From assembly GCF_963921235.1 (NCBI RefSeq), contig NC_086097.1, positions 135,534,001-135,598,000 on the forward strand: a stretch of DNA of 64,000 nucleotides. The letters are read 5' to 3'. The DNA is from Mobula hypostoma (Eukaryota). A model generated the notes under the pieces. It searched no databases. It had not been told where the DNA came from and worked only from the letters and a program-made list of their open reading frames with translations. This document shows, piece by piece, positions 1-64,000 of this stretch; position 1 is the first letter of the stretch, and each line of letters begins with the position of its first letter. The position numbers were made by a program, and so were the translations under genes.

Positions 1-1240
1 CCAAAAGGTAGCAAGGTTTCCTTAAGGGGAAACCTTGCATGACAAATCTGCTGGAATTCTTTGAGGAAATAACAGGCAGGGCGGACAAAGGGGAATCGGT
101 TGATGATGTGTATTTAGATTTTCAGAAGGACTTTGACAAGGTGCCACATGAGGCTTCTTAATAAGATAAGAATCCATGGTATTACAGGAAAGATACTATC
201 ATGGATAGAAGATTGGCTGACTGTCAGAAGGCAAAGAAGGGAATAAAGGGGGCCTTTTCTGGTTGGCTGCCAGTGAATAGTGGTGTTACACGGGGGCTGG
301 TGTTGGGATCGCTTCTTTTCACATTATATATCCAATGATTTGGACAAAGGAATTGATGTTTTTGTGGCTAAGTTTGCAGATGATATGAAGATAGATGGAG
401 TGGTGCGTCGTGTTGAGGAAGCAGGGAGTCTGCAGAAGGATTTAGACAGGTTAGGAGAATCAGTAAAGAGTGTTGGGGAGTGTATGGTCACATACTTTGG
501 TAGAAGGAATAAAGGTGTAGACTATTCTCTAAATGGGAAGAAAATTAAAAAAATCAAGGTGCAAAGGGACTTGGGTGCCCTTGTGAAGGATTCCCTAAGG
601 GTTAACTTCTAGGATGAGTTGGTGGTAAGGAAGGTAAATGCAATGTTAGCATTCATTTTGAGAGGACTAGAATATAAGATCAAGTCTGTGATGCTGAGGC
701 TTTATAAGTATTTGGTCTGATCACACAAAGTATTTTAAGTAGTTTTGGGCCCCTTACCTAAGAAAAGATGTGCTGGCATTGGAGAAGTCCAGAGGAGGTT
801 CAGGGGAATGAAAGGGTTAACATATAGGGAGTGTTTGATGGCTCTGGGCCTGTAAATTCTGGAGTTCAGAAGAATGGGCGGCGAGGGATCTCACTCAAAC
901 CCATCAAATAGTGAAAGGCCTAGATACAGCGGATGTGGAGAGGATGTTTCCTATATTCGGGGAGCCTAGGACAAGAGGGCAAAACCTTCATCAATTTAGA
1001 TCAGAGGTGAGGAGGATTTTCTTTAGCCAGAGATTAGTGAATCTGTGGAATTCATTGCCATAGATGGCTATGGAGGCCAAATCATTGAATATATTTAAAG
1101 TGGAGATTGATAGGTTCGTGATTATTCAGGGTGTCAAAGATGCAGGAGATTGGGGTTGAGAAGGATAATAAATCAACCATGATGGAATGATGGAGCAGAC
1201 ATGATGGTCTAATTCTACTCCTACATCTTACGGTCTTATG
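1..1240 (+). mobile_element. CR1 LINE fragment (RT to 3' tail), decayed
   Basis: Reads GFLKGKPCMTNLLEFFE, then KFADDMKI (ORF 280..612), RLVNLWNSLP near 1030-1060, and a CR1-type tail ending tcttacggtcttatg; multiple frameshifts. Confidence 0.9.
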
Positions 1241-1329
1241 ACATTAGTGGTTTGTTAATCTGATTTTTGAGGGCATGCTTCCATTTATCATGTTAAAATC
1301 CATTTTGTGCCCTTTTCACAATACTTAAC

Positions 1330-1465
1330 TGTCCCTGATGCAGGGTTAGTCTCAACCCAAAATGTCGATTGCTCATTTGCTTCGACATATGCTGCCTGAC
1401 CTGCTGAAATCCTCCAGCATTTTGTTTTTCTTTTTGCTCCTTATTACAGTATCTACAGTCTATTC
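1330..1465 (+). mobile_element. Penelope pLTR/tail module with degenerate hammerhead motif
   Basis: cctgatgcagggt...cccaaaatgtcga...atgctgcctgacctgctg...cctccagcattttg; homologous to the 3' end of the Penelope at 59395-59488. Confidence 0.7.
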
Positions 1466-1489
1466 TGTTTCAATTGTCGAAGTGCAATT

Positions 1490-2708
1490 TAAAATCTATT
1501 GAGCTTTTCACTTTCCAGTCCCATTTTTTCTATTTTTTTAATCACCTATGTCTGATGTAGTTTTTAAAGAGTGGAATAGATTGGGTATTAAATATTTTTA
1601 TGATTTGTTTGTTGAAGATACTCTCTCTTCATTTGAACAACTGTCAATTAAGTATAGCCTACCGAGAACTCACTTTTTTCGATATTTACAAATTAGAGAC
1701 TTTCTGCGTTCTCAAGTTCATACATTTCCTAAAAGTCCAGATAAAAATTTACTTGATATAATTTTTAATTTGAAACCCTTCCAAAATGCATCTATTTCTA
1801 ATATTTATGCTATGTTGTCGGGAATAAGAAATATTCCTTTAGATAAAATTAAAAATCTTTGGGAACAAGATTTACAGATTCCAATTTATGAGGACACTTG
1901 GAATGAAATTTTTAAATTGGTTAATACTTCTTCATCATGTGCCCGTCATTCCCTTCTACAATTTAAAGTGTTCATCGAGCCCATATGTCTAAAGATAAGC
2001 TGTCTCGATTTTATTAGGATATATCTTCCTTTTGTTATATTGGAGAAGCTTCATTAATCCATATGTTTTGGACTTGTCCGAGTCTTGAAAAATATTGGAA
2101 GGAAGTATTTCAAACTTTTTCGGTGCTTTTTAAAGTAAATTTTAAACCTAATCCTTTGACAGCCTTATTTGGTATTGTTAAAGGAAATTATATTATTTGG
2201 AGTCACATGGTTTGTATATTTTGGCCTTTATTTCTCTCATAGCCAGGAGGACATTGTTGCTTAAGTGGAAGGATGCCACTCCGCCTACTCATACTCATTG
2301 GTTACACGATGTTATGTCATGCTTAAATTTAGAGAAGGTTCGCTGTTCAATTTCCGAACCTAGACAAGATTTTTTAACATTGTGGGGACCTTTTTTGAAT
2401 TATTTTCGTAATCTTGGATTTGTTATTAAGCACAGATGTTGGCAAATAATATGTTCTACTATATGTTAAGGATCTTTTCCTTTTCTTTTTTTTTTAACCT
2501 AACAGCTGTTTTTTCTGGTAGTGGGTTTAGATTTTTTTTGTAATAATATAATTATCTCTTTTCAATATTATGTTTAAATTTAATTTAATATGGATATGGG
2601 GTAATTACACCTTATCTGTGATTTCATTATATTATAATCAATATATATTATATATTCTTCTGTACTCTGTAGTCTTTTATGTAAGAAATAAAAATATTGG
2701 GAAAAAAA
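1490..2708 (+). mobile_element. L1-clade LINE 3' fragment (ORF2 C-terminus + 3' UTR)
   Basis: ORF 1548..2057 has FFRYLQIR and WEQDL; zinc-knuckle remnant HMFWTCP at about 2060-2080; ORF 2197 has IARRTLLLKWK and LNLEK..W.PF; AATAAA and an A-rich end at 2687-2708. Confidence 0.85.
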
Positions 2709-2754
2709 TCTAGCTGGATGAACCATTTCAGAATTATGACAATTTCTGCACACA

Positions 2755-2900
2755 AAGAGCCCTTGCAGATGCAGGAATTCTGGAATACAAGCAACAAATG
2801 CTGGGAACCCTCAGCAGTCAGGTGGCATCGGTGGACAGTTCATGGATGGAGCTCACCAACCTGCAAGATGCTGCCTGACCTACGGAGCATTGTTTTACTT
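2755..2900. mobile_element. Old Penelope pLTR remnant (inverted + direct pieces)
   Basis: Minus-strand gcagatgcagg...ctcagcagtcaggtggcatc followed by plus-strand gatgctgcctgacct. Confidence 0.55.
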
Positions 2901-3369
2901 TCTATTTCAGTGTAATTTATAACGCTTTGATCGTTATTTCCTCTGGAAGTGGTGGCCAGGTGGGTGTTTGAATCTGCTTTAAGTCAAATAAAGAGGAACT
3001 GGTGAAGCTGTATAGTTTCCTTTAGGATTCTACTAATTTTGTTTTTGCTAAGCGGGTGATGTTACCAGTTTTGTTGTGCTCCGAAAGATGTCATCCTCTG
3101 TCATCAAAGCTTCCACCCAAGTGAAATCTACAGCTGGGGAAAGACCTGTGAGGAGACACGGGAAATTCCATAGGACGGAGAAGCAGTGACACAATCATCA
3201 GCTACACACAGGCTCACTGCTCTCAGCAGCAGTTTCACAGTGACTCCTGCTGCTCCTTCCGCACCGCAGCGTGGCGCAGTAGAAATATTACAGAGGCGTG
3301 GTCAGAGAAATGCCATGGAAAAACACAGCCACCAGTCAGCACAATTCAAAACAGTGCTGTCGAAACCAG

Positions 3370-3795
3370 GACCAAGTACATCCGCGCACCTTCCGTGGGC
3401 CGAGGAGGTGGGGTATGCTTTACGACGAACTCACTGTGGTGCACAGATGTGGTGGTTCTAGCTCACTGCCCACCTGATCTAGAACATCTATCGGTCAAAC
3501 GTGGCCCATTTTATCTGCCGAGGGAGTTTTCCACTATCATCCTGGTAGGCACGTTCCACCTCAGGCCAACGTCAGGCAGGCACGGGAGGAGATGAGCAAC
3601 GTAATCAGCAGGCACGAAACTGTGCACTCTGATGCCTTCCCCATCATTGTGGGCAATTTCGACCAGGCCAGCTTGAAGAAGTCTCTGAACAACTACCACC
3701 AACGTTACCACCTGTGGACCCAGAGGAGCCAACACACTTGATCACTATTATACCACCATCAAGAACACCTACAGTGCCACCCCACACCCACATAC
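3370..3795 (+). mobile_element. Rex1/Babar-type LINE, APE endonuclease fragment
   Basis: ORF 3395..3595 GRGGGVCF..NSLWCTD..PDLEHLSVK..PFYLPREFS; later GDF-like and TRGANTLDH motifs. Confidence 0.8.
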
Positions 3796-4679
3796 CGAAC
3801 CGACTCAGAAGTCACTGGATGCAAAGGAAGCATTCATCTTATTCCCAGTTCTCCTGTTTTAATCAGGTTGTCGTTCACATGAAGGTGCAATGAAATTCCT
3901 TGCTTGGTCATATACCTTTGGTTTCCCTCTACCCACCAACTGTCTGCCTCCTCACATTCCCTACGCTACTCATGTAATATACTATAAATCAATGACTAGA
4001 TTGGAACAAAATGAAGTAGAAGGATAAGTATAAATGAAGGAGAATGATGCTTACAAGTTGTTGAATTTGCCTGGGTTTTGAAAATAAAGCTAACTGCAGA
4101 GTATAAGATTTGACAGAGTTCTAGGAAGATACCTTTCTGAGCACAGGAGAAAAATTGGTGAAATGTTTCTGACTGGGACAGGATGTCCCAACATTGTGCA
4201 CATACTGAAGCACAATCTCTAGCAAGCTCTCTGTAGAAATTGCCTGCTTCATGGAGAAAAGGACCTTGGGTGTTGTCCAAGGTTTAATGGAAACAGTAAC
4301 ACATACATGGTGCTGGAAGAACTCTGCAGATCAGGCAGTATCTGCGGTAGGGAATAAAGAACCAGTAGAATCCCTTTACACCCACATTGTCATTTCTGAG
4401 AGAGGGAATCTGAAGCAATTTGCATCATCCTTTCCTAAGGCAGAACCAGCAAGGTTTGATAGAAGTCAGGAGATAATTTGTAATTTCAACCAAACATCTA
4501 CACCAACCGGATTGGTTAAGGGTTTTAGTAAAAGTTCTGTTGGTAGGAATTCCATGGTTTTCATACATGGTTAGGTTTACTTTTCAGGTTCTATTTGCAA
4601 GTTTCTAAGCTGTCAGGAATGAAGATTGTGTAAAATTAGACTTCTTTGAAACTATACTCATCACAGCACATTTCAAATT

Positions 4680-6612
4680 ATAGTTGGCAACTTTAACCAG
4701 GCCTGTTTGAAGAAAATCCTGCCTAATTATCACCAGCACGTCACTGTTGCACCAGAGGTCCCAATACACTACACCACTGCTACACTACAATAAGGAATGC
4801 CTATCGTTCCTTCCCGAGACTACATTTTGGCACATCAGATCATTTGGCTGTACTCCTGCTACCGGCATACAGCCAGAGCCTATAGAGCAAGGCTCCAGAA
4901 ATCAGGACAACTAATAGGTGGTTGCAGGAGGCAGACCAATGGTCACAGGATTGTCTTGAGTCAGTGGACTGGGCCGTGTTCAAGAACTCATCTGAAGATC
5001 TGAATGACTACACCAAGGTTGTACAGACTTTATTAAAAAAGTTGTGAACAGGGAGAGGCCATTGTACACCTCCATGTCTCCCAATGATCTTTTGGTTTCC
5101 ATATCTGATGATGATGGACGGGCTGCCTTCAAGAGAGTGAATCCAAGGAAAGCATCCGATCTGGATAGAGTACCTGGCCGAGTACTGAAGACCTGTGCTG
5201 ACCAACTGGCTGGTGTATTCACGGATATCTTCAACCTCTCACTCTGGCAGTTGCTTCAAGCAGGCTTCAATCATACTGGTGCCCAAGAAGAGCGTGGTAA
5301 CCTGTCGAAGTGGCTATCGCCCAGTGGCACTTACATCCACTGTGATGAAGTGCTTTGAGAGGCTGGTGTTGAAGCATATCAGCTCCTGTCTTAGTGGCGA
5401 CTTGGATCCACTCCAATTTGCGTACTGAAGCAACATGTCCACAGCAGATTCTGTTTCGTTGGCTCTTCACACAACCCTGGAACATCTGGACAGCAAAGGT
5501 GCGGTGCATACATCAGGATGCTCTTTATCGATTACAGCTCAGCATTTAACACCATCGTCCCCTCAAAACTAATCAGTAAATTCCAAGACACGGGCCTCAA
5601 TACCCACTTGTGTAATTAGATCCTGGATTTCCTCACTTGTAGACCTCAGTTAGTTCAGATTATCAAAATCATTTCCTCCAAAATCTCCACCAGCACAGGA
5701 GCATGACAGGGATGTGTACTTAGTCCCCAGCTTTACACCTATGACTGTGTGGCTAAGTACAGCTCCAACACCATGTACAGTTTTGCTGATGAAGCCACTG
5801 ATATGGGCTGTATCAAAGGTGGTGATGAATCAGCATACAGGAGGGATATTGAAAACTTGGCTGAGTGGCGTCATAACAACAGCCTCGTACTCAATGTCAA
5901 TAAGACCAAGGAACTGATTGTTTTCAGGAGAAGCCCGTGAGCCAGTAATCATTGTAGGATCAGAGGTGGAGAGGGTCAGTAATTTTAAATTCCTGGGTGT
6001 CACTATCTCAGAGGACCCGTCCTGAACTCAAATATAATTGCAAAGAAAACACAACAGCACTTCTACTTCCTCAGGAGTTTGCGGGGTCCAAATGTCATCA
6101 AAAACTTTGGCAAACATCTACAGATGTGTGGTGGAGAGCATGCTGACTGGCTGCATTACGGCCTGGTATGGGAGCACCAATGCATTTGAGCGGAAAATCC
6201 CTCAAAAGCTAGTGGATTTGGCCCAGTACCTCATGGGTAAAACCCTTTCAACCACTGAGCACATCTACATGAAATGTTGCCATAGAAAAGCAACATCCAT
6301 CATCAGACATCCCCACCACCCAGGCTATGCTCTTTTCTCATTGCTGCCATCAGGTAGAAGGTAGAGGAGCCTCAGGTCTTGCACCACCAGGTTCGATAAC
6401 AGCTATTACCCTTCAACCATCAGGCTCTTGAACAAAAGGGGATTTAAGGATTCTATTATATTGTTATTTCATGCTTGTTATTTACTATCTGCATTTGGAC
6501 AGTTTGTTTACAGTTTACAGATACTGTTCTATAGATTTTCTAAGTATGCCCACAGGAAAAGAAGTATGTGGTGACCTGTATGTACTCTGATAATAAATTT
6601 TACTTTGAACTT
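4680..6612 (+). mobile_element. Rex1/Babar-type LINE (APE end, RT, 3' tail), decayed
   Basis: [83 protein letters not shown]; tail with aataaa and actttgaactttga. Confidence 0.9.
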
Positions 6613-7094
6613 TGATCTGTGCTCAAAGTATTTTCTTTTACTACCTCAATGTACGTATCTATGAAATGATCTGTCTGGATGGCACACAGACAAAAACTTT
6701 TCAATGGATCACGGTGCATGTGGCAGTAATAAACCAATATCAATACCAATACAGGTACCTCAGGCCCATTTCCAGCACTATCCTGATATCCGGCGATTTC
6801 TTTAATGTGCAAAAATCCACTAACGAATGGTGCTCTGCGGTCTTCTGGTGTGCAGAATTTCAGAGATTCACCACCCTCTGGCTGGAAATTTTCTCCTCAT
6901 CTCTGTCCAAAAGGACCTCTCCCCTTGTAGGGTCACATTTGTCGGTTGGTAATAAAGTCATTGAGTAATGCAGCATAAAAACAGGCCCTTTGGCCCATTG
7001 TTTCTCTCAGATGAATTATTACTCCCAATTGTTCTCCCAACTGAAGCAAGCTGCTGACAGAGAGGATGGTCACTGTGTTAAACTCCATCTGAGT

Positions 7095-7475
7095 CATACA
7101 GCACAAAATGGGATCTTTGGCCCAATTTGTCAATAGTGTCCACCAAACTGGTCCCATTTCCCAGCATTTGGTCCATATTTCCTATTCATGTTCTTATCCA
7201 AATGTCTTTTGAATGTTGTCATCCCGCCTGCCTGAGCCACTTTCTCTGGCTCCTCATTCGATACCAACACCACTCTATGCATGAAGAATTACTCTTCATG
7301 ACCCTTTTAAATCTTTCCCCTTTCACCTTAAGCAGATGTCCTCTCGTTTTTAGTTCCTCAACCCTGGGAAAAAGACTGTGTACATTCACCCTGCTTATGG
7401 CCCTTTTGATTTTATATAGCTCTATAAGGTCATCCCTTAAGTTCCTCTGTGCTAAGGAACAAAGTCCTAAATCTG
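7095..7475 (-). mobile_element. CR1 LINE 3' fragment
   Basis: Reverse complement matches the CR1 ORF2 C-terminus and tail (GDLIE.YKI.., FFP..RGH..FF.QRVV-like). Confidence 0.7.
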
Positions 7476-7534
7476 CTGTGTTATTGCCTACTGAATGATA
7501 AAGCTTTTATAGCTGACTAGAATATCTATTTAAG

Positions 7535-8075
7535 TTGTCATGGCTGGGGGTGGGGGTAGTGGGGAATCGCTCCCACTTTCTATTGAATACTCCCAATGGT
7601 GTGCATCTCAAATAGGTTCTGACAATCAAGTCTGGCTCCTGTCCCTCACGTGTGGCATAGCTACTAAGCCCGGCAGAACCATTTCTTCTGACAGGAGAAG
7701 GGTCAAAGGCAGGTTACTGGTGCTTTTAAACCATTTGCTTCGGGCAGATGGGACATCAGCCATGGTTGGCAGCTCATCTAGGAGAAAGAAAACTCTTTCA
7801 GCTTTACCCACTCATGGGGTAGTCTTTGGAACTAGTCCTGAAGAAAAGACCAGAGCTGAGTCCAAGAGGCAATCCTATGTTGAGTTCAATGCCCACTTGT
7901 AATTCCTGCGATGTCACTGGTGCCAAACCGTATTGGTCCCTGCTGTACTTTGCATTCGTCAGCTGTATGGAGAAGGGGCCTATGGCATGGGCAACAACTT
8001 GCTCTCCATGCTGTACTGCCCTGACTTGCTTATCAGTGTAAAGAGCTATGGTGCTGCATCCATAGTTGACCCCAA
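7535..8075 (+). repeat. GC-richer interspersed repeat, possibly RTE 5'-UTR-like or a non-autonomous element
   Basis: Discrete non-coding block of different composition, with an RTE-5'-like motif (ctaggagaaagaaaactct). Family assignment is uncertain. Confidence 0.3.
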
Positions 8076-8459
8076 GGGCCTCCAGAGGATATCTACCTAA
8101 ATATAAACACTTTCAACAGAAATGAAAATGTAGAAATAAAATGGAATGGATTTATGAGCTGTCTTGAAAGTCAGAAAATTACTTTGTGTCTACTACAGTC
8201 TTGTTTGGGGTTTGAGAACATCTAAGCTTCCTTCTGGTATGTTAATAGATCCCTAAACTTCACTAAAAGCATAAACATTTACTGAAGAAAACATTCTTGT
8301 TCATAGGCGGTATCATTGTAGAAGTGTTTACAGCATGTAGTATTCATCTGTTGAAGATTAATCTTAAAAAGGTGATTTTTTAAAAAAAGAATTAGTTTGC
8401 AAATGCCATTGTAAAGTCATTTAGTTTATTTTCTAAACTTTAGGTGTCTTTAGAACCCG

Positions 8460-8775
8460 TGAGAGACAAGAAAGACTGCAGCTGCTGGAAATTTGGAGCA
8501 ATACAGAAAATGTTGGAGGAATTCAATAGGTCAGACAGCATCCATAGAGTGAAATCAACATTTGACATTTTGGGTTGAGACCCTCCAACAGGCATTCATT
8601 AAAATCCTTGTGCAGCTCGGAGCCTCTTTTAGCTTTGTGCAACTATCATTTCCACAGTCAACATCGTGAAGTACCTGCATCTGGTTTACACCGTTTCCTC
8701 CTGCAGATGCTGCTTGACTAGTTGAGATCTGTCAGCCATTTACTTTGTGTTCCAGATTCCATCTGCAATCGCTTT
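8460..8775. mobile_element. Old Penelope pLTR remnant (inverted + direct pieces)
   Basis: Minus-strand tail with degenerate hammerhead (gacattttgggttgagaccctccaacagg), then plus-strand cagatgctgcttgac. Confidence 0.6.
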
Positions 8776-10140
8776 TGTCAGCATGAAGTGTTAACAGGTT
8801 TGCAGGGAATTTATTTTGCCGGCAGATGTTCGAGATATTGAGTTAGAAAGGATGAGAGAGCAGCACACATGCACTTAGCAAATGATAAATCAAAAGAAGC
8901 ATATCTTGGAGAAAATGAAGACCTTGATACACATATTGGTAACATTTTCAGAGACAGGTTTCAAGTACATTGAAAAGATATTTTAATATTTGAAGTGAAA
9001 ACATGTACATGTCCTCCTTGAGTTATGAGGGTCTGTCTTATGGATATCCTTCAAAGTAAATTTATTATCAAAGTATATATCTGTCACCATATACAACCCT
9101 GAGATTCCTTTTCCTGCGGGCATACTCGATAAATGCAATAATCAATAAAACTCCGCACCAAACAGGACAGATAAACAACCAATATGCAAAAGAGAACAAA
9201 CTGTGTAAATACAAAAAGAAAATAATAATAATAATAATAATTGTAACATCATGCATCTCGCAACTAATCACCACTCACTTAGATAACCACAATGTACTTA
9301 CAGAAGAGCAGAAAGGATGCCGTCAGGGTATGAAAGGATGCAAAGAACAACTGATAATAGATTCTGTAATTCTAAATCAAGCTCGCTGGAAAAGCAGAAA
9401 TTTTTCATGTTGTTATATTGACTGCCAAAAGGCATTTGACTCTGTCCTATGTTCATGGTTACTAGAAGTTCTGAATATATATAAACTACACTCAATACTT
9501 GTGAAATTTCTACATCTGATAAAGCACTGGAGTACTATCATCACCCTCTCTATTAACCACTAAAAAAGAAGAACCACCATTATCAAAATAAATCGAGGCA
9601 CTTTCCAGAGCAATGCTCTAAACTATGGTTTTATCTAGCTTTAACCCCTCTCTCTAATATACTGAATTGGATGAAAATAGGGTATCAAATCAGAAACAAG
9701 CAAATGAATTATACCTTGACTCACCTATACATGGATGATTTGAAATTATATGCTCCTTCGTCAGTAAAGCTAAAGCAATTAATTCAAATATTGAACTATT
9801 TTCTAAAGATATAAACATGAACTTTGGACTGGATAAGAGTGAACATTAAACATAATGAAAGGTGCAGTAGAGCTGATAGAATACAAAACAGAGCAGCAGG
9901 ATAAAATGAAGCATTTAAGTATCTGGGTAATCAACAAGCAAAGAAAATATATAATAGTACAATAAAAGGAAAACCTTCAATAGAATTTAATTCAAGGCTT
10001 AAGAAAATCTGCCAAGCTGAACTCAATAGTAAAAATATAACAAAGGCAATAAACACTTTCGTTACCCCATTCTAATGTATTCTTTTGGCAGAACATCTTA
10101 GTCCAAAACCGATCTGAAAAATTACAAAGAAAAATAGAAG

Positions 10141-10268
10141 TTCGGGTCATCAAAGGGTATGGGATGAAAGCAGGGGAGTGGGGATGAGTGCATGAATTAT
10201 TGATTGAATGACCGAGCAGACTTGATAGGCCGAATAGCCTACTCTGCTCCTATATTTTATGGCCTTAT
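10141..10268 (+). mobile_element. CR1 3' tail inserted in the Dong element
   Basis: atcaaagggtatggg...gagcagacttgataggccgaatagcctactctgctcctata, interrupting Dong coding sequence. Confidence 0.8.
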
Positions 10269-10969
10269 AAAAGTAAGAACTGAAATGGCAAATTTTAGAA
10301 AACACTATGTGCACTCAAACACACTTAGGTTAACACTACCTCGGACAGAAGGGGGAAGAGGAATAACAGACATAAAAATTTACACAACAGTCAGATAAAA
10401 CTTCTAAGTATATATTTTCATCAACCAAAACAGGATTCATCATACGCAATTCTGATAAGAAGTACGTATCACTAAACTTAAATGAAAGCATGACCCAGAA
10501 AAATGAAGAAATGATCAGAACAGAATAAAAAATTAGCCAATGGAAGAGTAAGACCCTCTATGAAAGTCATCCCACCATCTGAGCAGACCAGTTGTTGACA
10601 AGAAAGCATCAAATGTTGGAGACCTCTTCCCAGAGGGGTTCCTTCTGGCAATACAGGACCAAATGGTTAACACAAAAAAAAAATCACAAAAATACATAAT
10701 AAAAGAGCAACTAATTCAAGACAAAAATGCAGAAAATGCCATGAGAAACCAGAACCAATCCAACACATTACAGGATCCTGCAGCAGTTTAACTCAATCTG
10801 ATTACTTACACAGGCACAATAAAGTGGCAAACACCAAAATCTTGCTTTAAAATACAAGCTCACAATGGACACATACTTTACTGTAAACACAAACCTGATC
10901 CAGTTTTAGAGTCAGAGTCCTACAAATTATACTACAGCCGATCTATTATTACAGATAGGACAATCCATA

Positions 10970-12016
10970 CTCTGTGTGGCTTGGAAATATCATCTCCACC
11001 TCGCTGACAATCAACACTGGCCTACCTCAGGGATGTGTGCTTAGCCCATTGCTCTACTCTCTCTACACCCATGACTGTGTGGCTAGGCACAGCTCAAGTG
11101 CCATCTATAAATTTGCTGATGATACAACCGTTGTTGACAGAATCTCAGGTGGTGATGAGAGTGTGTACAGGAGCCAGATACACTAGCTCGTTGAATCACG
11201 TCACAGCTACAAACTTGCACTCAACGCCAGAAAGACCAAAGAACTGATTGTTGACTTCAGAAAGGGTAAAACAAGGGAACATGAACCAATCCTCATAGAG
11301 GGATCAGAAGTGAAGAGAGTGAGCAATATCAAGTTCCTGAGTGTTAATATCTCTGAGGGCCTAACCTGATCCCAACATATCAATGCAGCTATAAAGAAGG
11401 CAAGACAGAAGCTCTACTTCATTGGGAGTTTCGGGAGATTTGGCATGCCACCTAACACACTCACAAATTTCTACAGATGTACCAGATAGAACATTCTATC
11501 TGTCTGCATCACCGTCTGGTATGGGTGGGTGGGGGGTGGGCATGCAGGTGGAACTGCACAGAATCGAAGTCAGCTGCAGTGAGGTGTAAAACTAGTCAGC
11601 TCCATCATAGGCACGAGCCTCCGTAGAATCCAAGACATCTTCAAGGAGAGATTCCTCAGAAAGGAGGCATCCGACATTAAGGACCCCCACCACCCAGGAC
11701 ATGTCCTCTTCTCATCGTTGTCATCAGCAAGGAGGTGCAGAAGCCTGAAGTCACATACTCAGTGATTCAGAAACAGCTTCTTCCCCTCTGCCATCCAGTG
11801 TCTGAATGGACATTGAACCCATGAACACCACCTCACTACTTTTTTATTTCTGTTTTTGTACTACTTGTTTACTTTAACCATATATATATATATATACTTA
11901 ATGTGATTTACATTATTTTTTTTCTGTGTTATTATGTATTGTACTGCTCCCACAAAGCTAACAAATTTCATAACGTATGCCAGTGATATTAAACCTGATT
12001 CTCAAACTGATTCTGG
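10970..12016 (+). mobile_element. Rex1/Babar-type LINE 3' part inserted in the Dong element
   Basis: TGLPQGCVLSPLLYSLYTHDC..KFADDTT (ORF 10974); tail attaaacctgattct; separates Dong TDRTIH from PDI. Confidence 0.9.
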
Positions 12017-13999
12017 ATCACTGTCCAGATATACTATCACAGGATAAACAAGCAAGAACAACTTACTTAAGATATAGCCTCTCCAAATAGACGTAACATA
12101 CAGAAATCAATACATGAAAAACACCAGAAATATGCTGAATTAAAAGGGGAAGTTGAAAGACTATGGAACATGAACAGGGTATACATTGTCCCAATAGTTG
12201 TATCTACAACTGGTATCACCCCAAAGCCACTACACAATAACATGAAACAATTAGGCCTACGTAACAATATTCATGTAAATATTCAGAAAGCCACAATACT
12301 AAACACCACTAGAATAATTTGTAAGTTTCTGGCAATTGAAAAGTGGCTATGCTCGGCTATGCCTGTACCTTAGGGTTTACCAGCTTGAGCTGAGGAAAAA
12401 TAAAGCAATAAATATTGAAAAAATGAAATGAAGAGTCCTTTAAAGTGAGACTATAGGTTGTAGGGACAGTTTAGTCAGTGATGGAGTGATTGAAGTTGAG
12501 TGAAGTTACTCCTTCTGGTTCAAGAGCCTGATGGTTGAAGGGTAATAACTGTTCCTGAGCATTGTGGTGTGAGCCTTGTACCTTCTTCCTGATGGTAGTG
12601 GTGAGAAGAGGACATGGCCTGGTTGGTGGGATCTTTGATGATGGATTCTGCTTTCCCATGACAGCCTTCATGGAGATGTGCTCAATGGTGGGAGGGGCAT
12701 TACCCATGATGGAATGGGCTGTATCCACTACTTTTAGTGGGCATTTTTGCTCAAGGATATTGGTGTTTCCATACCAGGCCTTGATGCAACCAGTCAATAT
12801 ACTCTCCACTACACATCTATAGAAGTTTGTTAAAATTTTAGATGATATGCCAAATCTTTGCAAACTTCTATGAAAGTAGAGGCGGTGCTGAACTTTCTTC
12901 ATAATTGTACTTAAGTGCAAGCACCAGGACAAATCCTCTGAAATGATAACATTGAGGAATTTAAAGTTGCTGATCCTCTCCACCGCTCATTCCCCTGGTG
13001 AGGACTGGCTCACCGACTTCTGATTTCCTGCCCCTGAAGTCAATAATCAGCTCCTTGGTCTTTCTGACATTGAGTAAGAGATCGTTGTTGTGGCATCACT
13101 CAGCCAGATTTTCAACCTCCCTCCTATGTGCTGATTCGTCACCACTTTTGATTTGGCCCACAACAGTGGTATCATCAGCAACCTGGAAAATGGCCTTGGA
13201 GCTGTGCTGAGGCACACAGCCTCGTGGTGCACCTGTGCTGACAGAGGTTGTAGAGATTTTGCCGCCAATCCAAACTGACTCGGGTCTACACATGAAGATA
13301 ACACGGATCGAGCTGCACAGGGAAGTATTGAGATCTAGGTCTTGAAGCTTATGTATCAGATTTGAGGGAATGACGGAATTGAAAGCTGAGTTGTAGACAA
13401 TGAAGAACATCCTGATGTATGCACCTTCACTGTCCAGATGTTCTAGGGACGGTAGGCAAATTGGAGTCGATCCTCATTGTTTCTCAGGCAGGAGTTGGTA
13501 TGTTTCATTACCAACCTTTCAAAACACTTCATCACAGTAGATCTAACTGGACGATAGTGTTTGAGGCAGGCCATTACACTCTTCTCAGGCACTGGTATAA
13601 TTGAAGGCTGCTTGAAGCAGGTGGGTACCTCGGACTTCTGAAGTGAGTGCTTAAAGATATTGGTGAACACTGCAGCCAGTTATCAGCACAAGTCTTCAAT
13701 ACTTGGCCAGATGTTTTCCTTGGGTTCACCCTCTTGAGTGTTTGGGAGGCCAGCGGGGTGAATGGGGATGGATTTGCTGGAGGGCTGGAGGCAAAACTGC
13801 TCTGTGGGAATGAATCATTTCAACGTGCCCTCTCTCTCTGGTAACCCCTTCTTGGCTGCAACGACCGGGGGCTGGGTGGGGCTGAGCAGGCTCACATGTG
13901 CGAGTCGGTGAGGTCAGCTGGTGACCTCACTTCCTGTTCCTGCTCACTCTTCTGTCACGGCCCTGTCTGAGATCCTCTCCCACACACTTATGACCTGCG

Positions 14000-15005
14000 A
14001 TCAGAATCAGAATGGGGTTTATTATTACTAACAGTGTGTGAAATGTGTTGTTCTGCAGTGGCAGTGCAGTGTAAAGATGTAAAATTAGTATAAATTACAG
14101 ATAAAATAAACAGTGAAAATTAGGGAACAATGACGGATTAAGTTCATCGATTGTTCAGAAATTTGATGGTGGAGGGGAAGAAACTCTTTCTGAATTGTTA
14201 AGTGTGGGATATCAGGTTCAGGCTCCTTTCCCTGATGGTAGTGATGGGAAGAGGGTATGACCTGGATGGTGAGGGTCCTCAATGATGGATGCTGCCTTCT
14301 TGAGAAACTGCCTCTTGAGGAGGCCCTCGATAGTGAGGAGGTTGTGCCCATGATAGGGCTGGCTGAGGCTCCAACCCTCCACAGCCTTTTCCATTTCTGT
14401 GAATTGGAGCCTCCATTAACAGGCTGTGATGCAACTAGTTTGGATGCTCCCCAATTTGCAACTGTCTTCGGTGGTGTACCAAATCTCCCAAATCTCCTGA
14501 CAAAGTGGAGCCACTGTCGTGCCTGTTCCTGAAGAAGGGTCCCGGCTTGAAACATCGACTGTTTATTCATTTCCATTGATGCTGCCTGACCTGTGTTGCT
14601 TTGGATTTCCAGCATCTGCATAATTTCTGGCGTCTTTGTGTTGGCCCCAGGATAGATCCTGAGATATTGACCCTCAGGAAATGAAAGCTGCTCACCCTTT
14701 TTCACCACTGACAACTGGTCCGTGTTCTCCGAACTTCCCCATCCTGAAACCTGCAATCAGTTCCTCGGCCTTGCTGATGTTGAGTGCAGGGTTGATGTTG
14801 CAAAGCTACTCAAGCAACATATCAACAGTTTTTCATTCCTGTATGCCTCCTCGTCACAAGAATGATGGTGTCTTCTACAAATTTACAGGTCCTGCTTGAG
14901 CTATGCCTAGCCATACAGTCTTTGAGTGTAAAGAGAGTGGAGCCCTGGGCTAAGCTCACACTCTTGAGTCGTGCCTGTGTTGATTGTCAGTGAGGAAGAG
15001 GTGTT
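14000..15005 (-). mobile_element. Rex1/Babar-type LINE 3' part, with a Penelope tail module inserted at about 14525-14630
   Basis: Tail (atcaga)n at 14000; minus-strand RT remnants INTGTTQECELSP.L.SLYT; plus-strand ctgaagaagggtcccggcttgaaacatcgactg module inside. Confidence 0.8.
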
Positions 15006-15879
15006 ATCAGGATCTGTACTGACCATAGTCTCTAGTTCTCCAGTTTTCAGGAAAGGAACATTGTTGTAACCTGGGAACGGCCTGAGGTAGTTTATGTGTT
15101 GCATTTCTTTCCAGATAATTACAGAGCCATTTTGTGACACAGAAACAGAACCAGGACCTTTGGCCCATCGAGTCTGCAGCAACCTCCAACCCCCATTTAC
15201 AGAAAACCCCATTTTATCCTCCCGCTCCATTCTCATCAGCTCTCCCCAGATTCTACCCCTCATCGACAAACGAGCGGCGATTTACAGTGGCTAATTAACC
15301 TAGAAACCAGTATGTCTTCGGATGTGAGGCAATGGTTCTGCTAGCTGTTCCGTTGTCTCTATGTTTTATCATTTGCCATGGCATGGAAACACGCTGCTTG
15401 TCCATGCTGACCATCTAAACTAGTCCCGCTGGTGATTTAGTAATTGGCTTAAAAGGCACAAGATCTGATCACGCGGCACCTGCTTAAAATCGATTCATGT
15501 AGACGAGTGGAACTAGTGAAGAGAAAAAGTAAGTATTGTCTTTGGAATGTAGCCCTGCAACAAGAAAGGATTGCTTTTGAGTTCATAACCTCTCAGATGT
15601 TCCCAGAAACAATTCTGATATTTTTAAATAATACCATAACAATGCTTTAAATTTAATGAAAACATACTGCTGGCCGTGGGTCAAGATTACTAGACATGCA
15701 TCTGGGAAATTGCAGATCTGTTGATCAGGATTTCAAAATCCTTGAAAATGAATCTCTGTCCACAGTTTTGACAGTTGTTGATAATTGAAAGTGTTAGTTA
15801 GGAACACTTTTGCTGAACTTATAGAACTATTTTGATCCACTGAAAACTAGCAAGTGAAAAGTTGGAGGCTAATCTGGCC

Positions 15880-17555
15880 AACCGTGAGGTGTTGCGTGTT
15901 GGGAGATCAAATGGGAAGAGACAATACACAGTTAATGCTGGGATCCTTAATCTCACTGATATAGGGATGGCTCTTTAGGTCCAAGCCTAGAGCTCCCTGA
16001 AAGTGGCTGCACAGGTTGGTAGGGTTACAGTATCACGGATAGAAGACTGGCTGACTGGCAGGAGGCCCAGAATGGGAATAGAGAGGGTCTTTTCTGGTTG
16101 GCTGCTGGTGACTGCAGGGATCAGTGCTGGGACCACTTCTTTTCACATTATATGTCAATGATTTGGAGGATATAATTGTCCTAACAAGGGGACTCAGCCT
16201 GAAATGTCGACTATACTCTGTTCTGTAGATGCTCTCTGGCCTGCTGAGTTCCCCTAGCATTTTGTGTGTGTTGCTTTGAGGATGGAATTGATGGCTATGT
16301 GGCCAAGGTTGCAGATGATATGAAGATGGGTGGAGGGATGGGTAGTGTTGAGGAAGCAGGGACTTTTCATGTGGACTTCGATTAGGAGAATGGGCAAAGA
16401 AGTGGCAGATGGAATATAGTGTAGGGAAGTGTATGGTCATGCACTTTGGTAGAAGGAATACAGGTGCAGACTATTTTCTAAATGGGAAGAGAATTCAAAA
16501 ATCAGAGGCATAAGGGGTCATGGGAGTTCTTGTGCAGGTTGAGTCAGTGGTAAGGAAGGCAAATGCAATGTTAGCATTCGTTTCAAGAGGACTAGAATAT
16601 GAAAGTAAGGATGTAGTGCTGAGCTTTTTAAAGCATTGGTCTGACTACACTTGGCGTATTGTGAGTAGTTTTGGGCCCCCTTAGCTAAGAAAAGATGTGC
16701 TGGCATTAGAAAGGAGGTTCACGAGGAAGATTCTGGGAATAAAAGGGTCAATGGATGTTTGATGGCTTTGGGCATCTGTGGTGCTTTGTAGATCTCTGAC
16801 AAAGCCACATTTGGAGTATTGAATTCAATTCTAGATCTTTATTACAGGAAAGATGTGGAGGATTTGAAGAGGATGCAGCAGTTTTACCCGGATGCTGTTT
16901 GCATTAGACGCATCCTGAATTAGAGCACATGCCCTATGAACAATTACCTATCATCAGTGTAAGAGCTGGATAAACTTGGGTTGCTTTCTCCACAGCAGCA
17001 GAGGCTGATGGGAGATTTGTAAGGTTGTGATGGAGTAGGCGGCTGGATCAAAACCTCTAATACTGGGAGGGATGCACTTAAGATGCGAGGGCTAATTTCA
17101 AAGGAGATGTGCAGGGCAAGATTTTTTACACGGAGGGTAGAGGTTACCTGGAATGTACTGCCAGGGGTGTTTGTGGAGGCAAACTCGACAGTGGCAGTTA
17201 AGGTTATTTTATCTCTGCTTATTTATTTATTGAGATACAGCGTGGAATAGGCCCTTCGAGCTGCACCACCCAGCGATCCTCGACTTAACCCTTGCCTAGT
17301 CAGGGGACTATTTACAATGACTTACTAACCTACCAATGGGTGCATCTTTGGACTGTGGGAGGAAACCAGAGCCCCTGGAGGAAATTCATGCGGCTTTGGG
17401 GAGAACGTAGAAACTCCTTATAGATAGCGGCAGGAATATAGGAACACAAATGTGCAGAGAATGGAGGGATATAGTCATTATGGAGGCATTTAATTACAAT
17501 TTTAATTAGTCTGTTAGGTCGAGGGGTCTGTTCCTGTGTTGTACTATTCTATATT
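15880..17555 (+). mobile_element. Cluster of nested CR1 fragments, containing a Penelope tail module (about 16178-16278) and a V-SINE
   Basis: CR1 motifs (WIEDWLTGR, SVLGPLLF..YVNDL, ADD.K.G, FFTRRVE..WN.LP) and a CR1 tail at 17520-17555. Confidence 0.8.
17219..17436 (-). mobile_element. V-SINE/HE1-type SINE
   Basis: Reverse complement of the core ggtttcctcccacagtccaaaga...ggttag...attgtaaa; same family as 24611 and 48003. Confidence 0.75.
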
Positions 17556-18814
17556 CTACCATTTGGATTTACAGTGTACAATGTAGGAAGCTGTGAAACC
17601 TGTCACTGCTGCCTGTCTATTACCAATTTTCCTTCCCTATGGGTATATAACTCCCTGCACCCCTCTTCTCACTCCCATGCCAGAGTTCAGCAAACACTGA
17701 GGAAGTTTTGGTTCCCTACTGTAGCCTCAACAATCTCAATAGCTTGTGAATGTAAATACTGTTCCCCGAACGCTAGTGAAAACATCAAACAGTCTGTGAC
17801 AGAATTACAGTAAATTAGGGAAAGAAAGGTTAAAAATGTGCTCAGAGCACTGTTTACAGAGAACCACATCCCGATGTGGGAATTTCCAGAGCTACTTCAC
17901 AATCAGTCTCTTTCATTTTGAAGTACTGAAATATACTCAATGAGAGATTATTTAGAATGAATAATGTGTAATATTTAAAACAATAGAATCTCCCCGTACA
18001 AAGTTAATACAGTCCATAATTCACTCAAGTGTTCCTAATGGTCCTGACAAAAAGAGTTGACAGGTCCCATTCCATGTACAGGGCTAATTTCTAAATGGGC
18101 GAGTTTGAGTTTTTAATCTTTTAAATAACAGTTCATGTTTTAAAAGGGAATTTGAATTTACAGAGGGAAAATGCACATCTGACCCTAAAGTCTGAAATGT
18201 ATAGAACGTTCTTATAATCAGTGATGCTGGAAACAACTATCAATCGACGTTGGATTTGAAAGCATTAGTCCTACAGCTTTCAGAGTTTGTCAGTACAGTA
18301 GTTTTGAACCCTTAAAACTAAAAGTTGGTTGCTGTTTCCATCTTGTGGCAAGACGTGGAACTGCACCTTGGTAAGACAGCTCCATGCCAACATCAGATCT
18401 GGATGTGAATTTAGATCAGGTGGCAAATTGAACTTAATTGGTAACTTGGAATTCCATTGTCACTATTGAAATAATGTTTAATAATCTTTAGGTGAATTTC
18501 AAATTGTTGCTTCCAAATTTCAGACTGTTTGGTAATTTACTTAACTCAATTTATTCAGATTAGTCTCAGAAACAACCGGTTACCTCAAAATGAATAGATT
18601 TGCAAAATTAAAGCTTCAATAGTCTCACCAGAACAAAGAAGCACACTTGTGCCTAATCCCATTAGTAAGTGACACATCATCCTATTGTGTTAATTTTAAA
18701 CAACTCCAAACTGTTCTTAAGCCAGAGCGACAAACAATCTGCCGGAGGAATTGTCAACATTTCTGGTTAAAAGCTCACAGCCACTCCTCCATACGTCAAT
18801 TCATCAGTGTCATT

Positions 18815-19612
18815 AATTGTGAGGTCATCCACTTTAGAAGGAAAAATTAAAGAGCAGATTATTATTTAAATAGTAAAAAATTGCAGCATGTTGCTGTGCA
18901 GAGGGACTGGGGAGTGCGTGTGCTTGAATCACAAAAGGTTGGTTTGCAGGTGCAGCAGGTTATCAAGAGGGCAATTGGAATGTTGGCCTTCATTGCTGGA
19001 AGGATTGAATTTAAAAGCAGGGAGGTTATGCTGCAACTGTACTAGTGAGCCCACATCTGGAGTACTTTGTGCAGTTCTAGTCTCCTTACTTGAGGAAGGA
19101 TATACTGGCTTTGGAGGCAGTGCAGAGGAGGTTCACCAGGTTGATTCCAGAGATGAGGGGGTTAGACAATGAGGAGAGATTGAGTTGCCTGGGACTGTAC
19201 TCATTGGCGTTCAGAAGAATGAGAGGAGATCTTATGGAAACATATAAAATTATGAAAGGGATAGATAAGATAGAGGCAGGAAAGTTGTTTCCGCTGATAG
19301 TTGAGACTAGAACTAGGGGACATAACCTCAATATTCAGGGGCGTTGATTTAGGACGGAGATGAGGAGGAACTGCTTTTCTCCAGAGAATGGTGAATCTGT
19401 GGAATTCTCTGCCCAACGAAGCAGAGGAGGCTGCCTCAGTAAATATATTTTAAACAATGTTGGATAGATTTTTGCATAGTCGGGGAATTAAGTGTTTTGG
19501 GGAAAAGGCAAGTAGGTGGAGATGAGTCCATGGCCAGATCAGCCATGATCTTATTGAATGACAGAGCAGGCTCGATGGGCCAAATGGCCTACTCCTGCTC
19601 CTAGTTCTTATG
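18815..19612 (+). mobile_element. CR1 LINE 3' fragment
   Basis: ORF 19090 RKDILALEAVQRRFTRLIP..LGLYSL..RRMRGDL.ETYKI; CR1 tail gggccaaatggcctactcctgctcct. Confidence 0.92.
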
Positions 19613-19619
19613 TTACGTT

Positions 19620-20295
19620 GCATCACCGGTGCTCTGCATTGGTTAGACTGGGGGTTTGCTTTATCACACTCTTTCTCTCTGTCTTCTGTCCCAGCCAGGG
19701 TCTCCCAGTGGCCAGCTGTTTTAATTCCACTTCCTGTGCCCACACTGACACATCTGCCCAGAGCTCCTCTGCTGTCAGATTGAGGCCAGACACAGAGCAG
19801 AGGAACAGCACCTGATATTCTGCCTTAGTAGTCTCCAACCTGTAGGCATGAAAATTGATTCCTCTACTTTCTGGTAACTACTCCCCTCTGGCCCACCTTT
19901 GTTTTCCCTTAACCCACGGGCCCCGTCACCATTATTCCTTCTCTTTCTCTTCCTACTTGATCTGCCTATCTCCCACACATTCCTCTTTCCAGTTCTCCTC
20001 CTCGTCTCCTTTCCTTTACTCCTTGGTCCACCGACCTCTCCTATCAGATTCTATCTTTTTCACCCCCCCCCAGCTTCTGACATCATTCCCAATTATTCTT
20101 ACCCCCCAGCCCCCTGCCCCCATCTCACCTACCCATCTTCCCTCTCCTACCAGAATCCACCAACCACCCATCAGCCCCTGCTCTATCCCTTTTATTCTGG
20201 CTACCTCAATTCTTCCTTTCCAGTCTGAAACGTCAACTATCCATTTCCTTGCACACACAGTGTGCTGCCTGGCAGACAGAGTTCCTCCAGCTTTT
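19620..20295 (+). mobile_element. Penelope 3' fragment (GIY-YIG end, pyrimidine-rich 3' region, partial tail)
   Basis: LPVASCFNS..H.D.S and EEQHLIFCLSSLQP.GMKIDSS, homologous to the C-terminus of ORF 58400..59428. Confidence 0.75.
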
Positions 20296-20296
20296 T

Positions 20297-21550
20297 CAGA
20301 GTCAGAGTCAGGTTTAATATCACCGGCATATGCTGTGACATTTGTTAACTTTGCAGTACAATGCAGTACATAATAATAGAAAAAAACTGAGAACTATATT
20401 AAGTATATACAGTGGCATGCAAAAGTTTGGCCACCCCTGGTCAAAATTTCTGTTACTGTGAATAGCTAAACGAGTAAAAGATGAACTGATTTCCAAAAGG
20501 CATAAAGTTAATGATAACACATTTCTTTAACATTTGAAGCAAGAAAACTTTTTTATTTCCATCTTTTGCAGTTTCAAAATAACAAAAAAGGAAAAGGGCC
20601 TGAAGCAAAAGTTTGGGCACCCTGCGTGGCCAGTACTTAGTAACACCCCCTTTGGCAAGTATCACAGCTTGTAAACGCTTTCTGTAGCCAGCTAAGAGTC
20701 TTTCAATTCTTGTTTGGGAGATTTTCACCCATTCTTCCTTGCAAAAGGCTTCTAGTTCTGTGAGATTCTTGGGCCGTCTTGCATGCACTGCTCTTTTGAG
20801 GTCTATCCACAGATTCTCGATGATGTTTAGGTCAGGGGACTGTGAGGGCCATGGAAAAACCTTCAGCTTGCGCCTCTTGAGGTAGTCCATTGTGGATTTT
20901 GAGGTGTGTTTAAGATCATTATCCTGTTGTAGAAGTCATCCTCTTTTCATCTTCGGTTTTTTTACAGACGGTGTGATGTTTGCTTCCAGAATTTGCTGGT
21001 ATTTAATTGAATTCATTCTTCCCTCTTCCAGTAAATGTTCCCTGTGCCACTGGCTGCAACACAAGCCCAAAGCATGATCGATCCACCCCTGTGCTTAACA
21101 ATTGGAGAGGGGTTCTTTTCATGAAATTCTGCACCCATTTTTCTTCAAACATACCTTTGCTCACTGCGGCCAAAAAGTTCTATTTTAACTTCATCAGTCC
21201 ACAGGAATTGTTTCCAAAATGCATCAGGCTTGTTTAGATGTTCCTTTAAACTTTTTGAATAGAACTTTGCATGCCACTATTTAAATAGTGAAATTAAATA
21301 GTGCAAAAATAGAAACAAATAAAAGTAGTTAGGTAATGTTCATGGGTTGAATGTTCATTCAGAAATCAGATGGCAGAGGGGAAGAAGCTGTTCCTGAATC
21401 AGAGTGTGTGCCTTCAGGTTTCTGTACCTCCTACCTGATGGTAACAGTGAGAAGAGGGCATGTCCTGGGTGATGATGGGTGCCGCCTTGTTGAAGCATCA
21501 CTCCCTGAAGATGTCCTGGACACAATGGAGGCCAGTGCCAGAGAGCACAA
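20297..21550 (-). mobile_element. Rex1/Babar-type LINE 3' end interrupted by Tc1
   Basis: (tcagag)n tail at 20297; minus ORF 21355 HHPGHALFSLLPSGRRYRNLKAH. Confidence 0.8.
20410..21279 (-). mobile_element. Tc1-family DNA transposon, internally deleted
   Basis: TA|CAGTGGCATGCAAAAGTT at left and aactttgcatgccacta at right; inner direct repeat at 20605-20622; minus-strand LWTDE, QQDNDLKH and WPSQSPDLNIIENLW..GGVTKY. Confidence 0.92.
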
Positions 21551-22059
21551 CTGTTAGCTTGAAACATCCAACAGATTACAGTTGTCTCACTAAAAAAAAT
21601 GATACGGCACTTCAGTCAATAATTTCATCTTCTACCGAACCTCTCTCTAGACTTTTGAAAACAAAATGCCTCATAGTTGTATAACCAAGCAGAGGGTTAA
21701 GTTGCAGTACTAGCAGCCAGTTCTGATCCAGCTACAACATGTTTGAATCCTGATATGGTAGCTGAGGGATTTAGGTTCAAGTAATTAAATAAATCTGGAA
21801 TTAAGGCTGATCTCTGTAACAGTAACCAGGGAACTACTGTTTATTATAAAAACCTATCTGGGTTCACCGGGGAACTGCAGGGGAGGAAATCTGCTAGCTT
21901 GGTAGGTTAATGGTGGCTGTAGCTTGTTTCCAGTGTACGCTGAATCAGGAGGGAACTAACGGGAATATGTGCAGGATGGGTCACTGCAAAAACTAACAGG
22001 GGAAAAGGATTGTCTTGTGAGCCAGCACAAGCTTGAGGGGCTAAATGGCCTCCTTCCAC

Positions 22060-22410
22060 CATCCAGGTCATGCTCTATTCTCACTACTCTCATCAGTCAG
22101 GAGCTTCCACACCACCAGCTATTTCCTTACAACCGTCTGGCTGCTGAACTACCGTGGATAACTTCACCCCCCTCTACACTGAACTGATTCCACAACCTGC
22201 AGAGACCTTCAAGGATACTACAACTCAGGTTCTCAGTGTTCTTTATTATTTTATTATTTTGTCTTCATTTGACATTGGTTGTTTGCCAGTCTTTAGTAAT
22301 GCACAATTTTTCATAAATTATATTGTGTTTTTCATTTTTCTTTAAATGCCTGTGAGAAAGTGAATGTCAAGGTTGCGTATGTGGCATATATGTACTTTGA
22401 TAATAAATAT
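22060..22410 (+). mobile_element. Rex1/Babar-type LINE 3' tail
   Basis: catccaggtcatgctctattctcactact...tgtactttgataataaat. Confidence 0.7.
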
Positions 22411-22704
22411 ACTCTGTCTTCGACTTTCTATATTGTAAGAAAATATAGTATGAAATATATGAATCCAGACCCACCAATGTGCTTGACTTTTACTATGAAA
22501 TACGTGTTCTCGATCCACCAATGTGCTTGACTTTTATTAGCCAGTCAGGGTCATTGCCAATGAAACCTACACCCATGGCTGAGTAGCTTAAAAAAGTCTC
22601 CTTGGAGTTCCAAAGAAAGTTATAAAACTGTTAGTTGAACTAACAGTCCCAGTTAATAGACATAGTTTATCACTAAATAATTAGTTTGCAACAAGGATAC
22701 AATA

Positions 22705-22867
22705 GGGTCTTTTAAGAGCCTCTTAGATAGGTATATGGAGCTTAGAAAGATAAAGGGCTCTGCACTAGGGAAATTCTAATCAACTTCTAGAGGAGGTAAC
22801 ATGGTCAGCACAACATTGTGGGCCGAAGGGCCTGTAATGTGTTGTAGATTTTTATGTTCTATGTTCT
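22705..22867 (+). mobile_element. CR1 3' tail
   Basis: tttaagagcctcttagataggtatatgg...gggccgaagggcctgt...tatgttctatgttct. Confidence 0.75.
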
Positions 22868-23273
22868 AAGGATGCTAAAATAAAAAGAACCTTTTTAAAA
22901 AACCTAATATTTTGTCAGGTAGTTAGAAATAGTAAAAGGCTTCACATGATTTAAATGTTCTAAACACACACTGCAAGTAAATCAAGTGCAAAACCTGCAT
23001 TTATGTGGCAACATTTGCAACCTTCGTAAGTTCCAAAGAAATATGCAGCCAATTAAATATTAATCCAGTGTCGCGATGAAGGAATGCAGCTGCCAGTATC
23101 TGTTCTAACTGTCCCTGAAGTTAACCAATGAAATGAGCAGATATTCAGTGAATGCCGGCTCTGAGTATTGACTGTGAAATCTTTTGCAGCTGTACAGATT
23201 TATATTCTGTACGTTGCTGCACATACTTTGCCTGTGACACTGCTGCTGTTGCAAGAGAGAGTTTTTCATTGTA

Positions 23274-23772
23274 CGAGGGGTGGTTGATAAGTTCGTGGCC
23301 TAAGGGAGAAGGAGTCAATTTTAGAAAACCTAGCACATTTATTTTTCCTACATTTACACACTTAGTCCAGCGGTCGTGGAGCATACGGATCCCTTCTTTG
23401 TAGAAGTCAGCATCTTGGACCTCCAGAAAGTGGTCCACAGCAGGGGTGATTGATAAGTTTGTGGCCTAAGGTAGAAGGAGATGAGTTATTAACTTCAAAC
23501 TTTCTGTATAATCACTCAAAGAGTTGAACTGCATGTGCACGTAACAAGAGCTGTATAAATCGTCTCCTTCTACCTTAGGCCACAAACTTATCAATCACCC
23601 CTGCTGTGGACCACTTTCTGGAGGTCCAAGACGCTGACTTCTACAAAGAAGGGATCCGTATGCTCCACGACTGCTGGACTAAGTGCGTAAATGTAGGAAA
23701 AATAAATGTGCTAGGTTTTCTAAAATTGACGCCTTCTACCTTAGGCCACGAACTTATCAATCACCCCCCCCG
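23274..23772. mobile_element. Mariner-derived palindromic MITE
   Basis: TA flanks (23272-3, 23773-4); inverted arms of about 215 bp; each arm encodes the mariner transposase C-terminus (FLEVQDADFYKEGIRMLHDRWTKCV). Confidence 0.9.
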
Positions 23773-23969
23773 TATGTGCACTTGACTTCTAAATTGACTA
23801 CAAACTCTACTTGACCTGTCTTAACCTCTGACAATAGAGTCCTACACCATACAAGTGTTGGTGAAAGAGGAAATAAGAAAAAAGAGAGAAAGCAAAGCTA
23901 TTAACTAATCCTTGGGTGGAATTTCTAGATCTAATGAATTCCAGCACAGTCATTTTGATTATTACAATA

Positions 23970-24390
23970 GGTCTCCACTTTCTTTGGCACTCACAAGCCC
24001 CATGTTGTTTTCCAACCTGAACATGCTGATCTCCCAGAACAGCAAGATGTCCGCAAGGGAATGCTGGCAATTGGCACCTTCCGGGCTGTAGGAGTACTTG
24101 CAGAAGGGTGGACTGAAGTCTGGAGCAGCCAATGCAAAGGTTTGGTAAGGAAGTTCCCACACTAGGCTACTTCTGCAACTCCATGTGGAAGGGCTGAGTT
24201 GAGCGAGAAGGGCCCTCAGACATTGAAAGGGTGTAATGCCCCAGCGGACCAGATGATTGGCAAAGGTGTAACGGTTTAAAAAAAATCAGTTAATACAACT
24301 GAATATAATGACCATGAGTGTAAAAGATTTACACTTTCTTCTTTTGTGTACATTTTATATTATGAATTAAGTTGAGCTTTGAAAAAGAAT
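23970..24390 (+). mobile_element. Tx1-like (L1 clade) 3' end fragment
   Basis: Plus frame LISQNSKMSARECWQLA..EYLQKGGLKSGAANAKVW resembles the Tx1 ORF2 C-terminus; AT-rich 3' UTR. Confidence 0.55.
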
Positions 24391-24610
24391 TACAGCATTT
24401 CAATCTAACCCACAGCTTTTGGCAGCAGACGCAATAGTGGAGTTTTACAGGAATTTAGACAGGCACGGAAGGAAGGGATACAGACCAGGTGCAGGTGGAT
24501 TTAATGTGGCATCCTGGTTAGCACAGACACTGTGCGCTGAACAGCCTGTTTCTGCCCTGTCCTGTGGTACATCCCTATGGTCTTGAATCTACATTTTATA
24601 CTTACTACAC

Positions 24611-24900
24611 AGGAGCCATGGTAGGGTAGTGGTTAGCGCCACGCTATTACAGCTCGGGCATCGGCGTTCAGAGTTCGATTCCAGCGTCATCTCTAAGGAG
24701 TCTGTAAGTCCTCCCCGTGGAACGCACGGGTGTCCTCCAGGTGCTCCAGTTTCCTCCCACATTCCAGAGACGCATCAGTTAGTAGGTTAATTGGTCAATG
24801 TAAATTGACCGGTGATTTGTCCGGGGTTAAATCGGGGGTTGCTGGGCAGCGTGGTTTGAAGAACCAGAAGGGCCTGTCCCCCACTGTATTTCGATAAATA
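24611..24900 (+). mobile_element. V-SINE/HE1-type tRNA-derived SINE
   Basis: A box tagggtagtgg, B box gttcgattcc, central core ggtgctccagtttcctcccaca, CR1-like 3' end gaagggcctg, and ataaata. Confidence 0.85.
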
Positions 24901-25104
24901 AGTAACAAGAGATTCTGCAGATGCTGGAAATCCAGAGCGACACACACAAAATGCAGGTCAGGTGGTATCTATAGAAAGGGATAAACAGTCAATGTTTTGG
25001 ACCGTAATACTTATTACGTAACTTTAATACTGTACTTGCTTGCCAGCTTCCTCTAAATGTAATGTGCTTGGCGTCAGTTGAGTAGACAATTTCCCAGCAG
25101 TTGG

Positions 25105-25610
25105 TAAATTGGATTATTATTGTCACATGTACGGAGGTACGGTTAAAAACTCGATACAGATCATTTCATTACGCCAGTGCACTGAGGTAATACAAGGGAA
25201 AGCAAAACAGAATGCAGAATAAAGTTGCACAGAAAGGAACTTACACAGAGAGTGCAGTGTGGGCAGACTACTTTAGGTGCAAGGCAGTAGCGAAGTATAT
25301 TGTGAGGTCAAGAATTCCTCTTATTGCAGAAGAAATCCATCCATTCAGTTTTATAACAGCAGGATAGAAGTTGTACTTGAAGCTGGCGGTAGGAGCTTCC
25401 AGGCTTTTGTATTTTCCGCCTGATGGGAGGAGGGTGAAGAGAGAAAGTTCAAGCTGGTGATGTCTTTAATTATGCTGGCTGCTTTCCCAAGGCAGTGAGA
25501 AGCGTGGACAGAGTCGATGGAAGTGTGGATGGTTTCAATGATGAGCTGAGCTGTGTCTATAACTCTCTGCAGCTTTATTTTGTGTTCGTGGGCAGAGCAG
25601 TTGCCAAACA
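25105..25610 (-). mobile_element. Rex1/Babar-type LINE 3' end
   Basis: Minus ORF 25351 KLQRVIDTAQLI..HCLGKAASIIKD; tail ttattattgtcacatgt. Confidence 0.75.
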
Positions 25611-26579
25611 AAGCCTGCAGTCTCACGGCTCCTGGAACACGAGTTCGATCGTAACCTTTGGCACTGTCTGGGAGATGTTTGCATATTCTCGCTGGTTCCT
25701 CGGCTCCTCTAGTGTCTTCTCACACGCCAAAAGTGTACTGGTAGGAAAACTGGCGCTGAAAGGTACCCAGGGAAATGCCAAATGGAAATGAGAGAGATGA
25801 GATTGCTCTGTTGGGGGCCTGGTCGGACCGGATGGCTGAATGATCTTCTGTGGTATAATTAGTAAGGTCATCTCTTTCAGTTTCTACCTAATCCAACCAT
25901 GAAAGTGTCTTCACTTAACTCCCTTCCTAAAAATACTTGTCCTTTCCTAATTTCATCTGCAAGATTAGCATAGTTAGTCTGCATGGCTGTTGCAAACGTT
26001 TGCTTCTTTTTAACTGCCATTGGCCTATTAGTGTCTAGTTTTAGTTCACGTTATTCCCTTCACTGACCCTCATTCCTGACCTACTAGTGATAAATTTGTG
26101 TAGCCTCAACCTATCTACAGCCCAGAAATGGACCACTGCTGAGACATTAGAAATCAATATTCCTAATGCTTCAGGATCACAGGTCTTGCACCTTATTTGT
26201 CTGCCTGCACTGCTCCTCCTCTGCAACTTCAGCACCATATTCTGCATTCTGCTATTGCTTTCCCTGTGATGTTCACCCGCTTTGAAATGATCTGTGTGGA
26301 CAGCATGCCAAACTAGGATTAGCACAGGTGACGGTGATAAACCGAGCCAAATGGTGATAAGCTGCATTCTTGAAGCTCAGCAGCCGACGTGGAGAAGGTC
26401 CTTTTGGATTTAGAGGCAGCCACGGCGAAGGGCCGGAGATACATTTTGAAGTTGGGATGGTGCGCTCTTTGGAGGGGAACCTGCCTGCTGCCCTTGTCTT
26501 TCTTGGTGGTTTCAGGAAGTGCTGTTGGATTAGAAGCACTTTACAGATGGTGCACAGTACACTCATTTTTTTAGCAAAT

Positions 26580-27330
26580 TGGTAAACAGGATTATTATTG
26601 TCATATGTGCAGGCAAAGAGTGAAAAGCTTTGATTTTCTTGCCGTCTATACAGAGCATTCCCCCACATCAGCACAGTGAAGACGTGCAAGGGAAAGTGAA
26701 TAACAGAATGGAGCGTATACTGTTCTAGTTGCAGAGAAAGTGCAGTGCAGGCAGACAGTAGGGTGAAAGGTTAAATGTTCAGAGATTGGCTTTATCTGTC
26801 CCATGGACATTGAAACATCAAAGTATGCGGTGAAATGCCTTGTTATATTTTGTGGCAATGACCAGCACAGTCTGAGATGTGCTGAGGGTAGCCCGCAAGT
26901 GTCGTCACGCTTCCAGTGTCAACGTAGCACGCTCAAATCTTACTGACCCTAAACTCGTACCTCTTTAGAACGTGAAGGAAACCGGAGCACCGGGAGGAAG
27001 CTCTCGCGGTCACAGGTAGAACGTACAAACTCCTGACGGATCGCGGTGGGAATTGAATCCCCGATCTTACAGCTGACCGCCATAAGGCGTCATGCTAACG
27101 GCTACCCTAGTGAGATAGATTGTGAGGTCAAGAGTCCATCTTATTGTACAAGAGGTCCTTTCAGTTGCCTTATAACAGCAGGATAGAAGCTGTCCTTGAT
27201 GCTGGTCGTGTGTGTTTTCAGCCTTTTGTATTTTCTGCCTGATGAGAGAGGGCAGAAGAGATGGGTGGGGTTTTTTGTTATGTTGGCTGCTTTACTAAGG
27301 CAGTGACAAATGTAGATAGTGCATTCAAGA
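26580..27330 (-). mobile_element. Rex1-type LINE 3' end interrupted by a V-SINE-like element (about 26790-27110, minus)
   Basis: PLSSGRKYKRLKTHTTSIKDSFYPAVIR (ORF 27141); SINE core gaaaccggagcacc and tRNA-like head gggaattgaatccc. Confidence 0.7.
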
Positions 27331-27859
27331 GCAAGTATTAACCATGTGGCAGCAGAAATCTTCACCCAGTGTATTAGCCTTTTCAACGTCCCGTCCTGAG
27401 AGGCGGCTTTCATGGCAAAATGTAAACTGGAAAAGAACTGCAAAGTGATTGATTACAATTTAATATAATTGAAGCTACTTAATAGAATGCAAGATGGCAT
27501 TGTCATAGCTCAGTGAATCTGCCTAAGAATCCGTTCTCCAAGTTTGGTTATTGGTTAATAGAACATGTTCCATCATTAGCTCCTAATTCCCATCACAGAA
27601 AAGGTTTTATAGATATACCATTGCTGATCAACGACACCCCATGTTCTGGGCTTCAGTATTGTGGGGGACCCAATATTGAAGCAAGCATCAGTCAAATCTG
27701 GGTGAACTCCAACCATGTGAATCATATGGGGTGAGACACAATAATGCACACATTATTGAGCTCTGTGGATGTGCTTCTACCTCCTGCTCTACACACAGAG
27801 TAGATACAACATAGAAGGGGAGGGCAATCTGCTTATTGTGTCCGTGATTTGTCTTTAGC

Positions 27860-28410
27860 AGAGCCACCAACAACTCCACTACCAGTCCTTTCTTTGCTGT
27901 TGTCCAATTTCTTCCTCATCGTATATTTATCCAATCCCCTCTTGAAGACCACAATGGAATATATCTCCACGACACCCGCGGACAGTATGTCCCAGATTCC
28001 AACCACATGATGTGTGAAAGAATTTTCTTTGTATAGCTCCTGATCCTCTTCCCTTTGTTTTATGACTATGACGTTTAGTCTGTGGTTGCTCCACCACCTT
28101 CAACAGTCCATCGTGGTCCTCCATGTCCAAAGCCTTCATCATTTTATCTGTTTCAATTAAATCTCTCCCAAAGAAAACTGCCGCATTCCCACCAATTCAT
28201 CTCTGTAATTGATTAATAGTTTCTGGACTCTCCCTATAGCCTTCACAGTCTTCCTGTAAATAGGTGACCAGAACTGAGCACAATATTCCAGTTAGGGTTG
28301 TCTCAGAAATGTTCAGCGCAAGCCTCCCTGCTTTAGTACCCTGTGCCACTGCTCCATGTCCAGAAAAGTCTAGGTCTTGTAACTAGTTTCTCAACCTGCC
28401 CTGGGCCTCT
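27860..28410 (-). mobile_element. Old CR1 fragment
   Basis: Minus-strand LEYCAQFWSPIYRK and IMKALD..RHSHK..KFFH-like motifs. Confidence 0.65.
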
Positions 28411-28719
28411 CTCAAAGATTTATGATGCATTACTCCATCTCAGGCAGCCACATGACAAAGCTTACAGTATTTTTATAGGTTATTTTAAGTGGTCTTCGGG
28501 TAGTTTTAACTCCAATGAAGGGCTGATCAAAGAATAAAAAGCAGATTACAACAGGCAGGAGAGTTTGCTTGGACTGAACTTCAGGATTCCTTGGATAAAC
28601 AGACAGAAATCTCCTTCCAGTTTGTTTGCTTCTCCATGAACAAGGAGCATTGTTTGCCCAATCTAGTTGTACCACATCAGCCTTCATCTTGGTGGATAAG
28701 CCTACTGACCACTTGATGC

Positions 28720-29665
28720 TACAAGAGGTCCAGGTATGATCTCCGGAAGTCCGTCTTGCAGGTGAAGTGGCAATTCTGGATGAAACTTGAATCAACAAAG
28801 GATGCTCGATGATTATGGCAAGGCTTGATTGCTATCACCTCCTATAGAGTTAAATCAAGCAACATGGATGACAACAGGGCTTGGCTGCCAGATGAGCTCA
28901 ACGCCTTCGATCCGCGTTTTGACTGTGAAAACATGGAGCAACCACCATGAACTCCCACAGGCCCTGATGATCCTGTGATTTCAGTTTCTGAGGCTGAATT
29001 GTGAACTGCCTCCAGGAGGGTGATCCCATAGAAAGTATTTGACCCAGACGGATTCCTCGGGCAAGTACCAAACACCTGCGCTGGGTGCTCACTGAGATCG
29101 TTAACCTCTCGCTTCAGCAGTCTCAGGTACCCACCTGCTTCAAGAAGCTTCAATTATACTGGCGTCCACAAAGAATACCACAGCCTACCTCAATGGCTGT
29201 CATCCAGTCGCACTTACATCCACAGTGATAACGTCTTTTGAGAGGTTGGTGACCAAACATATCAACTCCTGCCTGAGAAGCGACTTCAATCTACTCCAAT
29301 TTGCCTCCCTCAACCATTACGCTCTTGAACCAAAGGGGAAAACTTCACTCAACTTTACTTATCCCATCATTGAAATGTTCCCACAACCAATGGACTTGCC
29401 TGTGAGGGCTTTTCATCTCATGTTCTCGATATTTATCGCTTATTTATTTATTTATTATTAGTATTTCTTTCTTCTTGTATTTGCACAGTTTGCTGTCTTT
29501 AGCATGATGGTTGAACATCCAAGTTGGTGTGGTCTTCCATTGATTCTGTTATGGTTATTATTCTATGGATTTATTGTGTATGCCCATAAGGAAATGAATC
29601 TCTGGGCTGTATATGGTGACATACATGTACTTTGATAATAAATTTTCTTTTAACTTTGAACTTTG
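28720..29665 (+). mobile_element. Rex1/Babar-type LINE, internally deleted
   Basis: LPDELNAF, PTCFKK, ALTSTVITSFERLV..LLQFA, then a jump to the 3' tail (gataataaa..actttgaactttga). Confidence 0.8.
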
Positions 29666-30757
29666 ATGTGCACATGTTGCCATGGTGTGGACAATAGGAT
29701 GCAAGCTGTTGCTCACGATGCACAGGTTGTAATGTTATCAAACTGGTCCCAAAGTTTTAACTGAAAGGTGACTGTATTGGACATCTTCACAAGTTCATCA
29801 CAAAACAATGGCGTGTTATTGCTCTGCATGAGATTACCTCTAAACGTCATACCCAAGGCACTGGGATTTTTTTTACAAATCAGTTTTGTATAACTTTAAA
29901 TATTCTCTTTCTTCTCCTGTCAGATTATATCACCTGCAACCTTCTGATACCTCCATCCATCGCCTCCCAGCCCACGTCTCTATTTTCACGTTTCCCTTCT
30001 CCGCAACTGGATCCACCTGTCACTTGGCAGCCCCTACTGCACCCTTTCTCTTCACTGATTACCTCCCGTCTATTCCTTCCCCGCTCACAGGGAAGGATAC
30101 TTCCCCAGATTCATCATACCTCCTTACAACAGGGCAGAAGGCCAGCTCTCAGAACAATTCTGTCAAACCAATTCCCTCACTTATATTCGTGTAACCTATC
30201 CTCTCTCCCATTCTCATCAAGTACTGTGGACTCTCTCATCACCTACTAGCACAAGGGACAATTTAGAGTAACCAATTAACCTGCCGACCTGGCAACTGGA
30301 GGGCAGTTTACCTTGCTCTGCCCATAGCGGGATGTGTTTCAAGATGGTTCATTGTCATTCTTCAGTACAGAAGGACAAAATAATTGTTAGTCTGGATCCG
30401 ATGCAGCATAAAAAACACAATAAGAATAAAGAACACAATTAAAAAATACAATAAACAGAAATACACAGGATTAGCTTGTATGGGTGGACTGATTGGGTTA
30501 AAGTGATGTTAGGTACAGGAGTAGATGTACATAAGGTGATTCTGATAGGAAATGATAAAGTCGTGATGGTGGGTTGGGTTAATGGGTGGAGATGATGATC
30601 TGCCTGATGGTCTGGGGAAGTATCTCTTTTTGAGTCTAGTGGTCCTGGTGTGCAGCCTCTCCCCTGTTGGGAGTGGGACCGTCATTGGGCAGGGTGGGTG
30701 GGACCCTTCGTGATATTTTTAACCCATAAATGGGATGTTCCCCGCTCTGTTGAACAA

Positions 30758-31070
30758 GGCAGCGTAGCATTGCAGTTTGTATAGCTGCTGCCTTACTGCT
30801 GGGTTTGAGTCTGTCCTCCAGTGCTGTCTTTGCGGAGTTTGCGCATTCTCCCTGTTACCATGTGGATTTCCGCCTGTTGCCCTGGTTTCCTCCCAAATCG
30901 CAGAGCCATGCAGGCTGGTAGGCTAAATGTGTGTGAGGGGTGAAATCTGGGAGGAGTTGATAGGAATGTGGGGAGATTAAAATGTGCAGGATTTGTGGAT
31001 GGTTGGTGGTTGGTGTGGATTCAGTGGACACTCAGTGGGCTAAAGGACCTGTTTCCATATTTGGTGACTC
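30758..31070 (+). mobile_element. V-SINE-type SINE, diverged
   Basis: tRNA-like head, core ggtttcctcccaaa, CR1-like tail gggctaaaggacctgtttc. Confidence 0.65.
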
Positions 31071-31424
31071 TTAGTAGGGAATTCACTGAGATGTCATGCA
31101 ATATCTGCTTCATCTGAAATATAAATCTGCAATGGGCCCTCTGTCATACAATGTCTGTCTTGGGTTCTTGTAGAACAAAATTCCACTTAATCCAGACATT
31201 TCCCAAAAAGGGCATGAAAATCACTTGGAAAATTATATGGATAAAAAGGTGGGTGCAAGGTTAAGGGTGTTTGATTTTGTGCTCTGTGAAGGAATTCCCA
31301 ATTTTAGCAGTGGTACAAATCCTAGCAATTCTCCTGTTCAACACTTGAGGGCGCTGGTGCCTCTTTTGAGTGGCTCTATGCTTCCAGAAACCAATGAAAA
31401 GGCCTGAGCTCCTGGCCAGCAAAT

Positions 31425-31560
31425 CACATCCTTTTTATTCTGGCTTCTTCTCCCTTCCTTCTCGGTCCTGAAAAAGGATCTGGCCCTGAAAAGTCGACTG
31501 TTTATTCATTTCCACAGATGCTGCATAACCTGCTGAATTCCTTCAGCATTTTGTGTGTGC
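31425..31560 (+). mobile_element. Penelope tail module (mutated hammerhead core)
   Basis: ggtcctgaaaaaggatctggccctgaaaagtcgactg...gatgctgc...cagcattttgtgtgtg. Confidence 0.75.
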
Positions 31561-31686
31561 TACAACATATCCTTTGAAGTGGTTCCATTACCCCAGCCCA
31601 ATTCTATTCTAACCGGGCCACCATGTTTGTCAGCTGTCAAGTATCACACGCATTAGTGGTCTGTGACTTCTTTTAAGGTCCTGAAG

Positions 31687-31812
31687 TAGGAAAGGAGGAG
31701 AAAAGGAGAGGAGGAAAAGAGGGGAGAAGCAGAGGAGAGGAGAGTAAGAGGGAGGAAGATGGGAAGAGGAGGGAAGGAGGGACAGGAGGAGGGGATGAAA
31801 GGAAGGAGGGAA
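31687..31812. repeat. Polypurine (GA-rich) low-complexity tract
   Basis: About 125 bp of almost exclusively A/G on the + strand. Confidence 0.9.
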
Positions 31813-33143
31813 ACAGTGATAAGTCAGCATTGATCTGGGGGAGGGGTTCACTGGAGATGATGGGGCAGCAGTTCACCTCACTGTACTGATGTGTAGTCCA
31901 TTATCTCATTTAAATCGTGCATCCCGACTCTTGGAGGAAAACTGCATTTGGCCTCCTTCACTGTCATCGCTCTCAGCTTCTGTCCTTTCTGTGCCAACAG
32001 ACCTGGTGTGGTCCCGACGCTGGTACAACCTCTGGCTGATGAAACCTGCCAGCAACGTTCACCTTTTCCAACCCCCCCCCACCCCCCACCACTCTACAGT
32101 GTGGCCTCTGTTCTGTTCTTACACCACGTATCCTCCCTCGAAATTGTGGTGCCACTGAGTTAGCGGGGTGTGCGGATCAGAGTCTCTGCACTGAAGCCTG
32201 CTGTATCAAAGGTAAAAGAAAAGGAAGGGTTTTTATTCTCATAAACTCCTTCCACCCCAGGAGTGAAAGTTCAGTCACTGCTAGAGTGTGGAAACTCCCG
32301 TAGACAGACCCCAAGCTTCAGTGTGTGTAAATATTAGCCCCAGTTCATCAGGGAGAAATCCTCTGTCCTTTAAGTTAGTGGCGTTATGTGTCTCACATCT
32401 ACCCGAGGAGGTTGACATGGTTTTAATTTACATAAATGTGTGGCATTCTGTCATTACTCCTCCCAGAAGGTCTGATTTAAATATAAGAGTGGTAGCAGTG
32501 ATCAGCCTTAGCAAGGCTCACCAATAAACCAATGCAAGGATCCCTGTAATCTGGAATATATGGGCCGTACTAAATTCTTAACTCCTTGTCGTAAATATCT
32601 TTGTAAGTCCAGTGATTGCTGTCCCTGTCACTCCCCTGCCTCAGGAGTACATTAGATTCAGTTCAGATGAGTTTATTCTCACATATATCAGGGTGCAATG
32701 ATATTCCTTGCTGGCATGAAACTTACAGAGTAAACAGCGCACGTGGTAATAACAAATAGCAAATAAATGCAGAGACAAACTCATGAATGGTGCAAAGCCT
32801 GGAGTGCAACAAAACAAATACTAAAGTGACAGTAATGGAATAATTCCAGAACCCACAAACCCAGACAGAAAGCTACTTATCTTTGATCCCAAAAGACTGT
32901 TGAAAAAGAAGAAAAAGAAGATGAAGGAGGAGATGAAGAAGAAAAAGATGACGAGGAAGAGGAAGAAGAAGGTGAAGGAGATGAAGAACTCTATCATAGC
33001 TCTGTGGAGTTGCATTGACGACGTGTTAACATTCAGATTCTGATTAGTTCGTTGTCATATACACCAGGGTGCAAAAAAGTTCCACACTTGCAGGAAGCTC
33101 AGAGAGTAAACAGTATGTATGGGAACAATAAATGCAGTGATAC

Positions 33144-33300
33144 TCACAACACGCTGGAGGAACTCAGCAGGTCGGGCAGCATCAGTGGAAAAGATCGATT
33201 GACGTTTCGGGCCGGAACCCTTCGTCAGTTCCTGAGTTCCTGCAGCGTGTTGTGAGTGTTGCTTTGACCCCAGCATCTGCAGGATTATTTTGTGTTTATG
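33144..33300. mobile_element. Penelope mini-insertion (inverted pLTR pieces) with 14-bp TSD
   Basis: aaatgcagtgatac at 33130-33143 and 33301-33314; inverted repeat 33142-33167 / 33232-33257; minus-strand CTGACGA..GAAACGTC. Confidence 0.85.
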
Positions 33301-33824
33301 AAATGCAGTGATACGTGCTGTGGTGAGTGGAAAGATTGTAACAGTGTCGGGTTCAGAAGCCTGAGAGCAATGGGGACGAAACTGTTCTTTAGTCTGGAGT
33401 CAAGGCTTTCAAACTTCTTCATCCTCTCCCCTGAAGGTAGAAGAGAGAAAAGGAACTGGCAATCCCGTAACTCCCCACATTTTCACATTTCCTTTTTTTC
33501 ACAGGACTTCTCGGATTATTGATCCGTGCTTGTCCTCTGAACAATGTTTCTGTTCCTTTGGCAAATTAACAGTGAGATCAGAAGGAAAAACCAACCAGCA
33601 CTTTGTTAATAATTAAACCAATAAAAAATTCTGAGAATAATTAGTTATCCCTCAATATCTCTGTTATTTCTTTATGTTAATATACAGTACTTCTTTAAAC
33701 TACTTACTTGCAGGTGTGACACCTTTGAGTTCTTTAATTATGTTGTCTTATTGATACATCCTAACCACAATAGTGTTTAGCACCATTATTCCTACAGTTC
33801 CAATTGTACAGCTACAGAATCTGT

Positions 33825-34847
33825 ACCTCCCTCTGCAACTGGATCCTTGACTTCTTAACTAGAAGACCATAACCTGTGCAAATCAGAAATAACATCTCCT
33901 CATCGACAATCATCACTGGGATGTGTGCTTAGCCCGCTGCTCTATTCTCTACACCCATGACAGTGTGGCTAGGCACAGCTCAAATGCCATCTGTAAATTT
34001 GCTGATGATACAAATTGGCAGCATTTCAAATGGTGATGAGGGAGCTTACAGAGTGAGAGATATCAGCTGGTTGAGTGCTGTCACAGCAACAACCTTGCAC
34101 TCAACGTCAGTAAGACCAAAGAACTGATTGTGGACTTCAGGAAGAGAAGACGGGGAACACGCACCAGATCTCATAGAGGTATCATGAGTGGAAAAAGTGT
34201 GCAGTTTCAAGTTCCTGGGTGTCAGAATCTCTGAGGATCTAACTCAGGCCCAACATATTGATACAGCTACAAGGAAGGCATGACAGCAACTATATTTCAT
34301 TAGCAGTTTGAGAAGAATTGGTATGTCACCGAAAACACTTGAAAATTTCTACAGATGTACCATGGGGAGCATTCTGACTGACTGATCACCATCTGGTATG
34401 GGGAGGGGTTCTGCACAGGATCGAAGCAAGCTGCAGGAAGTTGCAAAGTTAGTCAGCTCCATCATGGCACTAGCCTCTGTAGTATCCAAGACATCTTTAA
34501 GGAACGGTGCCTCAATAAGGGCAGTGTCCATTATTTAGGACACTCACCACTCAGAACATGCCCTCTTCTCACTGTTACCATCAGGAAGGAGGTACAAGAG
34601 GCTGAAGGCACACACTCAGTGACTCAGGAACAGCTTCTTCCCCTCTACCATCCGATTTCTGTAGGGACATTGAACCCATGAATATTAACTCACTAATTTG
34701 TTTTTCTGTTTTTGCACTACTCATTTTACATACATATACTTACTGTAATTCAGTTTTTTTTCTATATTTATCATGTATTGCATTGTACTCCTACCGCAAA
34801 GGTAGCAAATGTCACAACATACGGTGATATTAAAATCAGATTCTGAT
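33825..34847 (+). mobile_element. Rex1/Babar-type LINE 3' part
   Basis: WILDFLT.RP, GCVLSPLLYS, KFADD, LNVSKTKELIVDFR, LLPSGRRY; tail tgatattaaaatcagattctga. Confidence 0.88.
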
Positions 34848-35899
34848 AACTCTGTTTCTTCTCCATAGACCATGTGAAGGTAAATAACAGGACAATTGAT
34901 TTTTGGAAATGATATTATTAATTCTCATTACTCAAAGAAAGAAGATCAACAGAATTAAGGAGATGAAAATGTACCTATTAATCACCCATTTTAAATTAAG
35001 AATCTTAGTATTTTTTAATATCAGAATGTTATCTTGGCATATACTAATAACAACATTAATACCATCCATTTCATCATGGACAGTACCTCGTTATTTCTTT
35101 TTTTCAGTATGTGTCAGATTTATTATCTCTGACTTAGATGACATTAAATTTGTTCTTTTGCAGCAGCAGTACAATACAAGGACGTGGAATTTCTTTAAGT
35201 GAGTATAAATGACAAAAATAGGGCAAAAAAAAAAAGGAATAATGAGGTAGTGTTCAGAATTCTGATGACGGAGGGGAAAAAGATGTTTCTGAATTATTGA
35301 GTGTGCATCTTCGGACTCCTGTACCTCCTCCTTGAAGTCTATGACTCTGCCGACTACTGCTGACAGCCGTCTATGTCCCTGATAATAAATCGGACTCTGA
35401 TTTTCAAACCCTGTAGGTGTTTTTCTCCAGTCCATAATTTAAATGGTATATATTTGGCAGTGATGACCGTATAAGACTCTTCTGAAGAGGCAGAGAGATC
35501 TATTAGGAAGAGCATACAGGGAAAACACTCCATTTTATTATCAATTACATCTGTCTTGCCTGGATCTGTCTAATGAAATCTATCCATCTCAAGATAAATA
35601 TTATCTTGTGCTAATGTTATCAGTCATCGCATTATTAAAGCTGAATGACTTAATCTCAAACTGCCAGACACACTGACAGCATTTTTAATTCAGCAGTTAA
35701 TATATTATAAAAAATCCTATTACTTCTTGTTCTAATGTTTATGCTCACTTTTTATTTCAGAGATACAGGCTCTACCGTCATTTTGCAAGGATTCAGCACT
35801 CTTTCTGCACAAGGCTTGTCTTGGCAGTGGTTTTCTGTTCTCCAGTTGCTCTCTAGCCCAGGGTACCGACACCAAAACCCTTACACCCACCTACAAATC

Positions 35900-36390
35900 A
35901 CTCTTGACTTTACAGAAAGGAGGAACAACACCTTATATTCCATCTGGGTAGCCTCCAGCCTGATGGCATGAACATTGACTTCTCAAACTTCTGCTAATGC
36001 CCTACCTCCCCCTCGTACCCCATCCGTTATTTATTTATATACACACATTCTTTTTCTCTCTCTCCTTTTTCTCCCTCTGTCCCTCTGACTATACCCCTTG
36101 CCCATCCTCTGGGTTTCCCCCCCTCCTCTTTTCTTTCTCCCTGGGCCTCCTGTCCCATGATCCTCTCATATCCCTTTTGCCAATCACCTGTCCAGCTCTT
36201 GGCTCCATCCCTCCCCCTCCTGTCTTCTCCTATCATTTCGGATCTCCCCCCCCCCCACTTTCAAATCTCTTACTAGCTCTTCTTTCAGTTAGTCCTGATG
36301 AAGGGTCTCGGCCTGAAACGTCGACTGCACCTCTTCCTACAGATGCTGCCTGGCCTGCTGTATTCACCAGCAACTTTGATGTGTGTTGCT
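35900..36390 (+). mobile_element. Penelope 3' fragment with pLTR tail
   Basis: EEQHLIFHLGSLQPDGMNIDFS, pyrimidine-rich 3' region, hammerhead motif, then gatgctgcctggcctgctg. Confidence 0.88.
36291..36326 (+). ncRNA. Minimal type I hammerhead ribozyme (Penelope-associated)
   Basis: AGTC-CTGATGA-agggtctcggcct-GAAAC-GTC-GACT: stem I AGUC/GACU, complete CUGAUGA and GAAA core, stem II hairpin, palindromic ACGU in place of stem III, GUC cleavage triplet at 36320-36322. Confidence 0.75.
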
Positions 36391-37267
36391 CGACTTTACA
36401 GTATTTCATTTGTCTACTGTCCTGTGAGTGTCAGACTTTGTGAAACCTGCTCTAAACTCTCACCTGCTCTACGTCCCTCCTTCTGTCCTGTATTGGTGTC
36501 TGAGACTTGTCTCAGACCCCAGACACATGGGCGTAGAATCATGCTGGCCCTTGGGTCTACCATGCTCAGCGAGTATTCATCTATTCAAATCCAATTTCCA
36601 GCACTCGATCCACAGCTTTGGTAACTCAATTACTTGTTAAATGTTATGAGGGTCTCTTCCTCCACCACACCCTCAGGCAGTGTATTCCACATTCCAGCTA
36701 CCCTCTGGACAAAACAATTCCTGCTCAGATCCCTTCTAAATCTTCTCCTTACCTGAAACCTATGCATCTCTTTCAAATGCTCCCTCCTTTGTGCCTTATG
36801 GACTGGTCTGAACGGTAGGAAGAGATTGCTCGCTACACTGGTCAATAGCTGTGAGGTCTTGCTGGCACTGTAAGCTTTGAAAAGCATAAATAACTTTCCT
36901 TTGACCTTGCAATAATCAGCGTGTACTGGCATTCGAAACTTGGCAGTGTTCGTTGATAAACATCAGTGAAAATTTTGTTGAGCTTGCATTTGTTTTGGGA
37001 TATCAGTCGGAATTTTTAAGTTAGGGTTAGAAAGAACCACCACATATCATTAACCTTAGAATTAGGTTTGTTATCACTAACACATGTTACAAAATGTGCT
37101 GTTTTGCCACGGTAGTACAGGGCAGTAGATAAAAAATTACTATAGGTTATAAGAAGAAATAAAAAATAAATACATTGTACAAAGAGACCAAAATAACTCC
37201 TGGGTTCATGGACCATTCAGAAATCTGGTGGCAGAGGAGTGTGCCTTTAGGTTCCCGTGCCTCTTCC

Positions 37268-40200
37268 CAGGGGCGTATCTACGGAAAATAGCGCCTATGG
37301 CAAGCACTGAAATTGCGCCTCTGTCCAAACATCTGACACCCATCTTTTAGATAACTTTACCATAATATCAGCTCAAAAATACAAGTCAAGCTTGTTAATC
37401 TTTTAATTAACAAATTATGGCACTACATGAAAATTATAACTGCACCTTCCTTGCTTTCACTGATGCAAATTGGTCTATGATGTGATCAAAGTCAGTTTTT
37501 TCAGTTTCTTCTCTTTCTACACTCAGCAGAGCAAGATCACACAGTCTGCCTTGACCCATGGAGGCTCTCAAATAGGAAAGTATTAGTTTTAACTTGCTGA
37601 ATGGTCTCTCACAGCTGGCGATGGGAACTGCGATGGTTAGCATTATCTGAATAGCAATGCGAAGATTGGGGAAGATGCTCTCATCTCCATACTGAACAAT
37701 AAATTCAAGAAGCTCTTCAGGTCTTGGTATTTTCATGTTGACCCGCCTTAATAGCAACATTCTGCAATCCAAAATTTCTTCATATAGCTGCTGTCCATCA
37801 ACATCACAGCTGTACAATTCGCCCAAATTTTTGCACTTCTTCTTTGGGTTGTTACTGTCGGCGCCATAACACAGTCCCTCGACATCGAGAAGGAACCCAA
37901 ATTTGGCGTCAGTGTTGTGCAAACGAGCAAACCTTTCATCCATTTCTTTGTGAAGATTGTCGAGTGTTCCCTTCATGACCCTTTCCATTTCCTCCTTAGT
38001 TGTTAACCCAGCATCTCTAGAGTCCTCATCAGCCATTCGTTTCTTTCGTCTCTGACGTCTTTCAACTTCAATATTCCATTCTTGACAGAGACCGACTCCT
38101 TCTTCGAGAGACTCACTGACCAACACTTCTCTTTCACCATAAAAATGACCTTGGAGGGCTTTCAAATCCAGGGCAGCATCATGGAAGTTCATGCTAGGAT
38201 CCTGCAGCCTCTTTTGAATATGGTCAATGCGAATGAGTACTTTGCTCCAAAATCCTAGCAAAATCAGAAAATCGTAACCCAACTTGCGGTTGTACAGCTG
38301 CCTTGCGTCACTTCTTGTTTCACTGATCTCGTTTTCATTGTCTATCATGTCCTGGAGAACTTGAAGTATCTCTTCAAGGTGCTTGTTGACGGGCTTCACT
38401 GCTTCTGTCCTTGCACTCCAGACTCCGACTTAACCACAGGCACGGCATTTTTGAGTTTTTCCCAGTGCTGTGTTGAACGAGAGAAAAACACGTAGAGAGC
38501 TTCGATGGTTCCAAAAAATGTGACCATCATTGTATCCTGCTTGGCTGCATGTACACCCACCAAACTGTTGCAATTCACAAACACTGCCAGGTTGTTTTTC
38601 TCACTTATTCTTTGATGAACACCACTTCTGTGTCTAGCCATCACAGCAGCGTTGTCATAGCACTGTGACCAACAATCTTGTAGCTCCATTTCGTCCTTCT
38701 CTAGTTGTTTCAAGATGTCTTCAACCAAGCTCTCAGCATCCTTGAGGCTTACATGGATAAAACCAAGGAAGGACTCTCTAACATGGACTGTTTTCCTCTC
38801 AAAGTCAGCTTCCACATACCTTACTACTTCTGACATCTGCTCACGTCACAGTGTGTCTGATCAGGAGTCAAGTCGAACATGAGACCATAGTGCTTGGCTT
38901 TATGAATGCTTCTCAGTAAACTCTGGTGAACAGTGGATGCCATCATGTGGATGAATTTGATCTAGACACCCGGTGAAAGATAAGACGTGAATCCAGGATG
39001 ACTTTCCAAATGAGTGAGCTGTTCTTTTATGACAGGGTCAAAGATGGCCAGTAGTTTCAGTAAGCCAAGGAAATTTCCCACATTGGAGTCATTGTCTAGC
39101 TGAAGTGACTCCCTGTGTCCTCGCAAAGCTAAGTTCTGAGTTGCAAGGAATTTTATGCAGTGAAGGATTCTCGTCAAGATATCATGTCGCTTCTGCTTTC
39201 CCTTCTCAATCTGTGTCTGAAATACCGCGTCAATAACTCCTCTGTTTCCAGCTAAATTTCTTTCCATTTCTTTCTACTGTTTGAAGCATTCCTGATGATT
39301 CTTGGCATTTTCATGAACACTAATCCTTTCAGGTGCTTTCCACTGGTTGAATCCGCTTTCCTGCTCCAATGAGGATTGATGGTCTGACCGGGAATAGAGA
39401 AGACAACAGATACAAAATGCAGACTTTTTAGAAGGGGAATAGACCAGCCATGAGCGAGTCACTTCCTCACCACGACCATTTCCCAATTTCCTCTTGAACC
39501 AAGTTTTGTTCATTGAGCGGTTACTTGTTGGTAGGAAAGGCCCCTCACTGTTCTGGAAATACTTCGAACCCAGCTTTATTATTTCTGTTCTCAACATGTC
39601 AGGCAGAATTGCTTTTCCAGTATCCGTGTCGAACTTCAGAAGTCCAATGTCATGCTATTCAATCACTTCTGGTATGACAGTTCGAGGCTCTTTGACACCA
39701 TCCAGTTCACTAGGTTCAGTGTCGTCAGGTTCAATCTCGTCAGGTAAAATCTCATCAATAAACTCAACATCACCACCACCACCATCATCATCTTCCCCTC
39801 CTGTCATGTCCACGTTCTCTGTGGCAGTCTCACTCTTAATCTTGTCATACTCCCATTTATCTGACTTGACTTCCTCCTCGGCTTGTGACACATTTGTACT
39901 TGATCCACCTTCGAATTCTAACAAACTTGTAGCAGGTGTAGGCGATTCCATGGAACGTGTCGAACTACTTGTTCCGGGCTTTTCATGAAGAACTTGCTCG
40001 ACCTCTTGGCTTCCTCTGCCTCCAACTTTCGTCTCTTCCGTTCTTCAGCTCCACTTTCCTTCTTCGTGAAGAAATGTTTCATGGTCTTCTTACCAGTGCT
40101 CTGAAATAAGGCCATCCTAGTGCTTCTCACCCATGATAATCAAAGACAGATCATACATCTGAAGAAAATTTTTTTTTCGCTATCCGAGGATGGCTTGTCT

Positions 40201-40288
40201 GACTTTAATAGAAACTGCTCAGTGGTGCCACCCTTCAAGTGGCGCCCAGGGCACGTGCCATACCTGCCATACCTTAGATATGCCACTG
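37268..40288 (-). mobile_element. hAT DNA transposon, full length, transposase pseudogenised
   Basis: TIRs caggggcgtatcta / rc cagtggcatatcta; 8-bp TSD cctcttcc / cctcctcc; minus ORFs with TTF-type Zn finger (WLVYS..AFCICC..H), LALRGH..GNFLGLL, QCYDNAAVM and the hATC dimerisation region (ASCERPFSKLKLI..LRASM..RL..LALL). Inserted in a Rex1 3' end (about 37055-40335). Confidence 0.95.
37434..40130 (-). pseudogene. hAT transposase (ZMYM1-like/DUF4371-type architecture), broken by stops and frameshifts
   Basis: Collinear ORF pieces 39918-40130, 39655-39951, 39274-39597, 38962-39267, 38396-38836 and 37434-38399. Confidence 0.9.
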
Positions 40289-41236
40289 CCTCCTCCTTAA
40301 TGGCGGTAATGAGACATGGGCATGTCCTGGATAGTACATGGCACCGGATGTCCCTGGGTTACGAATGCCTGACATATGAACACCCCTACATACAAGCAAG
40401 CTGTCATAATATTATTAAGTTTCAATGTCTGGCACGTACTCTGTACTCACACACGTTCCTGAAGTTGGAAAAACACATCCCCTTCTTAGCAGTGCTTCCA
40501 CGTTCTTGGTCTCTTAACTTTACCTCTGTTATTCTGTTTTCTCACTTCTGATTTTCTTTTTGCGCCACTTCAGACTGAGCTACCTTCACATCCATCTTGC
40601 ACTCAGCACTGTATTTATTACTGCTGTATACACTGTGGGCTTCGTGCGAGCAAGGAATTTCATCGCACTCTGGTGTGTGTGACAATAAACTCATCTGAGT
40701 CTAATCTATCTCTCTGTCCACCCTTAATGATCACGCTTTCTCACCAGTCTTGTGTGCGTTTGATGCCATTTATTACAATACTGAGGAGGTATGGCTACCA
40801 AGATTGAACAATTTTTGTATACCGATTCATGGTCAAAATTCACTTCTGGCCTTCTGCTAAAATGGAAACTGTTTGCTATGTATTGGATTGTTAGAACAGA
40901 AAAAATAGTTACAGAAGAAGGCCATAGCCCCTCAACAAGACTATGAATGAGCTCTGTCCCTAATACCACTTTCCTGCATCCTTTGATTCCTTTAATATAC
41001 GGAGATCTATTGATTAGTGTTTTGAATAAACACACTCAATGAGTTTCCACAGCCCTCTGGGTTAGAGAATTCCAAGATGCCTTTAGATTTTTCTCAAGTC
41101 CTGGTGCAGGGTTTCAACGGGAAACGTCAACACTTCTTTCCCCCTACAGAAGCTGCTCAGCCTGCTGAGTTCCTCAAGCAGATTGTTTGTTACTCCAGAT
41201 CTCAGCACCTGCAGTCTCTTCTGTCTGATTTATAAG

Positions 41237-41828
41237 TGTAACGCTCAGCTATATTGGCTCGTATGTATCTAGGGGAAACCCCGACCGCCGCCCAACCTTG
41301 TCTCCCGGTTACGTTGGTTGCTGTGCAATGCCACCTGATTCGGCCTCAAACATCAATCATCAGACAGCACACAATCTACGTTTTACAAATTACACTTTAT
41401 AAATCTTACTAGGACTATGAGATTAATAGAGATACAATACAAAAGGGAATGGAAAAAAAAAAGGTGCCAGACTTAGCAAAGTTCAGTTTCTTCGTGCACA
41501 CAGTTGGAGCTTGGGACCTTCCTCCTTCACCCTGCAATTCACTCCGACCCCCTCGACTCGCAGCTCAGGGACACCCGGAGCATTCCCAGCACGTCTGTCT
41601 TCCTCCCGGTCTCTCCTCCAACTCCCCGCCACCCCCCCGTTTCCTAGCCATATGAGACAGCATATCACCCCAAAAAAGAATAACATGGACACCCATCTGT
41701 TCATTCGCTCACTTATCAATAAGATAACCCAAACAAACTGCAGCGAGAGAACCTTCTCAGCATTTAACATAACAAAGAAGCCATTTTGATTAACATACGC
41801 AGTAACATAAAAGAAGAACCCCATTACA
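41237..41828. mobile_element. Probable solo LTR (Gypsy-like)
   Basis: 592 bp bounded by TGTAACG...CATTACA; flanked by a 4-bp near-duplicate (taag / tagg); no recognisable coding content. Confidence 0.6.
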
Positions 41829-41979
41829 TAGGTTTCACTACTTCTGAGTGAAGTTTACTTTTAACTCATTCCTGAATGACTTGTTCCTTATATTAAGACC
41901 ATGACCTCAACCTTCTCTTCACCCCACTCTGTTCTAAACTCCATAGCTGAGCGATACACCTCCCAGATCTATCCTTTTG

Positions 41980-42885
41980 AACTGCTCTACTCCCTCTACA
42001 CCCATAGCTGTGTGGCTAGGCACAAATCAAACACCATCTATAAATTTGCTGATGACACCACTGTTGTTGGCAGAAACTCAGATGGTGACAAGAAGGCATA
42101 CAGGAGTTAAATAGATCGGCTGTTTGAGAGGCCTCTTAGTAACAACCTTGCATTCTACACCAGTAAGACCAGGGAATTGATTATGGACTTCAGGAAGGGG
42201 AAGTCGAGTGAACGCACACCTTTCCTCATCGAAGGATCAGCAGTGGAAAGGGTGAGCAGTTTCAAATGCCTTGGTGTCAATACCTCTGAAGGTCTATCCT
42301 GGGTCAAACATATTGATGCAATTACAAAGAAGTCATGTCAGCGACTATATTTCTTTTGGAGTTTGAGGAGATTTGGTATGTCAGCAAAGACTCTAGCAAA
42401 TTTCTCCGGATGTATTGTTGAGAGCATTGTAACTGGTTGCATCACCATCTGGTATGGAGGGGGTCCTGCACAGGATTGGAAAATGCTGCATGGGGTTACA
42501 AACTCCATCATGGGTGCTAATCTCCCCAGCCTTGAGGACATCTTCAAAAGGCAAAGTCTCAATACGGTGACATCCATCATTAAGGACCCCCATCACCTGG
42601 GACATGCCCTCTTCTCATTGCTACTCTTAGAGAGAAGGGACAGGAGCCTAAAGACACACACTTAAAGTTTTAGGAACAGCTTCTTCCCCTCTGCCATCAG
42701 ATTTCTGAACCAACAATGAATACTACCTCCCTATTTTTGGCTCTGTTTTTGCACTACTCATTTATTTTAATATTTTATATATATTTCTTACTGTAATTTA
42801 TAGATTTTAAATGTAATGCACTGTATTGCTGTCATGAAACAACACATTTTGTGATGTATGCCAATGACATTAAACCTGATGTTAA
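41980..42885 (+). mobile_element. Rex1/Babar-type LINE 3' part
   Basis: LLYSLYTH.C..KFADDTTVVG; ORF 42177 VERVSSFKCLGV..RLYF..LRRFG..HHLGHALF; tail attaaacctga. Confidence 0.88.
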
Positions 42886-42889
42886 TCGT

Positions 42890-43620
42890 CCTGCTACAGA
42901 GAGGATGCTATTAAGCTGAAAAAGTGCAGAACAGATTTAAGACGATTTGCTGCCAAGACTCAAGGGACTGTGATATTGAACAGGCTAAGATGTTATTCTT
43001 TGGAGAGTAGGAGACTGAGGGATGGCCACATAGAGGTGTATTAAGTCATGGGAAGTATAGAAAAGGTGAATGCACACTGCCTTCTCCCCAGGGGTGGAGA
43101 AACAAAAGCTAGAACGGATCTTGACCCGGATCTGGGCCGTACCCTCCAAATATCCGGACCTGCATCTCGGTTTTTTTTGCACTATCTTACTTTCCATTTT
43201 TCTATTTTCTATTTATGATTTATAATTTAAATTTTTAATATTTACTATCGATTTGTAATCCAGGGAGCGGGAAGCGCAGAATCAAATATCGCTGTGATGA
43301 TTGCACGTTCTAGTACCAATTGTTTGGCGACAATAAAGTATGAAGTATGAAGTATAGAAGCCATAGATTCTGGGTGAGCAAGGAGAATTGTAACAGGAAC
43401 CTGTGAGACAATGGTGGTTTGTATATGGATTTGCCTGCCAGAAGAAATGGTTGAGGCAGGTTCATTAGTAAGATTGAAAAGACGCCTGGACAGGTACAGT
43501 ACATGAACAGGAAAGATCTAGAGACATATAGGCTGAACACCGGCGAATGCAACGCGCTTAGAAGGACATCTTGGTATGGACCAGTTGGGCCGAATGGCCT
43601 GTTCTATGCTGTTTAAATCT
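42890..43620 (+). mobile_element. CR1 3' fragment interrupted by a young LINE tail (43115-43354)
   Basis: CR1 motifs on both sides; the insert ends caataaag(tatgaag)n and is flanked by tagaa (43110-43114 / 43355-43359). Confidence 0.7.
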
Positions 43621-43639
43621 GATATTCTGCCATTCATAT

Positions 43640-44410
43640 TTGTCAGGTTTAATATCACTGGCATGTGTTGTGAATTTTGTTGTTATCTGGCAGCAGTACA
43701 TAATAATAAAACCTGTGAATTACAGTAAGAAGTATAGGTATATATATTAAAACGTTAAATTAAATTAGTGCAAAAAGTAGTGAGGTAGTGTTCATGGGTT
43801 ATGTCCACTCAGAAATCATTTGGCAGAGGGGAAGGAGCTGAGTGTGTGGCTTCAACCTCCTGCAGCTTCTTCCTAATGAGAAGAGGCTATGTCCTTAATG
43901 ATGAATGCTACCTTTTCGAGGCATCGCTTGCTGATGTCCTGGACACTGGGGAGGCTGGTGCCCATGATGGAGATGACTGCGTTTACAGCTTTCTGCAGCT
44001 TATCTCAAACCTGTGCAGTGGGCAGGCCACCCCACCCCCCATATCAGACAGTGATGCAGCCAATCAGAATGCTCTCCACGGTACACCTGTCAAAATTTGC
44101 GAGTGTCTTTGGAGACACGCCAAATCTCCTGGTGAAATATAGCCGCCGTCCTGTCTTCTTTGTAACTGCATCGATATGTCGGGCTTAGGATAGATCCTCA
44201 GAGATGCTGACACCCAGCAATTTGAAATTGCTCACCCTTTCCACTTATGATCCCTCTACGAGAATTGGCGTGCGTTCTCTCACCTTACCCTTTCTGAAGT
44301 CCACAACCAATCTGCTGGTTTTTCCGACACTGAGTGCAAGGGTTGTTGCTGCAACCACACTCAACTGGCTGATCTATCTCCCTCGTGTACACCTTCTCAC
44401 CACCATCTGG
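43640..44410 (-). mobile_element. Rex1/Babar-type LINE 3' part
   Basis: Tail caggtttaatatcactggc; reverse complement matches the Rex1 C-terminal region. Confidence 0.8.
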
Positions 44411-44584
44411 AATCCACTCAGTTTACTTCTGACAACCTATCCCAACACCAGGATTCCTTTAGATCGCATTCTGTGATATCCCATGGCAGCCTGCAACTAT
44501 GATCACCTTTTAACTGTGAATAAGTCGATATGTGTAAAACTGTGGATCCTACTTCTTCTCACTGAAACTGCATCCTGACTAGAA

Positions 44585-45130
44585 AAATTGATAAACATTA
44601 TTATTGTCACACATACTAAGGTACAGTGAAAGATTCTGTTCTGCATGCCATCCACACAGATAATTTCGTTACCACAGTACGTTGAGGTGGTACAAGGGAA
44701 ATGCACTAACTGAATGCAGAATGTAGTGTTACAGTAACAAAGTTAGTGTAGTGCGGGTCGGTAATAAGGTGCAAGACCGTAAAGAAGTAGATAGCGAAGT
44801 CGAGCCCATCTTATTGTACAAAGGGTTCATTCAATATCTTATAACTTCAGGATGAAAACTGTCCTTGAGCCTGGTGTTATGTACTTTCAGGCCTTCTAAC
44901 CTTCTGCCCAATGGGAGGAGGACAAAGAATGTCCAACATAAAGGGTGTTTGACTATGTTGGCTGTGTTACTGAGACAGTGAGAACTGTAGACAGAGACCA
45001 TGGAGGGGAGGCTGGTTTCTGTGATTTACTAAGCTGTCTACAGTTTCTTGTGGCCTTAGGTAGGGCAGTTGCCTTACCACAATGCAGCCGGATTAGATCA
45101 TTTCTAAGGTGTATTGATAAAAATTTGGCA
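44585..45130 (-). mobile_element. Rex1-type LINE 3' end
   Basis: Tail ttattattgtcacac, same family as 25105 and 46050. Confidence 0.7.
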
Positions 45131-46049
45131 ACGTTCTCTGGCTACACAAAGGTACAGATTTCATTTTAAAGGACTCATTTTATCATTATAAGAGGAATTC
45201 TTAAAAATATCCTATTGTCATGTCTTGGATTTTGGTTGTCAAGGTTACTGTTTTGATCATTATAGTAAATGTATGGTGCAGAGTTGAGTTTGACCTTGGA
45301 GCCCAGTCTGGGCAGGAGGATTCAGATACGCTGTAGAGGGCTTGAAATATATTTTGATTGGCTAGACTCCACATTAGTTCCTGAATCCTGCAAGTAATAG
45401 CACATTTTCTCAGAATAACCTGGTTATTCTGGCCCCCAAATGTTCCAAACCAGTGAATTTATGAAGTGGTGACTTTGCTCATTATTCAAAGGGGATATTT
45501 CACTGTCCAGGAAAGGAAAAATGGAATATTTAACATCAATATTATCTCATTTGCAGTATTCTTTCTGTGACATTCAATCTTATTATTGTTTGGGATAGTT
45601 TAACTATATTTCTAAGTCCTTCTATCTGTTTAATATGTGGGTTCTTGTGTTAAGTATAGGTTTTGTTAACCTGATTCTCTGCTTATTAATGTGAGGTTGC
45701 ATGTATGGGTATTGGGCTCCACCTGTTCATCTGTTGATTGGGCTTTGGTAAGGAAGGCAACAGTCAAAAGGCTTCAAGCTTATAAAATACTGGACACAAG
45801 GATCTATAACTGTGTGTAACACGCTTGTAACTGCTGTTGTAAAATGCAGTTCCATATCCATTCACTTACTGAATGGACTCCTGCCATGGCACAGCCGTCA
45901 CCATGTGTTCAGTTGTTTCCAGGTTGCCTTCCGGAACTTCCTCAAGAAATCCTTCTGACTCTCCACCTGCTCTGATCTCTTAAACATCTTGTAATGTTCT
46001 TCTTAAGGCATCTAGATTTTCTTTTTTAGGCTTCTCAGTTTCCTAGAAT

Positions 46050-46590
46050 TGCAATTGGAATGAATTTATTATTCTCACATGTATTGAGAAATGGTGAAAA
46101 ACTTTTTGCATGCCATCCACATAGAACATTTCATCACATCGCTGCATTAAGGCAGTACAAGGGAAAAAAATAACAGAGAACGGAATTTAGTGTTATAGTT
46201 ACAGAGGAAGTGAGTCAATGGGGTGTAAGGGCGATGACAAGGTAGAATGTGAAGTCAAAAGTTCATTTTTTAAAATACCTTATTTTCAAAAGAGGTTTAT
46301 TTTCGATGTACAAGTGGTATATTTAGTAAGTGTATAACAGTGGGATAGAAGCTGTCCTTGAGCCTGATGGTGAATATTTTCAAACTTTTGCATTCTCTGC
46401 TCTATGAAAGAGATGAGAAGAGAGAATGACCAGGGGCGCTTGATGATGTTGGCTATTTTCTCAAGATAGTGGGAAGTATGGACGGAAATCCATTGAAGAA
46501 AGGTTGGTTTTCATGAAGGACTGGGCTGTGCCCAAAACTTTTTGAAATTTCTTGTGGCCTTCAGGCAGGGCAGGTGCCATACCAAGCCAC
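46050..46590 (-). mobile_element. Rex1-type LINE 3' end
   Basis: tttattattctcacatgt...ggatagaagctgtccttgagcctg. Confidence 0.7.
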
Positions 46591-46801
46591 GATGGAACCA
46601 AAGATAATAGACTTCTAAGACACAGTAGGAGTCCATTCACTCCATCAGGTCTATGTCAGATCCCAAGGATGCAACCGTCATTTCCCTATATCTTTTCGAC
46701 TTACTCTCCCTCACATATTCCCATCAGCTCCACTTTGATTCTCTCTGCTTTTAACCTACTGTACATACTGGGGGAAATTTAAAGCAGTCAATTAACCTAC
46801 C

Positions 46802-47011
46802 TAACTGGCTGGTGGCGTAGTGGCATCAGCACCGGACTTCAAGGCGAAGGGTCCCGGGTTCGTATCCGGCCAGCTCCTTGCACGCTTCCCATCTGTGCTG
46901 GGTTGAATGTCGAGTGAGCAACTCGGCCTCACAAAAAAAAACAGACAAATGCTGAAGAAACAGCAAAAAGTTCCACCCATTGCACTACAAGGCGCGATAA
47001 AGGAGCAACAA
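46802..47011 (+). mobile_element. tRNA-headed SINE with (CAA)n tail, inserted in an antisense V-SINE (about 46620-47120)
   Basis: A box TGGCGTAGTGG (46813-46823); B box GGTTCGTATCC (46857-46867); 13-bp TSD caattaacctacc (46789-46801 / 47012-47024). Confidence 0.85.
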
Positions 47012-48002
47012 CAATTAACCTACCGGTACTTTGTTGGGTAGAAATGGGAGCACCCAGGAGAAACCCACCTAATCACAAGGAGAACGTGCAGACTGTATAT
47101 AGACAGCATATGAGGTGTTCCTCCCAACTCCAGATGATCAATCTTTCCCTGGATAACTGGTGCAGGTTCAGTGTTGCTGAGTTTTGAGAAACAGTATAAA
47201 GATAAGTGATAGTGACTTTAACTCAGATCCAGGCAGGGTTGGAAGCTTACAGTTACAGGTTGTGGCTTCTCAGTCCTAGTCCACCCTTAACTCCTTAACC
47301 TTACCATAAAATCGTTACGGGGAAATGAGCTCTTTTGCTTATCTTGTCTATGTCGACTGCCATCCCTAACGACACTAATCCCCCTTACCTGTATCAAGCT
47401 CATATCTCTCAATACTTTTCCTGTCCAAGTACCCACATGACGTGTTGGGAATTCAAACCAGTATTTGGGGAATGTTGTGGGGCAGAGGGAGCGAGGAGTC
47501 CAAGTATGTACAGTAGCTAGACATCATAGTAGACGGGGTAGTGAAGAAGGTACTTAGCATGCTGGCCTTCTACAGTCAGTGCTCTGGGTGTAGGAGATTG
47601 GATGTTATGACGCAATTGTACAAGATGCTGGTGGGGCCATACCTGCAGTGTGTGTACAGCCTTAGGACATTATTAATGTGGGAAGAGTGCAAAGAAGATT
47701 TACGTGAATGTTGCCAGGACTCAGCAGCTTGGTTATAGGGAGAGGTTGGGCAGGCTAGGTCTTCATTCCTTGCTGACCTTATAGAGGTGATGAATATTGT
47801 GAAGGCATGGTCCATAGACAGGGCGAATGCACACGGTCATACAGCAGGGTGAACACACACAGGTAGGGGTGTGTTTCTGTGCTGTACCGCTCTGTGACTG
47901 GCCTGGTTGGTCATCTCCACATGGTTGTCTGATCCACCACTGAGAGTATTTGGCCAGTGGAGGTACCAAGATGGAGGGTATTCCTTGTAGTTCGGCGCAC
48001 AA

Positions 48003-48292
48003 TGCAGCACGGTAATGTAATGGTTAGCACAAGGCAGTACAGTACAGGCAACCCGGGTTCAATTTCTGCTGCTGCATGCACAGAGTCTGGATGTTCTCCC
48101 TGTGACTACGCAGGTTTCCACTGTGTGCTCTGGTTTCCTCCCACAGACCGAAGACACACTGGTTGGTAGGTTAATTGGTCATTGTAAATTGTCCTGTGAC
48201 TGGGCTCTGGTTTAATCAGGGGTTGCTAGGCGACACAGCTCGAAGGGCCGGAAGGTCCTATTCCACACCGTATCTCAATAAATAAAAAAATA
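48003..48292 (+). mobile_element. V-SINE/HE1-type SINE
   Basis: A/B-box head (gtaatggttagc, gggttcaattt), core ggtttcctcccacaga, tail gaagggccggaagg..caataaataaa. Confidence 0.85.
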
Positions 48293-48309
48293 AAAGAGTT
48301 TGAGAGTTA

Positions 48310-48825
48310 CATAGCAAAGAAACAAACCCCTTGGTCCATCTTGTCCATGCTGACCAAGTCGCCCACCTGAGCGAATCCTATTTGCCTAGGTTTGTCTCGT
48401 ACCCCCTAAAACTTTCATATCCATGAACCTGCCCAAATGTCTTTCAACTGTAGTTGTACCTGCTTCTACTACTTCCTCTGCCAGCTGGTTCCATTTACCC
48501 AACACACCTTTCAAATTTTTGCCTCTATCTTGAACCTATCCCCTCTAGTTTTAGATTCTCCTACCTTGCTCTGTGACCATCTTCTTTACTTTTGCCCATT
48601 ATGGTTTTATACAGCTCCATTAAGTTCACTCCTCCCAGTCCGTTCACTCCAGGGAATACAGTCCCAGCCTATTTAGCCTCTCCTTACAACTCAAACTTTC
48701 CAATCCCTTTACCATACTTGTGAAACTTTCCTGCACCCTTTCAAGCTTAATGACGTTAACACCCTCTTTTCTACAGCTGGGTGACTTGAACTGCACACCA
48801 TACTCCAAGGGCAATCTCATCAACA
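48310..48825 (-). mobile_element. CR1 3' fragment
   Basis: Minus ORF 48644 LEYGVQFKSP..KLERVQ..ERLNRLGLYSLE. Confidence 0.8.
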
Positions 48826-48899
48826 TTTTTGTTTGAACTCATGTCAGTTCTTCCTTTAGGAATCTGTTCATCAAATACAACTCCATAGTTGATCTGCAA

Positions 48900-49160
48900 A
48901 GATGATAGATACTTTATTGATCCCAAAGGAACAGTACAAATATTAGAAGAGAAGTAAGAAAGAATAAAAACAAGTTACCTCAAACAGTCTAGCAGGAGGG
49001 GTCATCACTTCCCCGACTATAGGTTGACTCATTATAGAACCTAATGACCGAGGGTAAGAATGACCTCATATATTGCTCTTTCGAGCAGCGCAGTTGTCTT
49101 AGTCTATTACTAAAAGCTCTCCTCTGTTCAGCCAAAGTGGCATGCAGAGGGTGAGTAGCA
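48900..49160 (-). mobile_element. Rex1-type LINE 3' tail
   Basis: gatagatactttattgatccc tail; similar to the reverse complement of the 54100-54450 end. Confidence 0.7.
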
Positions 49161-49944
49161 TTGTCCAGAATTGCCGGAAAGTGGTGTCAGCTTTGAAATG
49201 TAAAATCACTCTCTTCAAACTGAGAAAATCTTTCAGTCTGAGGCTGAGATTGTGTCCGTGAGTTTCCAAATTATTCCACTGCAGTGCAGTTCAAGGGCAA
49301 AAGTAATTGTACTTTAAGTGAGGGATTGGTTGGAGCCAGTACAGAATCCACTGCAGCATATTTCAGGAGTGATGGAATGGAAGAGATCCAACCAAAGCCT
49401 TCGGTAAAATAAGATGTCATGCCTATGTCACTCTGCAAGAGTGAGTAGGTGATAAATCTAGCAAGGCCTTCAGCCACAAGGAGGTGATTCACCAAGACGT
49501 GAAACATTTTCAGTTTACACCAGATCTGCCTTTTGAAAAGTAAAATGCTTGAGTTTGCAAATGAAGCCCAGCAAGCCAGCCTTCTCAAACCCTATCCTTT
49601 TACCCATAACCTTTCTGACTGAGACCCATTCAGGGACCCTTGAGCGCACCTGGTATCCATTCATCTATCAATGAACGAGTTGGATGCAAAACCAGACAGC
49701 AAACTAAAAGTCAGTGCTCACTGCAACCTTTGTCTTTTGGCGCTACCAGTTTTTAGCATTCTATTTCAAATCCACACCCCACCCCATTAAAAGGTGAACT
49801 AATGCAGGTTAACAATTTTTACACATTTACAGGTTTGATCAATTGACTACATTTCAAATCTCTTTGAATTTTGAAATGGTAGTATTTCTACATCTAACTT
49901 AATTCAGGGACTCAGCAGATGGTTACACTTGCTCATTTCATCTC

Positions 49945-50470
49945 AGAATCAGAATCAGCTTTGTTGTTACTGATGAATACCTTGAAATTTGTTGTCTTGT
50001 GGCAGCAGTACAGAGCCAGACATAAAAATTGCCCCCAAATTACAAATCAGGTAGTGTTCATGGACTTTTGGGAAATCTGATGGCAGAGGGTAAGAAGCTG
50101 TTCTTAAGATGCTGAGTGTGGGTCTTCGGGTTGCTGTGCCTTCTCCCCGAAGGTGATAATGCGAGGAGGGCATGCCCTGGATGGAGGAGGTCTTTAATCG
50201 TGGATGCCACCTTCTTGAGGCCCTGCCTCAGGAGGATGCCCCTAATGGAGGGGATCGTTGTGCCCGAGATGGAACTGGCTGAGTTTATAGCCCTCTGCAA
50301 CCTCTTGCAATCCTGTGCATTGAAGGCTGCATGTCAGGCACCATCCGTAGAAATTTGCAAAAGATGATAGTGGCATATGAAATCTCCTTAAAATCCCAAA
50401 GAAGTAGAGCCACCAGTGTGCCTTCTTCAATGTGTTGGAACTTTCTTCAACACAACTCAGACTCACTTCT
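49945..50470 (-). mobile_element. Rex1/Babar-type LINE 3' end
   Basis: (atcaga)n tail; minus ORF HPGHALLALSPSGRR..KNSFLPSAIR. Confidence 0.8.
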
Positions 50471-50559
50471 AGCACTCATCTCCCTCACCTTTTTCCTGGG
50501 TCACTTGTACTGAGAAACGTTGTTTTAAATCAGTCAGCATGGTACTTGATTTTAACGAA

Positions 50560-53500
50560 TAACATCATCATAGCCAGATTACAAACCCAGCACCCGAGTG
50601 CCCTCATTACCATCTTGGGTGACTTCAACCAGGTTACCATGGCTAGAACACTGCCCAACTTCACGCAGTATGTGAGCTGTACAACCAGAGGGGAGAGGAC
50701 TCTGGATTTGATGTACGCTAACGTTAAGGATGCATACAGCTTCTCTCCCCTCCCCCCACTGGGAGGGTCAGATCACAACTTGGTGCGTCTAAAACCCTGC
50801 TACGTGCCTTGGGTGAAGAGAAAACCTGCAACCTCGAGGACAGTGAGGAAATGGTCGGAGGAGGCTTATGAGGCGCTCCAGGGTTGTTTTGAGGTGACAG
50901 ACTGGCAGGCACTCTGTGAGCCACATGGAGAGGATATTGATGGGCTCACAGAGTGCATCACTGATTACATCAACTTCTGTGTGGACTGCAATGTTCCAAC
51001 AAGAACTGTCCTTTGTTATTCAAATAACAAGCCATAGGTGACCATGGACATTAAGGACATCCTGAATGCTAAAAAGAGGGCGTTTAGAGATAGAAATAGG
51101 GATGAGCTGAGGTCAATACAGAGGGACCTGAAAGCCAGGATCAGGGAGGCTAAAGACAGGTACAGGAGGAAGCTTGAGTGAAAACTCCAGCAGAACAACA
51201 TGAGAGAGGTCTGGAGGGGGATGAGGACCATCACTGGGTTCCGGCAAACTAGCAACAGAGGAGCTGAAGGCAGTGTGGACAGGGCCAATGAACTTAACCT
51301 GTTCTTTAACAGATTTGACATTGTGGCCCCTGTCTATCCCACACATGAGCCATCTCTTGTCGGCCCCCAACCAACACATATTCCACTCTCCCCTCCTAAC
51401 CCTCCTCACAGTCCCCCACCCTGCTCTCATGACTATACCCCTTCCCCACACGAAACCACCACGGTGGGCTTCACAGCTGAACAGGAGAGAAGACAGCTGA
51501 AACATCTCAACCCAAGCAAGGCTGCAGGACCAGATTGTGTCAGTACCAGGGTGCTCAAAGCCTGTGCCCCTCAGCTATGTGGAGTACTTCGCCATGTATT
51601 CAACCTGAGCCCGAGGCTCTGGAGGGTTCCTGTACTGTGGAAGACGTCCTGCCTCGTCCCTGTGCCGAAGACGCCGTGCCCCAGCGGCCTCAATGACTAC
51701 AGACCGGTGGCATTGACCTCCCACATCATGAAGACCCTGGAGAGACTTGTTCTGGAGCTGCTCCGGCCTACGGTCAGGCCACACTTAGACCCCCTCCAGT
51801 TCGCCTACCAGCCCCAACTAGGATTTGAGGATGCCATCGTCTACCTGCTGAACCGTGTCTACGCCCACCTGGACAAGCCAGCGAGCACTGTGAGGGTCAT
51901 GTTTTCTGACTTCTCCAGTGCGTTCAACACCATCCGCCCTGCTCTGCTGGGGGAGAAGCTGACAGCGATGCAGGTGGATGCTTCCCTGGTATCATGGATT
52001 CTTGATTACCTGACTGGCAGACCACAGTACGTGTGCTTGCAACACTGTGTGTCAGACAGAGTGATCAGCAGCACTGGGGCTCCACAGGGGACTGTCTTGT
52101 CTCCCTTTCTCTTCACCATTTACACCTCGGACTTCAACTACTGCACAGAGTCTTGTCATCTTCAGGAGTTTTCGGATGACTCTGCCATAGTTGGATGCAT
52201 CAGCAAGGGAGATGAGGCTGAGTACAGGGCTACGGTAGGAAACTTTGTCACATGGTGTGAGCAGAATTATCTGCAGCTTAATGTGAAAAAGTCTAAGGAG
52301 CTGGTGGTAGACCTGAGGAGAGCTAAGGTACCGGTGACCCCTGTTTCCATCCAGGGGGTCAGTGTGGACATGGTGGAGGATTACAAATACCTGGGGATAC
52401 GAATTGACAATAAGCTGGACTGGTCAAAGAACACTGAGGCTGTCTACAAGAAGGGTCAGAGCCGTCACTATTTCCTGAGGAGACTGAGGTCCTTTAACAT
52501 CTGCCGGAAGATGCTGAGGATGTTCTACGAGTCTGTGGTGGCCAGTGCTATCATGTTTGCTGTTGTGTGCTGGGGCAGCAGGCTGAGGGTAGCAGACACC
52601 AACAGAATCAACAAACTCATTCATAAGGAGGGTAAAAGGAGGGAGAGAGAGAAACCGGGGAATTATAGACCGGTTAGCCTAACGTCGGTAGTGGGAAAAC
52701 TGCTGGAGTCAGTTATCAAAGATGTGATAACAGCACATTTGGAAAGCGGTGAAATCATCGGACAAAGTCAGCATGGATTTGTGAAAGGAAAATCATGTAT
52801 GACGAATCTCATAGAATTTTTTGAGGATGTAACTAGTAGAGTGGATAGGGGAGAACCAGTGGATGTGGTATATTTGGATTTTCAAAAGGCTTTTGACAAG
52901 GTCCCACACAGGAGATTAGTGTGCAAACGTAAAGCACACGGTATTGGGGGTAAGGTATTGATGTGGATAGAGAATTGGTTAGCAGACAGGAAGCAAAGAG
53001 TGGGAATAAATGGGACCTTTTCAGAATAGCAGGCAGTCACTAGTGGGGTACCGCAAGGCTCAGTGCTGGGACCCCAGTTGTTTACAATACATATTAATGA
53101 CTTGGACGAGGGAATTAAATGCAGCATCTCCAAGTTTGCGGATGACACGAAGCTGGGCGGCAGTGTTAGCTGTGAGGAGGATGCTAAGAGGATGCAGGGT
53201 GACTTGGATAGGTTAGGTGAGTGGGCAAATTCATGGCAGATGCAATTTAATGTGGATAAATGTGAAGTTATCCACTTTGGCAAAAATAGGAAAACAGATT
53301 ATTATCTGAATGGTAGCTGATTAGGAAAAGGGGAGGTGCAACGAGACCTGGGTGTCATTATACACCAGTCATTGAAAGTGGGCATGCAGGTACAGCAGGC
53401 GGTGAAAAAGGCGAATGGTATGCTGGCATTTATAGCAAGAGGATTCGAGTACAGGAGCAGGGAGGTACTACTGCAGTTGTACAAGGCCTTGGTGAGACCA

Positions 53501-54477
53501 CACCTGGAGTATTGTGTGCAGTTTTGGTCCCCTAATCTGAGGAAAGACATCCTTGCCATAGAGGGAGTACAAAGAAGGTTCACCAGATTGATTCCTGGGA
53601 TGGCAGGACTTTCATATGAAGAAAGACTGGATGAACTAGGCTTGTACTCGTTGGAATTTAGAAGATTGAGGGGGGATCTGATTGAAACGTATAAAATCCT
53701 AAAGGGATTGGACAGGCTAGATGCAGGAAGATTGTTCCCGATGTTGGGGAAGTCCAGAACGAGGGGTCACAGTTTGAGGATAAGGGGGAAGCCTTTTAGG
53801 ACCGAGATTAGGAAAAACTACTTCACACAGAGAGTGGTGAATCTGTGGAATTCTCTGCCACCGGAAACTGTTGAGGCCAGTTCATTGGCTATATTTAAGA
53901 GGGAGTTAGATATGGCCCTTGTGGCTACGGGGATCAGGGGGAGGGAAGGCTGGTGCAGGGTTCTGAGTTGGATGATCAGCCATGATCATAATAAATGGCG
54001 GTGCAGGCTCGAAGGGCCGAATGGCCTACTCCTGCACCTATTTTCTATGCTTCTATGTTTTAAGGCCAGTGATGTTGTGGGGATGGAACTGAACTCTCTC
54101 ATGGTGGTGTCTGAAAAGAGGATGCTGTCTAAGTTGCATGCCATCTTGGACAATGTTTCCCATCCACTACATAATGTACTGGGTGGGCACAGGAGTACAT
54201 TCAGCCAGAGACTCATTCCACTGAGATGCAGCACAGAGCGTCATAGGAAGTCATTCCTGCCTGTGGCCATCAAACTTCACAACTCCTCCCTTGAAGGGTC
54301 AGACATTCTGAGCCAATAGGCTGGTCCTAGACTTATTTCATAATTTACTGGCATAATTTACATATTACAATTTCACTATTTATGGTTCTATTACTATTTA
54401 TTATTTATGGTGCAATTGTAACGAAAACCAATTTCCCCTGGGATCAATAAAGTATGACTATGACTATGACTATGACT
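50560..54477 (+). mobile_element. Young Rex1/Babar-type LINE (APE C-half, RT, C-terminus, tail) with nested CR1
   Basis: GDFN, TLDLMY and SDHNLV (APE); KAAGPD, YRPVALT, DFSSAFNTI, GAPQGTVLSP, FSDD; C-terminus RKSFLPVAIKL; AATAAA and a (tatgac)4 tail. Confidence 0.95.
52629..54060 (+). mobile_element. Young 5'-truncated CR1 inserted in the Rex1 element
   Basis: NYRPVSLTS, QHGFVKGKSC, YLDFQKAFDKVPH, FADD, FTQRVVNLWNSLP; taagg duplicated at 52624-52628 and 54061-54065. Confidence 0.95.
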
Positions 54478-54479
54478 GT

Positions 54480-54855
54480 TTGGCCCTTATTCCTCTAACC
54501 CTTTCTTATCCATGTACCCGTTCAAGCGTCTTTTAAATGATGTTAATGTATGTACTTTACCCACTTCCTTTGGCAGGTCATTCCCAAATCTGACCACCTC
54601 TTTGGGTGAAAAAGTTGCCTCCCAGTTTCCTATTAAATCTTGCCCATCTCACCCTCTAGTTCTTGGTTCCCCTCATGATTTTATACACCTCTGTAAAAAC
54701 ACCCCTTATTCTCTTATGCTGTAATGAATGAAGTCCTAGCAACAATTTTGGAAATCTCCCCTGCACTCTTTCTTGTTTAATGATGTCTTTCGTATAGCGC
54801 GGAGACCAAAACTGGAGAAAACACTACAAATAAAACCTTACCAATGTCTTGTATG
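54480..54855 (-). mobile_element. CR1 3' fragment
   Basis: Reverse complement matches the CR1 C-terminus (FWSP.Y.KD.IK, NFFTQR.VV.. KRRL). Confidence 0.65.
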
Positions 54856-55977
54856 CGATGTTCCGCTTGAGACCATGTGAGTTTCCTCCCTCACCCAAGG
54901 CACGTGTAGACTGGGCGGTTAATTGCCCATCTGAATTGCCCCTGGCCTGTAGGCGAGTGGCAGGATCAGGTGGCGGGCGGGGGGTAAGAGCGAAAAAAAA
55001 GGGATTAAAGGTGTAAATAAATGGTGGTTGAAGGTCAATGTCGCATTGTGGACCAAAGGGTCTGTTCCTGTGCTGTTTTTCTCTGTGACCCTGACCCTGA
55101 GCATCAGCCAGAGATTTTGGTGAAGTGCTTTCTCTTCAACCTAAAAATTCCCGAGCATACGAGGGAAAGGACTTTTCTTGGCTTTGAAAGCACCAATTTT
55201 AATAATGCATTTGTGAAATCCACTGATTAAGACTTCAATATGTGATCTGTGTTTGTTTAGCATTCGGATTCAACCATTTGTCATCTGCGTAATGCTTCAT
55301 TAAGGAGGAGGAAACCCTTGGCAGACCTAATTTTCCTTTGTGTATCTATGCTGTGAATGCTGTTTCTACCTGTTGTTTAAAGAGGATGTCGAGTACTCTC
55401 CATCTGGACCACCTCAGAGTCGGAGCTGTTAAAAAGCAGCCAATTAATTAATTCAGACACCCTAGACCCTCACACTTTATAGGTAAACTAATCACCAGAT
55501 GGGAAAGGGGATTCTTGTTACTCGATGCTCTTGGGTCACGTTTCCCAAGTTTTCTCTGAGAAAACAGTTGTCCCACCTTTATAATTGTAATAACAACTTG
55601 TCTGGAATTCAGCGCCTCTTTGCAGTTCCAGAATCATGTCAAAGGCCAGGAATAATTAAACGCTAAACTTAATAAATCTTTTTTTTTAAAGTCCTTGTTA
55701 TCTTCCATCCCCTGATTCCTGGGCACTTTGGTTACTGACTAAAATTTGGTTCTGTGCACAGATACGAGTTATCAGGTGTAATCATCTAAGTGGATGCATA
55801 CAATTGACAGGGAAAGCCTGGCAGTTGTTCGGCTTGGGAACGTTGTTGCCATGGTAGGCTTTGTACTTTGCACACGTTCACACATTTCCATATATTTCCA
55901 AATGCAGATGAAAACATCCACGCACTGTCATCCACACAGACATGAGGCATATGCCCATACACTGAGAAATACTCCAT

Positions 55978-56852
55978 GTACACACACACACACACACACA
56001 TGCGCACACGCACACACACGCACACAGATGCACACATACACACACACACACGCACACACGCACACACGCGCACACACACACGCACACAGATGCACACATA
56101 TACACACACACACACGCACACACACGCGCACACGCACACACACACGTGCACACGCACACACACGCACACGCGCACACGCATACACACGCACACAGATGCA
56201 CACACACACACACACATGCACACACACACGTGCACACGCACACACGCACACGCGCACACGCACACACACGCACACAGATGCACACATACACACACACACG
56301 CACACAGATGCATACACATACACACACACACACACGCACACAAACAATGCGAACACACCAATGCACACATGCATGCATGCACATATATGTGTACATATAC
56401 ACCCACGCAAATACATATGTATACACACACAAACTTGCACAAACTCGCGGCATACCACATAAACATGCACAGACATATACATAGGCACAAATACACCCAC
56501 ACACACAAACACAAATGTATGCACACACATTATCATACATATATGTACCCACACACACACGTATAATTTGTCAACACTACCATGCAGTGTGAAACATGTA
56601 TACACATACACACACATACTGCCAACACCATACGAAGAGTGTGAAGCATGTATAAATATATATATAATGTATAATCTGCCAACACTACCACACAATCAAT
56701 GTGAAACATGTACACACACACACACTAGTACCACAGAAACAGCGTGAAGCAAACACACACATGACTGCATGCACTGCCAATATTACAACACAAACCATAC
56801 AATCACACTGATATATACACATGCACACTGCCAACACAACCATACAGTGTCT

Positions 56853-56886
<34 letters not shown>

Positions 56887-56890
56887 ACAC
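55978..56890. repeat. Complex (CA)n / (CACG) / (CATA) microsatellite region
   Basis: Alternating purine-pyrimidine repeat with recurring cacacagatgcacac subunits; source of the spurious HT- and CV-rich ORFs. Confidence 0.95.
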
Positions 56891-57875
56891 AAACTCTTTT
56901 AGACTCTATGCCACATTGGTTCCACCTCCCCTCCAGTGCTGGATGATGCTCAACAGGGATATCTGGCATTTTTCTTTCCTTCTCTATGGAATTAAGTCAT
57001 TAGATTTAGTCTTTAGGAGATAAGCATACTGAAGGTTAAGACAAGTTGCACTGCATTGTGCGTTTTAACACGAGCTGGATTCAGGCAGATACTGCCCCTG
57101 CAGTCCCAGATTCACAGCGAGCAGACTAAACCCCAGTCTTGCTGGAGATACACACACAGGATCTGGTCTTTCACAAACCATGGCTGATGGTTTACCTCAG
57201 CCCCAGTTCCCAGCATGAGCCACCAAGATAGACATGCTGAGTGGTTGAGCACTTGGGTGGAGAATTCCAAAGAACCACCACTCTCTGGATGTAGAAATCT
57301 TTAATCATCCCCATACTGATGATAAGTACTGCCCCCCTCCGTCTTGAGACTGTGACCCATGATTATGAGCAATGTGGTGACTGCTTGAGGATCTGCATTG
57401 AGCAATGTTTGAGCAATGATTACCTGGGCAGTTAAATTGCTGTCACACCCAGCAACACTTTGTGTGCTGCATCCCCTTTTGTATTCAATAACAATCCCAA
57501 GCCAGAAGTAGAATTTCAATGTAATTCATAGTCAATTAGATTATCTGGAATTCTTTTAAAGAAGTATTGTCTCAATAATGGTGACAATTGAACTATCAGA
57601 TTCTTACTTCCTCAGAAGACTAGGGAAATTTGGCATGCCCCTGATGACCTTCACTGATTTTTACAGATGCACCATAGAACACGTCCATTCTGGATGCATT
57701 ACAGCTTGGTCTGTTGAAGACCACAAGAAATTGCAGAGGATTGCGAATGTACCCATCCATCATGCAAACCAGCCTCCCCTTCAATGATTTTATCTACATT
57801 TCCCGCTGCCTTGGTGGGGGGGGGGGTGGTCAGCCAAACATGATCAAAAAAGCCTCCCTCCACGGTCATTCTCTC

Positions 57876-59488
57876 AACACAAAATACTCTGCAGATGCTG
57901 GGGTCAAAGCAACACTCACAACACACTGGAGGAACAAGCGTGTAGCTTGTTTTCAGACGAAGGGTGTAGCTATGGGCACCTGCATGGGCCCCAGCTATGC
58001 CTGCCTCTTCGTTGGTTATGTGGAACAGTCTGTGCTCCAGACCTATTCTGGTACTGCTCCCCAACTTTTCCTTTGCTACATTGACGACTACATTGGTGCT
58101 GATTCTTGCACCCATGCTGAGCTCATCAATTTCATCAACTTTACTTCAAACTTCCACCCAGCCCTCAATTTCACATGGTCTGTCTCGGACACTTCTCTCC
58201 CCTTTCTCGATCTCTCAGTCTCCATCTCTGGAGAAAGACTTTCCACTGACATCTTCTACAGGCCCAATGACTCTTATAACTACCTCAACTATACCTCTTC
58301 CCACCCTGCCACATGCAAAAATGCCACTCCCTATTCCCAGTTCCTCCGTCTCCGCCGCATCTGCTCCCAGGATGAGGCTTCCGTTCCAGGACATCTCAAA
58401 TGTCCTCTTTCTTTAAGGATCGTGGTTTCCCTTCTGCTGTCATCAATGATACCCTCACCCGCATCTCCTCCATGTCCCGCACTTCGGCCCTCACCCCATC
58501 CTCCCACCACTCCAACAGGGAAAGAGTTCCCCTTGTCCTCGCCTACCACCCCACCAGCCTCTGGATCCAGCACGTTATCCTCCGCAACTTCCGCCACCTT
58601 CAACAGGACCCCACAACTAAGCACATCTTTCCCTCTCCACCCTTCTCCGCTTTCCGCAGGGATCGGTCCCTCCGTGACTCCCTGATCCACACGTCCCTCC
58701 CCACGGATCTCCCACCCGGCACTTATCCCTGTAAGCGTAAGTGCTACACCTGTCCCTACACCTCCTCTCTTGCCACCATTCAGGGCCCCAAACAGTCCTT
58801 TCAGGTGAGGCAACACTTCACTTGTGAGTCTGTTGGGGTCATCTATTGCATCCGGTGCTCCCAGTGCGGCCTCCTTTACATCGGTGAAACCCGACGCAGA
58901 TTGGCGGACCGCTTTGTTGAGCACCTCCACTCGGTCCGCCACAACAGACAGGATCTCCCAGTTGCCACCCACTTCAACTCTGCTTCACATTGCCACTTGG
59001 ATATGTCCATACATGGCCTCCTCTACTGCCATGATGAGGCTAAACTCAGGTTGGAGGAGCAACACCTCATATACCGTCTAGGTAGTCTCCAGCCCCTTGC
59101 TATGAACATAGAATCCTCCAACTTCTGGAGATTCTCTCCCCCTCCCTTCCCCTATCCCTATGTCACTCTGCCCCCTCCACCAGCTGCCTATCACCTCCCC
59201 TATGGTTCCGCCTCCTTCTCCTTCATTGTGTTTCCCCCTATTCCTTCTTCACCTTTCCTGCCTATCACCTCCCTGCTTCCCCTCCCTCACCCCTGTATCT
59301 TTCCCCTTACTGGTTTTTCACCCGGAACCTACCAGCCTTCTCCTTCCCACCCTCCCCCCACCTTCTTTATAGGGCATTTGCCCCTTCCCTCTTCAGTCCT
59401 GGTGAAGGGTTCCGGCCCGAAACGTTAACTGATCATTTCCACGGATGCTGCCCGACCTGCTGAGTTCCTCCAGCATGTTGTGAGTGAT
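57876..59488 (+). mobile_element. Penelope-like element (RT + GIY-YIG), 5'-truncated, one frameshift
   Basis: QTKGVAMG..PSYACLF, YIDD, LPFLD (ORF 57714); VIYCIRC..LLYIGET.R.L..RF.EH (ORF 58400); inverted pLTR piece at 57876-57934; 12-bp TSD ggtcattctctc (57864-57875 / 59489-59500). Confidence 0.95.
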
Positions 59489-59581
59489 GGTCATTCTCTC
59501 TGCTCCCTATTCCATGAGCAGAATTTATAAAGGCTTGAATATCTGTACTACCAGGCTCGAGGACAGTTTCTATCCCACTGT

Positions 59582-59768
59582 TAGAAACCATAGAAACCAT
59601 AGAAAAACTACAGCACATAACAGGCCTTTTGGCCCTTCTTGGCTGTGCCGAACCATTTTCTGCCTAGTCCCACTGACCTGCACACGGACCCTATCCCTCC
59701 ATGCACCTCCCATCCATGATAGAAACCATAGAAAAACTACAGCACAGAAACAGGCCTTTTGGCCCTTC
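59582..59768 (-). mobile_element. Two tandem CR1 3' tails
   Basis: tagaaaccatagaaaaactacagcac..caggccttttggcccttc occurs twice (about 59590 and 59720). Confidence 0.75.
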
Positions 59769-60034
59769 ATTGAACAGATCTCTTATTCAATAAAGATGAA
59801 CTTCAGATCTCTTCTCAGTCTACCTTATCATGGCTCATACACATTATTTCTTTGCCTGCACTGCATTTCCTCTGTAACTGCGACGCAATATTCTGTATCT
59901 TTTTTCTTTTGTATTACTTTGTTTTACTTATGCATGAAATGAACTGTCTGAATGGCACACAAACAAAAAAATGCTGTATTTCAGTACATCTGACAATCAT
60001 AAACATATTACCAATTAAAAGACACATACTCTTC

Positions 60035-60786
60035 ACAGGAAGAGAGGAAGCACAACGAGATCTAGATGTTCTTGTACATCTGTCACTGAAAGCAAGCATG
60101 CAAGTACAGCAGGCAGTGAAGAAAGCTAATGGCATGCTGGCCTTCATAACAAGGGGAATTGAGTACAAGAGCAAAGAGGTCCTTCTGCAGCTGTACAGGG
60201 CCCTGGTGAGACCACACCTGGAGTACTGTGTGCAGTTTTGGTCTCCAAATTTGAGGAAGGACATTCTTGCTATTGAGGGAGTGCAGCGTAGGTTCACAAG
60301 GTTAATTCCCGGGATGGTGGGACTGTTATATGTTGAAAGATTGGAGCGACTGGGCTTGTATACTCTGGAATTTAGAAGGCTGAGCGGGGGATCTTATTGA
60401 AACATATAAGATTATTAAGGGATTGGACACGCTGCAGGCAGGAAGCATGTTCCCGATGTTGGGGGAGTCCAGAACCAGAGGCCACAGTTTAAGAATAAGG
60501 GGTAGGCCATTTGGAACGGAGCTGAGGAAAAACTTTTTCACCCAGAGAGTGGTGGATATATGGAATGCTCTGCCCCAGAAGGCTGTGGAGGCCAAGTCTC
60601 TGGATGCTTTCAAGAAAAAGATGGATAGAGCTCTTAAAGATAGTGGAATCAAAAGTTATGGGGATAAGGCAGGAACTGGATACTGATTGTGGATGATCAG
60701 CCATGATCACAGTGAATGGCAGTGCTGGCTCGAAGGGCCGAATGGCCTACTCCTGCACCTATTGTCTATTGTCTATTGTCTATTGT
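60035..60786 (+). mobile_element. Young CR1 3' fragment
   Basis: VRPHLEYCVQFWSP, VQRRFTRLIPG, FFTQRVVDIWNALP; (tattgtc)n tail. Confidence 0.93.
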
Positions 60787-61349
60787 AAGTAAGTCCACAG
60801 CCATTGTAAATGCTCTCGAGGAGATGACTACAATCTAGGATCTATCCACCACTGGGCAATGCGGGCTGGAACCCATGTGTAGAAATCCCTCAGACATCGC
60901 TCATGGAATGTACGTGAAAGAAAACCTGACACTATGTAGATTTAATATAACAAATGGAATAATTTTGGACTCTGAATGTCAATGTGTGAACAAAATATGT
61001 TATGTACTTTTACATTTTATAAGTAAAGAACTTCTTTGTTGGCAAAGAGTAAAGGCAGCTCACTGTCACTTTCTGAAGGACAATCAGGAATGGGCAACAG
61101 AAGCAACAGGTGTTAATGATAACTTTTCTCCCCACAGATGATATTTGACTGGCTGAGTTCCTCCAGTATTCTGCTTTATGTGGCAAGAAGCGTCTGGCTC
61201 GGTCTAAAGAGACTGTTGCTGGTCTAGAAAATAAGCTGTTAATGATGAAACTTAATAGTGTAGTCAAAGTCAAAGTTAACTTTGAGTTTATTGTCATATG
61301 TACAGGTACATGTATGCAGAGGTGACACACTTATTTTCATCATCATCAC

Positions 61350-61845
61350 AGTCCAGAGGAGATTCATGAGAATGATCCCAGGAATGAAAGGTTTAACATA
61401 TGAAGAGTGTTTGATAGCTCTGTACTTGCTGGAGTTTAGAAGAATGGAGGGGGGGGGCGGTTCTCATTGCAACCTATTGAATACGAAAAGGTCTGAATAA
61501 AGTGGATGTGGAGAGGATATTCCTGTAGTGGGGGGAGTCTAGAACCAAAGGGCACAGCCTTGGGATTGAGAGATGTCCATTTAGAACAGAGATGAGGAAG
61601 AATTTCTTTAGCCAGACGGTGGCAAATCATGTGGAATTCATTGCCATAGATGGTGTGCAGGTCCAGCCATTGGGTATATTTAAGGTGAGGTTTGATAGGT
61701 TCTTGATTAATCAGGACATCAAAAGTTATGGGGAGAAGGCAGGAGAATGGGATTGAGAGTGATAATAAATCAGCCATGATGGAATGGCAGAGCAGACTTG
61801 AAGGTCTGAGTGGCTTAATTCTGCTCCTATGTCTTATGTTCTTAT
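61350..61845 (+). mobile_element. CR1 3' fragment
   Basis: VQRRFMRMIPGMKGLTYEE; tail ctgctcctatgtcttatgttcttat. Confidence 0.88.
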
Positions 61846-62044
61846 AGAAGATGTGACAACAATAAATTAATTTACCAAATGACTCCACTGGTTGAATACA
61901 TTTTATGCATATGTTAGCTAAAATTCATTGGTTTTGTGGAGTCAATCTGAGATACAGAAATTACTTTGAATTAAACTAGCAAAGACATGTAGGTCAGTGG
62001 GTTAATTAGCTGCTGTAAATTACCTTTAACGTAGGTACAATCCG

Positions 62045-62545
62045 AATCAGGTAATAATAATCCTGGTATATGTTGTGAAATTGGTTGATTATGCAGCAGC
62101 ATTGCAAAGTAATACATAATAATAGAGAAAAAGTGAATTACAGTAAGTATATATATAAAATAGTTAAATTAAATAAGAAGTGCAAAAATAGAAATAAAAA
62201 AAAGTAGTGAGGTAGTGTTCATGGGTTCAGTGTCCATTTAGAAATCGGATGGCAGAGGGAAAGAAGCTGTTCCTGAATCACTGAGTGTGTGCCTTCAGGC
62301 TCCTGTACCTCCTCCCTGATCGTAACAATGAGAAGAGGACATGTCTTATTGGTGATGGGGGTCTTTAATGATGGATGCCGCCTTTTTGAGGTACTGCTCC
62401 TTGAAGATGTCTTGGATACTATGGAGGCTAGTGCTCATGATGGAGCTGACTAATTTTACAACTTTCTGCAGCTGACTTCGATCTTGTGCAGTAGCCACCA
62501 CCCCCTCCCCCCGCCATACCAGACAGTGACGCAGCCAGTTAGAAT
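62045..62545 (-). mobile_element. Rex1/Babar-type LINE 3' end
   Basis: Reverse complement of the 34380-34840 family. Confidence 0.85.
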
Positions 62546-63364
62546 GCAGTTAGAAAGTTTTGAATCTGGGATGAAGAAAATGTGGGAGAAAATTCATTAA
62601 AAAAAAACGCGAAGTTAGTGAAGGATTATTGTGAGTGGGTGTTTGATGTTTCGCCTGCTTCCATGATGTGTGACTCTATGACCAAATCAGAACTCCAGCC
62701 AGAGTAAAGGTTTACTCAAGAGTGCCACTGCCTGAAGGAAATGGGACCACCCAAGTGAAACCTGGGATTAGCTCTTTCTGTTGTTGTAGGCCTCCTTGTC
62801 ACAGAGATCAAAATATGAAAGGTTTTTGAAATGATCGCACAAACAAAGCAATTGATTTTAGACTGTGAAAGGGTTTAATTGGTGTTAACATTCTAAGCTG
62901 TTTAGGTCTCACACAAAGGCTGCTTAATCAGTCCAAACAAACATTGGTTCTCCAGAGGTAAAGTAATCCAAATGGAGATCGAGGCAGCTCTTTGGCTGAA
63001 TTGTCCCTGAGAACCAAGGTCCCATACATAGACTCAACAAGAGCATTATGGAGTGTATTAAATGGAGTGAATAATGTAAAACGATGCCCACATTGTAACC
63101 AAAGAAGAACCTTGCTGATCTGACTGTGGTTTGATGGCTGAACTGCCAACTTCAACAATGCTTTTGCATTTAGAGTCTGTTTCTCAGCTTTGGGTCTCTG
63201 GATGCATGGATTCACCACCACAGATTCCTGCTTTAGCTAAATATATTTAGCTAATACTCCAAGGTAAAAAGGAAAGGCTCAAATATCCATCTGAAAGCAT
63301 GAACCGCATTACTGTACAGATGATAATAATTCTTGAAAAGTGTTGAGAATTTATTTATCTTTTT

Positions 63365-64000
63365 TCTTAGATTATGAAGACATGCAATCCTCTTTTATTG
63401 TCATTTAATAATGCATGCATTAAGAAATGATACAATATTTCCTCCGGTGTGATATCACAAAACACAGGACAGGACAGACCAAGACTGAAAAAAACTAACA
63501 AAACCACATATTTATAACATATAGTTACAACAGTGCAACAATACCATAACTTGAAGAAGTCCATGAGCACAGTAAAAGTTCAAAATTTCTCAAATGTCCC
63601 ACATCTCACGCAGACGGGAGAGGGAAGAAAAACTCTCCCTGCCATACCTGACCACGGTCCGACTCTGAGTCATCTGAAAACTTCGAGCTCTGATCAGCTC
63701 TCCGACACGGAGTACTGATCGCCATCTCTATCCAAATGATTCGACCTCCATCTCGGTCGCCAACAGCAGGCAAAGCTGGGGATTTTGAGGCCTTCCCTCT
63801 GAAAGCTTCCCAACCGCGCAGTAATGACAGCAGCGAACGAACGTTTCAGAAAATTTTCCAGATGTTCCTCTGTGCTTTCACATCCATCTCCATCAAATCA
63901 GAATTGTCCACAGCCCTATTTAACGGATATATCGTCATTTTTCACTGGAGGGCTGTGCACACGTGGCACGCTGCTTCTCTCTCCTCCCGCTGCTTTGTCA
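63365..64000 (-). repeat. Interspersed repeat with a LINE-like 3' end, probably non-autonomous; runs off the window
   Basis: Minus-strand tgacaataaaag polyA-signal-like tail similar to Rex1 tails, followed by a non-coding body. Confidence 0.4.

Follow-up and report, generated by a model that had tools for sequence, protein, structure and literature searches.

A minimal hammerhead ribozyme motif in a young, 5'-truncated Penelope-like insertion of Mobula hypostoma

The window, by which we mean the whole 64,000-nucleotide stretch of Mobula hypostoma DNA analysed here, carries on its forward strand a short Penelope-like copy that is flanked by a target-site duplication and contains a minimal hammerhead motif (Table 1). 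None of 400 random zone pairs yielded a repeat like the 13-bp duplication. Contig depth across the copy jumps by about five orders of magnitude in three runs, and loose ends of contigs accumulate at 35919, where the family homology begins after the first three bases of the copy (AAA); at the opposite border, 18 contigs of run X9 align through 36401 and then diverge, leaving a loose end beyond the duplication. Of the reverse transcriptase (RT) plus GIY-YIG layout, the copy retains only C-terminal endonuclease codons, which are 73% identical over 26 aa to an RT/GIY-YIG element at 57.9–59.5 kb of the window and identical at 21 of 26 residues to the database protein P0001, itself a weak match to Pfam GIY-YIG (E 8e-4, below the cut-off). 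The motif follows the stop of the GIY-YIG ORF by about 300 bp, a layout shared with the 57.9–59.5 kb element, and a further tail box is recognisable in four of the nine other window copies. Both the 5' truncation and the short target-site duplication are traits of endonuclease-bearing Penelope-like elements, and we infer that the 473-bp insertion originated according to the established model of target-primed reverse transcription.

Table 1. Window coordinates of the insertion, its parts and its borders
Feature	Position	Strand	Evidence
Left copy of the 13-bp target-site duplication	35903..35915	+	12/13 identical to the right copy, offset 486; the mismatch is at a CpG
5'-truncated Penelope-like copy, 473 bp	35916..36388	+	Contig depth jump, loose ends, empty-site junction
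End of the GIY-YIG endonuclease ORF (last codons with stop)	35919..35994	+	Protein identity to the longer element and P0001
Pyrimidine-rich 3' untranslated / pLTR-type region	35995..36290	+	Counterpart in the 59 kb copy aligns at 61%
Minimal type I hammerhead motif	36291..36326	+	Letters, pairing counts, folding, published consensus
Family sequence 3' of the motif, stopping before the optional longer tail of other copies	36327..36388	+	Copy comparison
Right copy of the target-site duplication	36389..36401	+	Empty-site contig of run X11 aligns to the right copy

The observation of the motif is confirmed. Its 36 letters are identical to those of the original prediction, which had described a complete core closed by stem I, and all eleven invariant core positions as well as H17 are present without any core change (C3 U4 G5 A6 N7 G8 A9, G12 A13 A14 A15.1, U16.1 H17, in the established hammerhead numbering). 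The CUGAUGA half of the core occupies 36295–36301 and GAAA (G12-A13-A14-A15.1) occupies 36315–36318, while stem I joins 36291–36294 to 36323–36326 by Watson-Crick pairs at four of four positions. As had also been proposed, stem III is replaced by the self-complementary palindrome ACGU (36318–36321), and the predicted scissile bond, correctly numbered from the outset, lies 3' of C17 at C36322. Placement in a Penelope pLTR likewise agrees with our findings: the motif sits in the 3' repeat region after the end of the GIY-YIG ORF and, position 11.1 apart, matches the published consensus.

Two details of that first reading need amendment. Although the core letters were right, A36302, an extra unpaired base between A9 and 10.1, had been overlooked; such a base is a hallmark of the published class of minimal hammerheads (min-HHR) (PMC4209133). 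Stem II accordingly comprises 36303–36306 paired with 36311–36314 (pair probabilities 0.66–0.74 in folding of the isolated 36-mer), and we rejected the register closed by A36302–U36314 that the first reading implied, which has a probability of 0.02 and a hairpin of -1.1 kcal/mol, compared with -2.3 kcal/mol for the other register. Two of the four pairs of stem II are G-U, among them the closing pair 10.1–11.1, for which the consensus is G-C. To call the hammerhead intact is therefore fitting for the core, stem I and the palindrome, all of which are complete, but slightly too strong for stem II, which closes with G-U where its relatives mostly have G-C.

That so short a consensus was matched merely by chance might be suspected from the folding energy, which does not set the motif apart (z = -0.09; the z-scores carry no signal for motif or element), and from covariance models, the proposed means of recognising the hammerhead: in our Rfam search no hammerhead family matched at the gathering score, nor at E values up to 10. 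However, the relaxed pattern CTGANGA-N6..30-GAAACGT has two matches in the 64-kb window where 0.03 are expected, and none of 100 shuffles reached two; the motif holds a fixed position after the end of the GIY-YIG ORF and fits the published consensus; and stem I covaries across families. Of the 60 cells for its three inner pairs, 44 are Watson-Crick, as opposed to a shuffle mean of 26.1 (0 of 20000 shuffles; 20 clusters from the matches listed, together with the 36291 copy), with exchanges among G-C, C-G, A-U and U-A. Hence, a chance match is already refuted as an explanation. The covariation on which the original prediction was to be judged thus exists at the level of the motif class, computed across other sources, and the test is not phylogenetically independent, with 106 of the 129 rows listed in one cluster and several singletons from the same family. 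Four viral_contigs matches that look like chance were excluded from it, and a separate, hand-picked alignment (A2, with one empty row) is merely illustrative of the covariation.

Motifs of this kind have been known since 2014, when minimal hammerheads were described in the pLTRs of metazoan Penelope-like elements (Cervera and De la Pena 2014, PMC4209133), and 36291–36326 is one more copy, correctly caught. It shares with them the type I topology, CUGANGA followed by one unpaired base, G at 10.1, GAAA, a palindromic 15.2–16.2 without a stem III loop, a UH site and a short stem I, and those published are likewise mostly solitary copies on truncated elements (PMC4209133). Unlike many of the listed motifs, in which stem II has 5–8 bp, the 36291 copy has a stem II of 4 bp, and it carries U instead of the consensus C at 11.1 (PMC4209133). 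Cartilaginous fish are absent from the 44 published example rows examined, and shark and skate terms gave no hits in supplementary file 2 of that paper (PMC4209133); a literature search combining hammerhead ribozyme, Penelope and shark returned a single paper, whose "shark" is a ribozyme shape. Hammerhead-bearing repeats have been reported in one chondrichthyan genome among the non-LTR retrozymes of animals (bioRxiv 10.64898/2026.07.22.740005), which resemble our copy in having a type I hammerhead in pLTR-derived sequence, but which consist of tandem units with a hammerhead in each, whereas the 36291 copy is single and keeps an endonuclease ORF end.

The anole Poseidon element PAc (Anolis carolinensis) offers a closer comparison in layout, as it too is a GIY-YIG/RT element that carries a hammerhead in its pLTR and whose alternative 3' ends either include or lack a short tail (PMC11167929); its ORF starts inside the ribozyme (PMC11167929). 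In contrast to Penelope and Poseidon, the longer element of our window has a C-x3-C-x2-C linker, which marks Neptune and Nematis: a CX2-5CxxC linker between RT and endonuclease is described for these two groups and not for Penelope/Poseidon (Craig et al., PMC8557442). Linkers of this type are present in the longer element and in the database proteins P0001–P0003, while the region is missing from the 473-bp copy.

The longer element (57862–59500, forward strand) lies inside a 14-bp duplication (57862–57875 and 59487–59500) and consists of an inverted tail arm (about 57876–57935) followed by a partial RT, the linker and a GIY-YIG domain in two frames. Its RVT_1 match is weak (E 0.005), its GIY-YIG match (23.1 bits) exceeds the cut-off of 22.6, and in its hammerhead at 59395, A6 is changed and the 1.1 pair is broken. 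A ray (80%) and a shark (62%) supply its best database relatives, in line with a cartilaginous fish as the likely host. Two ray proteins, P0001 (80% identical along all 251 aa of the query) and P0004, are named as kinase-type isoforms but are largely or partly Penelope-like, so that these names probably reflect mis-annotation or an exonised element. A tiny two-armed Penelope-like insertion at 33130–33314 lies inside an exact 14-bp duplication (33130–33143 and 33301–33314); in its minus-strand arm, which begins at around C3 of the hammerhead, the core is intact and the 5' strand of stem I is lost. Among the ten copies in the window, three keep the full core, and only the 36291 copy also keeps the palindrome and stem I.

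The family is very abundant: 88,258 (X5), 48,161 (X10) and 37,984 (X11) contigs aligned on 1.6 kb, with the depth, which is not copy number, peaking in these three runs in the bin that contains the motif. The metagenome matches represent families of other animals, as none of the at least 126 loci listed matched the 62 bases downstream of our motif; among the matches listed, GIY-YIG-like sequence was present at 10 of 126 metagenome loci. One metagenome contig carries two hammerheads of another family (L013 and L014) in opposite orientation about 2.5 kb apart; with GIY-YIG-like sequence upstream of L014, the pair looks like an inverted-flanked Penelope-like element.

The insertion is young, being common to one relative that has diverged by about 2% and absent from two outgroups at about 4% and 7%. 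Record 8 of run X11 passes directly from 35902 to 36389 (523 letters on the left, 140 on the right, none between) and differs by two letters over 36389–36528, while record 2 of run X10 connects the same flanks (170 and 470 letters) across 16 intervening letters; both records represent empty sites. In run X5, by contrast, record 15 extends 33 letters into the element, which indicates a filled site in a related organism; the X5 contig at the right junction has just 22 letters inside the element, under our 31-letter rule, and gives weaker support. The flanks diverge by 2.1% in X5 (filled), 4.1% in X11 (empty) and 6.7% in X10 (empty). At 1.1–3.5% neutral change, the 14 core and palindrome sites would all remain unhit with a probability of 0.86–0.61, and a set of 28 sites with a probability of 0.73–0.37, the excess of change at CpG lying outside this model. 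Given the youth of the copy, its intact core needs no selection to explain it.

What change there is in the motif probably reflects CpG decay. At 11.1, the nine other window copies have C (five), T (three) or G (one), and the TG and CA variants among them point to an ancestral CpG; the published consensus has C (PMC4209133), as do 121 of the 128 pattern matches listed (metagenome contigs and other sources, with 11.1 left free in the pattern). The G-U pair at 36314 is thus probably the product of decay of an ancestral C, as read from other copies and not from the copy's own subfamily. N7 (36299), which is C in 58–86% of the aligned depth across four runs, is likewise probably a decayed CpG. A G-U pair at 10.1–11.1 is seen in five of the 128 pattern matches listed and, by our own count, in six of the 44 published example rows examined (PMC4209133), so that the change is likely mild and need not be damage, at a cost, in the energy model, of 1.7 kcal/mol per stem II relative to G-C; our literature search found no measured rate for G10.1–U11.1. 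Neither of the presumed CpG hits fell on the catalytic G8 or G12, and three of the five CpGs of the motif are still intact, a pattern that fits drift but would also suit mild selection.

To judge from published elements, two motifs on one transcript of an active tandem element would swap strands, the catalytic half of each acting on the GUC site in the other, while the two ACGU palindromes would form a shared 4-bp stem III and the element's own protein would likely assist the cleavage. A single min-HHR of S. mansoni showed no cleavage, and its dimers and trimers showed low cleavage (PMC4209133); the PAc ribozyme cut only when the protein of the element was present (Frangieh et al. 2024, PMC11167929), and no RNA-seq reads ending at the cut site were reported in anole (PMC11167929).

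Since C36322 can be cut only if a partner contributes a catalytic half that is intact, the solo copy is unlikely to be cut. The unit has no adjacent repeat, the nearest copies in the 64-kb window lying at distances of 3.1 kb (other strand) and 4.8 kb (same strand), and only one of the six other forward-strand copies has a full core (14527), at a distance of 21.8 kb and with stem I and palindrome damaged. In two further forward-strand copies, 31465 (4.8 kb upstream) and 16178, the GUC site is preserved, as is stem I on its 3' strand. In energies that omit tertiary terms, the active-type heterodimer with 31465 reaches +0.7 kcal/mol versus -17.3 for the summed monomers, that with 16178 reaches -6.4 versus -14.6, and the strand-swapped homodimer reaches -9.5 versus -16.4 for two monomers. 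A G-C version of the dimer is disfavoured too, so that the energy model, which cannot tell live from dead copies, shows only that help is needed. The isolated monomer is predicted to bury G5–G8 against 15.2–17 (probability about 0.72), and stems I and II are predicted at no more than 0.01 in all four longer contexts.

We consider it most likely, with considerable confidence, that the 473-bp solo copy is a silent, neutrally decaying remnant of one young, 5'-truncated Penelope-like insertion that carried the motif in with it; its inactivity we infer. The original prediction had gone further, proposing that the copy could self-cleave or cut a forward-strand host transcript, for which we find no support: the copy is a solo fragment with no intact partner nearby, and no forward-strand host gene was identified. 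It is very unlikely, in our estimate, that the copy lies in a forward-strand host pre-mRNA and there cuts, or is cut, by pairing with a family copy on the same or another transcript. Its catalytic half is complete, 31465 and 16178 could serve as substrate halves, and the family is very abundant, also in run X9, which we guess to be RNA (7,250 contigs aligned). Against this stand the unfavourable heterodimers modelled with those two copies, the near absence of the stems in longer contexts, the low published activity even in tandem, and the failure to find a host exon, although a long intron could still be missed. A Pfam scan of 106 stop-free stretches of at least 70 aa between 22 and 50 kb gave two weak hits below the cut-off, neither a host gene; these were 106 of 109 such stretches, the other three having been scanned separately and belonging to a hAT region, and the scan would miss short exons and long introns. 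Of 114 candidates in a simple splice-site scan, the three strong ones are all within the 58 kb element. An exon-like stretch near 35770–35880 was rejected, as it has 1-base indels relative to two outgroups. Run X9 also contains a 192-nt exact contig just downstream (36451–36642), which may be RNA or DNA; contigs of the runs reveal neither strand nor ends, and the lack of coverage over the upstream flank in X9 carries no weight as evidence.

Still less probable, to the point of being nearly negligible, is that the host has domesticated the copy as a regulatory ribozyme, akin to the intronic hammerheads that are conserved in amniotes. The RECK ribozyme, which self-cleaves during transcription in vitro (PMC6155905, PMC3088659), is comparable in having a type I core in vertebrate non-coding DNA, and the 36291 copy is both the best preserved of the ten window copies and common to two organisms. 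However, hammerheads of the RECK type are conserved across lineages (PMC6155905, PMC3088659), while our copy is lineage-specific, absent from two close outgroups, without a stem III of its own or any sign of loop-loop contacts, and preserved to the degree that its youth predicts. A different possibility, which concerns the family and leaves the verdict on the 36291 copy unchanged, is that the motif is maintained because it serves some other function, for example as a signal that binds protein or marks a reverse-transcription boundary, with cleavage being secondary. We regard this as unlikely, yet as deserving more weight than the foregoing: PAc ribozyme mutants had no effect on insertion in vitro (PMC11167929), Naiad elements proliferate without canonical hammerheads (PMC8557442), and in each of the four runs, loose ends of family contigs accumulate where stem I ends on its outer side (36291/36292 and 36326/36327). 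These ends may, however, merely mark the divergence of other subfamilies, the conserved letters are the catalytic ones themselves (PMC4209133), and C3/G8 mutants lose and then regain cleavage as expected (PMC11167929).

Within the reading of the copy as a young, silent remnant, the target site itself merits a comment. The site (35903–35915; 36389–36406), whose 13 bp are present in the outgroup without the insertion, resembles, in register, the tail found beyond the 3' junction in older copies of the window: 12–13 of 18 letters match for three of four tail references, a level reached by 0.06–0.26% of 127,964 window positions, while the fourth matches at 9 of 18 (10% of positions). The insertion could conceivably record homology-primed internal initiation, in which the nicked target annealed to the RNA tail and reverse transcription began inside the transcript, but we consider this doubtful. 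For each of the two other duplication-flanked window copies, no more than 5 of 14 letters agree with the copy's own tail; the comparison is post hoc, its references are other subfamilies, and the resemblance is found in one of three insertions tested. We did not find target-tail homology stated in the literature searched on Penelope-like elements.

As one more member of its motif class, the copy matters little, and as a solo copy it makes the in vivo role of the hammerhead no more testable than an intact tandem element would. Its modest value is that of an insertion with clear borders, an age that can be estimated and empty sites in outgroups; it can be used as a neutral-decay control for the motif, and it adds one data point on target choice and the start of reverse transcription in Penelope-like elements.

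Some minor features of the window may be recorded. Between the motif and the next forward-strand copy lies a broken hAT-family transposase on the minus strand (about 37400–40050; Pfam Dimer_Tnp_hAT, E 8e-08), and a long, imperfect CA/TG-rich repeat at about 55800–56600 yields spurious open frames. At 36329–36345 (forward strand), a pyrimidine run and CAG precede an ATG that lies 20 bases past the cut site, resembling a splice acceptor before a start codon; the AG of this splice-like site is present in five of the ten window copies, and the majority of loose ends in all four runs read TAG before the ATG.
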